Assembly: GCA_963699165.1 (NCBI GenBank)
Contig: OY969413.1
Span: forward strand, 276,562-340,561
Origin: Candidatus Kaiserbacteria bacterium
GTDB lineage: Bacteria > Patescibacteriota > Minisyncoccia > Phycocordibacterales > Phycocordibacteraceae
Direction: 5' to 3'
Length of the DNA stretch: 64,000 nt
Part shown: one piece after another, positions 1 to 64,000 of the stretch
Position numbering within the stretch: the first letter of the stretch is position 1
Layout of the letters: every line of letters starts with the position of its first letter
Made by a program: the position numbers and the translations under genes
Notes under the pieces: model-generated
The model's input: the letters and a program-made list of their open reading frames with translations, nothing else
Database searches by the model: none
What the model was told of the DNA's origin: nothing

Positions 1-253
1 CGCTGCCGGTCGCGCGCGCAAGCGCCGGAGCCCCCTCGGTTACGAGCGAATTGACGAGAATCAGAAGCGCGCGGAGCATCGCCTCTTCGGCGGGTTCATT
101 GGACTTTCGTTCAACGGGTAGGCGCCGCGCATACAAAACGGTCGGCAGTTCTCCGGGAACATAGTTCGCGTATGCGCCGCCGACGGAATGCACGCCGACA
201 TCAATGAGTACGGCCGAATGAGAATTTTTTTTTGTCGAATTCAAGAAGCCCAT
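1..253 (-). CDS. Partial CDS running off the window start. Hypothetical; the N-terminal region resembles an RNase H-like fold (YqgF/RuvX- or TsaB-like: MGFLNSTKKNSHSAVLIDVGVHSVGGAY...).
   Basis: Reverse-complement translation from the ATG at 251-253 is open to the window edge. It sits 4 nt downstream of the alaS stop. The family assignment is weak. Confidence 0.3.
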   Translation of the reverse strand, partial: MGFLNSTKKNSHSAVLIDVGVHSVGGAYANYVPGELPTVLYARRLPVERKSNEPAEEAMLRALLILVNSLVTEGAPALARATGS

Positions 254-257
254 TTAT

Positions 258-2162
258 CTATTCTAGCACCGCTTTGATGCGGCGAATGCCGGCCGACGAC
301 GCTTCTTCTTTTAGAATTTTAAATTTCTTGCCTCCTTCCGAAAGTTCCCGCGTATTTTGCACATGCGGTCCGCCGCAAAACTCGATTGAAAATGCCTCGA
401 CGAATTTCGGCTCGGCTTCAGTCGCGTCTTTCGGTCCAATCGAGTAGACGCTCACCTGATCGGGATACGTCGCGCCGAATTCGTGTTCCGCGCCGAGTTT
501 GTCCGCCTCGTCTTTTGGCACCACGGAGCGTATCACCGGCAACTCCTCGGCTATTTTCTCATTTACGATACGCTCGACCTCGGCTTTTTGTTCCGGTGTC
601 ATTTTTTGTCCGTATGAAAAATCAATGCGCAAACGTTCGCTCGTGATGTTGCTACCGCGCTGATGCACATCATCGCCCAGCACTTTTTGAAGCGCCTTCA
701 AAAGCAAGTGATGCGCAGTGTGATACCGCACGGTCTGTTCGGCATTGTCGGCAAGCCCTCCGGCAAACTTTTGCGCAGCACCTGCGCGCGAAAGCGCCTG
801 GTGTTCTTCCATTTTCTTTTGCACTGCAGCCATATCGAGTGAAATTCCGTGTTCGCTCGCGATTTCTTGTGTCAGTTCAACTGGAAAACCATAAGTCGTA
901 AACAATACGAACGCATCGATGATATACCCCATTTTCTCAAGTTCTTTCAAACCGTGCGCCAGCGTCTTTCGAAATTGCGTCTCTTCTTTTTCAAGCTCAT
1001 CGCGAATCAACAGTGCCTGTTCCCGCACAAACGGATACGTAGCCGCATAAGCATCCCCAAAACTATGTGCGACCTCGGCAAGAACTGCATCTTTAATGCC
1101 AAGTTTGTCTGCCTCGCGAATCGCACGGCGAATCAGTCGCCGCAAAATATAGCCCTGTTCGGTGTTTGATGGACGAATGCCAGAAGCGATAAAGAAAGCC
1201 GCTGCATGGGTATGATCAAGAATAATTCTGAACGAACGTGTTGCGTGAGCGTCTTCACCATATTTCTTTCCCGACCGCTTCTCAAGGGCGTCTTTGCCAT
1301 TATCAAATATATCCGCCGCAAAAACATCTTGGGCGTTTGGAACGGTTGCAGCCAGCATGCGTATCAGTCCTCCCCCAAAGTCGACATTTCGTTTCGGCAA
1401 TTCTTTAAAGCTTCCATCGGTTTGCTTGATAAATTGCATAAAGACCGAGTTGCCGATTTCGATGAAGCGGCCGCAGTCGCAGTTTGGATGGCATTCCTCA
1501 CCGAATTTTTTGTCGTGCGGAGTGCCGAAGTCATAAAACATTTCAGAATCGGGACCGCCGATTTCTCCCGCGGGCATTTTTGATGGGACTCCTGCTCGGC
1601 TCCACCAATTTTTTTTCGCGCCATACGAGAAAATGCGACCGCCTTGCATTCCGATTTCCGAACCGCGTTCCTCCGTTCCGACCGCAACAAATTTTGCATC
1701 AATTCCCTTTGCAGTGAAAAGTTCATTCCATATTGTGGCTGATTCTTGATCCGCCGTCATGCCCGATTCCTCATCCCCACCGAAAACCGTCACGTATAAT
1801 TTTTCCGGATTCAGTCCGAGACCTTCATCAGCATTTGTAAGAAATTCGAAGTACCACGGAAGCTGTTCCTGTTTGAAATAATCGCCAAGTGACCAATTGC
1901 CAAGCATTTCAAAAAAAGTCGTGTGGCGATTGTCGCCGACTTCTTCGATATCTTCCGCGCGGAAAGACAGTTGCGAGTCGACGAGGCGATTCCCTTCCGG
2001 ATGCGGCTGGCCGAGCAAATACGGCACCAAGGGTTGCATGCCGCTTGAAGTAAAAAGCGTCGTCGAATCATTTTCGGGCACAATCGGAGCCGACGGAATA
2101 ATCTTATGTCCGCGTTTCTCAAAAAAGTCCAAATATCGTTTCCGTACTTCTTCAACGGTCAT
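258..2162 (-). CDS. alaS: Alanine--tRNA ligase (short form, 634 aa). Catalytic, tRNA-recognition and editing domains are present; the C-terminal C-Ala domain is absent.
   Basis: The ORF translates to MTVEEVRKRYLDFFEKRGHKIIPSAPIVP...FTSSGMQPL at the N-terminus, typical of AlaRS. The editing-domain HxxxH motif (HTAHHLL) is present and the ORF ends after a GGPHV motif. Confidence 0.9.
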   Translation of the reverse strand: MTVEEVRKRYLDFFEKRGHKIIPSAPIVPENDSTTLFTSSGMQPLVPYLLGQPHPEGNRLVDSQLSFRAEDIEEVGDNRHTTFFEMLGNWSLGDYFKQEQLPWYFEFLTNADEGLGLNPEKLYVTVFGGDEESGMTADQESATIWNELFTAKGIDAKFVAVGTEERGSEIGMQGGRIFSYGAKKNWWSRAGVPSKMPAGEIGGPDSEMFYDFGTPHDKKFGEECHPNCDCGRFIEIGNSVFMQFIKQTDGSFKELPKRNVDFGGGLIRMLAATVPNAQDVFAADIFDNGKDALEKRSGKKYGEDAHATRSFRIILDHTHAAAFFIASGIRPSNTEQGYILRRLIRRAIREADKLGIKDAVLAEVAHSFGDAYAATYPFVREQALLIRDELEKEETQFRKTLAHGLKELEKMGYIIDAFVLFTTYGFPVELTQEIASEHGISLDMAAVQKKMEEHQALSRAGAAQKFAGGLADNAEQTVRYHTAHHLLLKALQKVLGDDVHQRGSNITSERLRIDFSYGQKMTPEQKAEVERIVNEKIAEELPVIRSVVPKDEADKLGAEHEFGATYPDQVSVYSIGPKDATEAEPKFVEAFSIEFCGGPHVQNTRELSEGGKKFKILKEEASSAGIRRIKAVLE

Positions 2163-2178
2163 ACGAAAAAAGATACCA
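2128..2178. repeat. 51-bp direct repeat, copy 1. It covers the alaS start codon and first 12 codons plus the RBS region. Copy 2 is at 3728..3778.
   Basis: The sequence tccaaatatcgtttccgtacttcttcaacggtcatacgaaaaaagatacca is identical at both loci, exactly 1600 bp apart. The flanking bases differ. Confidence 0.9.
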
Positions 2179-2218
2179 CTTTTTTATAATCTCTGCCTCG
2201 CGGATTCGAGTATGGCGT

Positions 2219-2786
2219 TTACGATTGTTTCATACGTACTGCAAGCACATTTTTTGCTGCAGCGTTCGGATACGCCCATGCCTGCTCGAATTTATTAAAC
2301 GGTACCTCTCTATTCTCAACGGGCGGCACGTCGGGATCATGAAGAATAAAAGCATCGTTTGTGTAGCCCTTCAATACGACAGAATGTGAGGAGTATTCGC
2401 TTTCTCCGGCCAAACTTCCCGAGTCAATTGCACATATGCAGAGGAATCCCTGTTCGAGAAGTGACTTCAAATCATTCTCACCGGGCATTGATTGCGAATA
2501 GGAAATCTTCTTTATGAACTCCGCGCTCAAATCTCGTTCTTGTTCAATATCGCTGTTTCTAATCTGCGCCGCCGCGACCTCTTCACCGTACGTTTCCAAA
2601 AGATATTTCTCCCTTTCTTGCACAAATCGACCGTAATCAAACGTCTCAATATCTTTGATTTCAAATCCGTTCTCGACCAGCCAAAGCATCGCTGCAACGG
2701 GCCACGTCCACTTGCCTCGCGGCTTAGCGGTGATGCGCTCCAGTTCATCCCATGAAAAGTCCTTTTCGGGAAGAAAGTATTTCAGG
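2219..2786 (-). pseudogene. C-terminal fragment of a C39-like (papain-fold) cysteine peptidase gene disrupted by IS insertion. It contains the conserved His/Asp region (SHSVVLKGY...ILHDPD).
   Basis: The frame is open from the stop at 2813-2815 and begins ...LKYFLPEKDFSWDELERI. Joined to the N-terminal fragment at the 9-bp duplication it reconstructs ...CFQASIKMVLKYFLPEKDFSWDEL, a typical Peptidase_C39_2 layout. Confidence 0.7.
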
Positions 2787-3628
2787 GTATTAAGAACGAG
2801 TTGGCACAAGCGTTAATGATTTTAATAAGTAAGTGCGCGGATTTCCGAACAATTCCGGTGAGGAAAATCTGAAGCAGAATTCCCTCACGTATTGCTCGAG
2901 GTTCTCGCTCCAGTGATGATGATACATCCTCCGCACAAAGGTGCGGTATACGCCGAACACGCCTTCGATTTCGGAGGTATGTTCGAACTCGAATTTTGAA
3001 TGAATGTCTCTGCTGTGGGAGACCGGCCATCGCTTGCCGACACCCCGGTATATCGAACCGCCATCGGTCCACAACTCGCTCCCCGGCTTCACTTTGGCAA
3101 AGAGAAAGTCCATCACGTCCGTCTTGTTCGGGAAGCGATTGTGCATGACGGTATAGGCAAGCTTTCTCGTTCCTTTCTGCTTGGCCATCACGAGAGCTGC
3201 GTTCTTGAAATATGCCTCGTCCATCTGCACGATACGCTCGAGAATATGCTCTTCTTGGGGCAAATGCTCACGAAAGGTGGCATACCAGCGGCGTATCGTT
3301 CGTTCAGGCAAATGCGTGAGCTCCATGGCCTGCAAGACGGGTTCTCGTATCGTCCAGCACCAGAGGAGCATCCACCACGTCTGGAGCGGAAGCTTGAGGT
3401 TTGAGAGCCAGGTATGCGAGAGGAGCGAGAACCTTCGGCGGCAGGCAACACACCGGTACCGGTCTTCGTACCGCACAATCCTGCGCGAGCGGCAGAGCGG
3501 GCAAAACACATTCTTTCCGAACAACGTTCGCCGCAAAAACTTTCTAATCTGCACTTCAGACGGAATTTGTTTGAGCGTGTACATAGCTTCCATGATACGG
3601 GAGCTGTGCCAACAGAGTCTGAATACCC
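2787..3628. mobile_element. IS1595-family insertion sequence, about 842 bp. It has imperfect ~27-bp terminal inverted repeats (GGTATT...TTGGCACA) and is flanked by a 9-bp direct duplication GTATTTCAG (2778-2786 and 3629-3637).
   Basis: The transposase has the zinc-ribbon, HTH and DDE_Tnp_IS1595 layout. The duplicated target lies inside the reading frame of the host peptidase gene, codons L-K-Y on both sides. Confidence 0.75.
2790..3593 (-). CDS. IS1595-family DDE transposase. The likely start is MEAMYTL; the ORF track's upstream extension to 3665 lies outside the IS.
   Basis: N-terminal CxxC...CxxC zinc ribbon (CPLCRS...CVACRRRF), then the motifs QMDEAYF, ELWTDGGSIY and a C-terminal HHHWSENLEQYVREFCFRFS typical of IS1595/ISXO2-like transposases. 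Confidence 0.8.
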   Translation of the reverse strand: MEAMYTLKQIPSEVQIRKFLRRTLFGKNVFCPLCRSRRIVRYEDRYRCVACRRRFSLLSHTWLSNLKLPLQTWWMLLWCWTIREPVLQAMELTHLPERTIRRWYATFREHLPQEEHILERIVQMDEAYFKNAALVMAKQKGTRKLAYTVMHNRFPNKTDVMDFLFAKVKPGSELWTDGGSIYRGVGKRWPVSHSRDIHSKFEFEHTSEIEGVFGVYRTFVRRMYHHHWSENLEQYVREFCFRFSSPELFGNPRTYLLKSLTLVPTRS

Positions 3629-3715
3629 GTATTTCAGTACCATTTTTATACTTGCTTGAAAGCAATGTGTGTCGTCGGCGTTATTTAAGAAAAATGGGAC
3701 TTCGTAATTTACCAT
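3629..3715 (-). pseudogene. N-terminal fragment (29 codons) of the IS-disrupted C39-like peptidase gene. It carries the catalytic Cys motif (DDTHCFQASIKMVLKY).
   Basis: MVNYEVPFFLNNADDTHCFQASIKMVLKY is followed directly by the IS right end. It matches the N-terminal Cys motif of peptidase C39-like domains. The fragment is preceded by the second copy of the alaS 5' repeat. Confidence 0.65.
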
Positions 3716-3727
3716 GCGTGCCTAAAA

Positions 3728-3778
3728 TCCAAATATCGTTTCCGTACTTCTTCAACGGTCATACGAAAAAAGATACCA
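3728..3778. repeat. 51-bp direct repeat, copy 2: a duplicate of the alaS start region. It encodes MTVEEVRKRYLDF and then runs into a stop.
   Basis: Identical to 2128..2178. The duplicated alaS start codon opens a 17-codon ORF that terminates just as the peptidase gene starts. Confidence 0.9.
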
Positions 3779-3848
3779 TCTTTCTTCCTAAAATGAAGTG
3801 ATATCTTGGGCTACTATTTGGCCTATGGAGAATCACGGACTATTGGAT

Positions 3849-3866
3849 GGTATGATATATCATACC
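3849..3866. promoter_or_regulatory. 18-bp perfect palindrome GGTATGATATATCATACC lying 3 nt upstream of the ATG of the YerC/TrpR-like gene. Candidate operator.
   Basis: Perfect dyad symmetry. An identical copy occurs at 4337..4354, and both are preceded by ATGGA. Confidence 0.5.
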
Positions 3867-3869
3867 ACC

Positions 3870-4298
3870 ATGGCGCACGTATCCAGAAAGAAAATCAAAA
3901 AACAAATCGCGGCAGAACTCGCAGATCAGTTTCTGACATTTTTAACCGTAGCACGTACGAAAAAAGATGCGCACATATTCGCCGATGAACTTTTTTCGCA
4001 GACCGAACGCGTAATGCTTGCCAAGCGTCTCGCTATTGTCATACTGTTGGTGCGCGGATACTCCTTCACGCAAGTTGAAGAATCGCTTGGCGTTACGCGG
4101 CAGACGGTCGTGCGAATTTGGAAAGACATTCAGTCGGGCGGCTATCGTAAGATCGCGTCCTATGCACGCAAGCACACGAGACATTTTGAAGAGGAATCTG
4201 CTGTCGATGCTTTTATTCGCATTCTCCATCTGGGAATGCCTCCGCGAGCAGGAAAACGCTGGCAACAGCTCAACAAGCTTTTGGGTTTTGAAGGATAG
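3870..4298 (+). CDS. TrpR-like / YerC-YecD family helix-turn-helix DNA-binding protein.
   Basis: LFSQTERVMLAKRLAIVILLVRGYSFTQVEESLGVTRQTVVRIWKD matches the YerC/YecD Trp-repressor-like HTH pattern. The start is taken at MAHVS, immediately after the palindrome; the ORF track opens at 3798. Confidence 0.55.
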   Translation: MAHVSRKKIKKQIAAELADQFLTFLTVARTKKDAHIFADELFSQTERVMLAKRLAIVILLVRGYSFTQVEESLGVTRQTVVRIWKDIQSGGYRKIASYARKHTRHFEEESAVDAFIRILHLGMPPRAGKRWQQLNKLLGFEG

Positions 4299-4336
4299 CC
4301 GCCGGATAATCTAAGCATAAGTGAAAATGGATGGAA

Positions 4337-4354
4337 GGTATGATATATCATACC
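4337..4354. promoter_or_regulatory. Second identical copy of the 18-bp palindrome GGTATGATATATCATACC, about 40 bp downstream of the HTH gene stop.
   Basis: Exact match to 3849..3866. The two copies bracket the regulator gene. Confidence 0.5.
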
Positions 4355-4405
4355 TATTGTCATATAAATGGCTCATTCGAACTGAAGTTCAGACCTTCCG
4401 AAGGC

Positions 4406-4831
4406 TTAACTTTTTTTGCGGCGGATCGGGATGGATTCCCAAACAATCAGAATAAGGCTTGCGACGGCAAAGATTTCTCCGGCGAGACGGGCGGCGTCCG
4501 CTCGGTAGAATGGGAATATATCTATAAATCCACCTGAGCTGCCGACGGGGGTAATTGCAATGAACAGAAGCGAGATTGGGAGAGCCCACTTTGCGAATTT
4601 AAGCCAAGAAGAAAATACACTATCGGAAACAATCAATAAACCGATGGCAATATATAGAAAGAAAATAGAAAAAACATACAATGGATTTATAACATCTACA
4701 AGAAAATATGCGTTTAAGAATGTTTGGTAGCATATACGACCAGTGTCAGTGCACCAAAGACTAAAAAATCTTGAGGCAATAACCAAGATAGCCAATATCA
4801 AAGGGAGAAATCGAAAAAAAACAATCTTCAT
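4406..4831 (-). CDS. Hypothetical integral membrane protein.
   Basis: Multiple hydrophobic segments (MKIVFFRFLPLILAILVIASRFF...). The start is chosen at MKIVFF, 2 nt after the stop of the upstream giant gene. Confidence 0.5.
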   Translation of the reverse strand: MKIVFFRFLPLILAILVIASRFFSLWCTDTGRICYQTFLNAYFLVDVINPLYVFSIFFLYIAIGLLIVSDSVFSSWLKFAKWALPISLLFIAITPVGSSGGFIDIFPFYRADAARLAGEIFAVASLILIVWESIPIRRKKS

Positions 4832-4833
4832 TT

Positions 4834-7800
4834 TTAGAATAGTTTTCTCAGTATAACCAGAATTCCATACCAACCATTGTAAACTGCCGAGCCAAGATTT
4901 GTGAGCGCCGGCTGTTGAGAAGTTGCGTTGAGTGCGGCGGCGGATTGCGGGACGGGCTGAGTAGTTTTCTTTTGCGCGGCTGAGACTTTCAGTAGCTTTC
5001 GATGGATGATTATCGCCGTAGTCGTCGATACCTTGATTTGTTTGAGGGGTTGGACCAATGCTTGGATATGCCGTGTGCTTGATGCGGTTGTGTGTGCAGT
5101 GGACGTGGCGTAGACAGGTGAAAGTATGACCGGTATTGAAATTGCTCCCGCGCTTGCATGTGCGAAGATTGGAGTCGGTGCAGAAACCGGCGCAGATATG
5201 GATTGCGGCGGTATATAGTTCGATATTTTCCCGGGCACCGGTTGAATCGTGATAACGTCCTTTCCGTCGCTGTTCTCGTCGACGGTGAGTGTCGAAACGG
5301 TGCCGATACCGTTTGAAATGGTGAGATTTGCAGTTGTGCTTGCCGTCGTCGGTATATTTGCGATTGTGCTTGAAGCTGTAATGGTGTCGTCGGAGAACTC
5401 TTGCATATCGAGTGAGAAGGAACCGGTTGCTTGCCCGTGCATTGAAAGCTGATATTGCCCGCCTTCCGGAGCAATGATGTATTTCACATCGCCAAACTCG
5501 CCATAACTTGAATCGGGAATGTTTTCAGAAATCGAACCGTCTTGCGCAAGACCGGTCGTGTTGCCGGAAGAATCCGTAAGTTGAAGTGTGAGCGGCGAAT
5601 GGAGAAAGAAGATGAGCTTTTTGCTGGGAGTGATTGGCGCTGGCGACGTTGAGGATATATATTCTGGATAGCTGGTCATTTGATTCTCAAGAATCTCCTT
5701 TATGAAATCTCTAAGAAACGGGACTTCAAATATGTCTTTGTGTGTACGTTCGACGTTTTCATTTTTTAGATATGAATGCAAATCGAGCCAGTATCTCTTC
5801 ACGTTCGCATTCTCCGCCATCATTAGAGCGCTTGGCACAGGAACCGTATCATCCCCATCCTCGGTGAAAATCGGTCGATATTCTCGAACCGTTCCGGGTC
5901 CAACGCCGAAGGCCGAAAGAATATCCGTGGGTGCCGGCTGTGTGTAGAAATCAATTCCCGCGACGGTATCGATGCCCCATCCTGCGATTTGGTCAACCTC
6001 AATTCCGGCAGGAGGCGTCCAGGCATCGAGCACGGAGTGCTCTTTGTTTGCGTAATCAATGAGAGTCGGATTTAAAACTTCGGCGGTGCTCAAATCATCA
6101 TCGGCCGGTTTTTGCCGGCCGCCGTCCTTGCCGAGCAGATAACTATCGAGGTCTGCAAGATTGCCGATGTTACTGCCATACGCGGCAATTTCTTTTGAAT
6201 ATCCATCGCCCTCAAAGGTGGCGACATGGTGAGCGGCATCCGGCGCGATACTCTCGAGATACTCTTCCGATGGAAGCAAGTGATATGCCATCGGCGAGTT
6301 TTGCGCGAGCGAACGGGCCGCTTCGTTGGATACAACGCTGTAAACTCCATACGCGTTAATACCCGCATCATAGCCGACGAGTGTCGAACCAATTGCCGCG
6401 GGCGCGCCGCTTTGCGGCACGGCGACCATGATTACTTTGTCGACCAGCTTCGCGGCGTCGGCGTCGCCAAGCTCATTCAAAAGCGCCTTTGCCACAAGGC
6501 CGCCGTTACTGTGCGCAACTATTGTCACCTTCCCCGTCTTAGATGTCGCGGCCAAAGCGCGAAGTGTTTGTAAAATGTATGGGGTGTCGGTTGCCAGTTC
6601 ATAATAAATTTTCTCGTCCTGCTCGGTTCCGTTATTCAGCAAATCATCAAGCGAAAGCCGCCAATCATACGAAACGGGTTTCCAGTCGTTGATTGTCCCG
6701 CCGCTCTTCAATCCGTTCATTTCGTCGATGAACGATTTGTAGATATTGCCGCCCGCGGAATCAATGATGTCCCCGTCCTTTGTATAAATATCGCTGCAAA
6801 CGCTTTCGCCGTTTGTATCGAGAGAAAGTTCCTTCACTTTTCCGTCCTGATTTCCTAAAAGAACATCGCCGATGCCATCTGCGGGCTCCCAAAGTTTCTC
6901 CTCTGCCGTTTTTCCGCATCCTGTTCCCTCGTACAGCCGGCTGCCCTCGATTCCGGGCAGGAACATTACATTTGAAACACATGAGTTTGTGGCGACGCAT
7001 GGGTCGACCGGCGCCGGAGGCGCCGGTCTTGCGTGCGGATATTGGTCGACAACGTTATTGGTTGCATCGATGACGTAGGGGCCATCGCAAAAACCGTCGC
7101 CGTCGGCATCAATGCAACCCTCGCTCGATTCATCGTACGTGTCCCACGTATTTCCGCCGTCCGGCAGGTCTTTCCAAAATTGCACCGGAGACGAAGGACT
7201 TACAACAGCCGGTGTGGCATCGTTTTCAAAGTCGTTCCCAAAAATGTATGTTGTTGTATCCGATGAAGTGCCACCGCCCGAATCGGAGATATTCAGTGCG
7301 GCAAGGTTCGAGGCGAGCGGATGAGCAAGCGAAAACATCACACGGCCCGGGGTTAATACGGTAACGCCGATTGCCGAGTCCTCGAATGCATTTTTGTTAA
7401 TCGTATTCTGCGTTGAACCCGACATATTTATATACAGAGCTTGCGTGGCGGCATTCGTAATCGTGTTTCCCAAAACTGCGAGCGTCTGAACGGAATTAAG
7501 ACGGATTCCGGTAGATACGTCATCGATGTCATTATTTTGAATACTCGCTCCCGAAACATTCTCCGCGTTAATTCCGTTATTTACGCCGGAAATAGTGTTG
7601 TTATGTATTGCGGTGTCGTAGGAATATCCGGAAACATCGATGCCGCTTGCGCCATATCCATCGGGGCTTTCGCTTATGCTGTTGCCCGATGCTTCGCCGC
7701 CTACGGTATTGGAAAAATGAACGCCTATATTCGACCCAGCAACAGTATTGTTCAGCGCCTTGCCGTTGTTTGCACGATTGAAGTAGATGGCGATGTTCCC

Positions 7801-8130
7801 GCCCTTGATTGCAAGGTTTTCTATGGTTACTGCGGCTGCCCCATATATAAGAATTCCATTGGAATTGTATGGGCCATCGACGGTGAGCGTATGTCCCGCG
7901 CCATCAAGCGTGATAAATGAATCGTCTATTTCAATGTATCCGTCAACATCATCAGTTAATGTGCATGATTCTGTGTCTTGGTCCCACGTTCCGATTTGAG
8001 TGCACATGCCGCCCGAATCCGAATTTTGAATAATATAGAGTTGTCCATCCGCAAAAGCAATATGTGGAATAAGCAAAAATAAAAAAATCGATGAAGCGAT
8101 GAGGAGTCCCGTGTGCGTTCGAACGCGCAT
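4834..8130 (-). CDS. Large secreted protein (1098 aa) with parallel beta-helix repeats and an alpha/beta-hydrolase (lipase/esterase-like, GxSxG) domain, followed by a Thr/Ser/Ala-rich C-terminal region.
   Basis: An N-terminal signal peptide (LLIASSIFLFLLIPHIAFA), tandem NNTISG/IQNNDI-type beta-helix repeats and the motif IVAHSNGGLVAKALL (GxSxG nucleophile elbow; DUF676/PGAP1/LCAT-like). Confidence 0.7.
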   Translation of the reverse strand: MRVRTHTGLLIASSIFLFLLIPHIAFADGQLYIIQNSDSGGMCTQIGTWDQDTESCTLTDDVDGYIEIDDSFITLDGAGHTLTVDGPYNSNGILIYGAAAVTIENLAIKGGNIAIYFNRANNGKALNNTVAGSNIGVHFSNTVGGEASGNSISESPDGYGASGIDVSGYSYDTAIHNNTISGVNNGINAENVSGASIQNNDIDDVSTGIRLNSVQTLAVLGNTITNAATQALYINMSGSTQNTINKNAFEDSAIGVTVLTPGRVMFSLAHPLASNLAALNISDSGGGTSSDTTTYIFGNDFENDATPAVVSPSSPVQFWKDLPDGGNTWDTYDESSEGCIDADGDGFCDGPYVIDATNNVVDQYPHARPAPPAPVDPCVATNSCVSNVMFLPGIEGSRLYEGTGCGKTAEEKLWEPADGIGDVLLGNQDGKVKELSLDTNGESVCSDIYTKDGDIIDSAGGNIYKSFIDEMNGLKSGGTINDWKPVSYDWRLSLDDLLNNGTEQDEKIYYELATDTPYILQTLRALAATSKTGKVTIVAHSNGGLVAKALLNELGDADAAKLVDKVIMVAVPQSGAPAAIGSTLVGYDAGINAYGVYSVVSNEAARSLAQNSPMAYHLLPSEEYLESIAPDAAHHVATFEGDGYSKEIAAYGSNIGNLADLDSYLLGKDGGRQKPADDDLSTAEVLNPTLIDYANKEHSVLDAWTPPAGIEVDQIAGWGIDTVAGIDFYTQPAPTDILSAFGVGPGTVREYRPIFTEDGDDTVPVPSALMMAENANVKRYWLDLHSYLKNENVERTHKDIFEVPFLRDFIKEILENQMTSYPEYISSTSPAPITPSKKLIFFLHSPLTLQLTDSSGNTTGLAQDGSISENIPDSSYGEFGDVKYIIAPEGGQYQLSMHGQATGSFSLDMQEFSDDTITASSTIANIPTTASTTANLTISNGIGTVSTLTVDENSDGKDVITIQPVPGKISNYIPPQSISAPVSAPTPIFAHASAGAISIPVILSPVYATSTAHTTASSTRHIQALVQPLKQIKVSTTTAIIIHRKLLKVSAAQKKTTQPVPQSAAALNATSQQPALTNLGSAVYNGWYGILVILRKLF

Positions 8131-8181
8131 TGCTACCAGATATATACCGAAATGATTCAGCGCGCAAGATAAGCAACTCCG

Positions 8182-10203
8182 GTGAAATTAGCGAAAGAAG
8201 TTGAGGTAGTTGGCCGAGCCGTGTACACTGCTCGTATGACTAAAAAAGGATGGGGATTTGATACGAAAAATATCGATGCAAGCGTGCGGCCGCAGGACGA
8301 TTTTTATCATTACGCAAACGGAACGTGGCTGAAAAATAATCCGATTCCGGAAAATGAATCTCGCTGGGGCGCATTTCTCATTCTTCGGTATGACACGGAG
8401 AAAAAATTGCGCGCTCTTGTGACCAAGCTCCAAAATATGAAGCGGCTCGAAGCCGGTACGCCAGAGCAAATGATTCGCGATTTGTATTGCTCCGCATTCG
8501 ACATGAAAAGACGGAATGCGCTCGGTATAGAGCCGGTTCGTCCGTGGCTCGATCGCATTCAAAACATTAAAAATGTCCGCCAGCTTGTTTTGATGCTCGC
8601 GCATCTCGAGAAAATCGGCGGCGCCGGCCCGTGGGGTCTCGGGGTCGAGCAGGATTTGAAAAACAGCGAGAAATATCTTCTCTACATCGGACAAAGCGGA
8701 CTTTGCATGCCCGACCGCGACTATTATTTGAATGACGATGCCGAATCGGTTCGCGTGCGCACCGCGTACGTGAAGCATGTTGAAGCAATCTTTAAACTTA
8801 TGGGCAAGACGAGCGCGGAGGCGAAGCGCGACCGCGCGACTGTCATGCGCATCGAAACGGCGCTCGCGAAGATTTCGATGACGAAGGAGGATTTGCGCGA
8901 CGTCGATAAGATTTATTGCAAGATGCGGGCGTCGGCGCTTGGCCGCCTTGCGCCGAATATCGATTGGGACGCCTATCTGCGCATTTTGGGAACCGGAAAA
9001 TTGAACGAAGTTGTCGTCATGCAACCGGAGTTTATGAAAGGCGCAAACGCGATGCTTGAGAAGGAGCCGATTGAGGATTGGAAAACCTACCTCTCGTGGC
9101 GCGTCGTTAACGGTACATCCGGCCTACTTTCGGAAAAATTCGTTAAGGAAAATTTTTCTTTTTACGGCACAACGCTTTCGGGTGTAAAAGTTATGAAGCC
9201 GTTGTGGCGCCGCGCGCTTGGAGCTGTCGAAGGAATGCTCGGCGAGCCGCTTGGCAAGCTGTATGTGCAGGCGTATTTCGGCCCGGATGCGAAAAAGAAA
9301 ATCGTCGCGATTGTGGACGATTTGTTTGAGGCATACGAGGCGCGCATAAAAAATCTCGACTGGATGACTCCCGCTACAAAAAGGAAAGCGATTGAGAAGC
9401 TGCATAAAATCAATCGCAAACTCGGGTATCCGGATAAATGGAAAAGTTATCGCGGCCTCGTCATCAAGCCGGATGATTTTTTCGGAAATGCGATTCGTGC
9501 AACGCTTTTTCACCATGCCCGCGAAATACAACGATTGAAAAAACCGGTTGACCGGGTTGAGTGGCACATGACGCCGCAGACAGTAAACGCCTACTACAGC
9601 TTCACGTTAAATGACATTGTCTTCCCTGCCGCCATTTTGCAGGCACCGATTTTCTCGCCTGATGCCGATGATGCCGTAAACTACGGCGCAATCGGTTCGG
9701 TCATCGGCCACGAAATTACGCACGGCTTTGACGACCAGGGTGCAAAGTTCGATGGCAAGGGAAATCGGAAAACGTGGTGGAGAAAAGAAGACCGTGCGCG
9801 ATTCGATAAAAAGGCGGAGGTTTTGAAAAAACAGTTCGATACCTACGCGGTTGCAGACGACGTAAAAGTGAACGGCCAGCTGACGCTCGGAGAAAATATC
9901 GCCGACCTCGGCGGTGCTTCGATCGCATTCGATGCGTATAAGCTCCGTCTTGCAAAAACGGGTAGAAAAGACATCGATGGATTTACGCCCGAACAGCGAT
10001 TTTTCCTCGGGCTTGCGGTCTTCGATTCGGAAAACATGCGGCCGGAAGCGCAAAAAATGCGCGTGCTTACCGACCCGCACTCCCCCGGCATATTCCGCAT
10101 AAACGGGCCGGCGTCAAACCTACCGGAGTTTTACGAAGCGTTCGGAGTTAAAAAGGGCGACAAGCTCTATCGCGACCCGAACGACCGTGCAAAGATTTGG
10201 TGA
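8182..10203 (+). CDS. pepO: M13 family zinc metallopeptidase (neprilysin / PepO-like endopeptidase).
   Basis: HEITHGFD zinc-binding motif (VIGHEITHGFDDQG) and the ENIADLGG motif. The length and layout are typical of M13 peptidases. Confidence 0.9.
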   Translation: MKLAKEVEVVGRAVYTARMTKKGWGFDTKNIDASVRPQDDFYHYANGTWLKNNPIPENESRWGAFLILRYDTEKKLRALVTKLQNMKRLEAGTPEQMIRDLYCSAFDMKRRNALGIEPVRPWLDRIQNIKNVRQLVLMLAHLEKIGGAGPWGLGVEQDLKNSEKYLLYIGQSGLCMPDRDYYLNDDAESVRVRTAYVKHVEAIFKLMGKTSAEAKRDRATVMRIETALAKISMTKEDLRDVDKIYCKMRASALGRLAPNIDWDAYLRILGTGKLNEVVVMQPEFMKGANAMLEKEPIEDWKTYLSWRVVNGTSGLLSEKFVKENFSFYGTTLSGVKVMKPLWRRALGAVEGMLGEPLGKLYVQAYFGPDAKKKIVAIVDDLFEAYEARIKNLDWMTPATKRKAIEKLHKINRKLGYPDKWKSYRGLVIKPDDFFGNAIRATLFHHAREIQRLKKPVDRVEWHMTPQTVNAYYSFTLNDIVFPAAILQAPIFSPDADDAVNYGAIGSVIGHEITHGFDDQGAKFDGKGNRKTWWRKEDRARFDKKAEVLKKQFDTYAVADDVKVNGQLTLGENIADLGGASIAFDAYKLRLAKTGRKDIDGFTPEQRFFLGLAVFDSENMRPEAQKMRVLTDPHSPGIFRINGPASNLPEFYEAFGVKKGDKLYRDPNDRAKIW

Positions 10204-10231
10204 CTTGAACTCACGAGAAGACCGCTTTTTC

Positions 10232-11281
10232 GGTTTAAAGAAAGAAATGGGAGGCTGAATTAAGCGCCATCCCGCAGTAATTTGGATATGACTTTGTACC
10301 GGCGGTCGCGCCGCAGACCGTGATGCACGCCTAGTTTCTTCTTTAGTGCAGAGAAGGAACCGTCGAGCGAATTGGTGGTGTTCGGTATGTGTAGTTCCGG
10401 ATATTTTTGATACGTAAAAAGATTCGAGAGGTTCGTTGCAAGCGATCGGTATGCGGCGCGGACATTCTTGTGAGTGAAGTGCCACTTCGTCTTGCCGCTC
10501 TCGAAGGTTGAGACGGTCTTCTCGCTGATGAAATCCTTCCAGCGTTCGTACCACACAGTGAGCGCTGCAGAAAAGGTTGCCTCATCGGTTTTCGTGAGGG
10601 TGTGGACAAGTGCGAGGAGCTCCTTGCCTGCCTCGGTCTTGGGACGGCTCGTGAGATATCGCCCGACGATTTTGATTTGGTGGAACTGACAGATTTGCAC
10701 CGGGATATCCTCAAATACCTTGAGAAATCCTCGTCGTCCGTCGACCACAGCTGCGGTGAAGACCCAGCCGCGTTCCTCAAGAATCTGCCGTGCGTATCGA
10801 TAGTGGACCATGAGCTCGCTCGCGACTTCGTGCCACCAGATGTTCTTCGCGAGCGGCCAGGCGCGGAAGACGCAGACGCCATAATGGCGACCCCAGAAGG
10901 TGGTGTCGGCAATAACGACAGTTGTGTGCGGTTCGGTCTCGGCAATCGGTACACTGACCGTATCAAGTTGTTTGCGTACCCACACATGCGAACGGCCATG
11001 CTTTTTGGCGAGCTGTTTGAGCGTCTGCTTGCCCTCGATATATTCTTCCCAGAGTTCAGTACCGACTCCAGTGTCGCGCCGTGGTGATTGAAATTGAGAT
11101 CCACAATTCAGGCATTTGTATCGTTGCAGAGTATTCCTCTTTCCATTCTTCTTGCTCCGTGCGTCACCGCATTCGGGACAGATTCGGCCACTTTTTTAAG
11201 ACGCATGTTAAATATTTGTTGTTCTAGCTTGTATGTACGCCACCATATCACGAAATCAGCCTCCCAAAAGTTTCTTTAACC
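10232..11281. mobile_element. IS1-family insertion sequence (1050 bp). It has imperfect ~27-bp terminal inverted repeats (GGTT(T)AAAGAAA...GGGAGGCTGA) and an 8-bp target-site duplication GCTTTTTC (10224-10231 and 11283-11290). It lies between the pepO stop and the stop of the HD-domain gene.
   Basis: Inverted repeats at both ends and flanking direct repeats. The encoded protein carries the IS1 InsA zinc finger (CPECG...NGK...QRYKCLNC) fused to an InsB-like DDE region (ADTTFWGRHYG...VVDGRRGF). Confidence 0.75.
10260..10985 (-). CDS. IS1-family transposase (fused InsAB-like). The frame is open upstream to 11195 and includes the zinc-finger region, but no in-frame ATG follows the stops, so this is a possible pseudogene or uses a non-canonical start.
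   Basis: Translation upstream of the track ORF reads KSGRICPECGDARSKKNGKRNTLQRYKCLNCGSQFQ...HVWVRKQLDTV. The track's start is a GTG. The only upstream ATG (11244-11246, after a GGGAGG RBS) is separated from this frame by two in-frame TAA codons. Confidence 0.65.
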   Translation of the reverse strand: MWVRKQLDTVSVPIAETEPHTTVVIADTTFWGRHYGVCVFRAWPLAKNIWWHEVASELMVHYRYARQILEERGWVFTAAVVDGRRGFLKVFEDIPVQICQFHQIKIVGRYLTSRPKTEAGKELLALVHTLTKTDEATFSAALTVWYERWKDFISEKTVSTFESGKTKWHFTHKNVRAAYRSLATNLSNLFTYQKYPELHIPNTTNSLDGSFSALKKKLGVHHGLRRDRRYKVISKLLRDGA

Positions 11282-11857
11282 GGCTTTTTCGCGTGCGTGC
11301 ACTTCTGCAAGACGCTTCGTGAGCCGGTGTTCCGGCAATCGTTTTTGCGCAATGCGCAGCGCTTCGCCGTGATACCACGCATAGTCGGCAGACGGCTGAC
11401 GCCAGCGCGCGAGCAATGACTCGCCTTCCTTTGCATACGCCTCAATCTTGCTTTCGATGTTGTCGATTTTATCCGCAACGGCAATGAGCACCGCATCGTC
11501 GTTCGCCTCTTCAAGACGGCGCAGATAATCCTCTTTTCGCTCCCTCCAGCCAAGCTTCTTTCCGTCGATTTCTTTCAACTCGCTTACCGACTCCACAAGC
11601 GTTGCGACTCGTTCGTTAAAAACGGCGGCGATTTCCTCGCGCATCGTGCCGGTATCTTCAATCGTGTCGTGCAAAAGCGCGGCCGTCACAACATCGTCAT
11701 CGGCGCCACTCTGCCCATCCGAATCCTCGGCGACAAGCAGCGCCACCGAAAAAAAATGTGTGATGTACGGCAACGGCTCCGCCTCGCGCCGCATCTGACC
11801 GTTATGTTTTTTCGCCGCAAATTGAATCGCTTTTTTGATTTGCGGCGTGTGGTTCAT
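11276..11857 (-). CDS. HD-domain phosphohydrolase, RelA/SpoT-type ((p)ppGpp hydrolase-like small alarmone hydrolase).
   Basis: HD motif in the N-terminal region and LLHDTIEDT, the signature of the RelA/SpoT hydrolase domain. The protein is 193 aa. Confidence 0.75.
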   Translation of the reverse strand: MNHTPQIKKAIQFAAKKHNGQMRREAEPLPYITHFFSVALLVAEDSDGQSGADDDVVTAALLHDTIEDTGTMREEIAAVFNERVATLVESVSELKEIDGKKLGWRERKEDYLRRLEEANDDAVLIAVADKIDNIESKIEAYAKEGESLLARWRQPSADYAWYHGEALRIAQKRLPEHRLTKRLAEVHAREKAG

Positions 11858-11879
11858 GAGTTCAGTATATCAAAGTGAA

Positions 11880-11911
11880 AACCGCGGCCACCGTTTACGG
11901 CGACCGCGGTT
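11880..11911. terminator. Imperfect GC-rich hairpin (aaccgcggccaccg/ttta/cggcgaccgcggtt) followed by a short T-run on the minus strand. Candidate terminator for the upstream minus-strand gene.
   Basis: Inverted repeat with two central mismatches. Only four T follow, so the call is weak. Confidence 0.3.
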
Positions 11912-11927
11912 CTTGATATCCTCGCGA

Positions 11928-12617
11928 TTAGGCAGCGAGGTCGTTCGACATCGTCGGGCAGTAACGATTCTTGTTGCCGGGACTTTCGAACCAGCGTATG
12001 TCGCAACTCCATGCGCCGTCCGTCCCGCAGCACAGAATAACGTGGTAACGCCCGCCGTCCGGACCGCGCAACTCAGTACCGAGAAATTCAATTTGCCGGA
12101 TGGATGGGTGCATGACGTGCAACCATTCGAGCGTTCGCTGTCCTTCTTGAATCAGCAATGCCCTTGCGATTTGCGCATCAAGGCGGACGCATCCGATTTC
12201 TGCGAGCAGGCGAACTTTATCGTCCGCCGTTTTCGATGATGGATGCGAAACGAATTTCACTTTTGCGAAATCGATCTGCGTGAGCGCCAAGGAACGCGCG
12301 TCCTGCCGTTCCTCGCCGGTCAAGCCGTCCCCTTCGCGCGGACCTCGCCAGATGCCCCATCCTGGCTGCCTGACGAACTCCGACGGATGGAAAAGCCGCT
12401 TCCGATCTACGGTAAGCGGCGGACACGGAACGCGGAAATTTCCGCCGTTCGACACGATGATCTCGAATCGATTTGCGAAATCCTGCGCGGGCAACCCGAG
12501 GAGGGTTCCCAATCCGTTTCCCGAGACATTCCGCCAATCAATCCCTTGCAGCCGTCGGAAGAACTCGCGGACTTGTTCAGAGGATGGTGGTTCTTGCTGT
12601 GTCAATTCTGTCTCCAA
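11928..12617 (-). CDS. Hypothetical protein (229 aa) in a locally GC-rich segment.
   Basis: Long ORF with protein-like composition and no recognisable motif. A 264-aa ORF overlaps on the opposite strand, so the coding strand is uncertain. Local GC (~58-60%) is higher than the surroundings. Confidence 0.4.
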   Translation of the reverse strand: METELTQQEPPSSEQVREFFRRLQGIDWRNVSGNGLGTLLGLPAQDFANRFEIIVSNGGNFRVPCPPLTVDRKRLFHPSEFVRQPGWGIWRGPREGDGLTGEERQDARSLALTQIDFAKVKFVSHPSSKTADDKVRLLAEIGCVRLDAQIARALLIQEGQRTLEWLHVMHPSIRQIEFLGTELRGPDGGRYHVILCCGTDGAWSCDIRWFESPGNKNRYCPTMSNDLAA

Positions 12618-12942
12618 AAAGAACGTGTTTCAGTTTCGAATCCTAGCGTGTTGCGGCGATTATGCAAACCGTTCGCGTATAAAACAACGACCCGCGGCTT
12701 CCTGCGAAGCTCGCGGGTCAGGGTCCGGATTCCAGCTTTAGTTCTTGGCGACATGAGTATTTGGCTGGACGTAGCCGCTCGTTGGGGTGTACTGCTGGTC
12801 GGCTATAGAGAAAGCAACTGCAATTATAAGCAGCGAGAGAACGGCTGTGGCAATGTATTGGCGCATTACTGGATGACTCCTGGGGTGACAAAGAGTGGTC
12901 TGAGTGAAGTATTCAGCATAAATCTGATTTGTCAATTTTGCC

Positions 12943-13874
12943 TGTACGTTAGTATCGGGTTGTTGACACTTTTCGCGTCGACGAGTTCATTGAAAGCGCA
13001 AAAGGCGCGGTACGATTTTGGTGTTCAGACCATTTAATCGTTAGCGCCTCTTGCATGCACAAGAATACCAAATTGTTGCCGTACCAACGGCGTGAGATGT
13101 TCCGCAGATGGGGTATGGGAGCTCAAGCGACCCATTTGGCCCGAGAATACAAAGTCTCCCGAGAAACCGTATACGAGACACTTAAAGATGCCCGACTGAA
13201 CGTCTTCGAGAATCGTTCCTCGATGAATCACCGATATCGCACCATCCTGTACGGGTTCCAAAAGCTTGCTCGCACCGAAAAGCGCGTGGGAGAGAAGCTC
13301 GCCCGCAAAGCCCATCGATTGAACCGATACGAGAAATCGATACCGGGTGAAATGCTGCATCTCGATACCAAGCGCCTGCCGCTCCTGCGAGGAGAAGCCG
13401 CCGCGCAACCGAGAGAATACCTATTTGTCGCCATTGACGACTACTCTCGTACCGCCTTTGCCGATATCTTCCCCGACAAGACCGCATACTCGGCCGCCAT
13501 GTTCCTCGCCGAGAGCAAGCGAGTATTGCCGTTCCCCGTGACCGGCATCTATTCCGACAACGGGAGCGAGTACCGGGGACGACCGGATCATCCGGTGGCG
13601 GCACTCTGCAGGGAAACGGGCATGAGCCAAGCGTTCACGAAAGTGAAGCATCCCTGGACCAATGGAAAAGCGGAGCGATTCATCAAAACCCTCATGACCG
13701 AATGGCACGGGAAGACACGTTCCAATCACATCTCTCGAGCCCATCGCCGACGCTATTTGTATGCGTTTGTGGACTGGTACAACCAGACCCGCATTCACCA
13801 ATCGCTCGGAACAACTCCATTCGGAAGACTCGAGGCGTACCTAGAAAGTGTCAACAACGCGTTGACTTAGTACA
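12943..13874. mobile_element. IS481-family insertion sequence, copy 1 (about 932 bp). It has ~27-bp inverted repeats (TGTAC...GTTGTTGACAC) and a 7-bp target duplication TTTTGCC. Copy 2 at 36436..37367 differs by two SNPs.
   Basis: The two copies are near-identical (A/G at about 13089 is synonymous; one further SNP). Both start with TGTAC, and each has its own flanking direct repeats, a different one per copy. Confidence 0.85.
13055..13870 (+). CDS. IS481-family DDE transposase (rve integrase core), 271 aa.
   Basis: N-terminal HTH (ATHLAREYKVSRETVYE) and a DDE core with LHLDTKRLPLL, DNGSEYRG and HPWTNGKAERFIKTL, the HPxTNGxxER motif of IS481/IS3-type integrases. Confidence 0.9.
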   Translation: MHKNTKLLPYQRREMFRRWGMGAQATHLAREYKVSRETVYETLKDARLNVFENRSSMNHRYRTILYGFQKLARTEKRVGEKLARKAHRLNRYEKSIPGEMLHLDTKRLPLLRGEAAAQPREYLFVAIDDYSRTAFADIFPDKTAYSAAMFLAESKRVLPFPVTGIYSDNGSEYRGRPDHPVAALCRETGMSQAFTKVKHPWTNGKAERFIKTLMTEWHGKTRSNHISRAHRRRYLYAFVDWYNQTRIHQSLGTTPFGRLEAYLESVNNALT

Positions 13875-13942
13875 TTTTGCCGATGGATGCAAGCATGGCT
13901 CGCAGTCGAGATTTTCGACTGCGAGCCAGGTGGTGCGGGACT

Positions 13943-14674
13943 TTATCGGAGGATGCAGGATTCGGCGTCGGCAGCGTTGGGGTTGATCGGATGACCGATA
14001 TAGACCGGACCCAGAGTCCATGTGCCTGCCATCGCGGTAGTCCGGTGTTCTTTTCCATTAGCATCCACCACGATGTAGATTCGTGGATGTTGATGCGTGA
14101 GGTCTTTTTGCCAAGCCACCTTTGTATCCACCGCCAGATACAACGTATTGGACGGCTGTTGCCGTGCTGTTCCGTAGCGCTTTAGCGTTCGGGAGTAAGC
14201 ATTTGGCGAATAGCCATTGATGTCGATGGCGTCTGCAGTTAACGGACCGCCCTCGTTCGCTCCAAGGGCGATGACCGCGCTGTCGGCAGCATGAACACAG
14301 TGCGAGCTCAGCAGCGTAGCTACCAGATTTTTGCTGAAGGCAATCAGTTCAGCCGTCGATGCCGGACGAAGATCGTTGTTCTTCATTGTCGCCAGAACGG
14401 ATTCCGCAGTGGCATTCCTCGGCGCTGACACGATTACCATTGGTGTCGACTCCGCTCGATGTACTTCTCGATCCGACGGCAGCAGCGATGGGTCAATGCC
14501 CCGGCTTTGGTCGTAGTATGAGAAGTCGTAGACGGGCGGCAGCAGCGCGGACAAGTCCGGCTGTGTTGCCTCAATGTGAGGATTTGTTTTGTCGATTGCA
14601 TAATCTGCAAACGCATCACTGGGCATTTGAAACGCCAGCGCGATGACAGACGCCAATACCAGAATGAATTTCCG
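13943..14674 (-). CDS. Hypothetical secreted protein with a signal peptide.
   Basis: MRKFILVLASVIALAFQMPSDAFA signal-like N-terminus. No recognisable catalytic motif. It lies between two IS copies. Confidence 0.5.
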   Translation of the reverse strand, partial: RKFILVLASVIALAFQMPSDAFADYAIDKTNPHIEATQPDLSALLPPVYDFSYYDQSRGIDPSLLPSDREVHRAESTPMVIVSAPRNATAESVLATMKNNDLRPASTAELIAFSKNLVATLLSSHCVHAADSAVIALGANEGGPLTADAIDINGYSPNAYSRTLKRYGTARQQPSNTLYLAVDTKVAWQKDLTHQHPRIYIVVDANGKEHRTTAMAGTWTLGPVYIGHPINPNAADAESCILR

Positions 14675-14753
14675 CATAATTTGCTCCTCAGACATGATAT
14701 GTGGTGATGTGAAGGTTCTCTAGAAATATTATACTCAATAAACATGAAGATTG

Positions 14754-15797
14754 TCAATATTTTGTACGCGTCCAGTACTTTTGGCAGTCCCCGACGGTTA
14801 ATGTACACACAATATACCGCAAGGGGGACACCATGCCGAGCGACTGGTGCGGGCGTTTGGTGTTGTACCAGATCAGCCAGTCGACAAGCTTCAGATTGAA
14901 GGAATGAATATCGTCCCGCAGCAGGCCCCGATTCAGCATGATGAAGTCCTCGGAGACGGTGCGATTGAATCGTTCGACGTGGGCATTCATCTTGGGAGTG
15001 CGGGGGCGGGTGTGAAAGTGCGTGAGCCCGAGTTCGGCACAGGCATCCTCGAAGTGTTTGGCGAACTCGCTCCCGTTGTCGGTCTGCAACTCGTCGATAT
15101 CGAAGGGGCAAACCTCGATGACTCGGCGAAGGAAGTCGTCCGCGCTTCTCGACGAGTGGTTCGTATACGCGCCCGCAAAGGCGAACTTCCGCTCCACATC
15201 CACTGCCGTGAGGACGTACCGCTTCACGCCGTCGATGAAGCGGACGACGGTATCGAGCTCCATGCCGCGCTTGCCGGTGCGGCGAAGCTTGGTACGGCGT
15301 TTCTGCGGTGTTTCCGTGTGATTGCCCGTACGTGCGTGGAACGAGAGCCGGCTCTGCTGCGGGAGCAGACCGCGGTTCTTCAAATCCAGAATGACCCGCC
15401 CAACGTATGACTCCGACACGGAGTGCCCTTCTTCGCGCAGGAGAACGGCAAGCTTTGCTTTCCCAAGCCGGGGATGCGCCTGTCGTTCGCGGATGATGAA
15501 ATCCTCGACCTCGGGCAGAACAGTCCTCCTTCGACGCGCCTTCGGCGCAGTGCTCTTCGGGTCAAGTGCATCAATGCGGCCCTCGTGGGCTTTGAGTTCC
15601 TCCTTCCAGCGATACAAGGTGCGCTCCGAGGTGCCAAAGGCGTCGTATGCGGCCTCCGTCCCGTGCATGTCCCAGAATCCCAATATCTTCACCCGTCTGT
15701 CGACTTCCTTTGGTTTCCGCATATGCCGCAATCGTATCGTCCTTTCCCACATGCTCAACCAGCCCTTCGTACCCCTGAAATTGCTTCTGATGTGCAT
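14754..15797 (-). CDS. DDE transposase/integrase (rve core; IS481-like). Its last three codons read through the IS end into the flank.
   Basis: DNGSEFAKHF and HTRPRTPKMNAHVERFNRTVSEDF motifs, with an N-terminal HTH. The start is chosen inside the IS (MHIRSNF). The C-terminus differs from copy 2 only beyond the IS boundary. Confidence 0.8.
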   Translation of the reverse strand: MHIRSNFRGTKGWLSMWERTIRLRHMRKPKEVDRRVKILGFWDMHGTEAAYDAFGTSERTLYRWKEELKAHEGRIDALDPKSTAPKARRRRTVLPEVEDFIIRERQAHPRLGKAKLAVLLREEGHSVSESYVGRVILDLKNRGLLPQQSRLSFHARTGNHTETPQKRRTKLRRTGKRGMELDTVVRFIDGVKRYVLTAVDVERKFAFAGAYTNHSSRSADDFLRRVIEVCPFDIDELQTDNGSEFAKHFEDACAELGLTHFHTRPRTPKMNAHVERFNRTVSEDFIMLNRGLLRDDIHSFNLKLVDWLIWYNTKRPHQSLGMVSPLRYIVCTLTVGDCQKYWTRTKY

Positions 15798-15842
15798 ATA
15801 TCCTCGGTTATGAGGACTGCCAAATGTATCTGAACTTATGCA
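14763..15842. mobile_element. IS481-like (rve-type) insertion sequence, copy 1 (1080 bp). It has ~30-bp imperfect inverted repeats (TGTACGCG...; conserved core TTTGGCAGTCC) and a 5-bp target duplication TATTT. Copy 2 at 45559..46638 differs by one SNP.
   Basis: A 1080-bp near-identical repeat with TGTAC termini and a flanking direct repeat. The encoded protein has the integrase core. Confidence 0.8.
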
Positions 15843-15862
15843 TATTTTGCGTGCAGGCAGAG

Positions 15863-16531
15863 TCAGAGCCACCCTATTGGCTTCTCGGCATGCTCGATAA
15901 GATATGTATTCGTTTTACTAAAGGGCTTGCTTCCAAAAAAACCGTTTGAGGCGGAAAACGGCGACGGATGCGCGGATTCGAGAACCAGATGTTTGCTGCG
16001 GTCGATGTGCGCGCCTTTTGCTTTTGCATAGTTGCCCCACAGTATGAAAACCAAATGTTCGCGTTCTGCAGAAAGCGCGGCAATGACTGCATCGGTGAAT
16101 TGTTCCCAGCCGCGCGATTGGTGCGAGCCGGCGGCGTGGGCGCGTACGGTGAGAGTCGCGTTTAGAAGCAAAACGCCCTGCTCTGCCCATCGTGAGAGGT
16201 CGCCGCTCGTATGCTCGAGCGGCGCGCTCAAGTCATCCTCGATTTCTTTAAAAATATTTTTGAGCGACGGCGGGAGCGTCTGATTTTCTTCGACCGCGAA
16301 GGCAAGACCGTTTGCCTGCCCGTCGCCATGATACGGGTCTTGGCCGAGAATGACGACTTTTACTTTTTCAAACGGGCAAAGGTCGAATGCGCGAAAAATG
16401 TTTTTCGGCGCAGGGTACACTGCGCCGGTTTTGTACTCGTTTTTTACGAACGCGGCGAGTTCGGAAAAATACTGTTTTGCAAATTCGCCCGCGAGCTGCT
16501 GTTGCCACGAGGGTTCGATTTTCACTTCCAT
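15863..16531 (-). CDS. ung: Uracil-DNA glycosylase, family 1.
   Basis: Motifs VILGQDPYHGDGQANGLAF and LLLNATLTV...HQSRGWEQFTD, and the C-terminal HPSPFSASNGFFG. The 438-aa track ORF is an artefactual upstream extension; the true start is MEVKIEPSW at 16531. Confidence 0.9.
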   Translation of the reverse strand: MEVKIEPSWQQQLAGEFAKQYFSELAAFVKNEYKTGAVYPAPKNIFRAFDLCPFEKVKVVILGQDPYHGDGQANGLAFAVEENQTLPPSLKNIFKEIEDDLSAPLEHTSGDLSRWAEQGVLLLNATLTVRAHAAGSHQSRGWEQFTDAVIAALSAEREHLVFILWGNYAKAKGAHIDRSKHLVLESAHPSPFSASNGFFGSKPFSKTNTYLIEHAEKPIGWL

Positions 16532-16535
16532 GGGT

Positions 16536-16850
16536 TTACAAAGCTCCCTCGGCTTCGAGCAGTTCGCGCTTGCGCGCATCGCCGCGGTTGTAGCGGCCGA
16601 GCTCGCCGTTCGCGCGAATAACGCGATGGCATGGCACGGTCGGGTCGAAATTTTTTTTAATGACCGTGCCGACCGCGCGCTGCGCGCGCGGCCTGCCGAC
16701 GGCTTTCGCGATGTCGCCGTAACTTCTTGTCTCCCCTTTCGGGATACGGCGTACGGCAGCCAGAACGCGCTTTGCAAACACGTCGGCAGCCCTCGCGGTT
16801 TTACTGCCATACATGGAAGCGTTTTCCCTCTCGGTTGAATTTGCCTGCAT
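16536..16850 (-). CDS. ogt: Methylated-DNA--protein-cysteine methyltransferase (MGMT/Ogt) DNA-binding/active-site domain protein.
   Basis: PCHRV active-site motif (TVPCHRVIRANGELGRY) in a ~100-aa protein. It lies 4 nt upstream of ung. Confidence 0.85.
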   Translation of the reverse strand: MQANSTERENASMYGSKTARAADVFAKRVLAAVRRIPKGETRSYGDIAKAVGRPRAQRAVGTVIKKNFDPTVPCHRVIRANGELGRYNRGDARKRELLEAEGAL

Positions 16851-16851
16851 A

Positions 16852-17640
16852 TTATTTCATCTTTTTCGCTATCGCGTGCAATTCCTGCAATTTCTTGCCT
16901 GCGTTTTCGCGATAGGGGCAATATTCGCACGATAGTCCCGTCTTCGGAATTTCGTCTGATTCCAAACATGCTCTCAATGCGACGAGCGTGCCGGGAATCC
17001 ATGAATCGTCGCCATCGTAGGCCAAAATCGTAATGTCGAATTCGAGCTTTCCGTCGAACGATTTCTTGTCGTTCAGTCCGTTTGCATACACGAAATACGC
17101 CGTCGGGGACACGGAAAATCCGTTCTTGCGAAACAGCCATTGATACACTTCGACTTGCCGCTTGTATTGGATTTTCCATTCGTCTTCAAGCGTCACTTCT
17201 TTTTTCCCGGCCGTCGCTTTGTAATCAACCACATGCAACTCGCCCTTCGGATTGACCCACACATCGTCGATGCCGCCGCGCACAATCAAATTGTTTTCCG
17301 TATCGTGATATTTCACGCCGCGCCGAAGCGCATCGCGCCATTCTTCGAGTTTTTCATGCTTAAAGGGAATCGCATCTATGCCGTATTTTTCCATGAGCGG
17401 ATGCGCCTCGCCTTTTGCGCGGCGGATGTCGAATTCTTTTTTGAAGAGCTCGTCAACCGCGTTGTTGAGCGTAAACGGCGGCGTGTCCGGTCGCCCGATG
17501 CCATACCGCGCTTCGAGCCAAAAACAGCGCGGGCATTCCAAAAAACGGTCGATTTTCGAACGCGATATCGTATACGGTTCGTCGGACGATGCATTAAATC
17601 GTCCTTTTTCCCATTTCAATTTGTATCCTGCAAACGGCAT
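16852..17640 (-). CDS. Cas4-like PD-(D/E)XK nuclease with a four-cysteine Fe-S cluster signature. There is no CRISPR context.
   Basis: N-terminal ECPRCFW, a core VVDYKATAGK (the D-x-K of PD-(D/E)XK) and a C-terminal CEYCPYREN, which is the Cas4/AddB-type cysteine arrangement. The start is taken at MPFAGYKLKW, 2 nt after the upstream gene's stop. Confidence 0.65.
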   Translation of the reverse strand: MPFAGYKLKWEKGRFNASSDEPYTISRSKIDRFLECPRCFWLEARYGIGRPDTPPFTLNNAVDELFKKEFDIRRAKGEAHPLMEKYGIDAIPFKHEKLEEWRDALRRGVKYHDTENNLIVRGGIDDVWVNPKGELHVVDYKATAGKKEVTLEDEWKIQYKRQVEVYQWLFRKNGFSVSPTAYFVYANGLNDKKSFDGKLEFDITILAYDGDDSWIPGTLVALRACLESDEIPKTGLSCEYCPYRENAGKKLQELHAIAKKMK

Positions 17641-17641
17641 A

Positions 17642-18493
17642 TCAGCGTGTCTCGGGAAGCGAGAATAGCCCATCGGCCTCGGCGAGAATTTCGCCGACGC
17701 GCGCGGGCGAGAGATGCAATACATCGAGCGTGCTTCGGTCGCGCGTGATTTCGTCCACCGCAATCACCTCGTGTTCGATGAGAAGTTTTTTTTCGGCCTG
17801 CGAGAGTTCGGTAAGCGCGGTAATCGGATACACCTTCGAACGAACCATGCGAACGTACAAATTGTCATTCTCGGGATAGCCCCACCCTAGCAACTCCACT
17901 CCGGAACACTCGGCATACGCAATGGCTTCCGTTGTAAATTTCGTGTTTGTAACCAAAATGCCGCGATCAATGGTACAGGTGCTCGATGCCGAATCGCAAT
18001 TAAAAATGTCATCGAATCGGCTTTTTACATACAGTGCCGTCTTCAAATCGGTTTTGTAGCCCGGGTCATTGTGATATTTAAGTTCGGCGGCGAGGTATTC
18101 GTTATTGTCCGGATGCGATGCGTAAAAATCCACTTCGTGCCTTACGCATTTTCCCTGCATAATTTTCCGCGTTTCAACCTTCCATCCTTCGGCGGTATAC
18201 AAATGCGATATGAAGTCCTCAAACGGATGACCGGTCGGGCCGAGATCGAGCATGGCTCGGCGAAGCGCATACCGCGCCGCAACCGGCCGCGCTTCTCTGC
18301 GCAGCATCGAGAATGCGCGCGAATAAATTTCCTTTGAAGATATTCCCGGCACAATCATCTGCGTGATGGATCCTGCGATGCGCTCGGCACTATGCGCGCC
18401 GGCGCCCGCGCGTTCAAGCGAATGCGCAAGCCGCACGGGGTCAAATGTCTCCGTTGTGCCGTCGGCTTTGGTGATGGTCGGCAACGTGCTCAT
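17642..18493 (-). CDS. ATP-cone domain fused to a restriction-endonuclease-fold (Mrr-like) catalytic domain.
   Basis: N-terminal ITKADGTTETFDPVRLAHSLERAGA (ATP-cone), followed by HEVDFYASH...ELKYH...TKFTTEAIAYAECSGVELLG, which resembles the Mrr_cat restriction endonuclease core. The start is at MSTLPTIT. Confidence 0.6.
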   Translation of the reverse strand: MSTLPTITKADGTTETFDPVRLAHSLERAGAGAHSAERIAGSITQMIVPGISSKEIYSRAFSMLRREARPVAARYALRRAMLDLGPTGHPFEDFISHLYTAEGWKVETRKIMQGKCVRHEVDFYASHPDNNEYLAAELKYHNDPGYKTDLKTALYVKSRFDDIFNCDSASSTCTIDRGILVTNTKFTTEAIAYAECSGVELLGWGYPENDNLYVRMVRSKVYPITALTELSQAEKKLLIEHEVIAVDEITRDRSTLDVLHLSPARVGEILAEADGLFSLPETR

Positions 18494-18912
18494 GATGCGG
18501 TAGTTGTCGCGAGCGAGCCGTTTACGGTTGCGGTAATGGGCGTATGCGCGGGTGCGGCTATGGTCGTCGAAAAGGCGACCGTCGTAGGCGCCTGCAGACA
18601 CAAGCCCGTATATTGCGGCATCAGAATTGCGATTTGAATCGTCTGCGTGCTTGAAGATGTGCCGACGAGCGAAGCATGTGCGGAAATGGACGTGCATGCA
18701 TTCGGCGTTACGACGGAGCCGGACAGCGTGTGCGTTCCCCTTCGGAAAATATCATGGACGCTTATGTCAGGGATGGTTGCTTCCTGCGTCGCCCGTGCGG
18801 GCGGGTTCCCGGCATCATGCGTGTGCGGAACCGATAATATAAAACCCGCAACGATAATAATCGCCAAGATAAGGGCGCTAATCCATAGTCGCTTGGTATG
18901 TACGAGTGTCAT
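18490..18912 (-). CDS. Hypothetical membrane-anchored Thr/Ser-rich protein.
   Basis: N-terminal TM helix (LWISALILAIIIVAGFIL) then a T/S/A-rich tail. It has 4-nt overlaps with both neighbouring genes, which suggests translational coupling. Confidence 0.45.
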   Translation of the reverse strand: MTLVHTKRLWISALILAIIIVAGFILSVPHTHDAGNPPARATQEATIPDISVHDIFRRGTHTLSGSVVTPNACTSISAHASLVGTSSSTQTIQIAILMPQYTGLCLQAPTTVAFSTTIAAPAHTPITATVNGSLATTTAS

Positions 18913-19916
18913 GCGCGTATGATACCACCGCCGACGATTTTGTCGGCATGGTAGAAAACAATTGACTGGCCTGGTGCGGCAATTTCCGATAGTGCACTGG
19001 TTGAGAAAAATCTGTCGCCCTCGACACGGCCCGCGATGCGCGGGCCGCGATACCGGTATTGCGCCTCGGCCGTCTCACTTGGCTCAAGGAACCAGTTCGC
19101 GTCGGTAAACCGAATGCACTGCGGCGCATTCGCCGCTTCCGACAGGCGCCCCTTCCCCACCGTGAATTCGTTTTTCGAGACATCCTTTGCAAGAACAAAC
19201 CATGGCCCCGACTCGCGCGCATTTTGGAGCGCGATTCGTTCTCCGATGGTGTGAAGCAAGACGCCATCGTGTTCGCCTACAACCATCCCTTTTTCATCGA
19301 TTGCGCGACCGGTAACAAGCGCATCGCCGAATTCGGCCCGTAGAAATTCTTCAACGGAGACGCTTCCTAGGAAACACACACCCTGGCTGTCTTTCTTTTC
19401 AGCGACCGGCAGATTGAATTTCCTGGCAAGCGCGCGCACGGCGGTCTTCTCATAGTGCCCAACCGGAAAAATCGTTGACTCTAAAATATCTTTTGGCACG
19501 GCCCAGAGAAAATAGCTTTGGTCTTTCTCGCCGCTCCGGTAATGCCCGGTCGCGATGCAGTCCGCTCCGTTCGATTTCGCGAAACGGTAAAAAGCGCCGA
19601 ACTTCAGCTCTTTATTGCACATGATGTCCGGGTTCGGCGTCCGTCCCGCACGATACTCGGCGAGCAGATAGTCGATGACTTCTTTCTTGTACTCCGCGCT
19701 TGCGTCTAGCGTAAGAAACGGGATGCGGAGCCGTGCCGCGACGCGCATCGCGTCGCGGCGATCTGCCGCCCACGTGCACGGCATCCCGGGCGGATACCAG
19801 CCCTTGATAAACACGCCCGTCACGTTCGCGCCCGCACGTAGAAGGAGCGCAGCCGAGACGGCAGAATCAACTCCGCCGGATAATCCAACAAATACGGTCT
19901 TTCCGCGTACATTCAT
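18909..19916 (-). CDS. mnmA: tRNA-specific 2-thiouridylase MnmA.
   Basis: SGGVDS PP-loop, NPDIMCN and ATGHY motifs. Confidence 0.9.
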   Translation of the reverse strand: MNVRGKTVFVGLSGGVDSAVSAALLLRAGANVTGVFIKGWYPPGMPCTWAADRRDAMRVAARLRIPFLTLDASAEYKKEVIDYLLAEYRAGRTPNPDIMCNKELKFGAFYRFAKSNGADCIATGHYRSGEKDQSYFLWAVPKDILESTIFPVGHYEKTAVRALARKFNLPVAEKKDSQGVCFLGSVSVEEFLRAEFGDALVTGRAIDEKGMVVGEHDGVLLHTIGERIALQNARESGPWFVLAKDVSKNEFTVGKGRLSEAANAPQCIRFTDANWFLEPSETAEAQYRYRGPRIAGRVEGDRFFSTSALSEIAAPGQSIVFYHADKIVGGGIIRA

Positions 19917-19925
19917 ATCCCCATT

Positions 19926-20882
19926 CTAATCCAAATACTTCTTTTCGTTTGCTTGGTGCTCGGCAAAGGTAGTCGCGTAATGCATAACGCCGTTTTTGTC
20001 GGTGAGGTAGTACAGATACTGCGATGGTGTCGGATTTGCAGCGGCTTCGAGCGAGTCGAGTCCGGGATTGTCAATCGGCCCCGGCGGGAGCCCCGTATGC
20101 GTGTACGTATTGTACGGCGAATCGACTTTCAAATCCGCAAGAGAGGGCGAATAGGTATCGCGATTAAAGATGTAACCGAACACGGCATCGACTTGGAGCG
20201 GCATATTTTTTGCGAGACGGTTGTACAAAATACCCGCGACCATTTTTCTGTCAGCGCTTGTCTTGGCCTCCTTCTCGACCAGCGATGCCATGATGACCGT
20301 GTCGGAAAACGCGCGGCCCGTCGGGCCGAGTTCGTTCCGAATCGACTGCGTCTTCGTATTGAAATTTCCTCGCATCAGCGCAATGACGGATGCCGCATCG
20401 GCCGTCGGTTGAAAAAAATACGTGTCGGGAAATAAATATCCTTCATACGGTATCGCTGATGCAAGAAAATCATCAGCCGGTATCATAGGAAGAGCATTCG
20501 TGATTTCGGCGGATTCTTCGCGCACCGTCATTCCTTCGGGAAACGTAAGTTTGACGAGCGGGAAACCGTAATCGCCGTCGACGAGCCGCTTCGCGATGGC
20601 AAATACATTCTGCGGTGATTTAAAAAGATATGCGCCGGCTTGCACGGCCGCGCTTTTCCCCGAAAGGCGAAGCAGTATTCGAAAAAGCGCCGGATGTTTG
20701 ATGACATGGGCGTCGGCGAGCTCTTGCGCCGATGAAGATGCCGATGCGCCCTGACCGATAGTTACGATGCTGCCAGTCGGAAAGTCCGACGGCGGAGCGA
20801 AAAGAAGTTCATACCCAGCAAAAATGCCGAGCAGCAGTACAAGCGCAACAATCCACCAAAGATATCGCCTTAAAAAAACCAT
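19926..20882 (-). CDS. mltG: Endolytic murein transglycosylase MltG (YceG family).
   Basis: N-terminal TM segment, GILYNRLAKNMPLQVDA and YNTYTHTGLPPGPIDNPG motifs. Confidence 0.85.
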   Translation of the reverse strand: MVFLRRYLWWIVALVLLLGIFAGYELLFAPPSDFPTGSIVTIGQGASASSSAQELADAHVIKHPALFRILLRLSGKSAAVQAGAYLFKSPQNVFAIAKRLVDGDYGFPLVKLTFPEGMTVREESAEITNALPMIPADDFLASAIPYEGYLFPDTYFFQPTADAASVIALMRGNFNTKTQSIRNELGPTGRAFSDTVIMASLVEKEAKTSADRKMVAGILYNRLAKNMPLQVDAVFGYIFNRDTYSPSLADLKVDSPYNTYTHTGLPPGPIDNPGLDSLEAAANPTPSQYLYYLTDKNGVMHYATTFAEHQANEKKYLD

Positions 20883-20886
20883 ACTG

Positions 20887-22272
20887 CTAAAGCGGCAGAT
20901 TCGCGGGCGCTTCGCCGGTCGCGGACGAAACGCGCTCGAGGCCCGGCGTATGTATACCGGCCGAAGGTATGTGATACAGAGTGGCGAGTTCTTCGGTGCT
21001 CAAAACCATAATATCATTTCTAGTCAGCCCTTCCGAAAACGGTTCATGGAAAAATTGGCGGCGTCGATATGCCTCGACCATTTTCACCGTATACCGCTTT
21101 TTTAACTTGCTCGAACCGATTTCCCACGGATAATCGTCGAATATCATCAGCCATGCGGTCGCCTTGATGCCATTCCACCCCTCAACGCTGAACGGTTTGA
21201 ACAGGCCAATCATTTGCGCAATCATAGTCGGCTTGAAACTGTCGGGTTTCGCGAGATAAATACAGCGCGCGCCGACATCGAACCCGAGTTTCGATGTGTT
21301 GCGCTCGATTGCTGCCATCTTTTCCGACTCTCCTTTCGTCGGATTTGGGAATCCCGGCATCTCTTTGCCGGTCGTGGGATCGACATACGGCGTTCGGGTA
21401 TCCTTGCGGATTTTTTCAACGATTTCCTTTCCTTCGTCCCGCCATGTGTACGGCTTATTATCCGCGTTGAGTTTATTGTATTTGTGTCCGCTGTGCACTT
21501 GGATGATGAATTGCAGCCAGACATATTCGCCCTTCCCGGCCGAACCGAGAAACTCAGTAATGCTGGCAAGCGGATCAATTTGTTCCGGTTCCTCTTGTAC
21601 CTTGTCAAGACCGAACTCGATATAGGTTTTAATGGGCAGCGGATCTTTTTCGATTTTCCTGTAATCGCAACCCCAAATGCTCCACTCGCCCGGTACCGCC
21701 GAAATGCATCTCGTATAATCAAGTGCTTCGGTAATCTGCACGCCGGGATATTGCGCATACATTTGCGACTCGACAATTCTTCGAAAATTAGCGCGCGTCC
21801 ACACGTAAAAGTGAACCCTCCCTTCGAACGACACCATTTCAAACGACCACCACGGACGCACGGCACCCTTTATCGAGCGGGCATACCAGGTCGATTCGCC
21901 CGGGGAGAGATGGATTGAGGAAAAAAACGCTTCCATGGCGAGCGGCGTCTTCACGAGATTTCTTGGTGGTTTGATTTCGAGAACGATATACGTCTGCGAA
22001 TTTATGAATTCGCTCCGTTTGAGCGTAAGCCATAACGACAATGCTCCATCTGCGAGCAGAAACGGGAGCCAAACCGGAGCGAGATACAGCGCAAGCGAGA
22101 CCGCGGTATCTACCTGATGAAACATGAACATCGTCGATATGAGCAGCAGGAGCATCCCTGCAAAGAAAATAGGCCACGGAGCAAATCGGAAGCCCGTGTT
22201 ACCGGTTATTTTTTTGAAAAAAGCGTCGATTTCTTTCGCAAACGGAAGCATGTTTGGATAGTATATCAACAA
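20887..22272 (-). CDS. Hypothetical integral membrane protein (461 aa): N-terminal TM bundle plus a large soluble domain.
   Basis: Several hydrophobic helices at the N-terminus. No recognisable catalytic motif. Confidence 0.5.
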   Translation of the reverse strand: MLIYYPNMLPFAKEIDAFFKKITGNTGFRFAPWPIFFAGMLLLLISTMFMFHQVDTAVSLALYLAPVWLPFLLADGALSLWLTLKRSEFINSQTYIVLEIKPPRNLVKTPLAMEAFFSSIHLSPGESTWYARSIKGAVRPWWSFEMVSFEGRVHFYVWTRANFRRIVESQMYAQYPGVQITEALDYTRCISAVPGEWSIWGCDYRKIEKDPLPIKTYIEFGLDKVQEEPEQIDPLASITEFLGSAGKGEYVWLQFIIQVHSGHKYNKLNADNKPYTWRDEGKEIVEKIRKDTRTPYVDPTTGKEMPGFPNPTKGESEKMAAIERNTSKLGFDVGARCIYLAKPDSFKPTMIAQMIGLFKPFSVEGWNGIKATAWLMIFDDYPWEIGSSKLKKRYTVKMVEAYRRRQFFHEPFSEGLTRNDIMVLSTEELATLYHIPSAGIHTPGLERVSSATGEAPANLPL

Positions 22273-22311
22273 AAAAACGCCCGTGCGGGCGTTTTTTTGT
22301 TGCGAACTGCG

Positions 22312-23385
22312 TTACGCCGCCGAGTATCGGCCGTCTTTAAGCCGAGTAAAGTACCGGGGATCGTTGAGGTTCACCAAAATCGTATTGTCTTTCACGAAAC
22401 GCGCGCGCTTCACCTGCTTGATGATTTCTTCCTTTTTGAGCGGACCCGTTTTCTCGAGCGTCTCGCGAATCACATCACGTACGACTCCCGGTTTGTAGCC
22501 CCATTCGGTAAGCGCGTAGAGTCCGCGGCCGACAAGCACGAAGCGCGAATCTTTGATCAGCTCGTTGTGCGTAGTCGCGACGTGCGCCTTCTTTGAAAAA
22601 AGAGTGCCGATTGCCTTCGCGACTTCCGAGAAGTGCATCGGCGCGCCGTTTCGCTTCACCGCGAGATATGCGTAATCGCGAATGCCTTTGATGCGGATGG
22701 CGGCGGCGTTGGTCTTGCCCCATTCCGAAAGCGGATTGCTGCCGATGTGCTTCGAGAGAGAAAGCCAGCGCTTCAAAACCTCCTCGTTCTTGTAGGCGTC
22801 GTTCACCTCTTTCAGCTCTTCCAAAAATCGGTCGAGAAGCTCGCTTTCGGTTACAACCTCGTTGTCCGGCAACGTCGCGTACAGGCGGGAAAGCGCGTCG
22901 TGGATGTTTTTTGCCGTGCCGCGGTCAATGTGCCATCGGGCGACGAAATCATTTGTCTCGCGCTCGCGGAAAAACGCGGAACCGAGCATCAAAAAGAAGC
23001 GGAAGCGGTTGCGGGTCTTCTCATCCTTTCCCAGTGCGGAAAGAAGCGTGTCTTCGGGCACGATTGCGCCGAGCGAATCGATGTATGCCGCAATCTCGTC
23101 AAACGCCGAGCTCGCCTCCTTAAAGGCCTTGCTCGCGCGGATGGCGTCGAGGCCGGCGGCTTCAATTTGCCGGACGCGCTCGCGGGTAATCGACGAGCGG
23201 TCGCCGATTGCTTCGAGCGTCTCGCGTTCTGTTGCGGTGCCTAGACCGAAGCGTCGAACGAGCACCGTGCGGGCGCGTTCCGGTGCAGTTGCGAGAAGTC
23301 GCTTCGCGAGAGCCGAACTATCAAACGTAAACACGGCCGCCTTCAATTCGGCCTTTTGTTTCGCTGTTTTTTTGGCTTTGACCAT
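22312..23385 (-). CDS. Protein with a sigma-70 region 4-like segment and a HARE-HTH-like domain.
   Basis: RRFGLGTATERETLEAIGDRSSITRERVRQIE resembles sigma-70 region 4. The C-terminal MHFSEVAKAIGTLFSKKAHVATTHNELIKDSRFVLVGRGLYALTEWG resembles a HARE-HTH domain. Confidence 0.5.
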   Translation of the reverse strand: MVKAKKTAKQKAELKAAVFTFDSSALAKRLLATAPERARTVLVRRFGLGTATERETLEAIGDRSSITRERVRQIEAAGLDAIRASKAFKEASSAFDEIAAYIDSLGAIVPEDTLLSALGKDEKTRNRFRFFLMLGSAFFRERETNDFVARWHIDRGTAKNIHDALSRLYATLPDNEVVTESELLDRFLEELKEVNDAYKNEEVLKRWLSLSKHIGSNPLSEWGKTNAAAIRIKGIRDYAYLAVKRNGAPMHFSEVAKAIGTLFSKKAHVATTHNELIKDSRFVLVGRGLYALTEWGYKPGVVRDVIRETLEKTGPLKKEEIIKQVKRARFVKDNTILVNLNDPRYFTRLKDGRYSAA

Positions 23386-23432
23386 GTGGTGTAATTTATA
23401 GCAAACGTCTTATAATGAGTCAATAGGCGCGA

Positions 23433-26279
23433 TTATACCACAAGATTTATGATTCTGCCCGCTACATAAACCACCCGATTCGGCTCCTTTCCCGAAAGCG
23501 CCGAAATGACGGCCGGAAGGTCCTTTGCTGCGGCTACTGCATCCATTTCAGAAGCGTCCGGAGCAAGCCGAGCCGTCCCGCGACGTTTCCCGTTGACCTG
23601 AACCACAACTTCCATTTCTTCGGCAACAAGAAGAGACTCGTCGTGCACCGGCCACGAAGCGAGATGTATGGACAACGTCTCGCCCACAAGCTCCCAAAGT
23701 TCATCGGTGATGTGGGGGGCAAACGGCGCAAGCAATCGCAAGAATATTTTCCACTGTTCTTTGCCGATGCTTCCCTGCTTATCGATGGCATTCAGAAGAA
23801 TCATCATCTGGCTCACCGCTGTGTTAAATTTAAATGCCTCTATATCGTTGCCGACTTTGCGAATCGTTTCGTGGAGAATCTGATTGAGCGCGGGAACGTC
23901 GTGTTCCGTAACTCGCTCCTGCGTCTGCCATACGCGTTCAACGAAGCGCGCCGTACCAGCGATGGATGCAGTACTCCACGAGGTCGTGTTCTCGAACGGG
24001 CCCATAAACATCTCATAAATGCGGAAAGCATCGGCCCCATACTCCGCAACCACGTCGTCAGGATTGATGACATTTCCGAACCGCTTGCTCATTTTGCGTC
24101 CGTCCTCGGCCAGAATAAATCCGAGGAACTCAAGTCGGGCAAACGGCTCGGGAGTGCTCACCACGCTAATGTCGTACAGGAATTTGTGCCAAAAACGCGC
24201 ATAGATGAGATGTCGCACCGCGTGGTCGCCGCCGACATACACGTCAACCGGCGCCCAATATTTTTCTTTCTTCGCGGACACGAGTTGCTCCGCATTATGC
24301 GGATCCATAAAGCGCAGGTAATACCACGATGAGCCCGCCCATTGAGGCATCGTGTTGGTCTCGCGTTTTGCAGGACCGCCGCATTTGGGACAGGTCGTGT
24401 TGACCCAATCATCGATAGCCGCAAGCGGCGATTCTCCCGTGCCGGTCGGCTCATACGACTCGACTTCCGGCAGAAGGAGCGGTAAATCTTCGTACGGCAC
24501 GGCAACAACCCCGTCGGTTGGACAATGTATAACCGGAATCGGTTCGCCCCAGTATCGCTGGCGCGAGAAAACCCAATCGCGCAATTTGTAGCGAACAACC
24601 CGCCGGCCGCCGACGGCTTCCGTAATGTCCCACTTAGCGCTTTCACTGTTGCGACCGTCGAAGGAACCCGAATGTATGAGATAGCCGTGACCGGTGAGCG
24701 ATTCTTCCTTATGCAGCAGACGCCACATACCTTTCTGATGCGCGGGAGTTAGCTGCTCCTCCACGTCCTTTTCATCAACCCAATACAACGTGTGCTTTGC
24801 TTGCTCGTCGGCGGGAATGATTCCTTGCTGTGCAGTGCTGTCAATTTCGGCGAGCAATGCATGCGCGTGCGCGCAACGATTTTCTTTTTTGTGTGAAGCG
24901 CAATAGCGCGCCGCGGTAATCCAGCGGAGTTTGCGCACGATGCGAACGCCCTCAAGCGCCGCTTCTTCGCGTATTTCGGCAAGCGCCGCGTCTTCCGGTG
25001 TTTGTCCGGCCTCAATGCCGCCCATAATCGCGGTTGTTATTCCCTCAAGTGTGCCATGCCACTTCAAAAGAGCGTACTTCCCCGTTGAATTGTCGCGAAG
25101 GTGAACGACGACGGTATCGCGTTTCACCTCGGTGAACTCGGGCCGCGGCGGATTAAGAGTGTCACTCTCGCAAGGAACAACAACCTGCCGTATCGGGAGT
25201 TTAAACTTCTCGGCAAATTCAAAATCGCGCTCGTCATGCGCCGGTACGGCCATCACCGCGCCGGTGCCATATGAGGCCAGAACGTAATCGGCTATGTAAA
25301 CCGGAATTCCCTCCTTAGTGGCAGGGTTGATGGCTGACACCCCTTCAAGAATTACTCCCGTTTTCTCTTTTCCTTCCGCACTGCGATCGATTTCCGTTTT
25401 AAGCGCCACGGACTTTGCGTATTCGCGTACCGCATCCTTGTTTTTTACCAAGCCGTATTCAATCAGTTTGCTGACGAGCGGATGCTCCGGCGCAAGAACA
25501 AGATATGTGGCGCCAAAAATCGTGTCGGGTCGCGTTGTGAAAACAGTGGCCTTGTCGGCTATATCTGTAAAAGCGAAATCGATTTCCGCGCCTTCAGAGC
25601 GGCCTATCCAATTCCGTTGGGCTTCCTTAATGTGTTCCGGCCAATCGAGCAAGTCGAGGTCGGCCAGCATCCTGTCTGCGTAATCGGTAATTTTTAGCAC
25701 CCACTGCGGAAGATTCTTTTTGACGACCGGCGTTCCGCATCGCTCGCAAACGGCGCCGTCGAGGTCTTCGTTCGCAAGGCCGGTCATGCACGACGGACAC
25801 CAGTTAATCGGCTCGTTGGATTGAAATGCGAGACCTTGCTCGAGCATTTTGAGGAAAATCCACTGCGTCCAGTGATAGTACGCCGGGTCAGTCGTATTGA
25901 TTTCGCGCGACCAATCATAATCGAAGCCGATGTGCGCTAGCTGGGCTTTGAAGTTTGCGATGTTGTCCTCAACGGCTTTGCGCGGATGCGTCTTGTTTTT
26001 GAGAGCGTAATTTTCTGCGGGCAAACCGAAGGCATCCCATCCCATGGGATGCAGCACCGAAAAGCCGCGCATGCGCATGTGGCGCGAATAGATATCCGTC
26101 GCAATGTATCCTTTCGGATGTCCGACATGCAACCCTTCGCCGGACGGATATGGGAACATATCGAGCACGTATTTTTTTTCTTTGTCAGGGTCGTCAGACG
26201 TGCGGTAGGTATCATTTAGCTTCCAGCGCTCCTGCCATTTGCGCTCTATATCACCGTGCGAGAAAGGGTCTTTAGCCAT
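23433..26279 (-). CDS. leuS: Leucine--tRNA ligase (948 aa; long form with insertions).
   Basis: N-terminal MAKDPFSHGDIERKWQERW...YVLDMFPYPSGEGLHVGHPKGY (HIGH motif) and a KMSKS region (GRKMSKRFGNVI). Confidence 0.95.
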   Translation of the reverse strand: MAKDPFSHGDIERKWQERWKLNDTYRTSDDPDKEKKYVLDMFPYPSGEGLHVGHPKGYIATDIYSRHMRMRGFSVLHPMGWDAFGLPAENYALKNKTHPRKAVEDNIANFKAQLAHIGFDYDWSREINTTDPAYYHWTQWIFLKMLEQGLAFQSNEPINWCPSCMTGLANEDLDGAVCERCGTPVVKKNLPQWVLKITDYADRMLADLDLLDWPEHIKEAQRNWIGRSEGAEIDFAFTDIADKATVFTTRPDTIFGATYLVLAPEHPLVSKLIEYGLVKNKDAVREYAKSVALKTEIDRSAEGKEKTGVILEGVSAINPATKEGIPVYIADYVLASYGTGAVMAVPAHDERDFEFAEKFKLPIRQVVVPCESDTLNPPRPEFTEVKRDTVVVHLRDNSTGKYALLKWHGTLEGITTAIMGGIEAGQTPEDAALAEIREEAALEGVRIVRKLRWITAARYCASHKKENRCAHAHALLAEIDSTAQQGIIPADEQAKHTLYWVDEKDVEEQLTPAHQKGMWRLLHKEESLTGHGYLIHSGSFDGRNSESAKWDITEAVGGRRVVRYKLRDWVFSRQRYWGEPIPVIHCPTDGVVAVPYEDLPLLLPEVESYEPTGTGESPLAAIDDWVNTTCPKCGGPAKRETNTMPQWAGSSWYYLRFMDPHNAEQLVSAKKEKYWAPVDVYVGGDHAVRHLIYARFWHKFLYDISVVSTPEPFARLEFLGFILAEDGRKMSKRFGNVINPDDVVAEYGADAFRIYEMFMGPFENTTSWSTASIAGTARFVERVWQTQERVTEHDVPALNQILHETIRKVGNDIEAFKFNTAVSQMMILLNAIDKQGSIGKEQWKIFLRLLAPFAPHITDELWELVGETLSIHLASWPVHDESLLVAEEMEVVVQVNGKRRGTARLAPDASEMDAVAAAKDLPAVISALSGKEPNRVVYVAGRIINLVV

Positions 26280-26294
26280 GACACAGAGCGACTG

Positions 26295-26858
26295 TTAGTC
26301 GCGAAAACGGCGCCAGCCGGTGTAGAGAAGAATAATCAAACCGACGGTACTTATGAAGAGCCGCATCCAATTCCCCGCATCGCTCCAATACTGCGTCGAA
26401 GCGACAATGAAGGCGACAACGCCGCCATATGAAAGGCCTGCGGAGACAATTGAAGAACCGATTGGCACAAATCCAGCGAGTACCGAAAGAATGCCGAGAC
26501 CGACCATAATTGTAAAGGCGTACAGTGAATGACGGTCAGACGCCGCCTGATAGAGCGGCTGGCATTTTGCAGTCATGTCGCAATACCCGGAACCAGTGGG
26601 AATCATCGGCTCTGCCTTTCCGTTAATCGGCGTGGGGGCCACGGCGGGATATTCGGTCCAAATGCCACCTTGAGAATCACAGGTTGCGGCATCGCTTGGA
26701 TTTATGGCCGGCTGCACTTTGCAAAAATCATTGTAGACGGGCGCCGGATATGCGAGAGCGACGACCACATTGAAAAAAATGTTGAGTATGACCACGATTC
26801 CGACAAGGAGAGCCCAGCGCACAAATTTCGGATGATTCTGTTTTGTGTTTGGTTCCAT
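26295..26858 (-). CDS. Hypothetical membrane protein with Cys-rich extracytoplasmic segment.
   Basis: TM helices at both the N- and C-termini. No known motif. Confidence 0.5.
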   Translation of the reverse strand: MEPNTKQNHPKFVRWALLVGIVVILNIFFNVVVALAYPAPVYNDFCKVQPAINPSDAATCDSQGGIWTEYPAVAPTPINGKAEPMIPTGSGYCDMTAKCQPLYQAASDRHSLYAFTIMVGLGILSVLAGFVPIGSSIVSAGLSYGGVVAFIVASTQYWSDAGNWMRLFISTVGLIILLYTGWRRFRD

Positions 26859-27187
26859 AGGCGAGGATTATACCACGATATAATCAGAGCGGCTCCCTTT
26901 TCGGGGGAGCCGCAACCTTCATACTGGGAAGCCGTAATCCTTTTTTTCCTCGCATTCTATTGCGTCCATATGCTGATTCTCATCCGTTCCACCTTTCCGC
27001 GAGGATGTTCGCGCGACGGATTAGCTCACCTCCGGCTTCGCGAACTGCGAGTCCGATGAAGACCATTGATGCCGCTCCGAGGAGTCCCGCGATGACTCGG
27101 AACGGAACCGGATGCTTTTGAAATATAATTGGACCCCTCCAAAGGTCTGCGGGTAACATACCACGCGTGGGAAATTCGTCAATTTTT

Positions 27188-28285
27188 TCACCCGTGCAGG
27201 AACACCATTACGTCGCCGTCGGCAACGACGTATTCCTTCCCTTCCGTTCGCACTAACCCTTTCTCGCGGGCGGCCGCATACGAACCTGCCTCAAGAAGTT
27301 TTTTCCAGTCGATAACTTCGGCGCGGATGAATTTCGTTAGAAAGTCATTGTGAATGGCCGCGCCCGCTATCGGCGCAGTGCTTCCGCGCGTAATCGTCCA
27401 TGCGCGCGTTTCGTCGGTGCCCGTCGTAAAAAATGAAATGAGTCCTAGCGTCTCGTATGCGCCGCGGATGAGCGACGCAAGCCCGTCTTCCGGTACCCCC
27501 AGTTCTTCGCGAAAACCGATACGGTCTTCATCCGCGACATCGTTTAACTCACGCTCCGTAGCAGCATCTACAAACACATAGCGTCCTCCGAGCTCCTCTA
27601 TTAGCTTGTATGCGCGTTCCGCTCGTCCGTCTGCAAGTTCGTCCAAATTGTGCCCGTTGCTCTTCTTGTTGAGCGCGTACAGAATCGGCTTCATAGTCAG
27701 AAGGTCAAGATGCGCGACATTCTTTTTCTCTTCGGCGCTTAGGCCGGCATTAAGCGCGAGTTTCCCGAGAGAAAAGCCCTGAGCCAGTTTCGCGAGTGCA
27801 GCATCTTCAGCCACCGCTTCTTTTGAGCCGGTATGCATGTCTCGCACGAGCTTATCGCGACGCTTTCTGATTTGTTCGCCGTCGGAAAGCGCGAGCTCGA
27901 GATTTATGATTTCAATATCTTTATAGGGCTCAATGTCTTGGTCGACGTGAAGCACGTTCGGGTCGTCGAAAAAGCGCACGACTTCGAGAATCGCATCGGT
28001 CTCGCGGATGTTCGCGAGAAATTGATTCCCAAGCCCTTCGCCTTCGGCAGCGCCTTTCACGAGACCGGCGATGTCCACAAACTCGATTGCGGCCGGAATC
28101 ACCTTTTCGCTTTTTGAAAATTCCGCGAGCGCGCCGATGCGGGCATCGGGAACGCCGACGACGCCGACTGACGGGTCGATAGTGCAAAATGGATAATTTT
28201 CCGCGGGCACGGAAGCTTTGGTGAGTGCATTAAAAAGCGTGGACTTCCCCACGTTCGGCAATCCAACGATTCCTATCTTAAGCAT
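27188..28285 (-). CDS. ychF: Ribosome-binding ATPase YchF (Obg-family GTPase/ATPase).
   Basis: GIVGLPNVGKSTLFNALT P-loop, a TGS-like C-terminus and the typical length (365 aa). Confidence 0.9.
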   Translation of the reverse strand: MLKIGIVGLPNVGKSTLFNALTKASVPAENYPFCTIDPSVGVVGVPDARIGALAEFSKSEKVIPAAIEFVDIAGLVKGAAEGEGLGNQFLANIRETDAILEVVRFFDDPNVLHVDQDIEPYKDIEIINLELALSDGEQIRKRRDKLVRDMHTGSKEAVAEDAALAKLAQGFSLGKLALNAGLSAEEKKNVAHLDLLTMKPILYALNKKSNGHNLDELADGRAERAYKLIEELGGRYVFVDAATERELNDVADEDRIGFREELGVPEDGLASLIRGAYETLGLISFFTTGTDETRAWTITRGSTAPIAGAAIHNDFLTKFIRAEVIDWKKLLEAGSYAAAREKGLVRTEGKEYVVADGDVMVFLHG

Positions 28286-28404
28286 CTAGTAAACTTACAC
28301 TGTTTTCGTAAAAGCGAAACCCGCATCTGTCATATTTCAGACAGATGCGGGTCGGTAGAACAATGACCGAAGGGCAATTTGACCCAAGGGTCAAAGTTCG
28401 GATT

Positions 28405-28998
28405 TCAACTTGCACGCACCGCCGCAGGGTCGTTGCCACGCCAGTCGTCGCCGAGCCAGTAGGCGCCCCAGTTCCACCTGCCGTCGCGCCAGTAGAGGTA
28501 GCGGACGTACAGGTTGCCAACGCGGTGGCGGTAGACGGTGCCCCAGAAGAAGATGTAGCGGGTATTCCCGTTTCCATCCGTCTTCCACTCATCGGGGATG
28601 AGTTCGGGGTGCGCGAGCAGGTAGTCGAGGACATTGGCGTTGAAGACGGACTTCTTCGCCAACTCCTTGCGGAGCTTGTTGCCTTCGATGACCTTGCCAT
28701 CCTTCTGACCGCTGGTGAGGAAGAACTCGACCTGTTTGGGGTCGAACTTCCACTGGCCACCCTTCTGGTGCTCTTCGATGGTGAAGCCATCGCTCACCCA
28801 CGGGTTGAAGGGGTTGGCATCGCAGTCGATGACGTGCTCGACCTGCGTGATGACCGCGTGGCCGAGCAGAACTTGGCGGAACTGACCGAGCTTGTCGCCT
28901 TCACAGGCCGCGTCAATCAGTTGCTCTGTCCAATCGTTCCGTGCGAACGCCACCTTGAGTTTGGCAGCGAGACCAACATCGAGCGTGAGATTGCTCAT
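28405..28998 (-). CDS. Hypothetical protein in a markedly GC-rich segment (~62% GC), adjacent to an IS30-family element.
   Basis: ORF MSNLTLDVGLAAKLKVAFARNDW... ending ...YLYWRDGRWNWGAYWLGDDWRGND (Trp/Tyr/Arg-rich C-terminal region). No recognisable family. Composition differs clearly from the neighbours. Confidence 0.45.
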   Translation of the reverse strand: MSNLTLDVGLAAKLKVAFARNDWTEQLIDAACEGDKLGQFRQVLLGHAVITQVEHVIDCDANPFNPWVSDGFTIEEHQKGGQWKFDPKQVEFFLTSGQKDGKVIEGNKLRKELAKKSVFNANVLDYLLAHPELIPDEWKTDGNGNTRYIFFWGTVYRHRVGNLYVRYLYWRDGRWNWGAYWLGDDWRGNDPAAVRAS

Positions 28999-29069
28999 AG
29001 TTTTCTCCTTTGCGAATGAGCCCCTATTACGGGACAACAACGCGTTTGCCAGCGGGCTCCCTCGGTGAG

Positions 29070-29124
29070 GGTTTGCCATAGCAGGGAGAGGCCCGAAATG
29101 AGCCACTTTCTGCTATGGCAAACC
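29070..29124. repeat. Palindromic hairpin element E1: 15-bp perfect stem GGTTTGCCATAGCAG / CTGCTATGGCAAACC with a 25-nt loop. It is related to E2 at 32946..32994.
   Basis: Perfect inverted repeat. It shares the GCCATAGC...GCTATGGC core and a loop-proximal GCCACT(T)TC with E2. Confidence 0.6.
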
Positions 29125-29271
29125 GTGCAAGTTGAATGTATCAAAGACGGCGACTAGTCTTTTGAATTCGAACGTTTGATACATTGAGCGAATGAAAAAA
29201 CCTCCGGCGGTGCGCACTTCACAAGGTCCGAACGAGACGAAATACAGATACTGTTAGCGAAGGGATACTCT

Positions 29272-30195
29272 TTGCAAGATGTCGGAGATGCACTCGACCG
29301 ACCGAAGAGTGTCATATGGTACGAGACGCAAAAGAAGAGGAAGGGACGGCCGTATGATGCTGCATATGCGCATCACATTTCATACGTACGAAGGAAACAC
29401 AGCCGAGCGGTCGGCAAGATGATTGCTCTCGACCCGAAGCTCCGGAAGTTCATCGAGGCGCATCTCTTCGACGATCAGTCGCCCGAAAACATCTCACTTC
29501 GATTGAAGCGGATCGAGAAGGATATCGGATATGCTTCATCCTCGGCTATACGCCGATATATCAAGAGCCCGTATGGCAGACGGATCGAGTCGCATCGAGC
29601 AAAGTTATTCAAGAAGAGGCGACGCTCTCGGCCATCGAAACCACACATTGCCGACAAGCGCCTGATCGACAAACGACCGAGCAAAATCAACAAGCGATGG
29701 GGATTGGGTCACATGGAGGGCGACTTCATCGTGTCGGGCAAGAGCGGTCAAGGCATCATTCTTGGTCTGCGGGATCGCAGGGTGCGCAAAAACCTGCTGG
29801 AGCGGATCCTGCCAGTGTCAGTGCGAAACGTGGAGCGAGCGCTTCGCAGAATGAAAAAGCGGTATCCCGAGATGCAGACCATCACATTCGACAACGATAT
29901 TCTCTTTCTCGAACACAAACGGCTAGAGAAGGTGCTTGGGGTGAAGATATATTTCTGTCATGTGCATGCGCCATGGGAGAAGCCATCAATCGAGAATCTG
30001 AACAAGGACTTGCGGCGGTACATCCCGAAAAGCTCGGATATTTCAAAGTATTCAAAAAGATTTGTGCAGAAACTCGAAGCAAAGATGAATCGCCGCTTCA
30101 TGGATGTGCTCGGTTCACTCACGCCAGATGAGGCGTATGCTGCGGAAAAGAAACAACGCGCTCAGAGGAGCGCAAAAAACCGTCGTTCGAATTGA
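29272..30195 (+). CDS. IS30-family DDE transposase. The frame is open upstream to about 29188 and includes an HTH but has no in-frame ATG; an ATG at 29192 lies in another frame, so the N-terminus is frameshifted or degenerate.
   Basis: Motifs GLGHMEGDFIV (GHWEGDLI-like), ITFDNDILFLEH and YFCHVHAPWEKPSIENLNKDLRRYIPK (the IS30 C-terminal signature). The upstream in-frame translation ...HFTRSERDEIQILLAKGYSLQDVGDALDRP is the IS30 N-terminal HTH. The track start is a TTG. Confidence 0.8.
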   Translation: MQDVGDALDRPKSVIWYETQKKRKGRPYDAAYAHHISYVRRKHSRAVGKMIALDPKLRKFIEAHLFDDQSPENISLRLKRIEKDIGYASSSAIRRYIKSPYGRRIESHRAKLFKKRRRSRPSKPHIADKRLIDKRPSKINKRWGLGHMEGDFIVSGKSGQGIILGLRDRRVRKNLLERILPVSVRNVERALRRMKKRYPEMQTITFDNDILFLEHKRLEKVLGVKIYFCHVHAPWEKPSIENLNKDLRRYIPKSSDISKYSKRFVQKLEAKMNRRFMDVLGSLTPDEAYAAEKKQRAQRSAKNRRSN

Positions 30196-30393
30196 GGGGT
30201 TTGGGTGCCGACCCATAGCTGTTAGCTATGATACACGAAATATCCTATTTGTCAAGCTCTGCTCGTGCGCCGAACAGTTCTGTAGTCGGGTGGCGGGAGC
30301 TTAATCGTGAAGACGAACTGCGGCATTGACGAAACCCCCGCATTTCTACGAGGGCGTTTTTTCGTCGGGAGACAGGCGCTGGATGACAATCGG

Positions 30394-30687
30394 CTACGGA
30401 TCGGAGCGTTTCATTGCGCTGGAATCCGGATCTGCCCTCAGGTGTTGCTTTATGGCGTCAACAAACAGGTCAATTGCTTTATCCTTATTTGCAATGACCC
30501 ATTGCTGTTCTTCTCCGGTGAGGCGCCCGAAAAGTTGCCAATATTCGGCAAACTCGGGCAGCTGAGACGTATAGCTTATCGAAATGCGGTCCGAATCCCC
30601 CGCATTTTTAACATCGACCGTACCTTCGGCCGTTTCAGAATTGTGCTTAACGCGTTTTGCCACGTTCTTCCTCTTTCTCGACTGCAA
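30394..30687 (-). CDS. Hypothetical small protein (97 aa).
   Basis: ORF immediately downstream of the SPFH gene on the same strand. No motif. Confidence 0.4.
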   Translation of the reverse strand: MQSRKRKNVAKRVKHNSETAEGTVDVKNAGDSDRISISYTSQLPEFAEYWQLFGRLTGEEQQWVIANKDKAIDLFVDAIKQHLRADPDSSAMKRSDP

Positions 30688-30743
30688 TGTACTAAACGTA
30701 CCGTACCCGATAGTACAGCGGTGCGAGTGTGTATTGGCTGAAT

Positions 30744-31505
30744 TTATTTCGTCTTTGAGTCCGCCCTAAGCGTGTTAATGGCATCCTGCACGGTCGTCAT
30801 GAATTGCGCCGGGAAAATGATGGTGGAGTTTTTCTCGGTAGAAATTTCGGACATTGTTTGGAGCGTGCGGAGCTGGAGCGCAACCGGATGCGCTGAAATA
30901 ATGTCGGCGGCTTCGCCGAGTTTCTGCGCCGCTTGCATTTCGCCTTCCGCCGCGACGATTTTCGCGCGGCGCTCGCGTTCTGCTTCTGCCTCTTTCGCCA
31001 TTGCTCTCTGCATATTGTCCGGAAGCGTGATGTCCTTGATTTCAACTGCGGTTACCTGCGCGCCCCACGGCTCGGTGTGCGTGTCGATGACGTCTTTGAT
31101 TTGAGCGTTAATGGTATATGTTTTTGATAGCAACTGGTCGAGCGTGAACTGCCCGACTACGTTTCGCACCGTCGTCTGGCTGATTTGATTGACGGCGCTA
31201 TATACATCTTCAATCGCGATGACTGACTTCAACGGGTCAACAACGTGGTAGTACGCGACTGCCGCAATATCGATTGAAACGTTGTCTTTCGTAATAATCT
31301 TTTGCGACGGAATGTTCATCGTTATGGTGCGAAGCGTCACACGGGTCATCTGCTCGAAAATCGGAATAAGTATGATAAGCCCCGGTCCGCGCACGCCCGT
31401 CACTTTGCCGAGGAAAAATACAACGCCGCGGTCGTATTCTTTAACGACGCGAAGCGAGAGCGCCAAAAGGATGATAACGATTGCGATGATTGTATAAATA
31501 ATCAC
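30744..31505 (-). CDS. SPFH/band 7 (stomatin/prohibitin-like) domain membrane protein.
   Basis: N-terminal TM helix, an SPFH core ([13 protein letters not shown]...) and a C-terminal coiled-coil Ala/Glu-rich segment ([21 protein letters not shown]) typical of stomatin-like proteins. Confidence 0.85.
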
Positions 31506-31597
31506 GCGTGTAGTATATCACTATGAATTGCGGCAGAATGAGTATGAATGAACATCGGAGCCCCGCGCCTAGGCGCGGGGCTGAACTGACTTGACCC

Positions 31598-32218
31598 TCA
31601 TGCAATCGTCGCGTCACCAATTCGACGCACAACCAAGACGAACTTCGGTGTGGCATCGGGACTCATGAGCTGAATGTACGGGGGCTCTCCATTGTCTTTG
31701 TCTACGAATGCTATGGCACAGTATCCTTCAATGGATACCTCGGTGTTGAGCGCAATAATCGGGAAATGGCTCGACTGGTTGTCGCCTAGAGTGAGCGCAT
31801 ATGACAATGCTTGCTCTATCGAGGCGTACTCCCAAAAGTTTCGAGCATCTCCACCAGCAAATCTAAGCCCAGTTTGCTTAAGGGTCTGATTATCCTCAGG
31901 AGCAATATAACGCGCCTCAAAATAAACGATACCCTTACCATTGCGTTGCGCCTGCTCGATGAACATCTCCAAAATGTTCTGATGTCGTTCATCATATGGA
32001 TACATTCCTGCTTCTAACAGGCCTATAACATCATCATAGTCCACTCTGATAGTGCAGGTGTCATAGAGCAAGCTCCTGATTTCTAGCTTCTCCTTTAGGG
32101 AAAGCAATGTCGCTAGCTGCGGTTCGCGATTGTTTCGATGTGGCGCTGCGGGCCGCCTGTTTGCCCTTTTTTTGAATGCTGCCAAGTCGACGCATCCGCT
32201 CGACAAATCTTTTTTCAT
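31598..32218 (-). CDS. Hypothetical protein.
   Basis: ORF in a lower-GC segment with no motif. The start is taken at MKKDLSS. Confidence 0.4.
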   Translation of the reverse strand: MKKDLSSGCVDLAAFKKRANRRPAAPHRNNREPQLATLLSLKEKLEIRSLLYDTCTIRVDYDDVIGLLEAGMYPYDERHQNILEMFIEQAQRNGKGIVYFEARYIAPEDNQTLKQTGLRFAGGDARNFWEYASIEQALSYALTLGDNQSSHFPIIALNTEVSIEGYCAIAFVDKDNGEPPYIQLMSPDATPKFVLVVRRIGDATIA

Positions 32219-32351
32219 GTGTACTCTCCATAACCATGCGAACAATCGGCAAGGTGCGAGGTCTGAATTTAAGATAGAAGAATGGTGAGCATTGTCAATA
32301 AACTAAGCCGGCCCCCGCATGGTGCGGGGGCCGAGAGTGACTGATTACGGA

Positions 32352-32885
32352 CTAGAGACGAATCATCAGCAGATGATCCGTTTCATGATCGGGTCTCACT
32401 AATCCGTCCAGATAAGTATGCCCAAAGACGTTCCGCGTAACACATGGAACGAGCATCTGTTCCACTATTTGAATCGGCGACCCTGTCGCCAGGATTGGCA
32501 AATGCGCATCAGCCGTTCCGGAACTAACGAGCGCATTGACTACTCCAATAGTCGGTCGCGCCCACACGCCGGTTCTTTCGATTTCTTCAAGTGCGACCTG
32601 TATGGAGCACATCGCGAAATCGAAGTAAGCCGCAGCAATTATGCTTCTGCCCCGTTCGCGCGGCATTTGCGATATGATGAATTGCGAGTAGCGATTGACT
32701 TCGTAACGCTCCTCATCGGTCAAGGAAGACGACAATCTTTCCAAAAGCAACCTAACGTCTTTGGCTGCCGTCGCGTACTCGACAACGATTTTGAATACCT
32801 CGCCTCGGATTGCCGACCTAATGACTTCGGACGGGGTTGATTCGCCTCGGCGAAATCTACCTTCCGCTTGAATAAGGTGACCCAT
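32352..32885 (-). CDS. Hypothetical protein (177 aa).
   Basis: ORF with hairpin element E2 in its upstream region. No motif. Confidence 0.45.
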   Translation of the reverse strand: MGHLIQAEGRFRRGESTPSEVIRSAIRGEVFKIVVEYATAAKDVRLLLERLSSSLTDEERYEVNRYSQFIISQMPRERGRSIIAAAYFDFAMCSIQVALEEIERTGVWARPTIGVVNALVSSGTADAHLPILATGSPIQIVEQMLVPCVTRNVFGHTYLDGLVRPDHETDHLLMIRL

Positions 32886-32945
32886 TCGTCTCCGTTTCGT
32901 AAGTTAACGATGCCCACTGCGGACACGGCTGGGCGGAAACAGTGC

Positions 32946-32994
32946 GTTCGCCATAGCGCACAAAGGCCTTGGGCCACTCTGCGCTATGGCGAAC
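32946..32994. repeat. Palindromic hairpin element E2: 15-bp perfect stem GTTCGCCATAGCGCA / TGCGCTATGGCGAAC with a 19-nt loop. Related to E1.
   Basis: Perfect inverted repeat sharing the GCCATAGC core and a GCCACTC loop segment with E1. Confidence 0.6.
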
Positions 32995-33100
32995 ATGTAT
33001 GCGTATCACTGTGTACAAATACCAGTATAACAATACTGTATTTGAGATGTCTGTCAATTTTTTGGTATAGATAAACGCCCGCGCTTGCTAAGCGGGGCGT

Positions 33101-33631
33101 TTAGGCGGTGTTTTCGTATCGTTGCCACGAAATGGTACCGATTAAACCATCTTCGTCTGCAAAATACACCCCGTCTTCGCAGAGTACCCGTTGACGGACA
33201 TTGCGTGCCGGCCACACAATAATCCAACCTTGACGAACGACCGGTTTCCGTTCCGGGCAGAGTTGCGGGATGTCAATCTTGCAGAAATACCAGAACACCC
33301 GCATTGCTTCCTCGTGTTTTTGAAGAAGTCGCACTGCCTTCTTGATCCGGTTTCGCGCCAATGCAACCCGTTTGGGGTCATCGCTATGACAGTTGCGCAT
33401 CGAACGGCGCATGAGATTTTCAAACGTCCGCAAATTTTTCTCTGCGTAGGCAAAGAAACTTCTTGCGTAGTGTGGCACTAATGCCACAATCGTATCTTCG
33501 TCGAGACGTACTTCGTCCCGCGGTGCATACTTTTCAACGGCTATGTTTCGCACCCGCTTTGCGACTTCCGGATACAGAATCGCCATTTCTATATCCTCCT
33601 CTGTCTGGCCGACGAGTATAGGGTTCAACAC
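33101..33631 (-). CDS. Hypothetical protein (176 aa).
   Basis: ORF only. No motif. Confidence 0.45.
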   Translation of the reverse strand: MLNPILVGQTEEDIEMAILYPEVAKRVRNIAVEKYAPRDEVRLDEDTIVALVPHYARSFFAYAEKNLRTFENLMRRSMRNCHSDDPKRVALARNRIKKAVRLLQKHEEAMRVFWYFCKIDIPQLCPERKPVVRQGWIIVWPARNVRQRVLCEDGVYFADEDGLIGTISWQRYENTA

Positions 33632-33705
33632 AACTCACCTCCTTTTGAATCAATTGGCGCCATTAGCCCGCAAACCCGTAATAATGATGAGGCGCGCATA
33701 CCAGA

Positions 33706-33746
33706 TTGTCAAACCCGCGCACATGATATGTGCGCGGGTTTGACAA
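33706..33746. promoter_or_regulatory. 41-bp near-perfect palindrome: 19-bp arms TTGTCAAACCCGCGCACAT / ATGTGCGCGGGTTTGACAA around a 3-nt centre. Candidate protein-binding site or transcript-end hairpin.
   Basis: Perfect 19-bp inverted repeat in the intergenic space between two minus-strand hypothetical genes. No adjacent T-tract. Confidence 0.5.
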
Positions 33747-33788
33747 ATCTAGCCCTTGAGGACGACGAGATGCGTGGGACGACTAAAA

Positions 33789-34214
33789 TTAATTCCTGCC
33801 CGCAGTTTCAAGAGTATTGTCGCGCTGTTCCAACGTAAATTGTGCGGCAAATCCGAGTTCTTTTAATCTGTCTGACGCCGACTTCACTATCTCGATTTGT
33901 TTCGTTATCGAACCGACAGCGTCAGTAATCGCCTCCCTGACGATGTTCTCCGCTGTCGTTGCTGCAAACTTGTCATTTTCTGTAATATACTTCCGGGCAC
34001 CCTTAATAATCGCCTTAAAACCGTTCTCATTGTTCGGAATCAGCGGCTTTTTGTCATTTTCCGAACTCAATAACTTGGCGATTTCTTCTTGACCGAAACC
34101 CGTATCCATAAGCATTTTGATTGCTCCGCTTTTCAAGCTTTCTAACGCTGACGCATCTATTTTTTTCTGTGTGCCTTCATCTGTAATCTTCGGCTGTGTT
34201 TCAAAATTTTCCAT
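33789..34214 (-). CDS. Hypothetical protein (141 aa).
   Basis: ORF with the start at MENFETQ. The track's upstream extension is unlikely to be real. Confidence 0.4.
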   Translation of the reverse strand: MENFETQPKITDEGTQKKIDASALESLKSGAIKMLMDTGFGQEEIAKLLSSENDKKPLIPNNENGFKAIIKGARKYITENDKFAATTAENIVREAITDAVGSITKQIEIVKSASDRLKELGFAAQFTLEQRDNTLETAGRN

Positions 34215-34246
34215 GCCGCCATCATAGCACACGGCAAAGCCGCGAT

Positions 34247-34750
34247 TCAACCCCTGTGGAGAGCGAAATAGCGCAGTGTCTGAAGAAGGCCGTAAAAGAC
34301 GGCGACGGCGACCACGAAAAACGCAAAGAGAGGGCCGAAAGAAAGTCCGGGCAGCAAGCCGAAGTTGAGGTACGTCAAAAACCACCAGCCCGTAAAAATA
34401 ATGGCCGAACCGAACGCGAACGAGATGCGATTGCGCGAAAGCGCCCACGAGACGAGCGTTACGATGAGCGCAAGAGTAATCAGGAACCAGTAGCTCGTCG
34501 AAAGCGCCGGTTGCGGAACAAAACTCGCGGCATATGAAAGGATAACGAGGCACAACGATGAGAAAAGAATGGCAGTCATGCCGAAACGGAGTCCGTTCGC
34601 CAGGAGGTCGAGGTGCGCTCGTTCGGCGCGGTCTATTTTACCATCGCGCATTGCTTGGACGTATGCAATCTCGCCGCGAATCGCCAAAAATACGCCTGCG
34701 GCTGCTCCGAGTGCCTGACATAAAACAAGCAAGGAGACGATGTCCGCCAT
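34247..34750 (-). CDS. Hypothetical integral membrane protein (4-5 TM helices).
   Basis: Strongly hydrophobic throughout (LLVLCQALGAAAGVFLAI..., FAFFVVAVAVFYGLL). Confidence 0.5.
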   Translation of the reverse strand: MADIVSLLVLCQALGAAAGVFLAIRGEIAYVQAMRDGKIDRAERAHLDLLANGLRFGMTAILFSSLCLVILSYAASFVPQPALSTSYWFLITLALIVTLVSWALSRNRISFAFGSAIIFTGWWFLTYLNFGLLPGLSFGPLFAFFVVAVAVFYGLLQTLRYFALHRG

Positions 34751-34752
34751 GG

Positions 34753-34986
34753 CTATTTCTTTTGCATGAGAACCGCAAGCTCGGCGCGGTATTTTTTCAT
34801 AACTTCCATCGCCGCTTTTACTTCGCTCTCGCCGCCCTTTTTGCGCCGTTCGATTTCCTCGCCGATTTTTTTAAACAGCGCGGGGTCCTTCGAGACCAGC
34901 TCGGTCATCTGTTCGCGCTGCGCCTCCGGTATGTCCTTCAGCTTCCATTTCGCATACTGATTGAGAAGAAAACTTTGTATCGACAT
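34753..34986 (-). CDS. Small hypothetical protein (77 aa).
   Basis: MSIQSFLLNQYAKWKLKDIPEAQREQMTELV... The start is chosen at the internal Met of the 115-aa track ORF. It is 2 nt downstream of the upstream gene's stop. Confidence 0.4.
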   Translation of the reverse strand: MSIQSFLLNQYAKWKLKDIPEAQREQMTELVSKDPALFKKIGEEIERRKKGGESEVKAAMEVMKKYRAELAVLMQKK

Positions 34987-35129
34987 AACCAATAGAATAG
35001 CGCATTCGAAGAAAATGCGCGAGCCGCCCTTGGCGGCTCGCGCACCTCCGCAAACACGTCCGATTTCGCAAGATAAAGAGAAACCGCCCGCGAGAGCCAA
35101 TTGCGTGGCGGCTCTCGTCGGGCGGCGGT

Positions 35130-35783
35130 TTAGTTCTGTTCTTGTTCCTCCGGAGATAGACCGCCCTCGGAGGGTTGCTTATCCGAAAAAAATGAACGAA
35201 ACACCCCGTACTGGTCCTGGTGAATCGTCCCATCGGTAATTCGCTCCACGTCCGGCTGAATCTCGGCACTGTCCGACGGGCTCGGACTTGCACTATACGT
35301 GAGCTCTGGAATCTTTTGCTTGATACTAATCCAGAATGATTCAACGCAGCCGCCGACGCTTTCGGCCAATTGGTTCGCAGCGCCAAGCTTGCTAGGTGCG
35401 AATGAGCCAAAGTACTCATACGCGCCGAAAAGATATTCTTTAATCTCTGGCGGGAGCTTAGGGCGTAATACGTGCCCATTTGCGCCAAGCTTGTAATGGC
35501 AATTTTCATACCTGGGCAACGCCAGCCCTTCGATGGGACTGGTCGTTGCATCGGGACTCGGGGATGGTTGCGCCGCATCTGTGGCGACATTGTCGCCAGG
35601 AGTGGGGCTCGCCTCTGCGATAGGCGCAGAACTTGCCTCAATGGTCGGCGCCTCGGATATCATGGACGCCGGGGCCTGAGGGCGCTGTGTTTCGAGCAGC
35701 GAGTTGTCCCGGCAACCCGAAATGATTGCAATGGACACGGCGGCAATGGCCATCACTGCAAATCTGTTCATCGATTTTTGCAC
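35130..35783 (-). CDS. Hypothetical lipoprotein.
   Basis: Signal peptide with lipobox (AIISGC), then a Pro/Ser/Ala-rich linker and a C-terminal domain containing GGCVESFWISIKQ. Confidence 0.55.
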   Translation of the reverse strand: MQKSMNRFAVMAIAAVSIAIISGCRDNSLLETQRPQAPASMISEAPTIEASSAPIAEASPTPGDNVATDAAQPSPSPDATTSPIEGLALPRYENCHYKLGANGHVLRPKLPPEIKEYLFGAYEYFGSFAPSKLGAANQLAESVGGCVESFWISIKQKIPELTYSASPSPSDSAEIQPDVERITDGTIHQDQYGVFRSFFSDKQPSEGGLSPEEQEQN

Positions 35784-35918
35784 TCACTTTCCGTTAGCAT
35801 TTGGAACAAAGCCGGTATTCTTTATGGCATATCCGAATGTTGTTGTCAATCGATTTGAAACAGAAGAACCGCCTCGCAGATGAAGCGTCGCGGGACGATT
35901 CATCTGCGGGCGGCCTTA

Positions 35919-36384
35919 CTATTTGCTGCTGACGCTCAGACGGCCACCTCGGCTTCTCAAGAGCATTTCTTTGCTCACGGGGGCCGTCCAAACACTGTAG
36001 CCATCGTAAACTTTGGCCACAAGCACGTCTACGGGATGCGTCGGATCAAACTCCTCAATCGAGAACCCGAACGGCTCGACGCATCCCCCATAGATCCGGG
36101 CGAAGTCTACCGCAGCGCGGTACTCGCTTGCGCTTGGTTCGTATGACGCGAGAAACACGTGCCCGCGAAAATAGGCGGCAAGCGACACTCCCTCTGAAGC
36201 TCCGAACCTCCTGCCATGATTCTACTCGACTGTAGAAGCATTTTTCGCGGTTCTGCGCCGCGGAAGCAGCGAGCGGTACGATCGACAGAACCATGATGAA
36301 CATGAGGGTTACGACTGGACGAATGAGACACATTTTTTTCTCCGCAGTTAGCGAGGTGCTCTTCCTGGTGTCGATTTGCGGCAA
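35919..36384 (-). pseudogene. Frameshifted paralogue of the adjacent lipoprotein gene. A signal-peptide ORF (MCLIRPVVTLMFIMVLSIVPLAASA) in one frame is followed by a C-terminal domain (ASYEPSASEYRAAVDFARIYGGCVEPFGFSIEE) in another frame.
   Basis: The 89-aa ORF at 35919..36188 has no ATG and aligns to the C-terminal domain of the 35130..35783 product (shared GGCVE.F..SI motif). An upstream 109-aa ORF in a different frame supplies a signal peptide. Confidence 0.5.
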
Positions 36385-36435
36385 AGGAATCTACTTAGAT
36401 TGTAGCATTTCAGGATTCGTCTGTCAAGCGCTCAC

Positions 36436-37367
36436 TGTACGTTAGTATCGGGTTGTTGACACTTTTCGCGTCGACGAGTTCATTGAAAGCGCAAAAGGCG
36501 CGGTACGATTTTGGTGTTCAGACCATTTAATCGTTAGCGCCTCTTGCATGCACAAGAATACCAAATTGTTGCCGTACCAACGGCGTGAGATGTTCCGCAG
36601 GTGGGGTATGGGAGCTCAAGCGACCCATTTGGCCCGAGAATACAAAGTCTCCCGAGAAACCGTATACGAGACACTTAAAGATGCCCGACTGAACGTCTTC
36701 GAGAATCGTTCCTCGATGAATCACCGATATCGCACCATCCTGTACGGGTTCCAAAAGCTTGCTCGCACCGAAAAGCGCGTGGGAGAGAAGCTCGCCCGCA
36801 AAGCCCATCGATTGAACCGATACGAGAAATCGATACCGGGTGAAATGCTGCATCTCGATACCAAGCGCCTGCCGCTCCTGCGAGGAGAAGCCGCCGCGCA
36901 ACCGAGAGAATACCTATTTGTCGCCATTGACGACTACTCTCGTACCGCCTTTGCCGATATCTTCCCCGACAAGACCGCATACTCGGCCGCCATGTTCCTC
37001 GCCGAGAGCAAGCGAGTATTGCCGTTCCCCGTGACCGGCATCTATTCCGACAACGGGAGCGAGTACCGGGGACGACCGGATCATCCGGTGGCGGCACTCT
37101 GCAGGGAAACGGGCATGAGCCAAGCGTTCACGAAAGTGAAGCATCCCTGGACCAATGGAAAAGCGGAGCGATTCATCAAAACCCTCATGACCGAATGGCA
37201 CGGGAAGACACGTTCCAATCACATCTCTCGAGCCCATCGCCGACGCTATTTGTATGCGTTTGTGGACTGGTACAACCAGACCCGCATTCACCAATCGCTC
37301 GGAACAACTCCATTCGGAAGACTCGAGGCGTACCTAGAAAGTGTCAACAACGCGTTGACTTAGTACA
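36436..37367. mobile_element. IS481-family insertion sequence, copy 2 (about 932 bp). It is flanked by an 8-bp target duplication GCGCTCAC and inserted exactly at the atpC stop codon.
   Basis: Near-identical to copy 1 (two SNPs). The flanking GCGCTCAC on both sides includes the atpC TGA on the complementary strand. Confidence 0.85.
36548..37363 (+). CDS. IS481-family DDE transposase (identical protein to copy 1).
   Basis: The 271-aa translation is identical to the 13055..13870 product. Confidence 0.9.
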   Translation: MHKNTKLLPYQRREMFRRWGMGAQATHLAREYKVSRETVYETLKDARLNVFENRSSMNHRYRTILYGFQKLARTEKRVGEKLARKAHRLNRYEKSIPGEMLHLDTKRLPLLRGEAAAQPREYLFVAIDDYSRTAFADIFPDKTAYSAAMFLAESKRVLPFPVTGIYSDNGSEYRGRPDHPVAALCRETGMSQAFTKVKHPWTNGKAERFIKTLMTEWHGKTRSNHISRAHRRRYLYAFVDWYNQTRIHQSLGTTPFGRLEAYLESVNNALT

Positions 37368-37371
37368 GCGC

Positions 37372-37620
37372 TCACAACAAAATCGTTGCCTGATTATGCG
37401 AGACCTCGGCTACGCCCCCTTCCGCAATCGGAAAATGCAATGTTTTTTCATCCGTAGTTTTTATGTGCAAGTCGCCCGTTTTCAGTTCGGATACAAACGC
37501 CTCATGTCCTGCAAGAAGCTGGAAGACGCCTTCGGTTCCGGGCAGGGTCGCCGAAATCACATCGCCTTCAAAAAGGTTTTCTCCGATTTTCGAGACGGTG
37601 AGATGAAAGCTTCTTGCCAT
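37372..37620 (-). CDS. atpC: F0F1 ATP synthase subunit epsilon, short form (82 aa). Only the N-terminal beta-sandwich domain is present.
   Basis: MARSFHLTVSKIGENLFEGDVISATLPGTEGVFQLLAGHEAFVSEL... It sits at the end of the atp operon. The stop codon lies inside the IS target duplication, so the truncation predates the insertion. Confidence 0.8.
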   Translation of the reverse strand: MARSFHLTVSKIGENLFEGDVISATLPGTEGVFQLLAGHEAFVSELKTGDLHIKTTDEKTLHFPIAEGGVAEVSHNQATILL

Positions 37621-37627
37621 ACGTATG

Positions 37628-39133
<1,506 letters not shown>

Positions 39134-39157
39134 CTAACGGGGTTCATAATAAATAAT

Positions 39158-40066
39158 TTAAGCTGCTAATGCTTCGCGGCCTCCGACGATTTCCGAGACC
39201 TCGCGCGTGATGCCTGCCTGACGAATCTTATTGAAGAGACGCGTGAGGTCATGCGTGACTTCTTCCGATTTATCCGAGGCGTTCTTCATCGCCACCATAC
39301 GCGCCGAGTGCTCGGACGCTTTGGCCTCAAGCAGCATATGGTAGAGCGAGACGGCAATAAGGCGGGGAATGAGCACATCGAGCACTTCCGCCTCCGACGG
39401 CTCAATTTCGTATGCCGCCGGCGCTTCAAGCGGCGCCGCATGGCTCCACTTCCCTTTTGCGGGAACGATTCCATCGACGATGTCGCGAATCGCCGGGAGC
39501 GAAAGCGGCAGAATGCGGCGCATAGTCGGAATTTGCTCGAATGTCGATTTGAAATTGCTATATACGGTAATAACTTTGTCGTACTCGCCGCGCACAAATG
39601 CGTCCGAAATATCGCCCGCGAGCTTCTGCATTTCGGAAAGAGGCACTGTGTCGCCCTTGTTTTCAAACGCTTCTGCAATGCGGTAGCCGCGGCGGCGGAA
39701 AAATTCCTCTCCCTTTTTCCCATACGCGTAAATCGTCACATCTTCTACAGCGCGATTTTCAAGCGCTTCCGTTGCGCGCTTCAAAACACCGGCATTCAAA
39801 CCTCCCGCAAGGCCCTTGTCGCTCGTGATGAGCACGACGGCTATTTTCTTGCCGTCGCTGTGCCGTGCGAGCGGATGGCGCTTCACGCCTTCCGTTCCTG
39901 CAAGACGCGTGAGGATAGAAAGTGCGGCGCGCGCATACGGCCGCCCCGCAAGCGCGGCGCTTTGCGTTTTGCGCATTTTCACCGCCGACACGGCTTCCAT
40001 GGCGCGCGTCACTTTGTGCGTTCGCTCCGTGGCTTTGATTTTCGTTTTAATGTCTTTAAGAGCCAT
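39158..40066 (-). CDS. atpG: F0F1 ATP synthase subunit gamma.
   Basis: MALKDIKTKIKATERTHKVTRAMEAVSAVKMRK N-terminus and a conserved C-terminal helix. It lies between atpA and atpD. Confidence 0.9.
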   Translation of the reverse strand: MALKDIKTKIKATERTHKVTRAMEAVSAVKMRKTQSAALAGRPYARAALSILTRLAGTEGVKRHPLARHSDGKKIAVVLITSDKGLAGGLNAGVLKRATEALENRAVEDVTIYAYGKKGEEFFRRRGYRIAEAFENKGDTVPLSEMQKLAGDISDAFVRGEYDKVITVYSNFKSTFEQIPTMRRILPLSLPAIRDIVDGIVPAKGKWSHAAPLEAPAAYEIEPSEAEVLDVLIPRLIAVSLYHMLLEAKASEHSARMVAMKNASDKSEEVTHDLTRLFNKIRQAGITREVSEIVGGREALAA

Positions 40067-40068
40067 AT

Positions 40069-40554
40069 TTAAATTTTGCTTCCTAGATTCGCATACGATA
40101 GTTTGTCATATTCGTGCGTATCGTAGGCGGTAATGCCTTCGTCATGCCAAAGTACGAACTCGCCAATGCCGACGTCAAGCGCCATGCGGCTGCACACGGT
40201 GCAGTATGGTTTACCCACCTTTGCGATATTGCCGCCGGCATCCACGCGCGCAAAATACAGCGTTGATTTGGCCAGTTGTGTCGGGTTTGATTTGAGTGCA
40301 TCAATGATGGCTCGCCACTCCGCATGCATGCAGCAGGTTCTATCCGATTTCGGTTTGAATTCAAAGGAATGCACGGCAGTGCAGGTACGATTTTCCTCCA
40401 CATCAAGCGGCGGTGCGTTATACCCGCGCCCGATGACGGCACCGTCCTTAACTATGACACTGCCGCATTTCGCGCGATGGCACAGGGATTTCTTTGCGGA
40501 GTTTGCCGCTTCATTCATCCACTTCTCTCCCTCCGTTTGATCCACCAATCGCAT
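40069..40554 (-). CDS. Cytidine/deoxycytidylate deaminase family zinc-binding protein (dCMP deaminase/ComEB-like), embedded in the ATP synthase operon.
   Basis: CMHAEWRAI (the H-A-E zinc-binding motif) and PYCTVCSRM (PCxxC). The gene lies 2 nt after the atpA stop and 2 nt before the atpG start. Confidence 0.65.
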   Translation of the reverse strand: MRLVDQTEGEKWMNEAANSAKKSLCHRAKCGSVIVKDGAVIGRGYNAPPLDVEENRTCTAVHSFEFKPKSDRTCCMHAEWRAIIDALKSNPTQLAKSTLYFARVDAGGNIAKVGKPYCTVCSRMALDVGIGEFVLWHDEGITAYDTHEYDKLSYANLGSKI

Positions 40555-40556
40555 AC

Positions 40557-42128
40557 TTACTTAGAGCGCGCGACAAATGCATCAAGCTTCTCGCGAAGCG
40601 TGCGCTCGGATTCTTCGCGGATTTCTTTTGATTCGCGAATCGCGATGAGTACGCCACCGGCTTCGCGCGTAAGGTATTCCTGCAATTTCTTTTCAGCCGC
40701 ACCAACTTTTTCCGGCGGGAACGAATCCAAGTAGCCGTTTGTCGCGGCAAAGATAATTGCGGCTTCCATTTCAAACGGAAGCGGCACGCCGCGCCCCTGA
40801 TTCAGGATTTCCGTCATGCGGCGGCCCGCATCAATGCGCTTCTTCGTATCTGCGTCGAGATCGGAAGAGAATTGCATGAATGCTTCGAGTTCCCGGAATT
40901 GTGCAAGTTCGAGCTTGATTTTGCCGGCAACTTTCTTCATGGCTTTCGTTTGTGCCGCGCTTCCGACGCGCGACACGGAGATGCCTACGTTGATGGCCGG
41001 ACGCTGTCCCTTGTTGAACAGGTCTGCTTCAAGATAAATCTGTCCGTCGGTAATCGAGATGACGTTCGTAGGAATGTATGCCGAGACGTCGCCCTCCTGC
41101 GTTTCAATTATCGGAAGCGCCGTGAGCGAACCGCCGCCCTTCTCCTTTGAGAGTTTTGCGGCGCGCTCGAGCAAACGCGAGTGCAAGTAGAAAATGTCTC
41201 CCGGATACGCCTCGCGGCCCGGCGGACGGCGAAGAAGGAGCGACATTTGGCGATATGCGACTGCCTGTTTTGAAAGGTCGTCGTACACCACGAGCGCATC
41301 TTTGCCCTGTTCCATGAAATGCTCGCCGATAGCGGCACCGGCAAACGGCGCAAGGAATTGGAGAGCGGCCGGAGCAGACGCAGGAGCCGTTACGATAATC
41401 GAGTACTCCATCGCGCCGCGCTCTTCGAGTTCGGCGACGAGTTTTGCAGTTTTTGATTCCTTCTGGCCGATGGCGACGTAGATGCAAATGGGTCGAGTCG
41501 CCGCAGGCTCGTTCTTTTGGTTGATGATGGTGTCGATGGCAATGCTGGTCTTGCCGGTGCCGCGGTCGCCGATGATAAGCTCGCGCTGTCCCCGGCCAAT
41601 CGGAATCATGGCGTCCACCGCCTTCACTCCCGTGTGGAGCGGCACGTTCACGCCCGCGCGATCGATAACGCCGTACGCTTCGCGCTCGATTGGCCGCATA
41701 TGCTTTGCGCCCGTCGGGCCTTTCCCGTCGACCGGTTCTCCAAGCGGATTCACAACACGGCCCACAAGCGAGTCGCCGACGGCAATCGAAAGCAGTCGAC
41801 CCAGTTTCTTTCCGTCTTCTGACGGCAACCGGCGCACAAGCATGCCTTCATACACTTTTGAAGCATCACCGAGAATCACTGCGCGCACGCCATCCTCTTC
41901 GAGGTTGAGCACGAGTCCGTAAATCGGCTGCGGGTCTTTGAGCGCTTCGGAGAGCGAACGGTCGAAGGTGCCGTCGAACAGCACCATTTCAGACATGGCG
42001 GCTTTCGTGAGTCCTCCGATTTCCGCAATGCCGTCGCCGGTTGCACGGACGATACCCGTCTCTTCTTGGCCGACTTCCGGCGTCCACGAAGCGATTTCTT
42101 TTTCAATTCGTTCAATAATGCTTTGCAT
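40557..42128 (-). CDS. atpA: F0F1 ATP synthase subunit alpha.
   Basis: Walker A GDRGTGKT and the motifs [29 protein letters not shown]. The start is taken at [12 protein letters not shown]; the track extension to 42167 overlaps atpH. Confidence 0.95.
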
Positions 42129-42129
42129 A

Positions 42130-42501
42130 TTAGGCAGTGATGTTCTGGTACATGTGTATGAGCGCACGCTTTGCGGAACGATCGACGAGCACGCCGTCTT
42201 TCTGCGCGCGCCAACCGTGGATAAGATCGGGGTTTACGCGCGCATGGCGCGCGGAGATGCCGGACTCCGCAGCGGCACGAAGCGCCGCTGCGGCTTCTTT
42301 CTCGCGCGCAACTTCCACCACCGGCTGGAGCGCCTCGCGCCGTGCGGCTATTTTGCGGAGTTCGCGGGCAATTTGAGGAAGCATTTTCATCCGACCCATG
42401 CTTTTCAAGTGCACGATGAGTTTCGTGACAGCAGCGTCTGAGGCCGCCTTGTCTTCAAGTTCGGCGGCGACTTCGAGCAGGCGCGTGTAATCGTCAATCA
42501 T
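42130..42501 (-). CDS. atpH: F0F1 ATP synthase subunit delta (OSCP), 123 aa.
   Basis: It lies between atpF and atpA and has an OSCP-like helical sequence. The start is taken at [11 protein letters not shown]; the 188-aa track ORF is an artefactual N-terminal extension that overlaps atpF. Confidence 0.75.
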
Positions 42502-42943
42502 GGCGTTCTTTGAGCACTTTCTCCGCAGCAAGAATTGCGAGCCGCGCAACTTCTTTCTCGCTTTCGCGTTTTGCACGAGCGGCTGTCTCCGTCGCTTGCG
42601 CCTGCGCATCGGACGCGATGCGAGCCGCACGCTCTTCCGCCTCTTTGACAATTCGCGCACGCTCCTCTGTTCCGGCATGGCGGGCGTTTTCAACAATGCT
42701 GCCGGCTTCTTTGTCGGCTACGGTAAGACGCGCCGCCGCCTCGCCATCTGCCTGAGTAAGCTTCTTTGCCGCTTCTTCCGCATCGCTCACACCCTTTGCA
42801 ATCACCTGTTCGCGCTCCTTTACCATGTTCAGCACCGGTTTGTACAAGAGCCACGTGAGTGCGACCGCAAGCACGCCAAAGTTAATACTCTGCACGAGCA
42901 GAAGGTGCCAGTCGATGCCGAATGTGGAGAGAAGCGCGTCCAT
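42494..42943 (-). CDS. atpF: F0F1 ATP synthase subunit b.
   Basis: A single N-terminal TM helix followed by a long charged coiled-coil (EEAAKKLTQADGEAAARL...). Confidence 0.85.
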   Translation of the reverse strand: MDALLSTFGIDWHLLLVQSINFGVLAVALTWLLYKPVLNMVKEREQVIAKGVSDAEEAAKKLTQADGEAAARLTVADKEAGSIVENARHAGTEERARIVKEAEERAARIASDAQAQATETAARAKRESEKEVARLAILAAEKVLKERHD

Positions 42944-42946
42944 GAA

Positions 42947-43183
<237 letters not shown>

Positions 43184-43993
43184 TTATGTTGCTAAGCGCA
43201 CAGACTCACCCTCTCCCGACGTATGCACGGGCGCATGTTCCTCGTCCTCGTGCATCTCGACTGCGATTTTTGTAAAGAAGAGCGTCAACATTGCGAAAAT
43301 CGCCGCCTGAATGAATCCTACAAAAACCTCAAACCCGAGAAACGGCACCGGCAAAAGATATGGCACGAAAAGCATAATCACGAGCACCAGCACCTTCCCT
43401 GCGAAGATGTTGCCGAAAAGTCGGAACGAGAACGAGATGAGCCGAACGAGTTCGGAGATGAGCTCGATGATTCCCACCATAAACGCGAGCGGCGATGTAA
43501 ATGTAATAAATTTCCTCGCGTATTTCAAGACGCCGAGCGTGGTGATGCCGGCAATTTCAATCGCAAAAAAGACGATGAGCGCGAGCGCGAGCGTAAAATT
43601 GAGGTCGGTTGCGCCGGGATAAAAAAACGGAACGAGCTCGGAAACACCGTTCACCGTTTTTTCAATGCCGATTGACGACACAAACGGCATAAGTCCGAAC
43701 CAGTTGACGCACAACACAAACAAAAATACGGTCATGATGAGCGGATACACGCGCTCTGCGAGCGCGTCGTTCTCAAGCGTCTCGCGCACGAATGTGTACG
43801 GGAACGTCACCAGCAATTCGAGCACCGTCTGAAATTTCCCGGGCTTGAGCTTGAGTCCCCGGCCCGCAAAAAAAGCAAAAATGATGAGCAGAATTGAGAC
43901 GGTAAATACCGTGACGAGCGTATTGGGTACAGGTATGCCCGCGATATGAAATAGCGCCAAAGGCGCCAGATGGATTGATATCCCTCCTGACAT
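43184..43993 (-). CDS. atpB: F0F1 ATP synthase subunit a.
   Basis: A multi-TM protein with a conserved Arg region (SFSFRLFGNIFAGKVL). The start is taken at MSGGISIH; the track's 351-aa extension is not credible. Confidence 0.9.
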   Translation of the reverse strand: MSGGISIHLAPLALFHIAGIPVPNTLVTVFTVSILLIIFAFFAGRGLKLKPGKFQTVLELLVTFPYTFVRETLENDALAERVYPLIMTVFLFVLCVNWFGLMPFVSSIGIEKTVNGVSELVPFFYPGATDLNFTLALALIVFFAIEIAGITTLGVLKYARKFITFTSPLAFMVGIIELISELVRLISFSFRLFGNIFAGKVLVLVIMLFVPYLLPVPFLGFEVFVGFIQAAIFAMLTLFFTKIAVEMHEDEEHAPVHTSGEGESVRLAT

Positions 43994-44070
43994 GGACGTA
44001 TTGTAGCAAATGAATGGATAAAAAGGAAAACCGCGGCGCAAGCGCCGCGGCCTCAAGGCAGAATCCGAGC

Positions 44071-44520
44071 CTACACCGACAGAACTACACCAAGCACTGT
44101 TGAATTCGCCGATGCTCGAATTCGCTCTCCAAGATATTCGACCCGCGAGGGTTGAAGGAGTTTCCTCAAGAGAACGAATAGGTCTCGAGTTTTCTCGCTT
44201 GGTGGCTTGCGCGCGTCGCCGAGCCCGACTACGTAGCATGAGTGTATCGTGACCTCGATGCAGTGCGTATTTTCGGGCGATCCGTGAAGCGCAATGTGCG
44301 ATTCCTCGAGCATTTCAAGGAAGCTCGCACCGCCTCCGGGGAAAGACCTGAATTGATAGGGCGGATCACATGCCGGCGTAAACCCGGACTCGAGCACCGC
44401 TTGGTGAAGCAGTTTGCCGAGATGAGGGCACGAAAGTACGTCGGGATTGCAACCATAGAAATCCCAGGCGCTATCGACGCTGTGATCGTGACGGACAGAA
44501 CTAGTCATCGCGACCTCCAT
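44071..44520 (-). CDS. S-adenosylmethionine decarboxylase proenzyme-like protein (pyruvoyl-dependent, SpeH/SpeD class 1b-like).
   Basis: DFYGC near the N-terminus and LEESHIALHGSPEN, which resembles the self-processing ESH and Ser site of archaeal/bacterial AdoMetDC. The size (~140 aa) fits. Confidence 0.55.
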   Translation of the reverse strand: MEVAMTSSVRHDHSVDSAWDFYGCNPDVLSCPHLGKLLHQAVLESGFTPACDPPYQFRSFPGGGASFLEMLEESHIALHGSPENTHCIEVTIHSCYVVGLGDARKPPSEKTRDLFVLLRKLLQPSRVEYLGERIRASANSTVLGVVLSV

Positions 44521-44763
44521 CGCAGAAGTGCGCCCGAGGGCGCTGTGGAATAGTGTTTAACGAACTGGACCTTCGGAAGTATAGGTCTTATAAACAAATA
44601 TCGCAATACTTTCTTGACCATTAGGCAAAGTCCTGTGGATAAAAGATATATCGGACACGCCCTTTCGCTAACCACAGTGCGCCATAAGCGGCCAAGACAG
44701 CGAAGCGCTTATGATGTAGAATGCGCAGCGAGCACACTTAGCATTAAATAATCACATCATTCT

Positions 44764-45021
44764 ATGGTTAGAAAGGCCAATCCAGCTTTATTGAAACCTT
44801 ACACGCTATCGCCCGAACTTGAGGCGGTCGTCGGCAAGGGCCCCCTGCCTCGCGGACAGGTTGTGAAGAAGATTTGGGAATACATTAAGAAAAACGATCT
44901 TCAGAATCCGAAGAACAAGAGAAACATTTTTGCCGATGAAAAGCTGAAGGTCATTTTTGGCGGCAAGAGTGAAGTCACCATGTTTGAAATGACGAAACTC
45001 GTTTCGGCACACCTCTCGTAA
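44764..45021 (+). CDS. SWIB/MDM2 domain-containing protein.
   Basis: LSPELEAVVGKGPLPRGQVVKKIWEYIKKNDLQNPKNKRNIFADEKLKVIFGGKSEVTMFEMTKLVSAHL is a near-canonical SWIB domain. Confidence 0.85.
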   Translation: MVRKANPALLKPYTLSPELEAVVGKGPLPRGQVVKKIWEYIKKNDLQNPKNKRNIFADEKLKVIFGGKSEVTMFEMTKLVSAHLS

Positions 45022-45033
45022 GTTCAGTGGTAC

Positions 45034-45077
45034 AAAAATACAGCGGGCTCGCCGAAAGGCGAGCCCGCTGTATTTTT
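45034..45077. terminator. Bidirectional intrinsic terminator: a 14-bp GC-rich stem ACAGCGGGCTCGCC/gaaa/GGCGAGCCCGCTGT flanked by A5 and T5 runs, between the convergent SWIB gene and mscL.
   Basis: Perfect stem-loop with a GNRA-like loop and U-tracts on both strands. Confidence 0.85.
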
Positions 45078-45089
45078 GTTGAACAAATG

Positions 45090-45497
45090 TTATGCCTTTG
45101 GCTGCAACTGCGCGCAATGCGAGCATCGCTTTGCGTCAAGTGGAATCTCGCTCAGACATTCCGGGCATTTCTTTGTCGTCGGATCGGCGGGGGCTTCCTT
45201 GCGCGACTTTGCAATGAGAAAGTTCATCGGCTTAACCACGAAGAAAAACACCGCCGTTCCGATAAGCACGAAAGAAACAACGGCGTTTATGAAGCTTCCG
45301 TACATAAACTTGCTGCCGTTAATCGTAAACACCAAGCTGCTGAAATCCGGCTTGCCGAAAATGGCCGCGACGAGCGGCGTGATAAAGTCCGCGACGAGTC
45401 CGGTGACAACCGCGCCAAACGCGCCGCCGATTACGACGCCGACCGCCAAATCAACGACATTGCCGCGAAGCAGGAACTGTTTAAATTCTTGTAGCAT
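45090..45497 (-). CDS. mscL: Large-conductance mechanosensitive channel MscL.
   Basis: MLQEFKQFLLRGNVVDLAVGVVIGGAFGAVVTGLVADFITPL, the canonical MscL N-terminus. 135 aa. Confidence 0.95.
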   Translation of the reverse strand: MLQEFKQFLLRGNVVDLAVGVVIGGAFGAVVTGLVADFITPLVAAIFGKPDFSSLVFTINGSKFMYGSFINAVVSFVLIGTAVFFFVVKPMNFLIAKSRKEAPADPTTKKCPECLSEIPLDAKRCSHCAQLQPKA

Positions 45498-45549
45498 GGG
45501 TACGGAATATTATGGTATGGAATAAGTATAGTATTGCTCTCGGTTTCGT

Positions 45550-46593
45550 TCAACTTGCTGTACGCGTCCAGTACTTTTGGCAGTCCCCGACGGTTAATGT
45601 ACACACAATATACCGCAAGGGGGACACCATGCCGAGCGACTGGTGCGGGCGTTTGGTGTTGTACCAGATCAGCCAGTCGACAAGCTTCAGATTGAAGGAA
45701 TGAATATCGTCCCGCAGCAGGCCCCGATTCAGCATGATGAAGTCCTCGGAGACGGTGCGATTGAATCGTTCGACGTGGGCATTCATCTTGGGAGTGCGGG
45801 GGCGGGTGTGAAAGTGCGTGAGCCCGAGTTCGGCACAGGCATCCTCGAAGTGTTTGGCGAACTCGCTCCCGTTGTCGGTCTGCAACTCGTCGATATCGAA
45901 GGGGCAAACCTCGATGACTCGGCGAAGGAAGTCGTCCGCGCTTCTCGACGAGTGGTTCGTATACGCGCCCGCAAAGGCGAACTTCCGCTCCACATCCACT
46001 GCCGTGAGGACGTACCGCTTCACGCCGTCGATGAAGCGGACGACGGTATCGAGCTCCATGCCGCGCTTGCCGGTGCGGCGAAGCTTGGTACGGCGTTTCT
46101 GCGGTGTTTCCGTGTGATTGCCCGTACGTGCGTGGAACGAGAGCCGGCTCTGCTGCGGGAGCAGACCGCGGTTCTTCAAATCCAGAATGACCCGCCCAAC
46201 GTATGACTCCGACACGGAGTGCCCTTCTTCGCGCAGGAGAACGGCAAGCTTTGCTTTCCCAAGCCGGGGATGCGCCTGTCGTTCGCGGATGATGAAATCC
46301 TCGACCTCGGGCAGAACAGTCCTCCTTCGACGCGCCTTCGGCGCAGTGCTCTTCGGGTCAAGTGCATCAATGCGGCCCTCGTGGGCTTTGAGTTCCTCCT
46401 TCCAGCGATACAAGGTGCGCTCCGAGGTGCCAAAGGCGTCGTATGCGGCCTCCGTCCCGTGCATGTCCCAGAATCCCAATATCTTCACCCGTCTGTCGAC
46501 TTCCTTTGGTTTCCGCATATGCCGCAATCGTATCGTCCTTTCCCACATGCTCAACCAGCCCTTCGTACCCCTGAAATTGCTTCTGATGCGCAT
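45550..46593 (-). CDS. DDE transposase/integrase (rve core; IS481-like), 347 aa.
   Basis: Same protein as the 14754..15797 product except for H2R and the last residues, which read into the flank. Confidence 0.8.
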   Translation of the reverse strand: MRIRSNFRGTKGWLSMWERTIRLRHMRKPKEVDRRVKILGFWDMHGTEAAYDAFGTSERTLYRWKEELKAHEGRIDALDPKSTAPKARRRRTVLPEVEDFIIRERQAHPRLGKAKLAVLLREEGHSVSESYVGRVILDLKNRGLLPQQSRLSFHARTGNHTETPQKRRTKLRRTGKRGMELDTVVRFIDGVKRYVLTAVDVERKFAFAGAYTNHSSRSADDFLRRVIEVCPFDIDELQTDNGSEFAKHFEDACAELGLTHFHTRPRTPKMNAHVERFNRTVSEDFIMLNRGLLRDDIHSFNLKLVDWLIWYNTKRPHQSLGMVSPLRYIVCTLTVGDCQKYWTRTAS

Positions 46594-46638
46594 ATATCCT
46601 CGGTTATGAGGACTGCCAAATGTATCTGAACTTATGCA
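45559..46638. mobile_element. IS481-like (rve-type) insertion sequence, copy 2 (1080 bp), with a 5-bp target duplication CTTGC.
   Basis: Near-identical to 14763..15842 (one SNP, T to C near the transposase start, which gives His to Arg). Confidence 0.8.
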
Positions 46639-46677
46639 CTTGCCATTTTTTTGTTTGACGGCTTGTACCGCCAGTTA

Positions 46678-47124
46678 TCAAACAGATAAATCTTTCAAAA
46701 TTCTTTCTAATCTTTCACTTAAAACTATGGCCTGAGGCGCATGAAAAACAGTTGTCCCTTGCTTTTCATTTACTGTTGTAACAGTACCCATCGGTACGAC
46801 TCTAAGAACGCGAGGATTCCCTCCATATGAGCTAGCTGCGCGTTTAGCATAAATTTCCGCAGACTTAGGTTCTTTCGTAAAAAAAACTTTGTCTAAATTT
46901 TTCTTTCTCCCTCTTTCGCTAATTATTTGTGTTACATCCGGCGGTAAAACTTCTCTGGAAAGATTTGGGGAGGACGTTCCATGATACAAAACACCATACT
47001 CTCTATAGTTATCAAGCAATTTTAGTATATCTTCATAAGTTAAAACGATGTTTTCGATGACCTCTTCTGAATTATGATCTATTTCAGGAGTGGCTACCGT
47101 TCGATTTATTGAATATTTTTCCAT
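46678..47124 (-). CDS. Hypothetical protein with an ADP-ribosyltransferase-fold-like YHGT motif (Tpt1/KptA C-lobe- or diphtheria-toxin-like), in an AT-rich islet.
   Basis: GVLYHGTSSPNLSREV, followed by KVFFTKEPKSAEIYAKRAASSYGGNPRVLRVV, which resembles the HGT loop and downstream strands of Tpt1/KptA and of H-Y-E class ARTs. It lacks the Tpt1 N-terminal R-H-R region. This is pattern recognition only. Confidence 0.4.
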   Translation of the reverse strand: MEKYSINRTVATPEIDHNSEEVIENIVLTYEDILKLLDNYREYGVLYHGTSSPNLSREVLPPDVTQIISERGRKKNLDKVFFTKEPKSAEIYAKRAASSYGGNPRVLRVVPMGTVTTVNEKQGTTVFHAPQAIVLSERLERILKDLSV

Positions 47125-47189
47125 AAATATTTAGTATATCAGGCGGCACTGCGATTGTACCGAGATTAGGACTGTTGATCACTTGCAGG

Positions 47190-47438
47190 TTAGCAGGTAC
47201 CCAGATTGCTGAAAAGCGCTTTGTAGTCGGTGGCGGGATAAAGAGGTGTATTGCCCGTTGAAATATCATCGACCGGAACCCACTCGGCGTCAAATTCATA
47301 TGTTTCCTCAACTACGTGAATCGGGTTCTGCGAGTAAAGCTCAGTGCGGGCCAGATCACCGACATAGAGGAAATCGACTTCGTCGCCCTTTTTGCCTTCC
47401 CATACGAAAAGGTTCTCGATGGTTTCCACTAATTGCAA
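47190..47438 (-). CDS. Small hypothetical protein (82 aa), co-directional with and immediately upstream of the ART-fold-like gene.
   Basis: ORF with an acidic composition. No motif. Confidence 0.4.
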   Translation of the reverse strand: MQLVETIENLFVWEGKKGDEVDFLYVGDLARTELYSQNPIHVVEETYEFDAEWVPVDDISTGNTPLYPATDYKALFSNLGTC

Positions 47439-47837
47439 ATTTTCTATTTCGCTCGAAAGTTCTTCCTGGATTTTTCTGCGAACACCCGTCTTTATGGAAA
47501 AGACACATGGCTCTCAAACGAATTGTATTTTCGTGTGACGTACCAGCATTTTAGCAATGATTTCTGATTTGTGGGATTGCAATAGGAATTGCGGCATTCC
47601 CCCAAGGGGACTGCGATTTCCTATGCCTCGATTATTCGGCATGAAAATCGGGAGCCCTTGCAGGGTTGCAATTTGTCACCACATCGGAATGTGGACAAAT
47701 TGGGAACCTACTAAAATATACGAATCAGCAGATTCGCCTACCTGGGTCGCCGATTACGGCTCGTTAATTTTGTGGGGCCGCAGATTACTGCGGCATCCTA
47801 CAAAATTATAGTTGCGGAGTACCGCTCCTTAATTTTG

Positions 47838-47908
47838 TGGACCTACGGGGAGTCGAACCCCGACCTCGTCCATGCCATGGACGCGTTCTACCGCTGAACT
47901 ATAGGCCC
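47838..47908 (-). tRNA. tRNA-Ala (anticodon GGC), 71 nt.
   Basis: Cloverleaf GGGCCTA/TA/GTTC-AGCGGTA-GAAC/G/CGTCC-ATGGCAT-GGACG/AGGT/CGGGG-TTCGACT-CCCCG/TAGGTCC/A. The G3:U70 pair (Ala identity element) is present. No encoded CCA. Confidence 0.85.
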
Positions 47909-48047
47909 GAGGCGAAGGAGGGATGGTTTGTTGTTTACGCACCACCCTCCTTATCCGAGCAATTGGCGCCGATGTTTTCAGCGCCAATTTTGTCGCTCGG
48001 ATTGGCATATCATACCAAACGCCCCTTGTTCGCCCAAATGGGCGAAG

Positions 48048-49496
48048 TTACGGAAGCACCGACTTGAAGGCCGCAAGCGATGCCGAGTCGGAATTGATGA
48101 GCCAATTCGTTCCCGTATCGTTTTCATCGAAGTACACCCAGCCCTTCACATTGGTGTATGACTTCACGTGCGTGCCGAGACCTTCGGTTATCCATGCCGC
48201 TTTCTGCGGGCCGGCAACCGAGCCCATCGAAGTTAGGTAGATGGGTTTGCCGTAGGTTTGCATTTGCGCCACGGGTCCGTCGAAGATTTGGTCGAACGAT
48301 TCCCATGGATTCCCGAAGTTAAATCCGTCGATGCCGACGTAATCGACATACGCGCTGCCCGGATAATAATCCGAAAACTGATTGCCCGAAACGTTCGGAA
48401 CCGAATCGGAATTCATAACCCAGGCGAACTTCACGTTGGTCGCATTCGCCGCAACGAAGATGTTGTGGATGTGCTGCCACGCGGCGATGAGTTTTGCGGG
48501 AGAATTGTTTCCGACGGTGCCGTCCCAATCATCCCAGTTTCCGTTCATTTCATGGAAGATGGAGAGAATAACCGGACACCCGCCGCTTGCCGCGCTTTGC
48601 GCGAACGAGCGAATGTACGAATCGTACGTTCCGGCGTTAATCGAATCGACGCTGTACCCGTAATTTTCCCAATACACAAGCAAGGTTTGATTGTTCGTGC
48701 ACGTCGAGGAAAAGTTCGTCGGGAATGAGTCCGGCCAACCGACGAAGGTTGCTACGATGCTCGGCAACTTTCCGAGCGTCGAACTAAGCGTCGACATGGT
48801 CATCGAGCCGGTGCCTTCGAATACGCCCCACTGCAATGCGCTTGGCGCGGGAGTCGGAGCTGATACAGGCGGCGCCGGTGTCGGTGTCGGAGCGGGAGGC
48901 GGCAGAGAAACAACCGGTACTGATACTGGCGTCGATGTTGCCGTTACGGGCGCCGGATTGCCAGTAGTGGACGTGGCAGTCGTTGTTCCGCTTCCGCGAT
49001 GCCTCGAACTTTTACCGGTTGATACCTTGGCATTTGCCGCTAGAGTGGTTGAAGTAACCGTATTAGTAGTAAGAGAACTCGGCGAGATTGCGGTCGATGA
49101 TGCGGCCGCAACCGGTGCACCCGCGACGGTCGCAGTCGTGCCGCTTGACGCGACAGGCGGCGTTGACGACGCGGCGAGTTGATTAAGAAGAGCGCGCGTC
49201 TTCGGACCAACGGTTCCGACCGGGTCGAGACCGTATTTTGTTTGAAGAGCGATGACTGCGCTGCGAGTAAGCGAACCGAAATATCCAGTAATAGGTCCGG
49301 CGTACAGATTCTGCGCCGCAAGCGTTGTCTGCAAGGCGGATACGGAATTATTGTTTGCACCGGGCGAGAGCGTTTTTGTAAATGAAGCGAATGCTTCCGC
49401 GGGAACCGCACCGAACACGAACGCGAGAGTTATGATAATGGACGATATGAATATGGCTATGTTTTTTAATTTATTATTCATGAAACCTATCATCAT
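48048..49496 (-). CDS. Secreted peptidoglycan-binding-domain protein with a glycoside hydrolase (GH26/clan GH-A-like) C-terminal domain.
   Basis: Signal peptide, then a PG_binding_1-like motif (LQTTLAAQNLYAGPITGYFGSLTRSAVIALQTKYGLDP) and a long T/S/P-rich linker. The catalytic region has FHEMNGNW (an acid/base glutamate after HE, as in GH26 mannanase-like enzymes). Confidence 0.6.
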   Translation of the reverse strand: MMIGFMNNKLKNIAIFISSIIITLAFVFGAVPAEAFASFTKTLSPGANNNSVSALQTTLAAQNLYAGPITGYFGSLTRSAVIALQTKYGLDPVGTVGPKTRALLNQLAASSTPPVASSGTTATVAGAPVAAASSTAISPSSLTTNTVTSTTLAANAKVSTGKSSRHRGSGTTTATSTTGNPAPVTATSTPVSVPVVSLPPPAPTPTPAPPVSAPTPAPSALQWGVFEGTGSMTMSTLSSTLGKLPSIVATFVGWPDSFPTNFSSTCTNNQTLLVYWENYGYSVDSINAGTYDSYIRSFAQSAASGGCPVILSIFHEMNGNWDDWDGTVGNNSPAKLIAAWQHIHNIFVAANATNVKFAWVMNSDSVPNVSGNQFSDYYPGSAYVDYVGIDGFNFGNPWESFDQIFDGPVAQMQTYGKPIYLTSMGSVAGPQKAAWITEGLGTHVKSYTNVKGWVYFDENDTGTNWLINSDSASLAAFKSVLP

Positions 49497-49537
49497 TGCA
49501 TATTCATCTACAGACGCGCAAGCAAGACCTGTGGATA

Positions 49538-52500
49538 TCAGTTGGCGACAATGCCGACATCATCGAGCGTAAGCGAGCCGATACCCGTTATATAGTGGAA
49601 TACTTGTGCGGAAACGACTCCTGCGGGCGCGGTAAACGTAACCGAAGATATTCCCCATGCAGGCGTCGACGCGGGGAAAATCGTATCGTCGGCAAACGTC
49701 GCGTTCCCCGAAGCGTCCAGGAATTCAACTTCCACATGCGATGAGACATCGGAGACGTATGAATCGGAATACGTGTACGCCGCACCGGCGCTTACCGGAA
49801 CCTGATCCATAACCCATTTAGAGTCGCCGTCGGTGTAGGAAGTGATCTGCACTTTCGCGGCCGTGCCGTCCGTGTGTCCGGCGACCGGATAACTGAAGAC
49901 CGCCGTATTAGTTCCCCATCCGCCTTGCGACCAGTTTTGCGGAAGAGTCGGGTCGGTGCTGTTCGCAATGGCGAATGTAGGGTTTGCAACGAGGTTTGTT
50001 GTTGACGGCGGCGGCGGAGAAGACGACCCGATTGAATCGGTCAAACTCGCATCGTCAATGGTGAGCGTTCCGATGCCCGCGATAAGGTGGAAGACGCGCA
50101 CGGACGCCGTGCCTGCGGGCGCAGTAAATGTAACCGTTCCCGTTCCCCAACTTGATGCGGATGCAGGCAAAGCGGTGAATCCCGCATACGAATACACGCC
50201 GGTGGTGCTCAGATATTCGACGGCAAGCTGTGACGCGATATTTGATTCGTAAGAATCCGAATAGGTGTATGTATGGCCGGGAGTAACGGCGACCTTATCG
50301 AATACCCACTTTGCGTCGCCGCTCGCGTAGGAAGTTATCTGCACTTTTGCGGCCGTGCCGTCCGTGTGTCCGGCGACCGGATAACTGAAGACCGCCGTAT
50401 TAGTTCCCCATCCGCCTTGCGACCAGTTTTGCGGAATACTCGAATTCGATGCGCTTGCGATCGCAAACGTCGGATTGAGAATGAGGTTCGGACCACTTGT
50501 CGCAACCGAAGAAGATACCGTGACTGTGTCGGTGGCAACGTTTGAATCAAACAGTCCGTTATTGGCTTTGAATGAGAAGGTATCGATGCCGGTGAATCCC
50601 GCAGCCGGCGTATATGTCTCCACCGAAGATGTTCCGGTGAGCGTGCCGTGCGAAGGCGGAGTCACAATCGAGTACGTGAGCGCATCGTTATTCGGATCCG
50701 CTGCCGATAGCATGACTTGCACGGCGGTATTTTGCGTGGTCGTCGCGGCGGAACCGCTCGCAGTCGGCGGATAATTCACTTTGAGGTCGTTGACCGTTAT
50801 GACGCAGTTCGCCGTCACGCCCTGCAATTGCGAGCCAGCGCAATTGGTGGATGTCGCATAGGTATAGTTGCTCGGCACTGATTGCAGAGCGACTGAGTAT
50901 TGCTGAAGCGGCTGAATGCTAACAACCGTCGTTGACGATGTTCCCTGGAACGAACTCGGCGACGCGCTCGCGCCGGTGACATTCACCGTGAAGTCGGCGG
51001 CCGTCGAAGTTGCGCCGTGCGTATTATTTACCACGACCGACACATCGAGTTTCGGCGCGCCCATGAGCGCGGCGCCCTGCGCCATCGTGAGCACCGGCAC
51101 GTTATTTGCGGTCAAATAATTCACGATGCCTTGCAGCGTTTGCGGCGTTGCGCCATAAGGCTGATTGGACAGATCCGTCAAAATCGGATGGAAGACGAGT
51201 ATGAGCCACTGCTTATTCGCTTTCGCCTGGTCTATCCAACTTTGAATTTGAGCTAGCGTGGTATCGGAATCGACCGACTGCGATAGAAGCGCATAGATGT
51301 CGGTGTTGCGTCCGTTAAAACCCGGGAGCACGGTGCGGGACGATATGTATCCCGCTTGCTGCGCTATCTGTTCGCTTGCGCTGTTGTATGCGCCATAGGG
51401 ATACACGAACGTCAGCGCCGGAGTCACGCCGTAACTTAGCAAGTCCTGCCGCCCGCCGGCAATCTGCGTCGTCTGATCCGCATCGGAAAGCGTCGTGAGG
51501 TCCGGGTGGATTTGTGTGTGTCCGCCGATTTCCTGCCCTTCCGCCTGCATCTGCAATATTTCGGCCGGCGTCATATAGTCGAGATATGCGCCGAACGAGA
51601 TATTGTCGACATCGAGATATCCGGCGCCGGTCAGCTGATGCAAAACGGTAATTGTTTTGATTGATGGCGGCACGTAAAAATTAAATGTGGACGGAATTGC
51701 AGACCATGCGCCGTTCGTCGAGGGCAATGTGAGCGCCGTAACTTTGCTTGGAACCATAGTGCCGGCCGAGTTAATGTATTCAGGTGTCCCGCTTGCGTCC
51801 GTCATTTGGATGATAACGTCGGAGGCCGCGCTGCTTCGATACGAATCGGCGTACGAATAGTTTTCGTCGCTGAAAACCGTAATCGGATTGAAATACCATG
51901 CGGCATTGCTGCCTGCCACCGTCGATGAGACCTCGACTGCCTTGCCGCTTTGTCCCGCAACCGGATACGTAAACTTGGCGTTGGTGCTTCCGGAAGTTAG
52001 CCATCCGAGCGGCTCGGTTGAACTTGCGGGGTTCGGCGTTTCAAGATTCGGATTGACTACCGCCATGCCCGAAAGATGCGAGATTATATAGAACGAACCG
52101 TTCATATGCGCGGCGCTCAGAATCGGATAGGCATTTTGATATTGGCTCAACAGCCCGTCATCGAATGAAAGCGTGACGAATCCCCGGTCGAATGAAATCG
52201 GCTGCGGAACCTCGGTCAAGCTCGCATTGTCGATTGAAAGCGAGCCGATCGAACTTATCGTGTGATATACCGTCACGGAAACGACGCCGGCCGGAACGGT
52301 AAAGTTGACCGCCGATTGCTCCCACGTGGTCGTCGCCGGAGATGCTGCAACGGGTGTAAAATCGGCAAACGTCACGCTATTGTCGGTATTCGTGTACGCC
52401 ACGACGAGCTGGGTCGGGACATTCGAAAGATATACGTCATTGTAGAGATAGCTGTGGCCGGGAATGACCGTGACATTGTCGAACACCCACTTCGCGTCGC

Positions 52501-53842
52501 CATCCGCGTATGCTTTCATGCTGATTGTGCCAACCATGCCGCTCGGACTTATTTCATTATTTGTCGTACTTGCCGCGACGTAACTAAACTCGGGCGTGTT
52601 CGTGCCGTACGACGTCGGTGTCCAATGGAGCGGTTGATTTGCGATTGAAGGATCCGGCGTTTCAAGCCCGGGATTTTGAATAAGGTTCGGCGACGCCTGT
52701 CCGAGCGAAATCGGTTCGAGGTCGCTGAGCGTAATGGTGCACGTCGCCGAATCGCCGCCCGGAAGCTGTCCGGTGCAGTCGGGAGAATACGAAACATCGT
52801 AGTACAAACCCGGTTCGGTCGTAATTTGATATGCGGTATTCGCCGCAACCGCGACGTTTGTTCCCGAAGCGGCGCCGACAAAAAACGCAGGCGTCGAACT
52901 TGCGCCGTTTACCGTAACGTTAAAATCCGCGGGCGCATTCGTGCCGCCGTGCGTATTCACGACAGACGTAATGACTTTGACCGTCGCAGTCGAAACGACT
53001 GACGGGAAGACCGTTATCGAATATAGATTGGTAGCCGAAATAGCGCCGTTCGTGACCGACACGGCAAATGTGCCGGTGGATGTTGCCGTCGACGTGCCGG
53101 TGATAAATGCCGTCGCGCCCGTGGATGTCGAGAGCGCGAATCCGCTCGGCAACGAACCGGAACTGACGCTCCAACTGAACGGACCGGACGCCGTCGTCGA
53201 CGCCGTCAGCGTCTGCGAATATGGGACGTTCACTGCGGCATTCTGCAATACCGTCGGCGCGATGGAGATGGTCGGACCGGGCGTGCTATCGACGATACTC
53301 GCGTTGTCAATCGTGAGCGTTCCGACGCTCAAGATAGAATGGTAGACGCGAACGGACACGATGTTCGCGGGAACGGCAAAGGAAACGGTCGATGTCGCCC
53401 ACGCCGAAGCGCTTGCCGGAACAGTGGTGAAATTGCCATATGTGATGGTGCTGCTGGCGTCGGTGTATTCGACGACAAGCTGCGTCGACACGCCCGACAT
53501 ATACGCATCGGTATAGGAATAGGAGTGGCCGGCGGATACCGCAACGGGCGACATCAGCCACTTTGCGTCGCCGCTCGTGTACGCGCTCATCGTAATTTGA
53601 GCCGCCTTGCTGTTCCCGACGCCAGACGCCGGATACGTGAACGCTGCGGCATTCGTGCCATACCCGGCCGTTGTCCATCCCTGCGGAATGTTCGGATTGA
53701 CGGTATCGGGCGTTTCAAAATTTCCGTTTGCAATCAGATTTGCGGAATTTGCGTGCGCAAACAGGGCCGGAAGTAGTGAGAGAGCAAGCACGAAAAAAAT
53801 TCGGAGGGTGCGGACCTTCAGCGATTCGGTGGTGGATGACAT
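49538..53842 (-). CDS. Giant secreted multidomain protein (1434 aa). It has about five carbohydrate-binding-module-like repeats (CBM4/9-like, beginning GNFE.P and ending ...LTIDNASI), Ig-like/cadherin-like domains and a central polysaccharide deacetylase (NodB) domain.
   Basis: Signal peptide. Repeated ~150-aa units (IANGNFETPD..., IQNPGLETPD..., VVNPNLETPN..., ILNPTFAIAS..., LVANPTFAIAN...). NodB motifs FVTLSFDDGLLSQYQNAYPIL and GGHTQIHPDL. A cadherin-like segment DALTYSIVTPPSHGTLTGTSSVETYTPAAGFTGIDTFSF. Confidence 0.7.
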   Translation of the reverse strand: MSSTTESLKVRTLRIFFVLALSLLPALFAHANSANLIANGNFETPDTVNPNIPQGWTTAGYGTNAAAFTYPASGVGNSKAAQITMSAYTSGDAKWLMSPVAVSAGHSYSYTDAYMSGVSTQLVVEYTDASSTITYGNFTTVPASASAWATSTVSFAVPANIVSVRVYHSILSVGTLTIDNASIVDSTPGPTISIAPTVLQNAAVNVPYSQTLTASTTASGPFSWSVSSGSLPSGFALSTSTGATAFITGTSTATSTGTFAVSVTNGAISATNLYSITVFPSVVSTATVKVITSVVNTHGGTNAPADFNVTVNGASSTPAFFVGAASGTNVAVAANTAYQITTEPGLYYDVSYSPDCTGQLPGGDSATCTITLSDLEPISLGQASPNLIQNPGLETPDPSIANQPLHWTPTSYGTNTPEFSYVAASTTNNEISPSGMVGTISMKAYADGDAKWVFDNVTVIPGHSYLYNDVYLSNVPTQLVVAYTNTDNSVTFADFTPVAASPATTTWEQSAVNFTVPAGVVSVTVYHTISSIGSLSIDNASLTEVPQPISFDRGFVTLSFDDGLLSQYQNAYPILSAAHMNGSFYIISHLSGMAVVNPNLETPNPASSTEPLGWLTSGSTNAKFTYPVAGQSGKAVEVSSTVAGSNAAWYFNPITVFSDENYSYADSYRSSAASDVIIQMTDASGTPEYINSAGTMVPSKVTALTLPSTNGAWSAIPSTFNFYVPPSIKTITVLHQLTGAGYLDVDNISFGAYLDYMTPAEILQMQAEGQEIGGHTQIHPDLTTLSDADQTTQIAGGRQDLLSYGVTPALTFVYPYGAYNSASEQIAQQAGYISSRTVLPGFNGRNTDIYALLSQSVDSDTTLAQIQSWIDQAKANKQWLILVFHPILTDLSNQPYGATPQTLQGIVNYLTANNVPVLTMAQGAALMGAPKLDVSVVVNNTHGATSTAADFTVNVTGASASPSSFQGTSSTTVVSIQPLQQYSVALQSVPSNYTYATSTNCAGSQLQGVTANCVITVNDLKVNYPPTASGSAATTTQNTAVQVMLSAADPNNDALTYSIVTPPSHGTLTGTSSVETYTPAAGFTGIDTFSFKANNGLFDSNVATDTVTVSSSVATSGPNLILNPTFAIASASNSSIPQNWSQGGWGTNTAVFSYPVAGHTDGTAAKVQITSYASGDAKWVFDKVAVTPGHTYTYSDSYESNIASQLAVEYLSTTGVYSYAGFTALPASASSWGTGTVTFTAPAGTASVRVFHLIAGIGTLTIDDASLTDSIGSSSPPPPSTTNLVANPTFAIANSTDPTLPQNWSQGGWGTNTAVFSYPVAGHTDGTAAKVQITSYTDGDSKWVMDQVPVSAGAAYTYSDSYVSDVSSHVEVEFLDASGNATFADDTIFPASTPAWGISSVTFTAPAGVVSAQVFHYITGIGSLTLDDVGIVAN

Positions 53843-54052
53843 ACGCGAGATGACTAGATGCTAATAATTTCTTGAAACGCCGTGGCGGGCGGTTCGATTT
53901 TTACATCTGCCGCCGTTTCTTTACCGCATTTTCAGTAATCTTCATGACGTCGAGTGCCGCACATGATTACAAGCCGCAAACGTGCGCGTCCGCGGTGCTT
54001 CAATCGCTGAAATATTTTGCAGATTCGAGCGACATCATGAGACACGCGGCGT

Positions 54053-55138
54053 ATGAAAAATGCAACTCAATTTTCCGAAATATACCCGAAGAAAATTCAT
54101 GCGAATGACATTTCCATCTCGCTGCTGATTCCGTGTTACAACGAAGAAAAAGGAATCGAAGCGACCGTGCAATCCTGCCTGCGGCAGACGCGTCCGTTCG
54201 ACCAACTCGTCATCGTGAACGACTGCTCGAAAGACCGGACGCTTGAAATATTACAGAGGTACAGCGACCGTATTACGGTCATTACAACGCCGAAAAATTC
54301 CGGCAACAAAAGCAGCGCGCAGGAATATGGACTACGCTTCGTGACGGGCGACGTTATGGTTACCACCGACGGCGACACGCTGCTTGATGCGCGCTTCGTC
54401 GAAGAAATTGAAAAGGATTTCCGAGACCCCTCGGTAACGGCAGTCGCGGGATACGTCAAAAGCATTCCGTACAACTGGCTCACTTTGTGCCGCGCGTTCT
54501 ATTACATCGTCGGCCAAAATCTGCACAAAATCGCGCAAAATTATCTTAACTATATTTTCGTCATGCCGGGCGCCGCAAGCGCTTTCAAGACCGATACATT
54601 TCGGAAAGTGTGTACGTTTGACCACGACACCATCACCGAAGACCTCGATTTCACATACAAACTGCATCGGCACAATTTGCGCATTGTCTACAATCAAAAT
54701 GCAATTTCGTACACGCAAGATCCTTCGACGTTGCACGACTATATGTATCAAATGCGGCGCTGGTACAGCGGCGGCTGGCAAAATCTCGGCAAGCATATTT
54801 CGGTAGTCCGCCATCCGATTCGCGCGATGGAATTGTCGCTGATTTACATCGAGGGGCTCGTATTTTCGACGCTGCTGCTCGTTACGCCGTTTGTCGACTT
54901 GTATTTGGCGCTCGTGATTCTCGCAGGGTATTTGTTCATTACCGCAATCTTCGCCGTGTGGGCGGCGTGGGTCGGCCGCCGCCCCGCAATACTGCTCGTC
55001 CTCTTGCCATATCTTCTATTACTGTATGTGAATGCGTATTTGTTCATGGAAACTTTCGTGACGGAAGTTATTGTACGTCGTAAGACACTGATTTGGTTTA
55101 AACCGGACCGAGTGGCGACGCCAATGCAACACCTATGA
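54053..55138 (+). CDS. Family 2 glycosyltransferase (processive polysaccharide synthase-like; membrane-anchored C-terminus).
   Basis: LLIPCYNEE, DCSKD, TTDGDTLL (the DxD motif) and QMRRWYSGG (the QxxRW processivity motif), followed by C-terminal TM helices. Confidence 0.8.
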   Translation: MKNATQFSEIYPKKIHANDISISLLIPCYNEEKGIEATVQSCLRQTRPFDQLVIVNDCSKDRTLEILQRYSDRITVITTPKNSGNKSSAQEYGLRFVTGDVMVTTDGDTLLDARFVEEIEKDFRDPSVTAVAGYVKSIPYNWLTLCRAFYYIVGQNLHKIAQNYLNYIFVMPGAASAFKTDTFRKVCTFDHDTITEDLDFTYKLHRHNLRIVYNQNAISYTQDPSTLHDYMYQMRRWYSGGWQNLGKHISVVRHPIRAMELSLIYIEGLVFSTLLLVTPFVDLYLALVILAGYLFITAIFAVWAAWVGRRPAILLVLLPYLLLLYVNAYLFMETFVTEVIVRRKTLIWFKPDRVATPMQHL

Positions 55139-55710
55139 CTAACCCATTCTTCTTCGGCCTTTCGATAATAATTCACATTCTGGTCATCATCTGGAATTCG
55201 GTGCTTGACTTCCTGTTTCCGAACCGCAGCAAGATGCTATTTGCGAAGCAGCGGATACACACGCTTATCGTGAGCGGGCTGCTTATCGGCGGAGTATTTT
55301 CGTTTGTCTCATTCTGCGGCGTCACCATCATGTATGCCGCCGTTATCGACAGCCATTCATCGGTAAATATCGCCGAACGGGTCGTGCCGCGTTTGCTGCA
55401 TCCCTCGCTGCAAAATATAAGCGCGACCGCCGCAGCGTCGAACGCAATCGAGACCAATGAGGCGGAAATCTACGGTATTCTGTTTCTCGCGTTCTTCATA
55501 TTCCTTTTCTCGGCGCTGCACGGCGAGCTGGTATCGTGCTGCGTCGACTGGATTGTGCGCGGATTTCCGTTTCGCGCTCTCTTCGTGAGCTTCGGCATAC
55601 TCGTGCTGTGCGTAGGAACCGCGAGCGCATTCATTTACCTGACTCCCGTAACAAGCGCCGCATCACAGGTTCTCGCGCTATTAAAATACACCGAACCGTT
55701 CCCGCGCTAA
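55135..55710 (+). CDS. Hypothetical integral membrane protein, translationally coupled to the GT2 gene by an ATGA overlap.
   Basis: Several TM helices. Its start overlaps the GT2 stop. Confidence 0.5.
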   Translation: MTNPFFFGLSIIIHILVIIWNSVLDFLFPNRSKMLFAKQRIHTLIVSGLLIGGVFSFVSFCGVTIMYAAVIDSHSSVNIAERVVPRLLHPSLQNISATAAASNAIETNEAEIYGILFLAFFIFLFSALHGELVSCCVDWIVRGFPFRALFVSFGILVLCVGTASAFIYLTPVTSAASQVLALLKYTEPFPR

Positions 55711-55712
55711 CG

Positions 55713-56126
55713 CTACTGCCCTTTCTTTAAATTTTCGACGTCGGCAAGAACTTTGCGCAAGTCGGTCATCAGTTCCTCAAGCATCGCCGTCTGCGGTTTT
55801 TCGACGTCCTCCTCCTCGGCCATATCTTCGATGTCCTCGCTGATTTCTTCCACGTCCTCCTGAATCTCGTCGATGTCCGCCTCGACCTCCTGCAAGCTTT
55901 CAGAATGCCGGTTGACTGTCATCTGAATAAAGATTGCCAAATAAATGGCTTCGAGCGAAAGAAGCGTAGTGAGCACAAGAAGCATGATGTCCCATCCGAC
56001 GATGTGAAAAATTGAAAGCGCAAAAAAACAAAGGAAGACGGTGGTATGCAGCAAGAGCGACGGCACGGAGCCGATTGCGGTCGTGAGGCGTTCTATCGGA
56101 TGCAGCGGCGCGCCGTTTTTCGTCAT
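55713..56126 (-). CDS. DUF1003-like membrane protein (two TM helices plus an acidic coiled-coil tail).
   Basis: LLLHTTVFLCFFALSIFHIVGWDIMLLVLTTLLSLEAIYLAIFIQMTVNRH followed by an Asp/Glu-rich tail. The layout is typical of DUF1003. Confidence 0.5.
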   Translation of the reverse strand: MTKNGAPLHPIERLTTAIGSVPSLLLHTTVFLCFFALSIFHIVGWDIMLLVLTTLLSLEAIYLAIFIQMTVNRHSESLQEVEADIDEIQEDVEEISEDIEDMAEEEDVEKPQTAMLEELMTDLRKVLADVENLKKGQ

Positions 56127-56215
56127 TGTCGAATTGTCGCATTATTCGATGCACAAACGCAAGTCAAAGCGAAAGGCCGCGCGCGCGGCCTTTCGCGGAT
56201 ACTGCACTATGTTCG

Positions 56216-57565
56216 TCACGGCAACTGCGGTGCAGGTAGATTGAGCGATGCGCAATAGAGATTATTTATCTCACGTTGCGTCGTTTTGTATACCAGCCCG
56301 GTCGGCGTATGGTCGGTTGGAAGTCCGAACGGCACCCACGGCTTGAGAACGTCGAAGTTATATTTCAACTGGAAATCTTTGACTGCTTTTTGCGTTTGCG
56401 GCCCGAATACGCCCGTAACGGGAAGATTGCCTCCCAGGTTTGAATTAAGAAATGTTTGCAGCTTCATCACCTCGTCGGAATCGTTATTTCTATTGCTGCC
56501 CAAAAACGTTTTGAGAAGAGGCCCGCAGCCCGGAACATTCACCGCTTCGGTCGAAGTGCCGAGCACTTGGCCGGTAATAATCGGTATGCTTATCGCGCCG
56601 TTTGACACAACAACCTGTGCGGGAGGAGCAGCCGGAGGCGCCGGCGGAGTACCTATTGAGCCGCCGCCTCGGGTATCGCCCGAACCCGTGTCTGTCGTGC
56701 TTGCCGATTGCGTTGTCGAAGCAGCGCCTCCCGAATCGGACGGCGCGGGCGGCGGAGCAATCAATTGATTCAGCACTATGAGCGTTTGATTCGGATTGGC
56801 CGGCGTAAGCTGGATGTATCCGTCCGAATTTAGATTGCGGCTCGCATCGTTTGAAGAATCCGAATCGAACAATTCCGGACTATACGCTGAAAAGTCGGCT
56901 GCGGAGCGAGCAAGCCCCGTCGCTTCGTCGTCATACTTGGGCGTTGCAAATCCGGTTGTGGTGCCAATTACTTCCTGTCCGTAATAGTAGCCGCCCGAGT
57001 CCGCAAAAAGACCGCTCTGTGTGACGCATTGGGCATCGTCGCCTGCGCTTGCATCAAAAATTTTATTTGAAAGCGATAGCGGCGTCGTAAACAAATACGG
57101 ACTGAATTCGCCCGATATCGGCCCAAGCGAAGTATCGGGATCCGGCGCCAGACCGGGAATGGAAAACGTAATGCCTGCCGGAACAGAGCTTGTCGCTACA
57201 GTCCCATCTGCGTTCAATATGATATTGCAAACGGTTATGGAGCCGTACGCCGGAGGAACGTATGCGCCGCCGCCTCCGCCGCCCCAATCGTCATGTCCGC
57301 CACCGCCGTCATGATTGCCATCGTGATGGTCCGAGCCATGCCACGAATCGCTGTCTGAATCCGAATCACCGTCGTGCTGACCGCTATCTTCATCAGATTG
57401 AATGTCGCCGCCATCGCCGTGTCGCCCGCCGCTGTAATTGCCTTGACCGGCGCTGTCCTGCGCAAACACTATATGCGTCGGTATTACAAACAGAAGGAGC
57501 GCGAACGCCTGCACGACAATGGCGCCTGTAATCGTCGAACGAAGAAAACCTTTTGAATTAGTCAT
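56216..57565 (-). CDS. Secreted protein with a His/Asp/Gly-rich low-complexity region and a C-terminal peptidoglycan-binding (PG_binding_1-like) domain.
   Basis: Signal peptide (start taken at MTNSKGFLRSTITGAIVVQAFALLLFVIPTHIVFA). An HDGDSDSDSDSWHGSDHHDGNHDGGGGHDDWGGGGGG tract. C-terminal DEVMKLQTFLNSNLGGNLPVTGVFGPQTQKAVKDFQLKYNF. Confidence 0.6.
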   Translation of the reverse strand: MTNSKGFLRSTITGAIVVQAFALLLFVIPTHIVFAQDSAGQGNYSGGRHGDGGDIQSDEDSGQHDGDSDSDSDSWHGSDHHDGNHDGGGGHDDWGGGGGGAYVPPAYGSITVCNIILNADGTVATSSVPAGITFSIPGLAPDPDTSLGPISGEFSPYLFTTPLSLSNKIFDASAGDDAQCVTQSGLFADSGGYYYGQEVIGTTTGFATPKYDDEATGLARSAADFSAYSPELFDSDSSNDASRNLNSDGYIQLTPANPNQTLIVLNQLIAPPPAPSDSGGAASTTQSASTTDTGSGDTRGGGSIGTPPAPPAAPPAQVVVSNGAISIPIITGQVLGTSTEAVNVPGCGPLLKTFLGSNRNNDSDEVMKLQTFLNSNLGGNLPVTGVFGPQTQKAVKDFQLKYNFDVLKPWVPFGLPTDHTPTGLVYKTTQREINNLYCASLNLPAPQLP

Positions 57566-57785
57566 GGAATAAAAGGTAGGTAATAAGGTTAAGCCCTTAT
57601 CCCTGCAGCCGTATTTCATGAGAAATGCTTACATGCGATGCTTTAAAACATACGAATAGGTAGATTCGCCTACTGGGTTATTCAGCAGGATCACCTACTT
57701 GGTTCGCTCGCAAATTTCCGCGACTCCTAAAGAACTGCGTTTTGTAAGCCACTCGCTTCGCTCGTGGACAAATTCGTTAAAACCT

Positions 57786-57811
57786 AAAAATCCGGTGCAT
57801 ACCGGATTTTT
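57786..57811. terminator. Intrinsic terminator hairpin AAAAATCCGGT/gcat/ACCGGATTTTT (bidirectional form) just 3' of tRNA-Ala(CGC).
   Basis: Perfect 11-bp stem including A/T runs on both sides. It sits 10 nt from the tRNA 3' end on the minus strand. Confidence 0.7.
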
Positions 57812-57821
57812 TAGCGTTTTG

Positions 57822-57894
57822 TGGACCATAGCGGAGTCGAACCGCTGACCTCGTCAATGCGAATGACGCGCTCTACCAGCTGAGCTAATGGCCC
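57822..57894 (-). tRNA. tRNA-Ala (anticodon CGC), 73 nt.
   Basis: GGGCCAT/TA/GCTC-AGCTGGTA-GAGC/G/CGTCA-TTCGCAT-TGACG/AGGTC/AGCGG-TTCGACT-CCGCT/ATGGTCC/A, with G3:U70. Confidence 0.9.
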
Positions 57895-57926
57895 TTCATG
57901 ACAACGGCACGCGCTAGTATCCTATC

Positions 57927-58553
57927 TTATTTCTTTGAATGCTTCCAGCGTCTGTCCTTCTCTTTCCGGTTGACGAACCAGGAATCGGCTTCGTCGAACC
58001 ACCATGCATCGGGATGCATTTTGAGAAGTATTTTTAGGACTTTCTTCCCGGCATCGGTTTTAATCCGCTTCGCCGCGATTTTCGCCCACACATTGGCCTT
58101 CGTATTTCCTTTCACCTCTTCGGCCCGAAGCGACGCGACCCATTCAAGCTGGTCCGCGTCCTTCACGAGGCGCGCTTCAAGCGTTTTCCGCTCCTGCTCT
58201 TCGAGATACAACGCCTCGAAATCTTTTCCGAACGGTACAGCATTGGCGATATCAGCCAATGCATTCCGTTCCCCAAGTCGGCCGTAGCGTTGATGCGCGT
58301 AATTGAGATCCGAGGTTCGACCTTCGGCAATATCATGTGTAAGCGCCATGAGCACCGTTTTATTTTTATCCGCCTCCGGAGTCAGGTACGCAAGCGCATA
58401 CGCTATATACGCCGTGCGAAAGAGATGTTCCGCCACGGACTGGTGCCCGCTTCCGAGGAGCCAGAAACCCGACCGCGGAGTATTCTGATGAGCACCCATT
58501 TCATAAACGAAACGGCCGATAGATTCAATTTCATGAGACGCCGACTTTTTCAT
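57927..58553 (-). CDS. HD-domain hydrolase, YfbR-like 5'-deoxynucleotidase family.
   Basis: SVAEHLFRTAYIAYAL...MALTHDIAEGRTSDL (the H...HD...D pattern of YfbR-type HD phosphohydrolases). 208 aa. Confidence 0.7.
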   Translation of the reverse strand: MKKSASHEIESIGRFVYEMGAHQNTPRSGFWLLGSGHQSVAEHLFRTAYIAYALAYLTPEADKNKTVLMALTHDIAEGRTSDLNYAHQRYGRLGERNALADIANAVPFGKDFEALYLEEQERKTLEARLVKDADQLEWVASLRAEEVKGNTKANVWAKIAAKRIKTDAGKKVLKILLKMHPDAWWFDEADSWFVNRKEKDRRWKHSKK

Positions 58554-58635
58554 GGAAATGATTGTATCAGATCTCGCGCATCGCTCAATCCGCAGAAAGC
58601 CGAACTTCGGCCCTCGACAGGGAGATGAAACGTCT

Positions 58636-58982
58636 TCCGGCCTTCGATTCCGGACAAACGCTTCGCGTTTTCACCCCTCACTTCGTTCGGGCCGCCGGGA
58701 ATCGGTCACGGATAATTCTCTCGCCGACGCTCGAGAATTTCCGTGACCACGCCTCGCGGTTCGGCTTGCTAGCCGAACATCGCTCCGGCATTCGATTCCG
58801 GACAAACGCTTCGCGTTTTCACCCCTCACTACGTTCGGGCCGCCGGGAATCGGTCACGGATAATTCTCTCGCCGACGCTCGAGAATTTCCGTGACCACGC
58901 CTCGCGGTTCGGCTTGCTAGCCGAACATCGCTCCGGCATTCGATTCCGGACAAACGCTTCGCGTTTTCACCCCTCACTACGT
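58636..58982. repeat. Tandem repeat with a 148-bp period, about 2.3 units, abutting the 3' end of tRNA-Pro(GGG). Each full unit begins with a 19-20-nt copy of the tRNA-Pro 3' end (TTCGGGCCGCCGGGAATCG) and contains internal hairpins.
   Basis: Units at 58686-58833 and 58834-58981 plus a partial unit at ~58636-58685. The unit contains the inverted repeat GGTCACGGATAATTCTC...GAGAATTTCCGTGACC and the hairpin GTTCGGCTtgctAGCCGAAC. A few SNPs distinguish the units. Confidence 0.8.
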
Positions 58983-59053
58983 TCGGGCCGCCGGGAATCG
59001 AACCCGGTCTACATCCACCCCATGGACGCGTACTACCGGCATACTCCGGCCCG
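58983..59053 (-). tRNA. tRNA-Pro (anticodon GGG), 71 nt.
   Basis: CGGGCCG/GA/GTAT-GCCGGTA-GTAC/G/CGTCC-ATGGGGT-GGATG/TAGA/CCGGG-TTCGATT-CCCGG/CGGCCCG/A. It has the C1:G72 pair and A73 characteristic of bacterial tRNA-Pro. Confidence 0.85.
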
Positions 59054-59070
59054 CTCCGAGATGTTCCCTG

Positions 59071-59141
59071 TCGGGCCGCCGAGAATTGAACTCGGTCCTT
59101 ACGAACCCGAATCGCATGTACTACCGGCATACTCCGGCCCG
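59071..59141 (-). tRNA. tRNA-Pro (anticodon CGG), 71 nt.
   Basis: Same acceptor and D arms as the GGG isoacceptor. Anticodon arm TGCGA-TTCGGGT-TCGTA and T arm CCGAG-TTCAATT-CTCGG. C1:G72 and A73 are present. Confidence 0.85.
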
Positions 59142-59189
59142 ACATGGAACACCTCTATTTGGCGCGCATGCTTCTAAAAAATCGCGCGG

Positions 59190-59263
59190 TGGGCGGTACA
59201 GGAATCGAACCTGTGACCTTACGCGTGTGAAGCGTACGCTCTAACCGACTGAGCTAACCGCCC
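59190..59263 (-). tRNA. tRNA-Val (anticodon CAC), 74 nt.
   Basis: GGGCGGT/TA/GCTC-AGTCGGTTA-GAGC/G/TACGC-TTCACAC-GCGTA/AGGTC/ACAGG-TTCGATT-CCTGT/ACCGCCC/A. Confidence 0.9.
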
Positions 59264-59282
59264 ATACATTTAACAGGGTGCA

Positions 59283-59313
59283 CGTACGCTCTAACCAACT
59301 GAGCTAACCGCCC
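59283..59313 (-). pseudogene. Truncated duplicate of the tRNA-Val 5' half (positions 1-31, one SNP in the D-loop), 20 nt upstream of the intact gene.
   Basis: GGGCGGTTAGCTCAGTTGGTTAGAGCGTACG matches the tRNA-Val 5' half and then diverges. Confidence 0.7.
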
Positions 59314-59357
59314 GACTACAAACGGCGCGAACACGTTCCACCATACCAAATTTTGAA

Positions 59358-60293
59358 TCAGATTCCTAGACCGCTAAGCGCATGCTCGACTTCGGAAATC
59401 GGAAGTGAAAAACCGATATTTTCCGAGCCCTGCACCATCGCGACGTTTACGCCGATCGCTTCGCCTGAAAGATTTACGAGCGGGCCGCCGGAATTCCCCG
59501 GATTAATTGCCGCATCGGTTTGGATTACGCCGTTCAAGGTCTCGCTCCCGCCTTGGTCATTGGAAGCCGTAATGCTTCTATTCAAGCCGGAAATGACGCC
59601 GACCGATACCGAGTTATTGTACTGGCCGAGCGCATTCCCCACGGCAAAAACGGATTGTGCAAGACGCAACGAAGACGAGTCGCCAAGCGACACGGTCGGA
59701 TAGCCGCTTCCGGTAATTTTTACAACGGCCAAATCCTCCGTGCTTGAGCGCCACACAACCGTGCCTGTTTTCTTTGCCCCGCTTGCGAGCAGTACGGTGT
59801 AGGTCGCGTTTGCGTCAGGCACGACGTGCTTATTGGTCACAATATATCCGTTGCTGCGCACGATAAACCCCGTGCCTGCGGAAACTTGCTGGCTCGTGGT
59901 GCCGACTTGCTGATATACGGGTACTTGTATGCCGAATCCTTGAAACATCGGGTCATTGCCGAACGGATTTTCATACGTCACCTGAAGCTGCGGCACGACC
60001 TGGCTTTCGACGATGGAAACGACTGCCGGCGTGACTTTGGAGACGGCGTCTTCAAGCGAGGGCGTTTCCGATTTCTGAACGACCTGATCCCGGCGCGCAA
60101 GTTCCGCCGCATTCACAGCCGTGCTCGAGGCCGTTTGAATGACCGCGTTCGAAAGCTCGCTAATCGATGACTGCAACAATGCGACCGAGTTTGAAAGACG
60201 CTGCACTTGCTGATTCTCGTACATAAGGCCGCCGGCAACGGCAAGAGCCGCAATGAGCGCGGCGATTGAGAAAATGGTTGCTGAATTTTTCAT
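59358..60293 (-). CDS. Trypsin-like serine protease, S1C (HtrA/DegP-like) family without a PDZ domain. N-terminal membrane anchor.
   Basis: Catalytic triad context TNKHVV (His), DLAVVKI (Asp) and GNSGGPLVN (Ser). N-terminal TM (IFSIAALIAALAVAGGL). The start is taken at MKNSATIF. Confidence 0.85.
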   Translation of the reverse strand: MKNSATIFSIAALIAALAVAGGLMYENQQVQRLSNSVALLQSSISELSNAVIQTASSTAVNAAELARRDQVVQKSETPSLEDAVSKVTPAVVSIVESQVVPQLQVTYENPFGNDPMFQGFGIQVPVYQQVGTTSQQVSAGTGFIVRSNGYIVTNKHVVPDANATYTVLLASGAKKTGTVVWRSSTEDLAVVKITGSGYPTVSLGDSSSLRLAQSVFAVGNALGQYNNSVSVGVISGLNRSITASNDQGGSETLNGVIQTDAAINPGNSGGPLVNLSGEAIGVNVAMVQGSENIGFSLPISEVEHALSGLGI

Positions 60294-60378
60294 ACGGTTA
60301 TTATACCGAATTTGAAGTGAAAAATGTTGCACAAAAGCGAAAGGGCCCCGCATCCGCGGAGCCCCGTACTCGCTCTTG

Positions 60379-60792
60379 CTAGTTGAGCCACGGCGGAGGG
60401 CTCCGCCTTTTGCATTCCCCTAAATCTTCCTTGATTTTTGCTAGCCAAACTCCGTAAGCGAAGCGCCACACCTTTTCCCTGTCTGTCATCCAGCGCGCGA
60501 GTTCTTCGGCAGACGGCATTACGCCGGAGATTGGTGTACCCGTGAGCTCGTTGTACATCTGAACGTGCGTTGCACGCACGCCGAAGTCGGGCATATAATC
60601 TTCCCGTTTCGGACACGTGCCCGCAAAATTTAGATAGTCGCTTTCCGACCCGCCGTTAGTAATCCACCCTATCAGATCGCAATCCCACGCACTCACTTCT
60701 TGCGGGAAACTGCCTTCCCGCAACGACCTGTATTCTCCGGACTCATCTTTAGGATGTTCCCAGCCCTCGGCGACCCTCCTTGTTTTTAACAC
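60379..60792 (-). CDS. Hypothetical protein (137 aa).
   Basis: ORF only. Trp-rich with no known motif. Confidence 0.4.
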   Translation of the reverse strand: MLKTRRVAEGWEHPKDESGEYRSLREGSFPQEVSAWDCDLIGWITNGGSESDYLNFAGTCPKREDYMPDFGVRATHVQMYNELTGTPISGVMPSAEELARWMTDREKVWRFAYGVWLAKIKEDLGECKRRSPPPWLN

Positions 60793-61040
60793 CTTTTCAC
60801 CCTCAATTTAGAATGATCTTATCCTGTTTAGGTCATACCACGAAATTCTATTGCAGTCATCAGTCAGCGCGCCAGTCTTCTGCGTTACTGCCTCTGCCAG
60901 ATTTCAAATGCTTCGTCGAGCTCGATTTCGTTTTCGTCGGCGATTTCTTGGACTTCAAGCGCCTCGTCGTAGGTCAGTGCGTTGTCTTTTGCGAGTTCGT
61001 AGAGTTCTTGGTCCACATCATTTCATTTCAATATCCTGAG

Positions 61041-61622
61041 CTATAAATTGCCTGGATTGTCAGAAGTCGTTGTCGCGTTTTCGTACGCCGCAATCTTCCG
61101 AGCAAGGTCTTTATCGCTTTCGTACGGTTCTCCATGCTTGATCGTGTAGAGCCAGTCCATCAAATTGCCGGAGAAGGCATCATAGAAGTCATAATCATCC
61201 TCGTAAACGGTTAAGTCCTTCGGTGTTTGCATCAACACTTGTTCCTCCACAACCTTGATGCACGTATCGACTGAAGGGCTGTAGATGATCGCAGAGAGCT
61301 TCTGCTTATTGATGTAACTGCCCGCATCGAAAGTTGCCCCGCCAGCAGACCATGTTAGTTGCTGAGATTTGTTGTACCGGTCAATTTCCCGCTGGATACT
61401 TGTTTTCAAAGCCGCACACGAAGCCACCGATTCGCTCGGTGTCGTACTCGCTGGTTTATACACGAACGAAGCGGTGCTTGCAGTTTGTGTCTGTGGTGTG
61501 GGCGCATTGAGTCGGATGGCGGTCCACCCTATGGCCACAAGAATAACTACCAGGACGAGAGCGGACCGAAATAGGACATTTCCGAACCGCGGTATCCAAT
61601 TCGATATTTTCTGCGAATTCAT
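61041..61622 (-). CDS. Hypothetical membrane-anchored protein (N-terminal TM, extracytoplasmic domain).
   Basis: LFRSALVLVVILVAIGW TM segment followed by a soluble domain. No motif. Confidence 0.45.
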   Translation of the reverse strand: MNSQKISNWIPRFGNVLFRSALVLVVILVAIGWTAIRLNAPTPQTQTASTASFVYKPASTTPSESVASCAALKTSIQREIDRYNKSQQLTWSAGGATFDAGSYINKQKLSAIIYSPSVDTCIKVVEEQVLMQTPKDLTVYEDDYDFYDAFSGNLMDWLYTIKHGEPYESDKDLARKIAAYENATTTSDNPGNL

Positions 61623-61897
61623 GGCTAGAGAGATAACTTTAACATCCAGGACTTAAATATGAACTCTGGGCGCGCTGAGGAGTTGGTAGTGCCAACCCTT
61701 CTCTTTTATCTGAGAGATAAAGTCGGAGTGGCCAATTTTCTCGTCGCCTACTGGGTTCGCTCGGAAATTTCCGCGACTCCTAAAGGACTGCGTTTTGTAA
61801 GGAGATTGACGCTCAACTAGACCTGTGTTAGTATGCGAAAGGGTGCGAAGAAATGTGGCTAACCAGTTCATATTTCTGTCTCGAAAGGAGACATCAG

Positions 61898-62209
61898 GTG
61901 CCGAAAAAAATTTTGCCAATCCGGCCAGACCAAATAGTGGCCGCAAAGCAAGCGACATTCCCTGATGCGGTCATTAAGGCATTCAATGAACTCATCACCC
62001 GAGACTACAACGGCCGTTCGGCAATCGTCTATCAAAGTGAAGTCGTAGCACTGATGGTCGAGAAAGGTCTCAGCCAAGTCGAAATCACCGCGAACGACTA
62101 TCTTGATGTCGAAGACGTTTACAGGGCCTCCGGATGGAAGGTCGAATACGATGCGCCGGCCTACGGCGAAAACAGTTATCCGCCGTACTTTAAGTTCACC
62201 AAGAAATAA
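61898..62209 (+). CDS. Hypothetical protein (103 aa) with a GTG start preceded by AAGGAG.
   Basis: The RBS aaggagacatcag lies 8 nt upstream of a GTG in frame with the track ORF (61853..62209). Confidence 0.45.
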   Translation: MPKKILPIRPDQIVAAKQATFPDAVIKAFNELITRDYNGRSAIVYQSEVVALMVEKGLSQVEITANDYLDVEDVYRASGWKVEYDAPAYGENSYPPYFKFTKK

Positions 62210-62289
62210 ATCGCCAACCGCCCGCTACAGGACCGCTTCACGATCTTTTGGCGAGGCGGTTTCTGCATTCATGATTTTGAAGCGAACCT

Positions 62290-62690
62290 TTTAAAATTTG
62301 GTCAATGTATTGTCTGCTGGCTCTGCAGGGAGACGCTGCGTCTTGCGGCATCCACCAAACCAAAAATGACTGGTGCTGACCATTCTTTGTCTTTGTGGTC
62401 AGGAATAATTTGCTCGCCTCATTTAGCAAAATGACCTACTGGGTTCGCTCGCAAATTTTCACGACCCTGCCTCGCAGTCTCGCCTGCTGGCTCGACATAG
62501 CTCCGGCTTCCACAAAACCAGAAAAATCCGGTGCAGACCATGCAGAGTGTTCTGTGGTCACAAGTTGAGCATATTTCGCCAAATATGCTCACTAGCGACC
62601 CCGCCTCGCGGTTTGCTCTGCTGAGCAAACATCGCTGCGGCATCCACCAAACCAAAAATGACTGGTGCAGACCAGTCATTTTTGCGTTTG
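62290..62690. repeat. About three degenerate tandem units (~150 bp each) upstream of the tRNA-Ala(TGC) 3' end. The last unit contains the tRNA's intrinsic terminator hairpin (AAAAATGACTGG-tgcaga-CCAGTCATTTTT, 62655-62686); the earlier units carry decayed copies of it.
   Basis: Unit alignment: GCATCCACCAAACCAAAAATGACTGGTGC(T/A)GACCA... recurs at ~62336, ~62498 (more diverged) and ~62638. The preceding ~60 bp of each unit also align (CTCGC.G...CTGCTG...CGGC). Confidence 0.6.
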
Positions 62691-62691
62691 G

Positions 62692-62764
62692 TGGACCCGA
62701 GCGGACTCGAACCGCTTACCTCCTCATTGCAAATGAGGCGTTCTACCGGGTGAACTACGGGCCC
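62692..62764 (-). tRNA. tRNA-Ala (anticodon TGC), 73 nt.
   Basis: GGGCCCG/TA/GTTC-ACCCGGTA-GAAC/G/CCTCA-TTTGCAA-TGAGG/AGGTA/AGCGG-TTCGAGT-CCGCT/CGGGTCC/A, with G3:U70. Confidence 0.9.
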
Positions 62765-62894
62765 GGAATGAGGCAGTAAACAGATGCGTCTTCACATATG
62801 TTTATTCGCCGAATGAAGGGTCCGTATCGGTGCAAGCAAACGATACGGGGACCATTCACACGAGATGGCACTTGCTATCTCGTATATTTATACT

Positions 62895-63857
62895 CTACCG
62901 CGACAACGCAAGGTCCACAAGATGCGAAAGGAAGTCGGGAAATGGAACGCCGACGGCAGCGAGGGACTTCGGCAGAAGCGATTCGGTTGTGAGGCCTGGA
63001 AGCGTATTGGTCTCGAGATAGTACGTTCCTTTCGGAGACACGATGAAATCGCTGCGGGAATAATGGCGAAGGCCCAAACCGCGATGCATCACGCGCGCGG
63101 CGCGCTGAAGGTCTTCGGTAATCATCCGTGAGAAATTGCCCGGACAAATTTCCCGCGTCTCGCCGGAATATTTCGCACCGTATGAAAAGAAATCGTTTGC
63201 AGGCGGAATGATTTCAATGGTCGGGAGCGCATACAGTTTTTCTCCGCGAAGGCCTTCCACGACGCCGATGGTCGCTTCCCTGCCGCGGACAAGTTCTTCA
63301 ACGAGAACACTCGGCGCGCCTTCGGCAAAGAGCCGCTCAATGGCCGCAAGCACGGGCGCATACCCGCCGACGATTGAGACGCCGACGGAAGAACCCCATC
63401 CGACCGGCTTCACGACGACGGGCTGGTGGAATTCGCGAATGATGTCGCGCGCGGCTTCTTCGATTTGTTCCGCATTTTCAATGTAGCGATGCTCGGGCAC
63501 AAGCAGGCCGACCTCTTTCGCGCGGACTTTCGACATAAGCTTGTGCATTGCGAGATGCGAGCCGAATGAGTCGGCGCCCGCGTATTTGACGCCGAAGCGT
63601 TCCAAAAGTTTTTGCACCTGGCCGTCTTCGCCGTATTCGCCGTGGAGTCCGAGAAGAACGACATCAACCTGCCTTAAAACGCGCTCGGGCCACACGGGCT
63701 TGCCGCGGTCATGCCACAGACCCGACCTGTCAATATAAATATCTCGCGCGATGAATCGGTCCTGCGGAAGATTGGCGAGAATTGCGGAACCCGATTTGAG
63801 CGATATTTCATGCTCGCGCGAAGGTCCGCCTCGCAACACCCCGACGATGGTTTGCAT
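62895..63857 (-). CDS. ddl: D-alanine--D-alanine ligase.
   Basis: N-terminal VGVLRGGPSREHEISLKSGSAI, an ATP-grasp core (...EYGEDGQVQKLLE..., VVKPVGWGSSVGVSIV) and a C-terminal NTLPGLT motif. Confidence 0.9.
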   Translation of the reverse strand: MQTIVGVLRGGPSREHEISLKSGSAILANLPQDRFIARDIYIDRSGLWHDRGKPVWPERVLRQVDVVLLGLHGEYGEDGQVQKLLERFGVKYAGADSFGSHLAMHKLMSKVRAKEVGLLVPEHRYIENAEQIEEAARDIIREFHQPVVVKPVGWGSSVGVSIVGGYAPVLAAIERLFAEGAPSVLVEELVRGREATIGVVEGLRGEKLYALPTIEIIPPANDFFSYGAKYSGETREICPGNFSRMITEDLQRAARVMHRGLGLRHYSRSDFIVSPKGTYYLETNTLPGLTTESLLPKSLAAVGVPFPDFLSHLVDLALSR

Positions 63858-64000
63858 AGGGACAGTATATCAAACGCAAGAGAGCGAGCGGGATGTTTGG
63901 GAGAAGTGAGCCGAGTACGACGAAGGAGCGGAAACTGCAGGAAAAATGAGTCTCGCAGGCGATGCATCATCGCACTGTCGAGTGCCGACGAACCGAGAGG

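Follow-up and report, generated by a model that had tools for sequence, protein, structure and literature searches.

Tandem units behind two tRNA genes

The window (the whole stretch of DNA analysed, 64,000 nt) carries on its minus strand a presumed tRNA operon whose first gene is tRNA-Val(CAC) (59188-59263; ARAGORN, Rfam tRNA score 73.7 bits), followed by tRNA-Pro(CGG) (59070-59141) and tRNA-Pro(GGG) (58983-59053), both called by ARAGORN and Rfam. The initial annotation had described 148-bp tandem repeats directly 3' of tRNA-Pro(GGG), and these were borne out: Tandem Repeats Finder returned a repeat at 58636-59000 with a period of 148, 2.5 copies, 99% matches, no indels and a score of 716, and a separate repeat search aligned two full copies (58636-58783 and 58784-58931) at 99% identity. 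Its further statement that each unit restarts with about 19 nt of the tRNA 3' end was nearly right, in that the copies are real but the true tRNA part is 18 nt long, the 19th base belonging to the trailer. This 3'-terminal sequence of tRNA-Pro(GGG), CGATTCCCGGCGGCCCGA, runs from C56 in the T-loop to the discriminator and is present three times, in the tRNA gene itself (58983-59000, designated y1) and at 58835-58852 and 58687-58704, where it closes each full unit. On the minus strand the array thus reads tRNA-Pro(GGG), unit 1 (58982-58835), unit 2 (58834-58687) and a partial unit (58686-58636), then unique DNA, past which an HD-domain gene begins at 58553.

Pro unit 1 (148 nt, delimited by the tandem-repeat searches) consists of trailer, hairpin H1, a strand x, a core and the tRNA-end copy y2, and the covariance model R1 matched it at 58840-58951 (108.1 bits, E = 1.5e-29). 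H1 is a predicted hairpin at 58952-58966 (AAACGC-GAA-GCGTTT). The x strand, CCGGAATCG (58941-58949), is the complement of the T-loop and the 3' side of the T-stem of tRNA-Pro and is followed by the junction bases AAT (58938-58940), both assigned from sequence, fold and pairing energies. The core comprises two stems placed by alignment A1 and pair counts, namely P2 (58899-58937), with an invariant GCC/GGC base, a GGA/GA internal loop, a conserved AU bulge, a covarying distal stem and an AGCA loop, and P3 (58852-58896), with a GGUC...GACC base, a conserved G.U pair, a bulged A and a GACG-type apical loop. The exact copy y2 (58835-58852), identified by repeat search, fold and alignment, forms the 3' strand of the closing helix P1. 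Instead of the two internal hairpins previously proposed for each unit, the fold shows four, and its predicted energy was -73.3 kcal/mol compared with -53.4 ± 3.9 in shuffled sequences (z = -5.1).

Pro unit 2 (58687-58834; x 58793-58801, P2 58751-58789, P3 58704-58748, y copy 58687-58704) is 100% identical to unit 1 and was matched by R1 at 58692-58803 with the same 108.1 bits. The partial third unit (51 nt, 58636-58686), which shows 2 substitutions, runs from the trailer through H1 and x into the core, where six bases (GCCGGA) are kept before the sequence diverges; a truncated final unit of the same kind also ends the arrays of four other loci (L159, L019, L119 and L062). Beyond the array, a weak terminator-like hairpin, GCCGAAGTTCGGC followed by TTTCT (58594-58611), was recognised by eye and fails terminator-prediction criteria. 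A candidate decayed "remnant core" at about 58570-58585 (GAGCGATG.CGCGAG) was dropped; it overlaps a promoter-like site of the HD gene.

BLAST of the Pro unit against the window gave two weak collinear matches behind tRNA-Ala(TGC) (62689-62764, minus strand; ARAGORN), 3.5 kb from the Pro array, and this region proved to hold two tandem, diverged units of the same family. Ala unit 1 (62544-62655, minus strand; R1 96.7 bits, E = 3e-26) is of a short type, and its x strand TTGGTGGA complements the tRNA-Ala 3' end TCCACCAA. Ala unit 2 (62392-62515, minus strand; R1 80.5 bits, E = 1.6e-21) has a 27-nt insertion at the P3 apex, and a degenerate third unit (62300-62391, minus strand) keeps H1, x and GCCGCA before diverging, self-BLAST aligning 62344-62388 with 62636-62680 at 93% identity. 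The Ala and Pro units have GCCGSAGCKATGT and YGCGAGGCRKGGTC in common, and in the hairpin between these two segments the stem sequence differs while the pairing is kept.

A family of elements in Patescibacteria

The pattern GCCGNAGCNATG-N(15-25)-NGCGAGGCNNGGTC was used to represent the core. It matched four times in the window compared with none in 100 shuffles, and R1, run unfiltered over the whole window, likewise gave exactly four strong matches (80-108 bits), the next best scoring 13 bits. In a collection with one genome per species, the core pattern matched at least 119 loci, about 110 of which are true members. Among these matches listed, 90 carried labels of Patescibacteria lineages (38 Saccharibacteria, 23 Paceibacterota, Paceibacteria or Parcubacteria, 12 "Patescibacteria group", 7 Kaiserbacteria, and others), 14 were MAGs labelled just "bacterium", 6 carried other labels and hold a true element, and 9 were chance matches in coding DNA of GC-rich genomes. 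Almost all members among the matches listed belong to the ultra-small Patescibacteria (CPR). R1 found 117 copies in 100 of the retrieved loci. A tandem-pair pattern searched in metagenomes was too loose, with about 14 of its 83 matches being true members.

No match to the core pattern was present in 2.9 million viral contigs, and blastn with the unit returned nothing from 50,697 phage or 72,556 plasmid records. With Rfam 15, only tRNAs were significant in the window segment 57000-60500 at E values up to 10, the best score for the unit being 14.9 bits against a threshold of 145, and at gathering thresholds 15 related loci yielded only tRNA, tmRNA and SSU rRNA. Models of the hammerhead, twister, twister-sister, pistol, hatchet, HDV and hairpin ribozymes gave no match at E values up to 10, and literature searches, including searches with literal core sequences, turned up no description of the element. 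The units are very probably members of a large, previously uncatalogued family of structured elements that is absent from Rfam.

Fold and covariation

Read in the tRNA sense, the element is 110-150 nt long and consists of H1, x, a three-way-junction core formed with P2 and P3, and y2; the core spans about 95 nt and includes about 35 near-invariant bases. RNAalifold applied to alignment A1 (67 member sequences) returned the three-way junction, in which 21 of 31 pairs show compensatory changes, and once P1 had been added to this structure by hand, both-sided changes were counted in 26 of 35 pairs. Pairing was found in 94.1% of A1 cells compared with 71.5% in shuffles, and the covariation score of 0.58 (0.17 in shuffled alignments) was reached by none of 500 shuffles and fell to 0.125 or less when the partners were slid by 1-3 columns. 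G.U cells numbered 128 and A.C cells 20, which assigns the fold to the tRNA-sense strand, and the conserved G.U pair of P3 was present in 62 of the 67 sequences. The fold, its strand and its conservation across Patescibacteria are accordingly matters of observation.

Across the family, P2 has the invariant GCC/GGC base, a G-S-A/G-A internal loop, an invariant A-U bulge, a covarying pair that occurs as G:C, U:A, C:G or A:U, and a variable distal stem that in most cases ends in an AGCA loop. P3 has the GGUC/GACC base, the bulged A and a GACG-type apex, and falls into several recurring sequence types of about 45 or 60 nt. Intact elements with compensatory changes occupy one orthologous site in three Kaiserbacteria-like genomes (L011, L019 and L027), where they follow a ribosomal-protein-like gene; together with the conserved G.U pair, these copies point to selection on the structure.

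Most relatives carry a CUGC loop in H1; in Pro unit 1 the loop is GAA. Among strictly defined H1 hairpins, 12 of 15 had the CUGC loop compared with 3 of the 84 terminator-like hairpins at other positions in these loci, an enrichment that marks H1 as a part of the element and not a mere terminator. The H1 loop (CUGC) and the P2 loop (AGCA) are complementary, and a kissing interaction of the two was considered; it was rejected, their co-occurrence being at chance level (odds ratio 0.97, P = 1).

Matching of the element to its own tRNA

Most cores in the retrieved loci lie 44-96 nt 3' of a tRNA gene on the same strand; nearly every isotype is represented, and the distances peak sharply at 46 nt. 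In one case (L026) the gene ahead of the element is a tmRNA gene. Elements commonly read y1, H1, x, junction, P2, P3 and y2, where y1 is the tRNA 3' end, x its complement and y2 its copy, so that x and y2 together form P1 and close the junction. Two types differ in what y contains. In the short type, y is made of the last few tRNA bases and a CACAAA-like trailer, and y1, H1 and x form one nearly perfect hairpin of 20-25 bp that reaches 5-8 nt into the acceptor strand. In the long type, which includes the Pro units, y spans C56 to the tRNA 3' end, about 20 loci have a y copy free of mismatches over 17-24 nt, and x tracks the T-loop variant of its own tRNA (GGAAUCG, GGACUCG, GGAAUUG or GGACUUG). 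This exact identity between y2 and the tRNA end covers bases unpaired in P1 and a few trailer bases. Some long-type elements have x split into anti-acceptor and anti-T parts around H1 (L068, L026), and in others P1 is a single continuous helix (L090). Mimicry of a tRNA minihelix was dropped as a general trait; it is not universal, and the acceptor-like part is missing in the short type.

Pairing energies confirmed the match between x and the tRNA of its own element. The 16 nt that precede the core (x and the junction bases) paired with the 3' end of their own tRNA at -17.6 kcal/mol compared with -11.1 for other tRNAs (P = 4e-21), and with their own y2 at -11.0 kcal/mol compared with -7.7 (P = 1e-7). 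The real tRNA end was a stronger partner of x than y2 was in 67 of 70 elements, which suggests that P1 may be secondary. Counted by position, 23 sites in x paired with y2 alone and 28 with y1 alone, a count whose register is unreliable for elements with longer junctions.

Transcriptional context and proposed mechanism

Elements are positioned behind tRNA and tmRNA genes and, at some loci, within tRNA operons, roughly 10-30 nt from the next tRNA. Examples are tRNA-Cys, two elements and tRNA-Leu with a 20-nt gap (L038), tRNA-Val, one element and tRNA-Pro with a 21-nt gap (L117), and tRNA-Arg followed by an element and a partial element that ends 9 nt before tRNA-Met (L159). Gaps of this size are too small for a promoter, which favours an RNA that is transcribed with its neighbours, and terminator prediction in the window placed no terminator between tRNA-Pro and the units. 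Against this, H1, or in the long type a separate hairpin before x, resembles an intrinsic terminator with a U-run at many loci and would halt transcription before the core, and no promoter was evident at loci with such a hairpin before the core. Judged from the sequences, the element may well act as an RNA made together with the tRNA operon.

Our preferred reading, to which we assign a probability of about 50%, is that the unit is a non-coding, modular element whose working form is one folded minus (tRNA-sense) strand, most likely RNA cotranscribed with the tRNA operon, and that the arrays arise by recombination between modules. The element would be transcribed with the operon and freed by the nucleases that trim the flanking tRNAs. 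Since y1 is a stronger partner of x than the decoy y2, we infer an action in cis on the tRNA precursor. After folding or removal of the tRNA, y2 would capture x and the junction would close, keeping x from invading the tRNA; the product would be a compact, capped trailer RNA whose conserved core may offer a platform for protein binding or catalysis. The tandem array would form as the repeated tRNA-end/H1/x modules recombine unequally or slip against one another. In the window this module (tRNA end with trailer, H1 and x) is a 69-nt direct repeat with 97% identity, and this similarity, together with the identity of units 1 and 2, means that unequal exchange or slippage can explain the step from one unit to two.

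A bolder extension, which we consider improbable, is that the family constitutes phylum-wide, tRNA-matched RNA switches in which x would toggle between the tRNA 3' end (or a free 3' tRNA half) and y2 and the junction would sense a ligand or protein, potentially coupling tRNA maturation or surveillance to a cellular signal in the manner of a reverse T-box.

Although Patescibacteria make up a large share of bacterial diversity, to our knowledge only a small number of regulators and non-coding RNAs have been described in them. The element on their tRNA genes is structured, multi-copy and deeply conserved, and its closing helix is rewritten for each tRNA. This design implies that reduced genomes handle tRNA precursors in a new way or, alternatively, that a minimal, gene-less mobile DNA of a new kind targets tRNA genes. 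R1 could be used to annotate the element in thousands of genomes.

Comparison with known systems

Work by Williams in 2002 and on ICESt1 and ICESt3 reportedly describes integrase attachment sites in tRNA genes, tandem accretion of islands and cis-mobilisable elements (CIMEs). Like these, the units have a tRNA 3' direct repeat starting in the T-loop, restore an intact tRNA upstream, form tandem arrays at one tRNA gene and place non-coding units between att-like repeats. Unlike them, the units are only 110-150 nt long, gene-less and without a linked integrase, their interior is a three-way junction that covaries phylum-wide, and they carry x, the complement of the repeated tRNA end. Of the marks of an att scar, the direct repeat was found; no recombinase domain was seen among the genes called within about 6 kb of the array, and the viral, phage and plasmid collections searched gave no match to the unit.

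REP sequences and BIMEs are palindromes of 20-40 nt with a GTAG head that are tied to RAYT (Y1) transposases and occur in Proteobacteria. REPs, BIMEs and REPINs resemble the element as short, structured, multi-copy intergenic modules placed after genes, with mosaic tandem arrays and variation in copy number, and their transcription as 3' parts of operons adds a likeness that we infer for the element; the latter differs in its 95-nt three-way junction, its tie to tRNAs and a closing helix tailored to the adjacent tRNA. Integron attC sites carry R'' and R' boxes (RYYYAAC and GTTRRRY) at the base of the folded strand and are served by the integrase IntI. They and the attP(+) site of CTXphi share with the element a strand-specific fold, conserved bulges, tandem arrays at the target and two inverted segments about 90 nt apart that anneal and mimic the chromosomal target. 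In the Pro unit, inspection by eye noticed no R'/R'' boxes (GTTRRRY), and the P1 flanks are tRNA-derived; the element further differs in that no link to IntI or Xer was found among the genes called around the array and in that its conserved G.U pair and location in tRNA operons are more RNA-like.

T-boxes are located 5' of aminoacyl-tRNA synthetase genes or amino-acid genes, and the parts of a tRNA that they read are the anticodon and the mature NCCA end. The element as proposed resembles them in that one of its strands base-pairs with the 3' terminus of a particular tRNA and alternates between two pairings; unlike a T-box, it lies 3' of the tRNA gene itself, its x matches the gene-encoded end with the trailer (or the T-loop), and it has no anticodon-reading part. 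The sponge RNA 3'ETS-leuZ is short and unstructured, derives from a 3' external transcribed spacer and occurs in one species. The bacterial Y RNA YrlA adjoins rsr (Ro60) and includes mimics of the T- and D-arms and a GNCGAAN0-1G motif (PMC4201824). Both come from or mimic tRNA transcription units and are released by tRNA-processing enzymes, as is proposed for the element, and in all of them part of the molecule copies tRNA helices. Identity with bacterial Y RNA was rejected: no Ro60 gene was called around the array, no Rfam Y RNA model matched, and the element has no T-loop. TIGR arrays, which are tandem non-coding arrays in CPR bacteria, give rise to processed 36-nt RNAs with dual spacers and lie beside Nop-domain Tas genes (PMC12045711). 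The element likewise forms tandem non-coding arrays in these bacteria; identity with a TIGR array was rejected, the period here being 143-148 nt, the units following tRNA genes and no Tas-like gene having been called around the array.

Alternative explanations

The units could instead be tiny non-autonomous integrative cassettes of about 110-150 nt (H1, x, core and y) that recombine at y with the 3' end of a tRNA gene; this is the main rival explanation, though we hold it to be rather unlikely. Integration in Campbell fashion, or transformation followed by homologous exchange, would yield y-H1-x-core-y, the order obtained when a circle is cut open at y and read linearly, and arrays would grow as such events recur or copies exchange unequally, with the x:y duplex mimicking the end of the tRNA gene as CTXphi attP(+) and integron attC do for their recombinases. 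Such an origin would account for the exact direct repeats of 17-24 nt, whose left boundary is fixed at T-loop C56 in about 20 loci and whose right edge is ragged past the tRNA end, and for the exactness of y2 in its unpaired parts, which fits recent duplication or integration better than long-term selection on a helix. It is also consistent with the fractional unit at array ends, with the element-specific CUGC loop of H1, with the two downstream y copies of L038, which agree with each other, differ from the acceptor strand of the resident tRNA-Cys at 3 positions and look foreign, and with cores that are closer to those of other species than to others in the same genome, hinting at movement or exchange. 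In similar tRNA clusters (Val-Pro), a given spacer holds an element in some genomes and not in others; in an empty-site comparison at the Pro array, the closest homologues of the downstream HD-domain gene were at most 72% identical and not syntenic. Set against these points, the initial annotation had noted no integrase, no recombinase domain was seen among the genes called within about 6 kb of the array, and the only mobile-element genes identified in the window were rve-type DDE transposases of two IS families. Viral contigs, phage records and plasmid records gave no match, x and y would have to be re-tailored to a new tRNA in each lineage, the conserved G.U pair and intact orthologous copies indicate selection on an RNA-like fold, and a gene-less 130-nt circle would have no known means of replication or transfer. 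A hybrid is possible, namely a cassette that encodes the RNA and spreads through recombination at tRNA ends. On a further reading, in essence the one that the initial annotation had favoured, ordinary phages or islands would have integrated and excised serially at tRNA-Pro and left decayed attL/attR scars. Its geometry holds, given the tRNA 3'-end direct repeats that begin in the T-loop, but the 130 nt between them are a complete, covarying non-coding module and not a phage or island remnant: the module sits behind many different tRNAs in about 110 genomes, is without match in the viral, phage and plasmid collections searched and is 100% identical in units 1 and 2, all of which makes such scars highly improbable. 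A search for the unit elsewhere, which the annotation had suggested, gave at least 119 genome loci with the core pattern, about 110 of them true members, and no match in phage or plasmid records; membership in a known ncRNA family, which it had named as speaking against its reading, was not seen in Rfam 15. The other option it had offered, an amplified small structured RNA gene, comes close to the evidence for a deeply conserved structured family with covariation.

The core could also be a candidate self-cleaving (or ligating) ribozyme of a new class that would cut read-through transcripts at the P3/P1 boundary, set the 3' ends of tRNA operons and free unit-length RNAs. We regard this as quite improbable, even though the size of the three-way junction (about 95 nt), its roughly 35 near-invariant bases clustered in the internal loop, bulges and junction, a P1 that varies freely like a substrate helix, a multi-copy, tandem occurrence as in other small ribozymes and a tRNA-end copy that starts exactly at the P3/P1 boundary would all suit it: no Rfam ribozyme model matched at E values up to 10, the sequence reveals no cleavage site, and many of the invariant bases lie in Watson-Crick stems, so that recognition by a protein fits equally well. 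That the Pro tandem repeat is an assembly artefact seems scarcely conceivable. A second assembly of the same organism (L001) does have one unit fewer, being otherwise 100% identical over 12 kb, and this difference may reflect true copy-number variation or a collapse of short reads; at least 1.5 units with the same junctions are nevertheless present in both assemblies, and the diverged tRNA-Ala array lies 3.5 kb away. Arrays of 2-4 units also occur in unrelated genomes (L116, L115, L038, L162 and L136), and a marine contig assembled from Sanger reads (L198) holds a 4-unit array, which argues that the arrays of this family are not artefacts as a class.

Core variants and host labels in other genomes

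Two loci outside the window bear on variation of the core, the part of the tRNA-adjacent element that holds helices P2 and P3. On a Sanger-read marine contig (L198), a distinct central sequence (CCTTGCGAGCTACTTTTCAAGCTTGCGCAGAAAAGTGGCCACAAGG...) was observed at ~1215-1100 on the minus strand, upstream of the four-unit array. The tRNA upstream of it is matched on both sides, by an anti-T-loop strand (GGGGGAATTGAAAA) and by a copy of the T-loop (TTCAATTCCT); this centre may represent a second core type that shares the x/y design, in which the tRNA 3'-end copy y2 pairs with its complementary strand x. At locus L116, a three-unit array (3065-3450) displayed two differing core types in alternation, with units 1 and 3 having the same sequence and unit 2 being distinct, forming a higher-order repeat. 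True elements were also found at six loci in MAGs labelled Bdellovibrionales, Gammaproteobacteria or Elusimicrobia (L021, L045, L050, L062, L064 and L074), one of them on a 678-kb contig, which reflects either mislabelled or mis-binned Patescibacteria contigs or the presence of the family beyond the phylum.

Other repeats and signals in the window

Short non-coding repeats with 84-93% identity were detected at 57691-57748, 61744-61801 and 62421-62465, and additionally at 47712-47747 and 57644-57678, situated near tRNA-Ala(CGC), tRNA-Ala(GGC) and the Ala(TGC) array. They were similar to the P3 5' half plus insertion and to the motif ACCCAGTAGGCGAATCT...ATTCGTAT, and look like decayed fragments or further modules of the element mosaic. 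At the upstream end of the presumed tRNA operon, the repeat search (family D4) revealed a 31-nt copy of the tRNA-Val(CAC) 5' half (59283-59313, minus strand; 30/31 identical), 19 nt upstream of the actual gene (59188-59263), which may be either a scar left by duplication or a segment of the operon leader. A candidate sigma-70-like promoter for the HD-domain gene (58561-58588, minus strand; TTGAGC-16 nt-TACAAT with a TG extension) falls where the Pro array degenerates at its end.

Two longer repeat pairs, each 99.9% identical, were present at 12942-13874 and 36435-37367, and at 14763-15842 and 45559-46638. Their ORFs (13055-13870, plus strand; 14754-15872, minus strand) encode HTH + rve/rve_3 DDE transposases, and the pairs thus represent two IS families, each of which occurs twice within the window.
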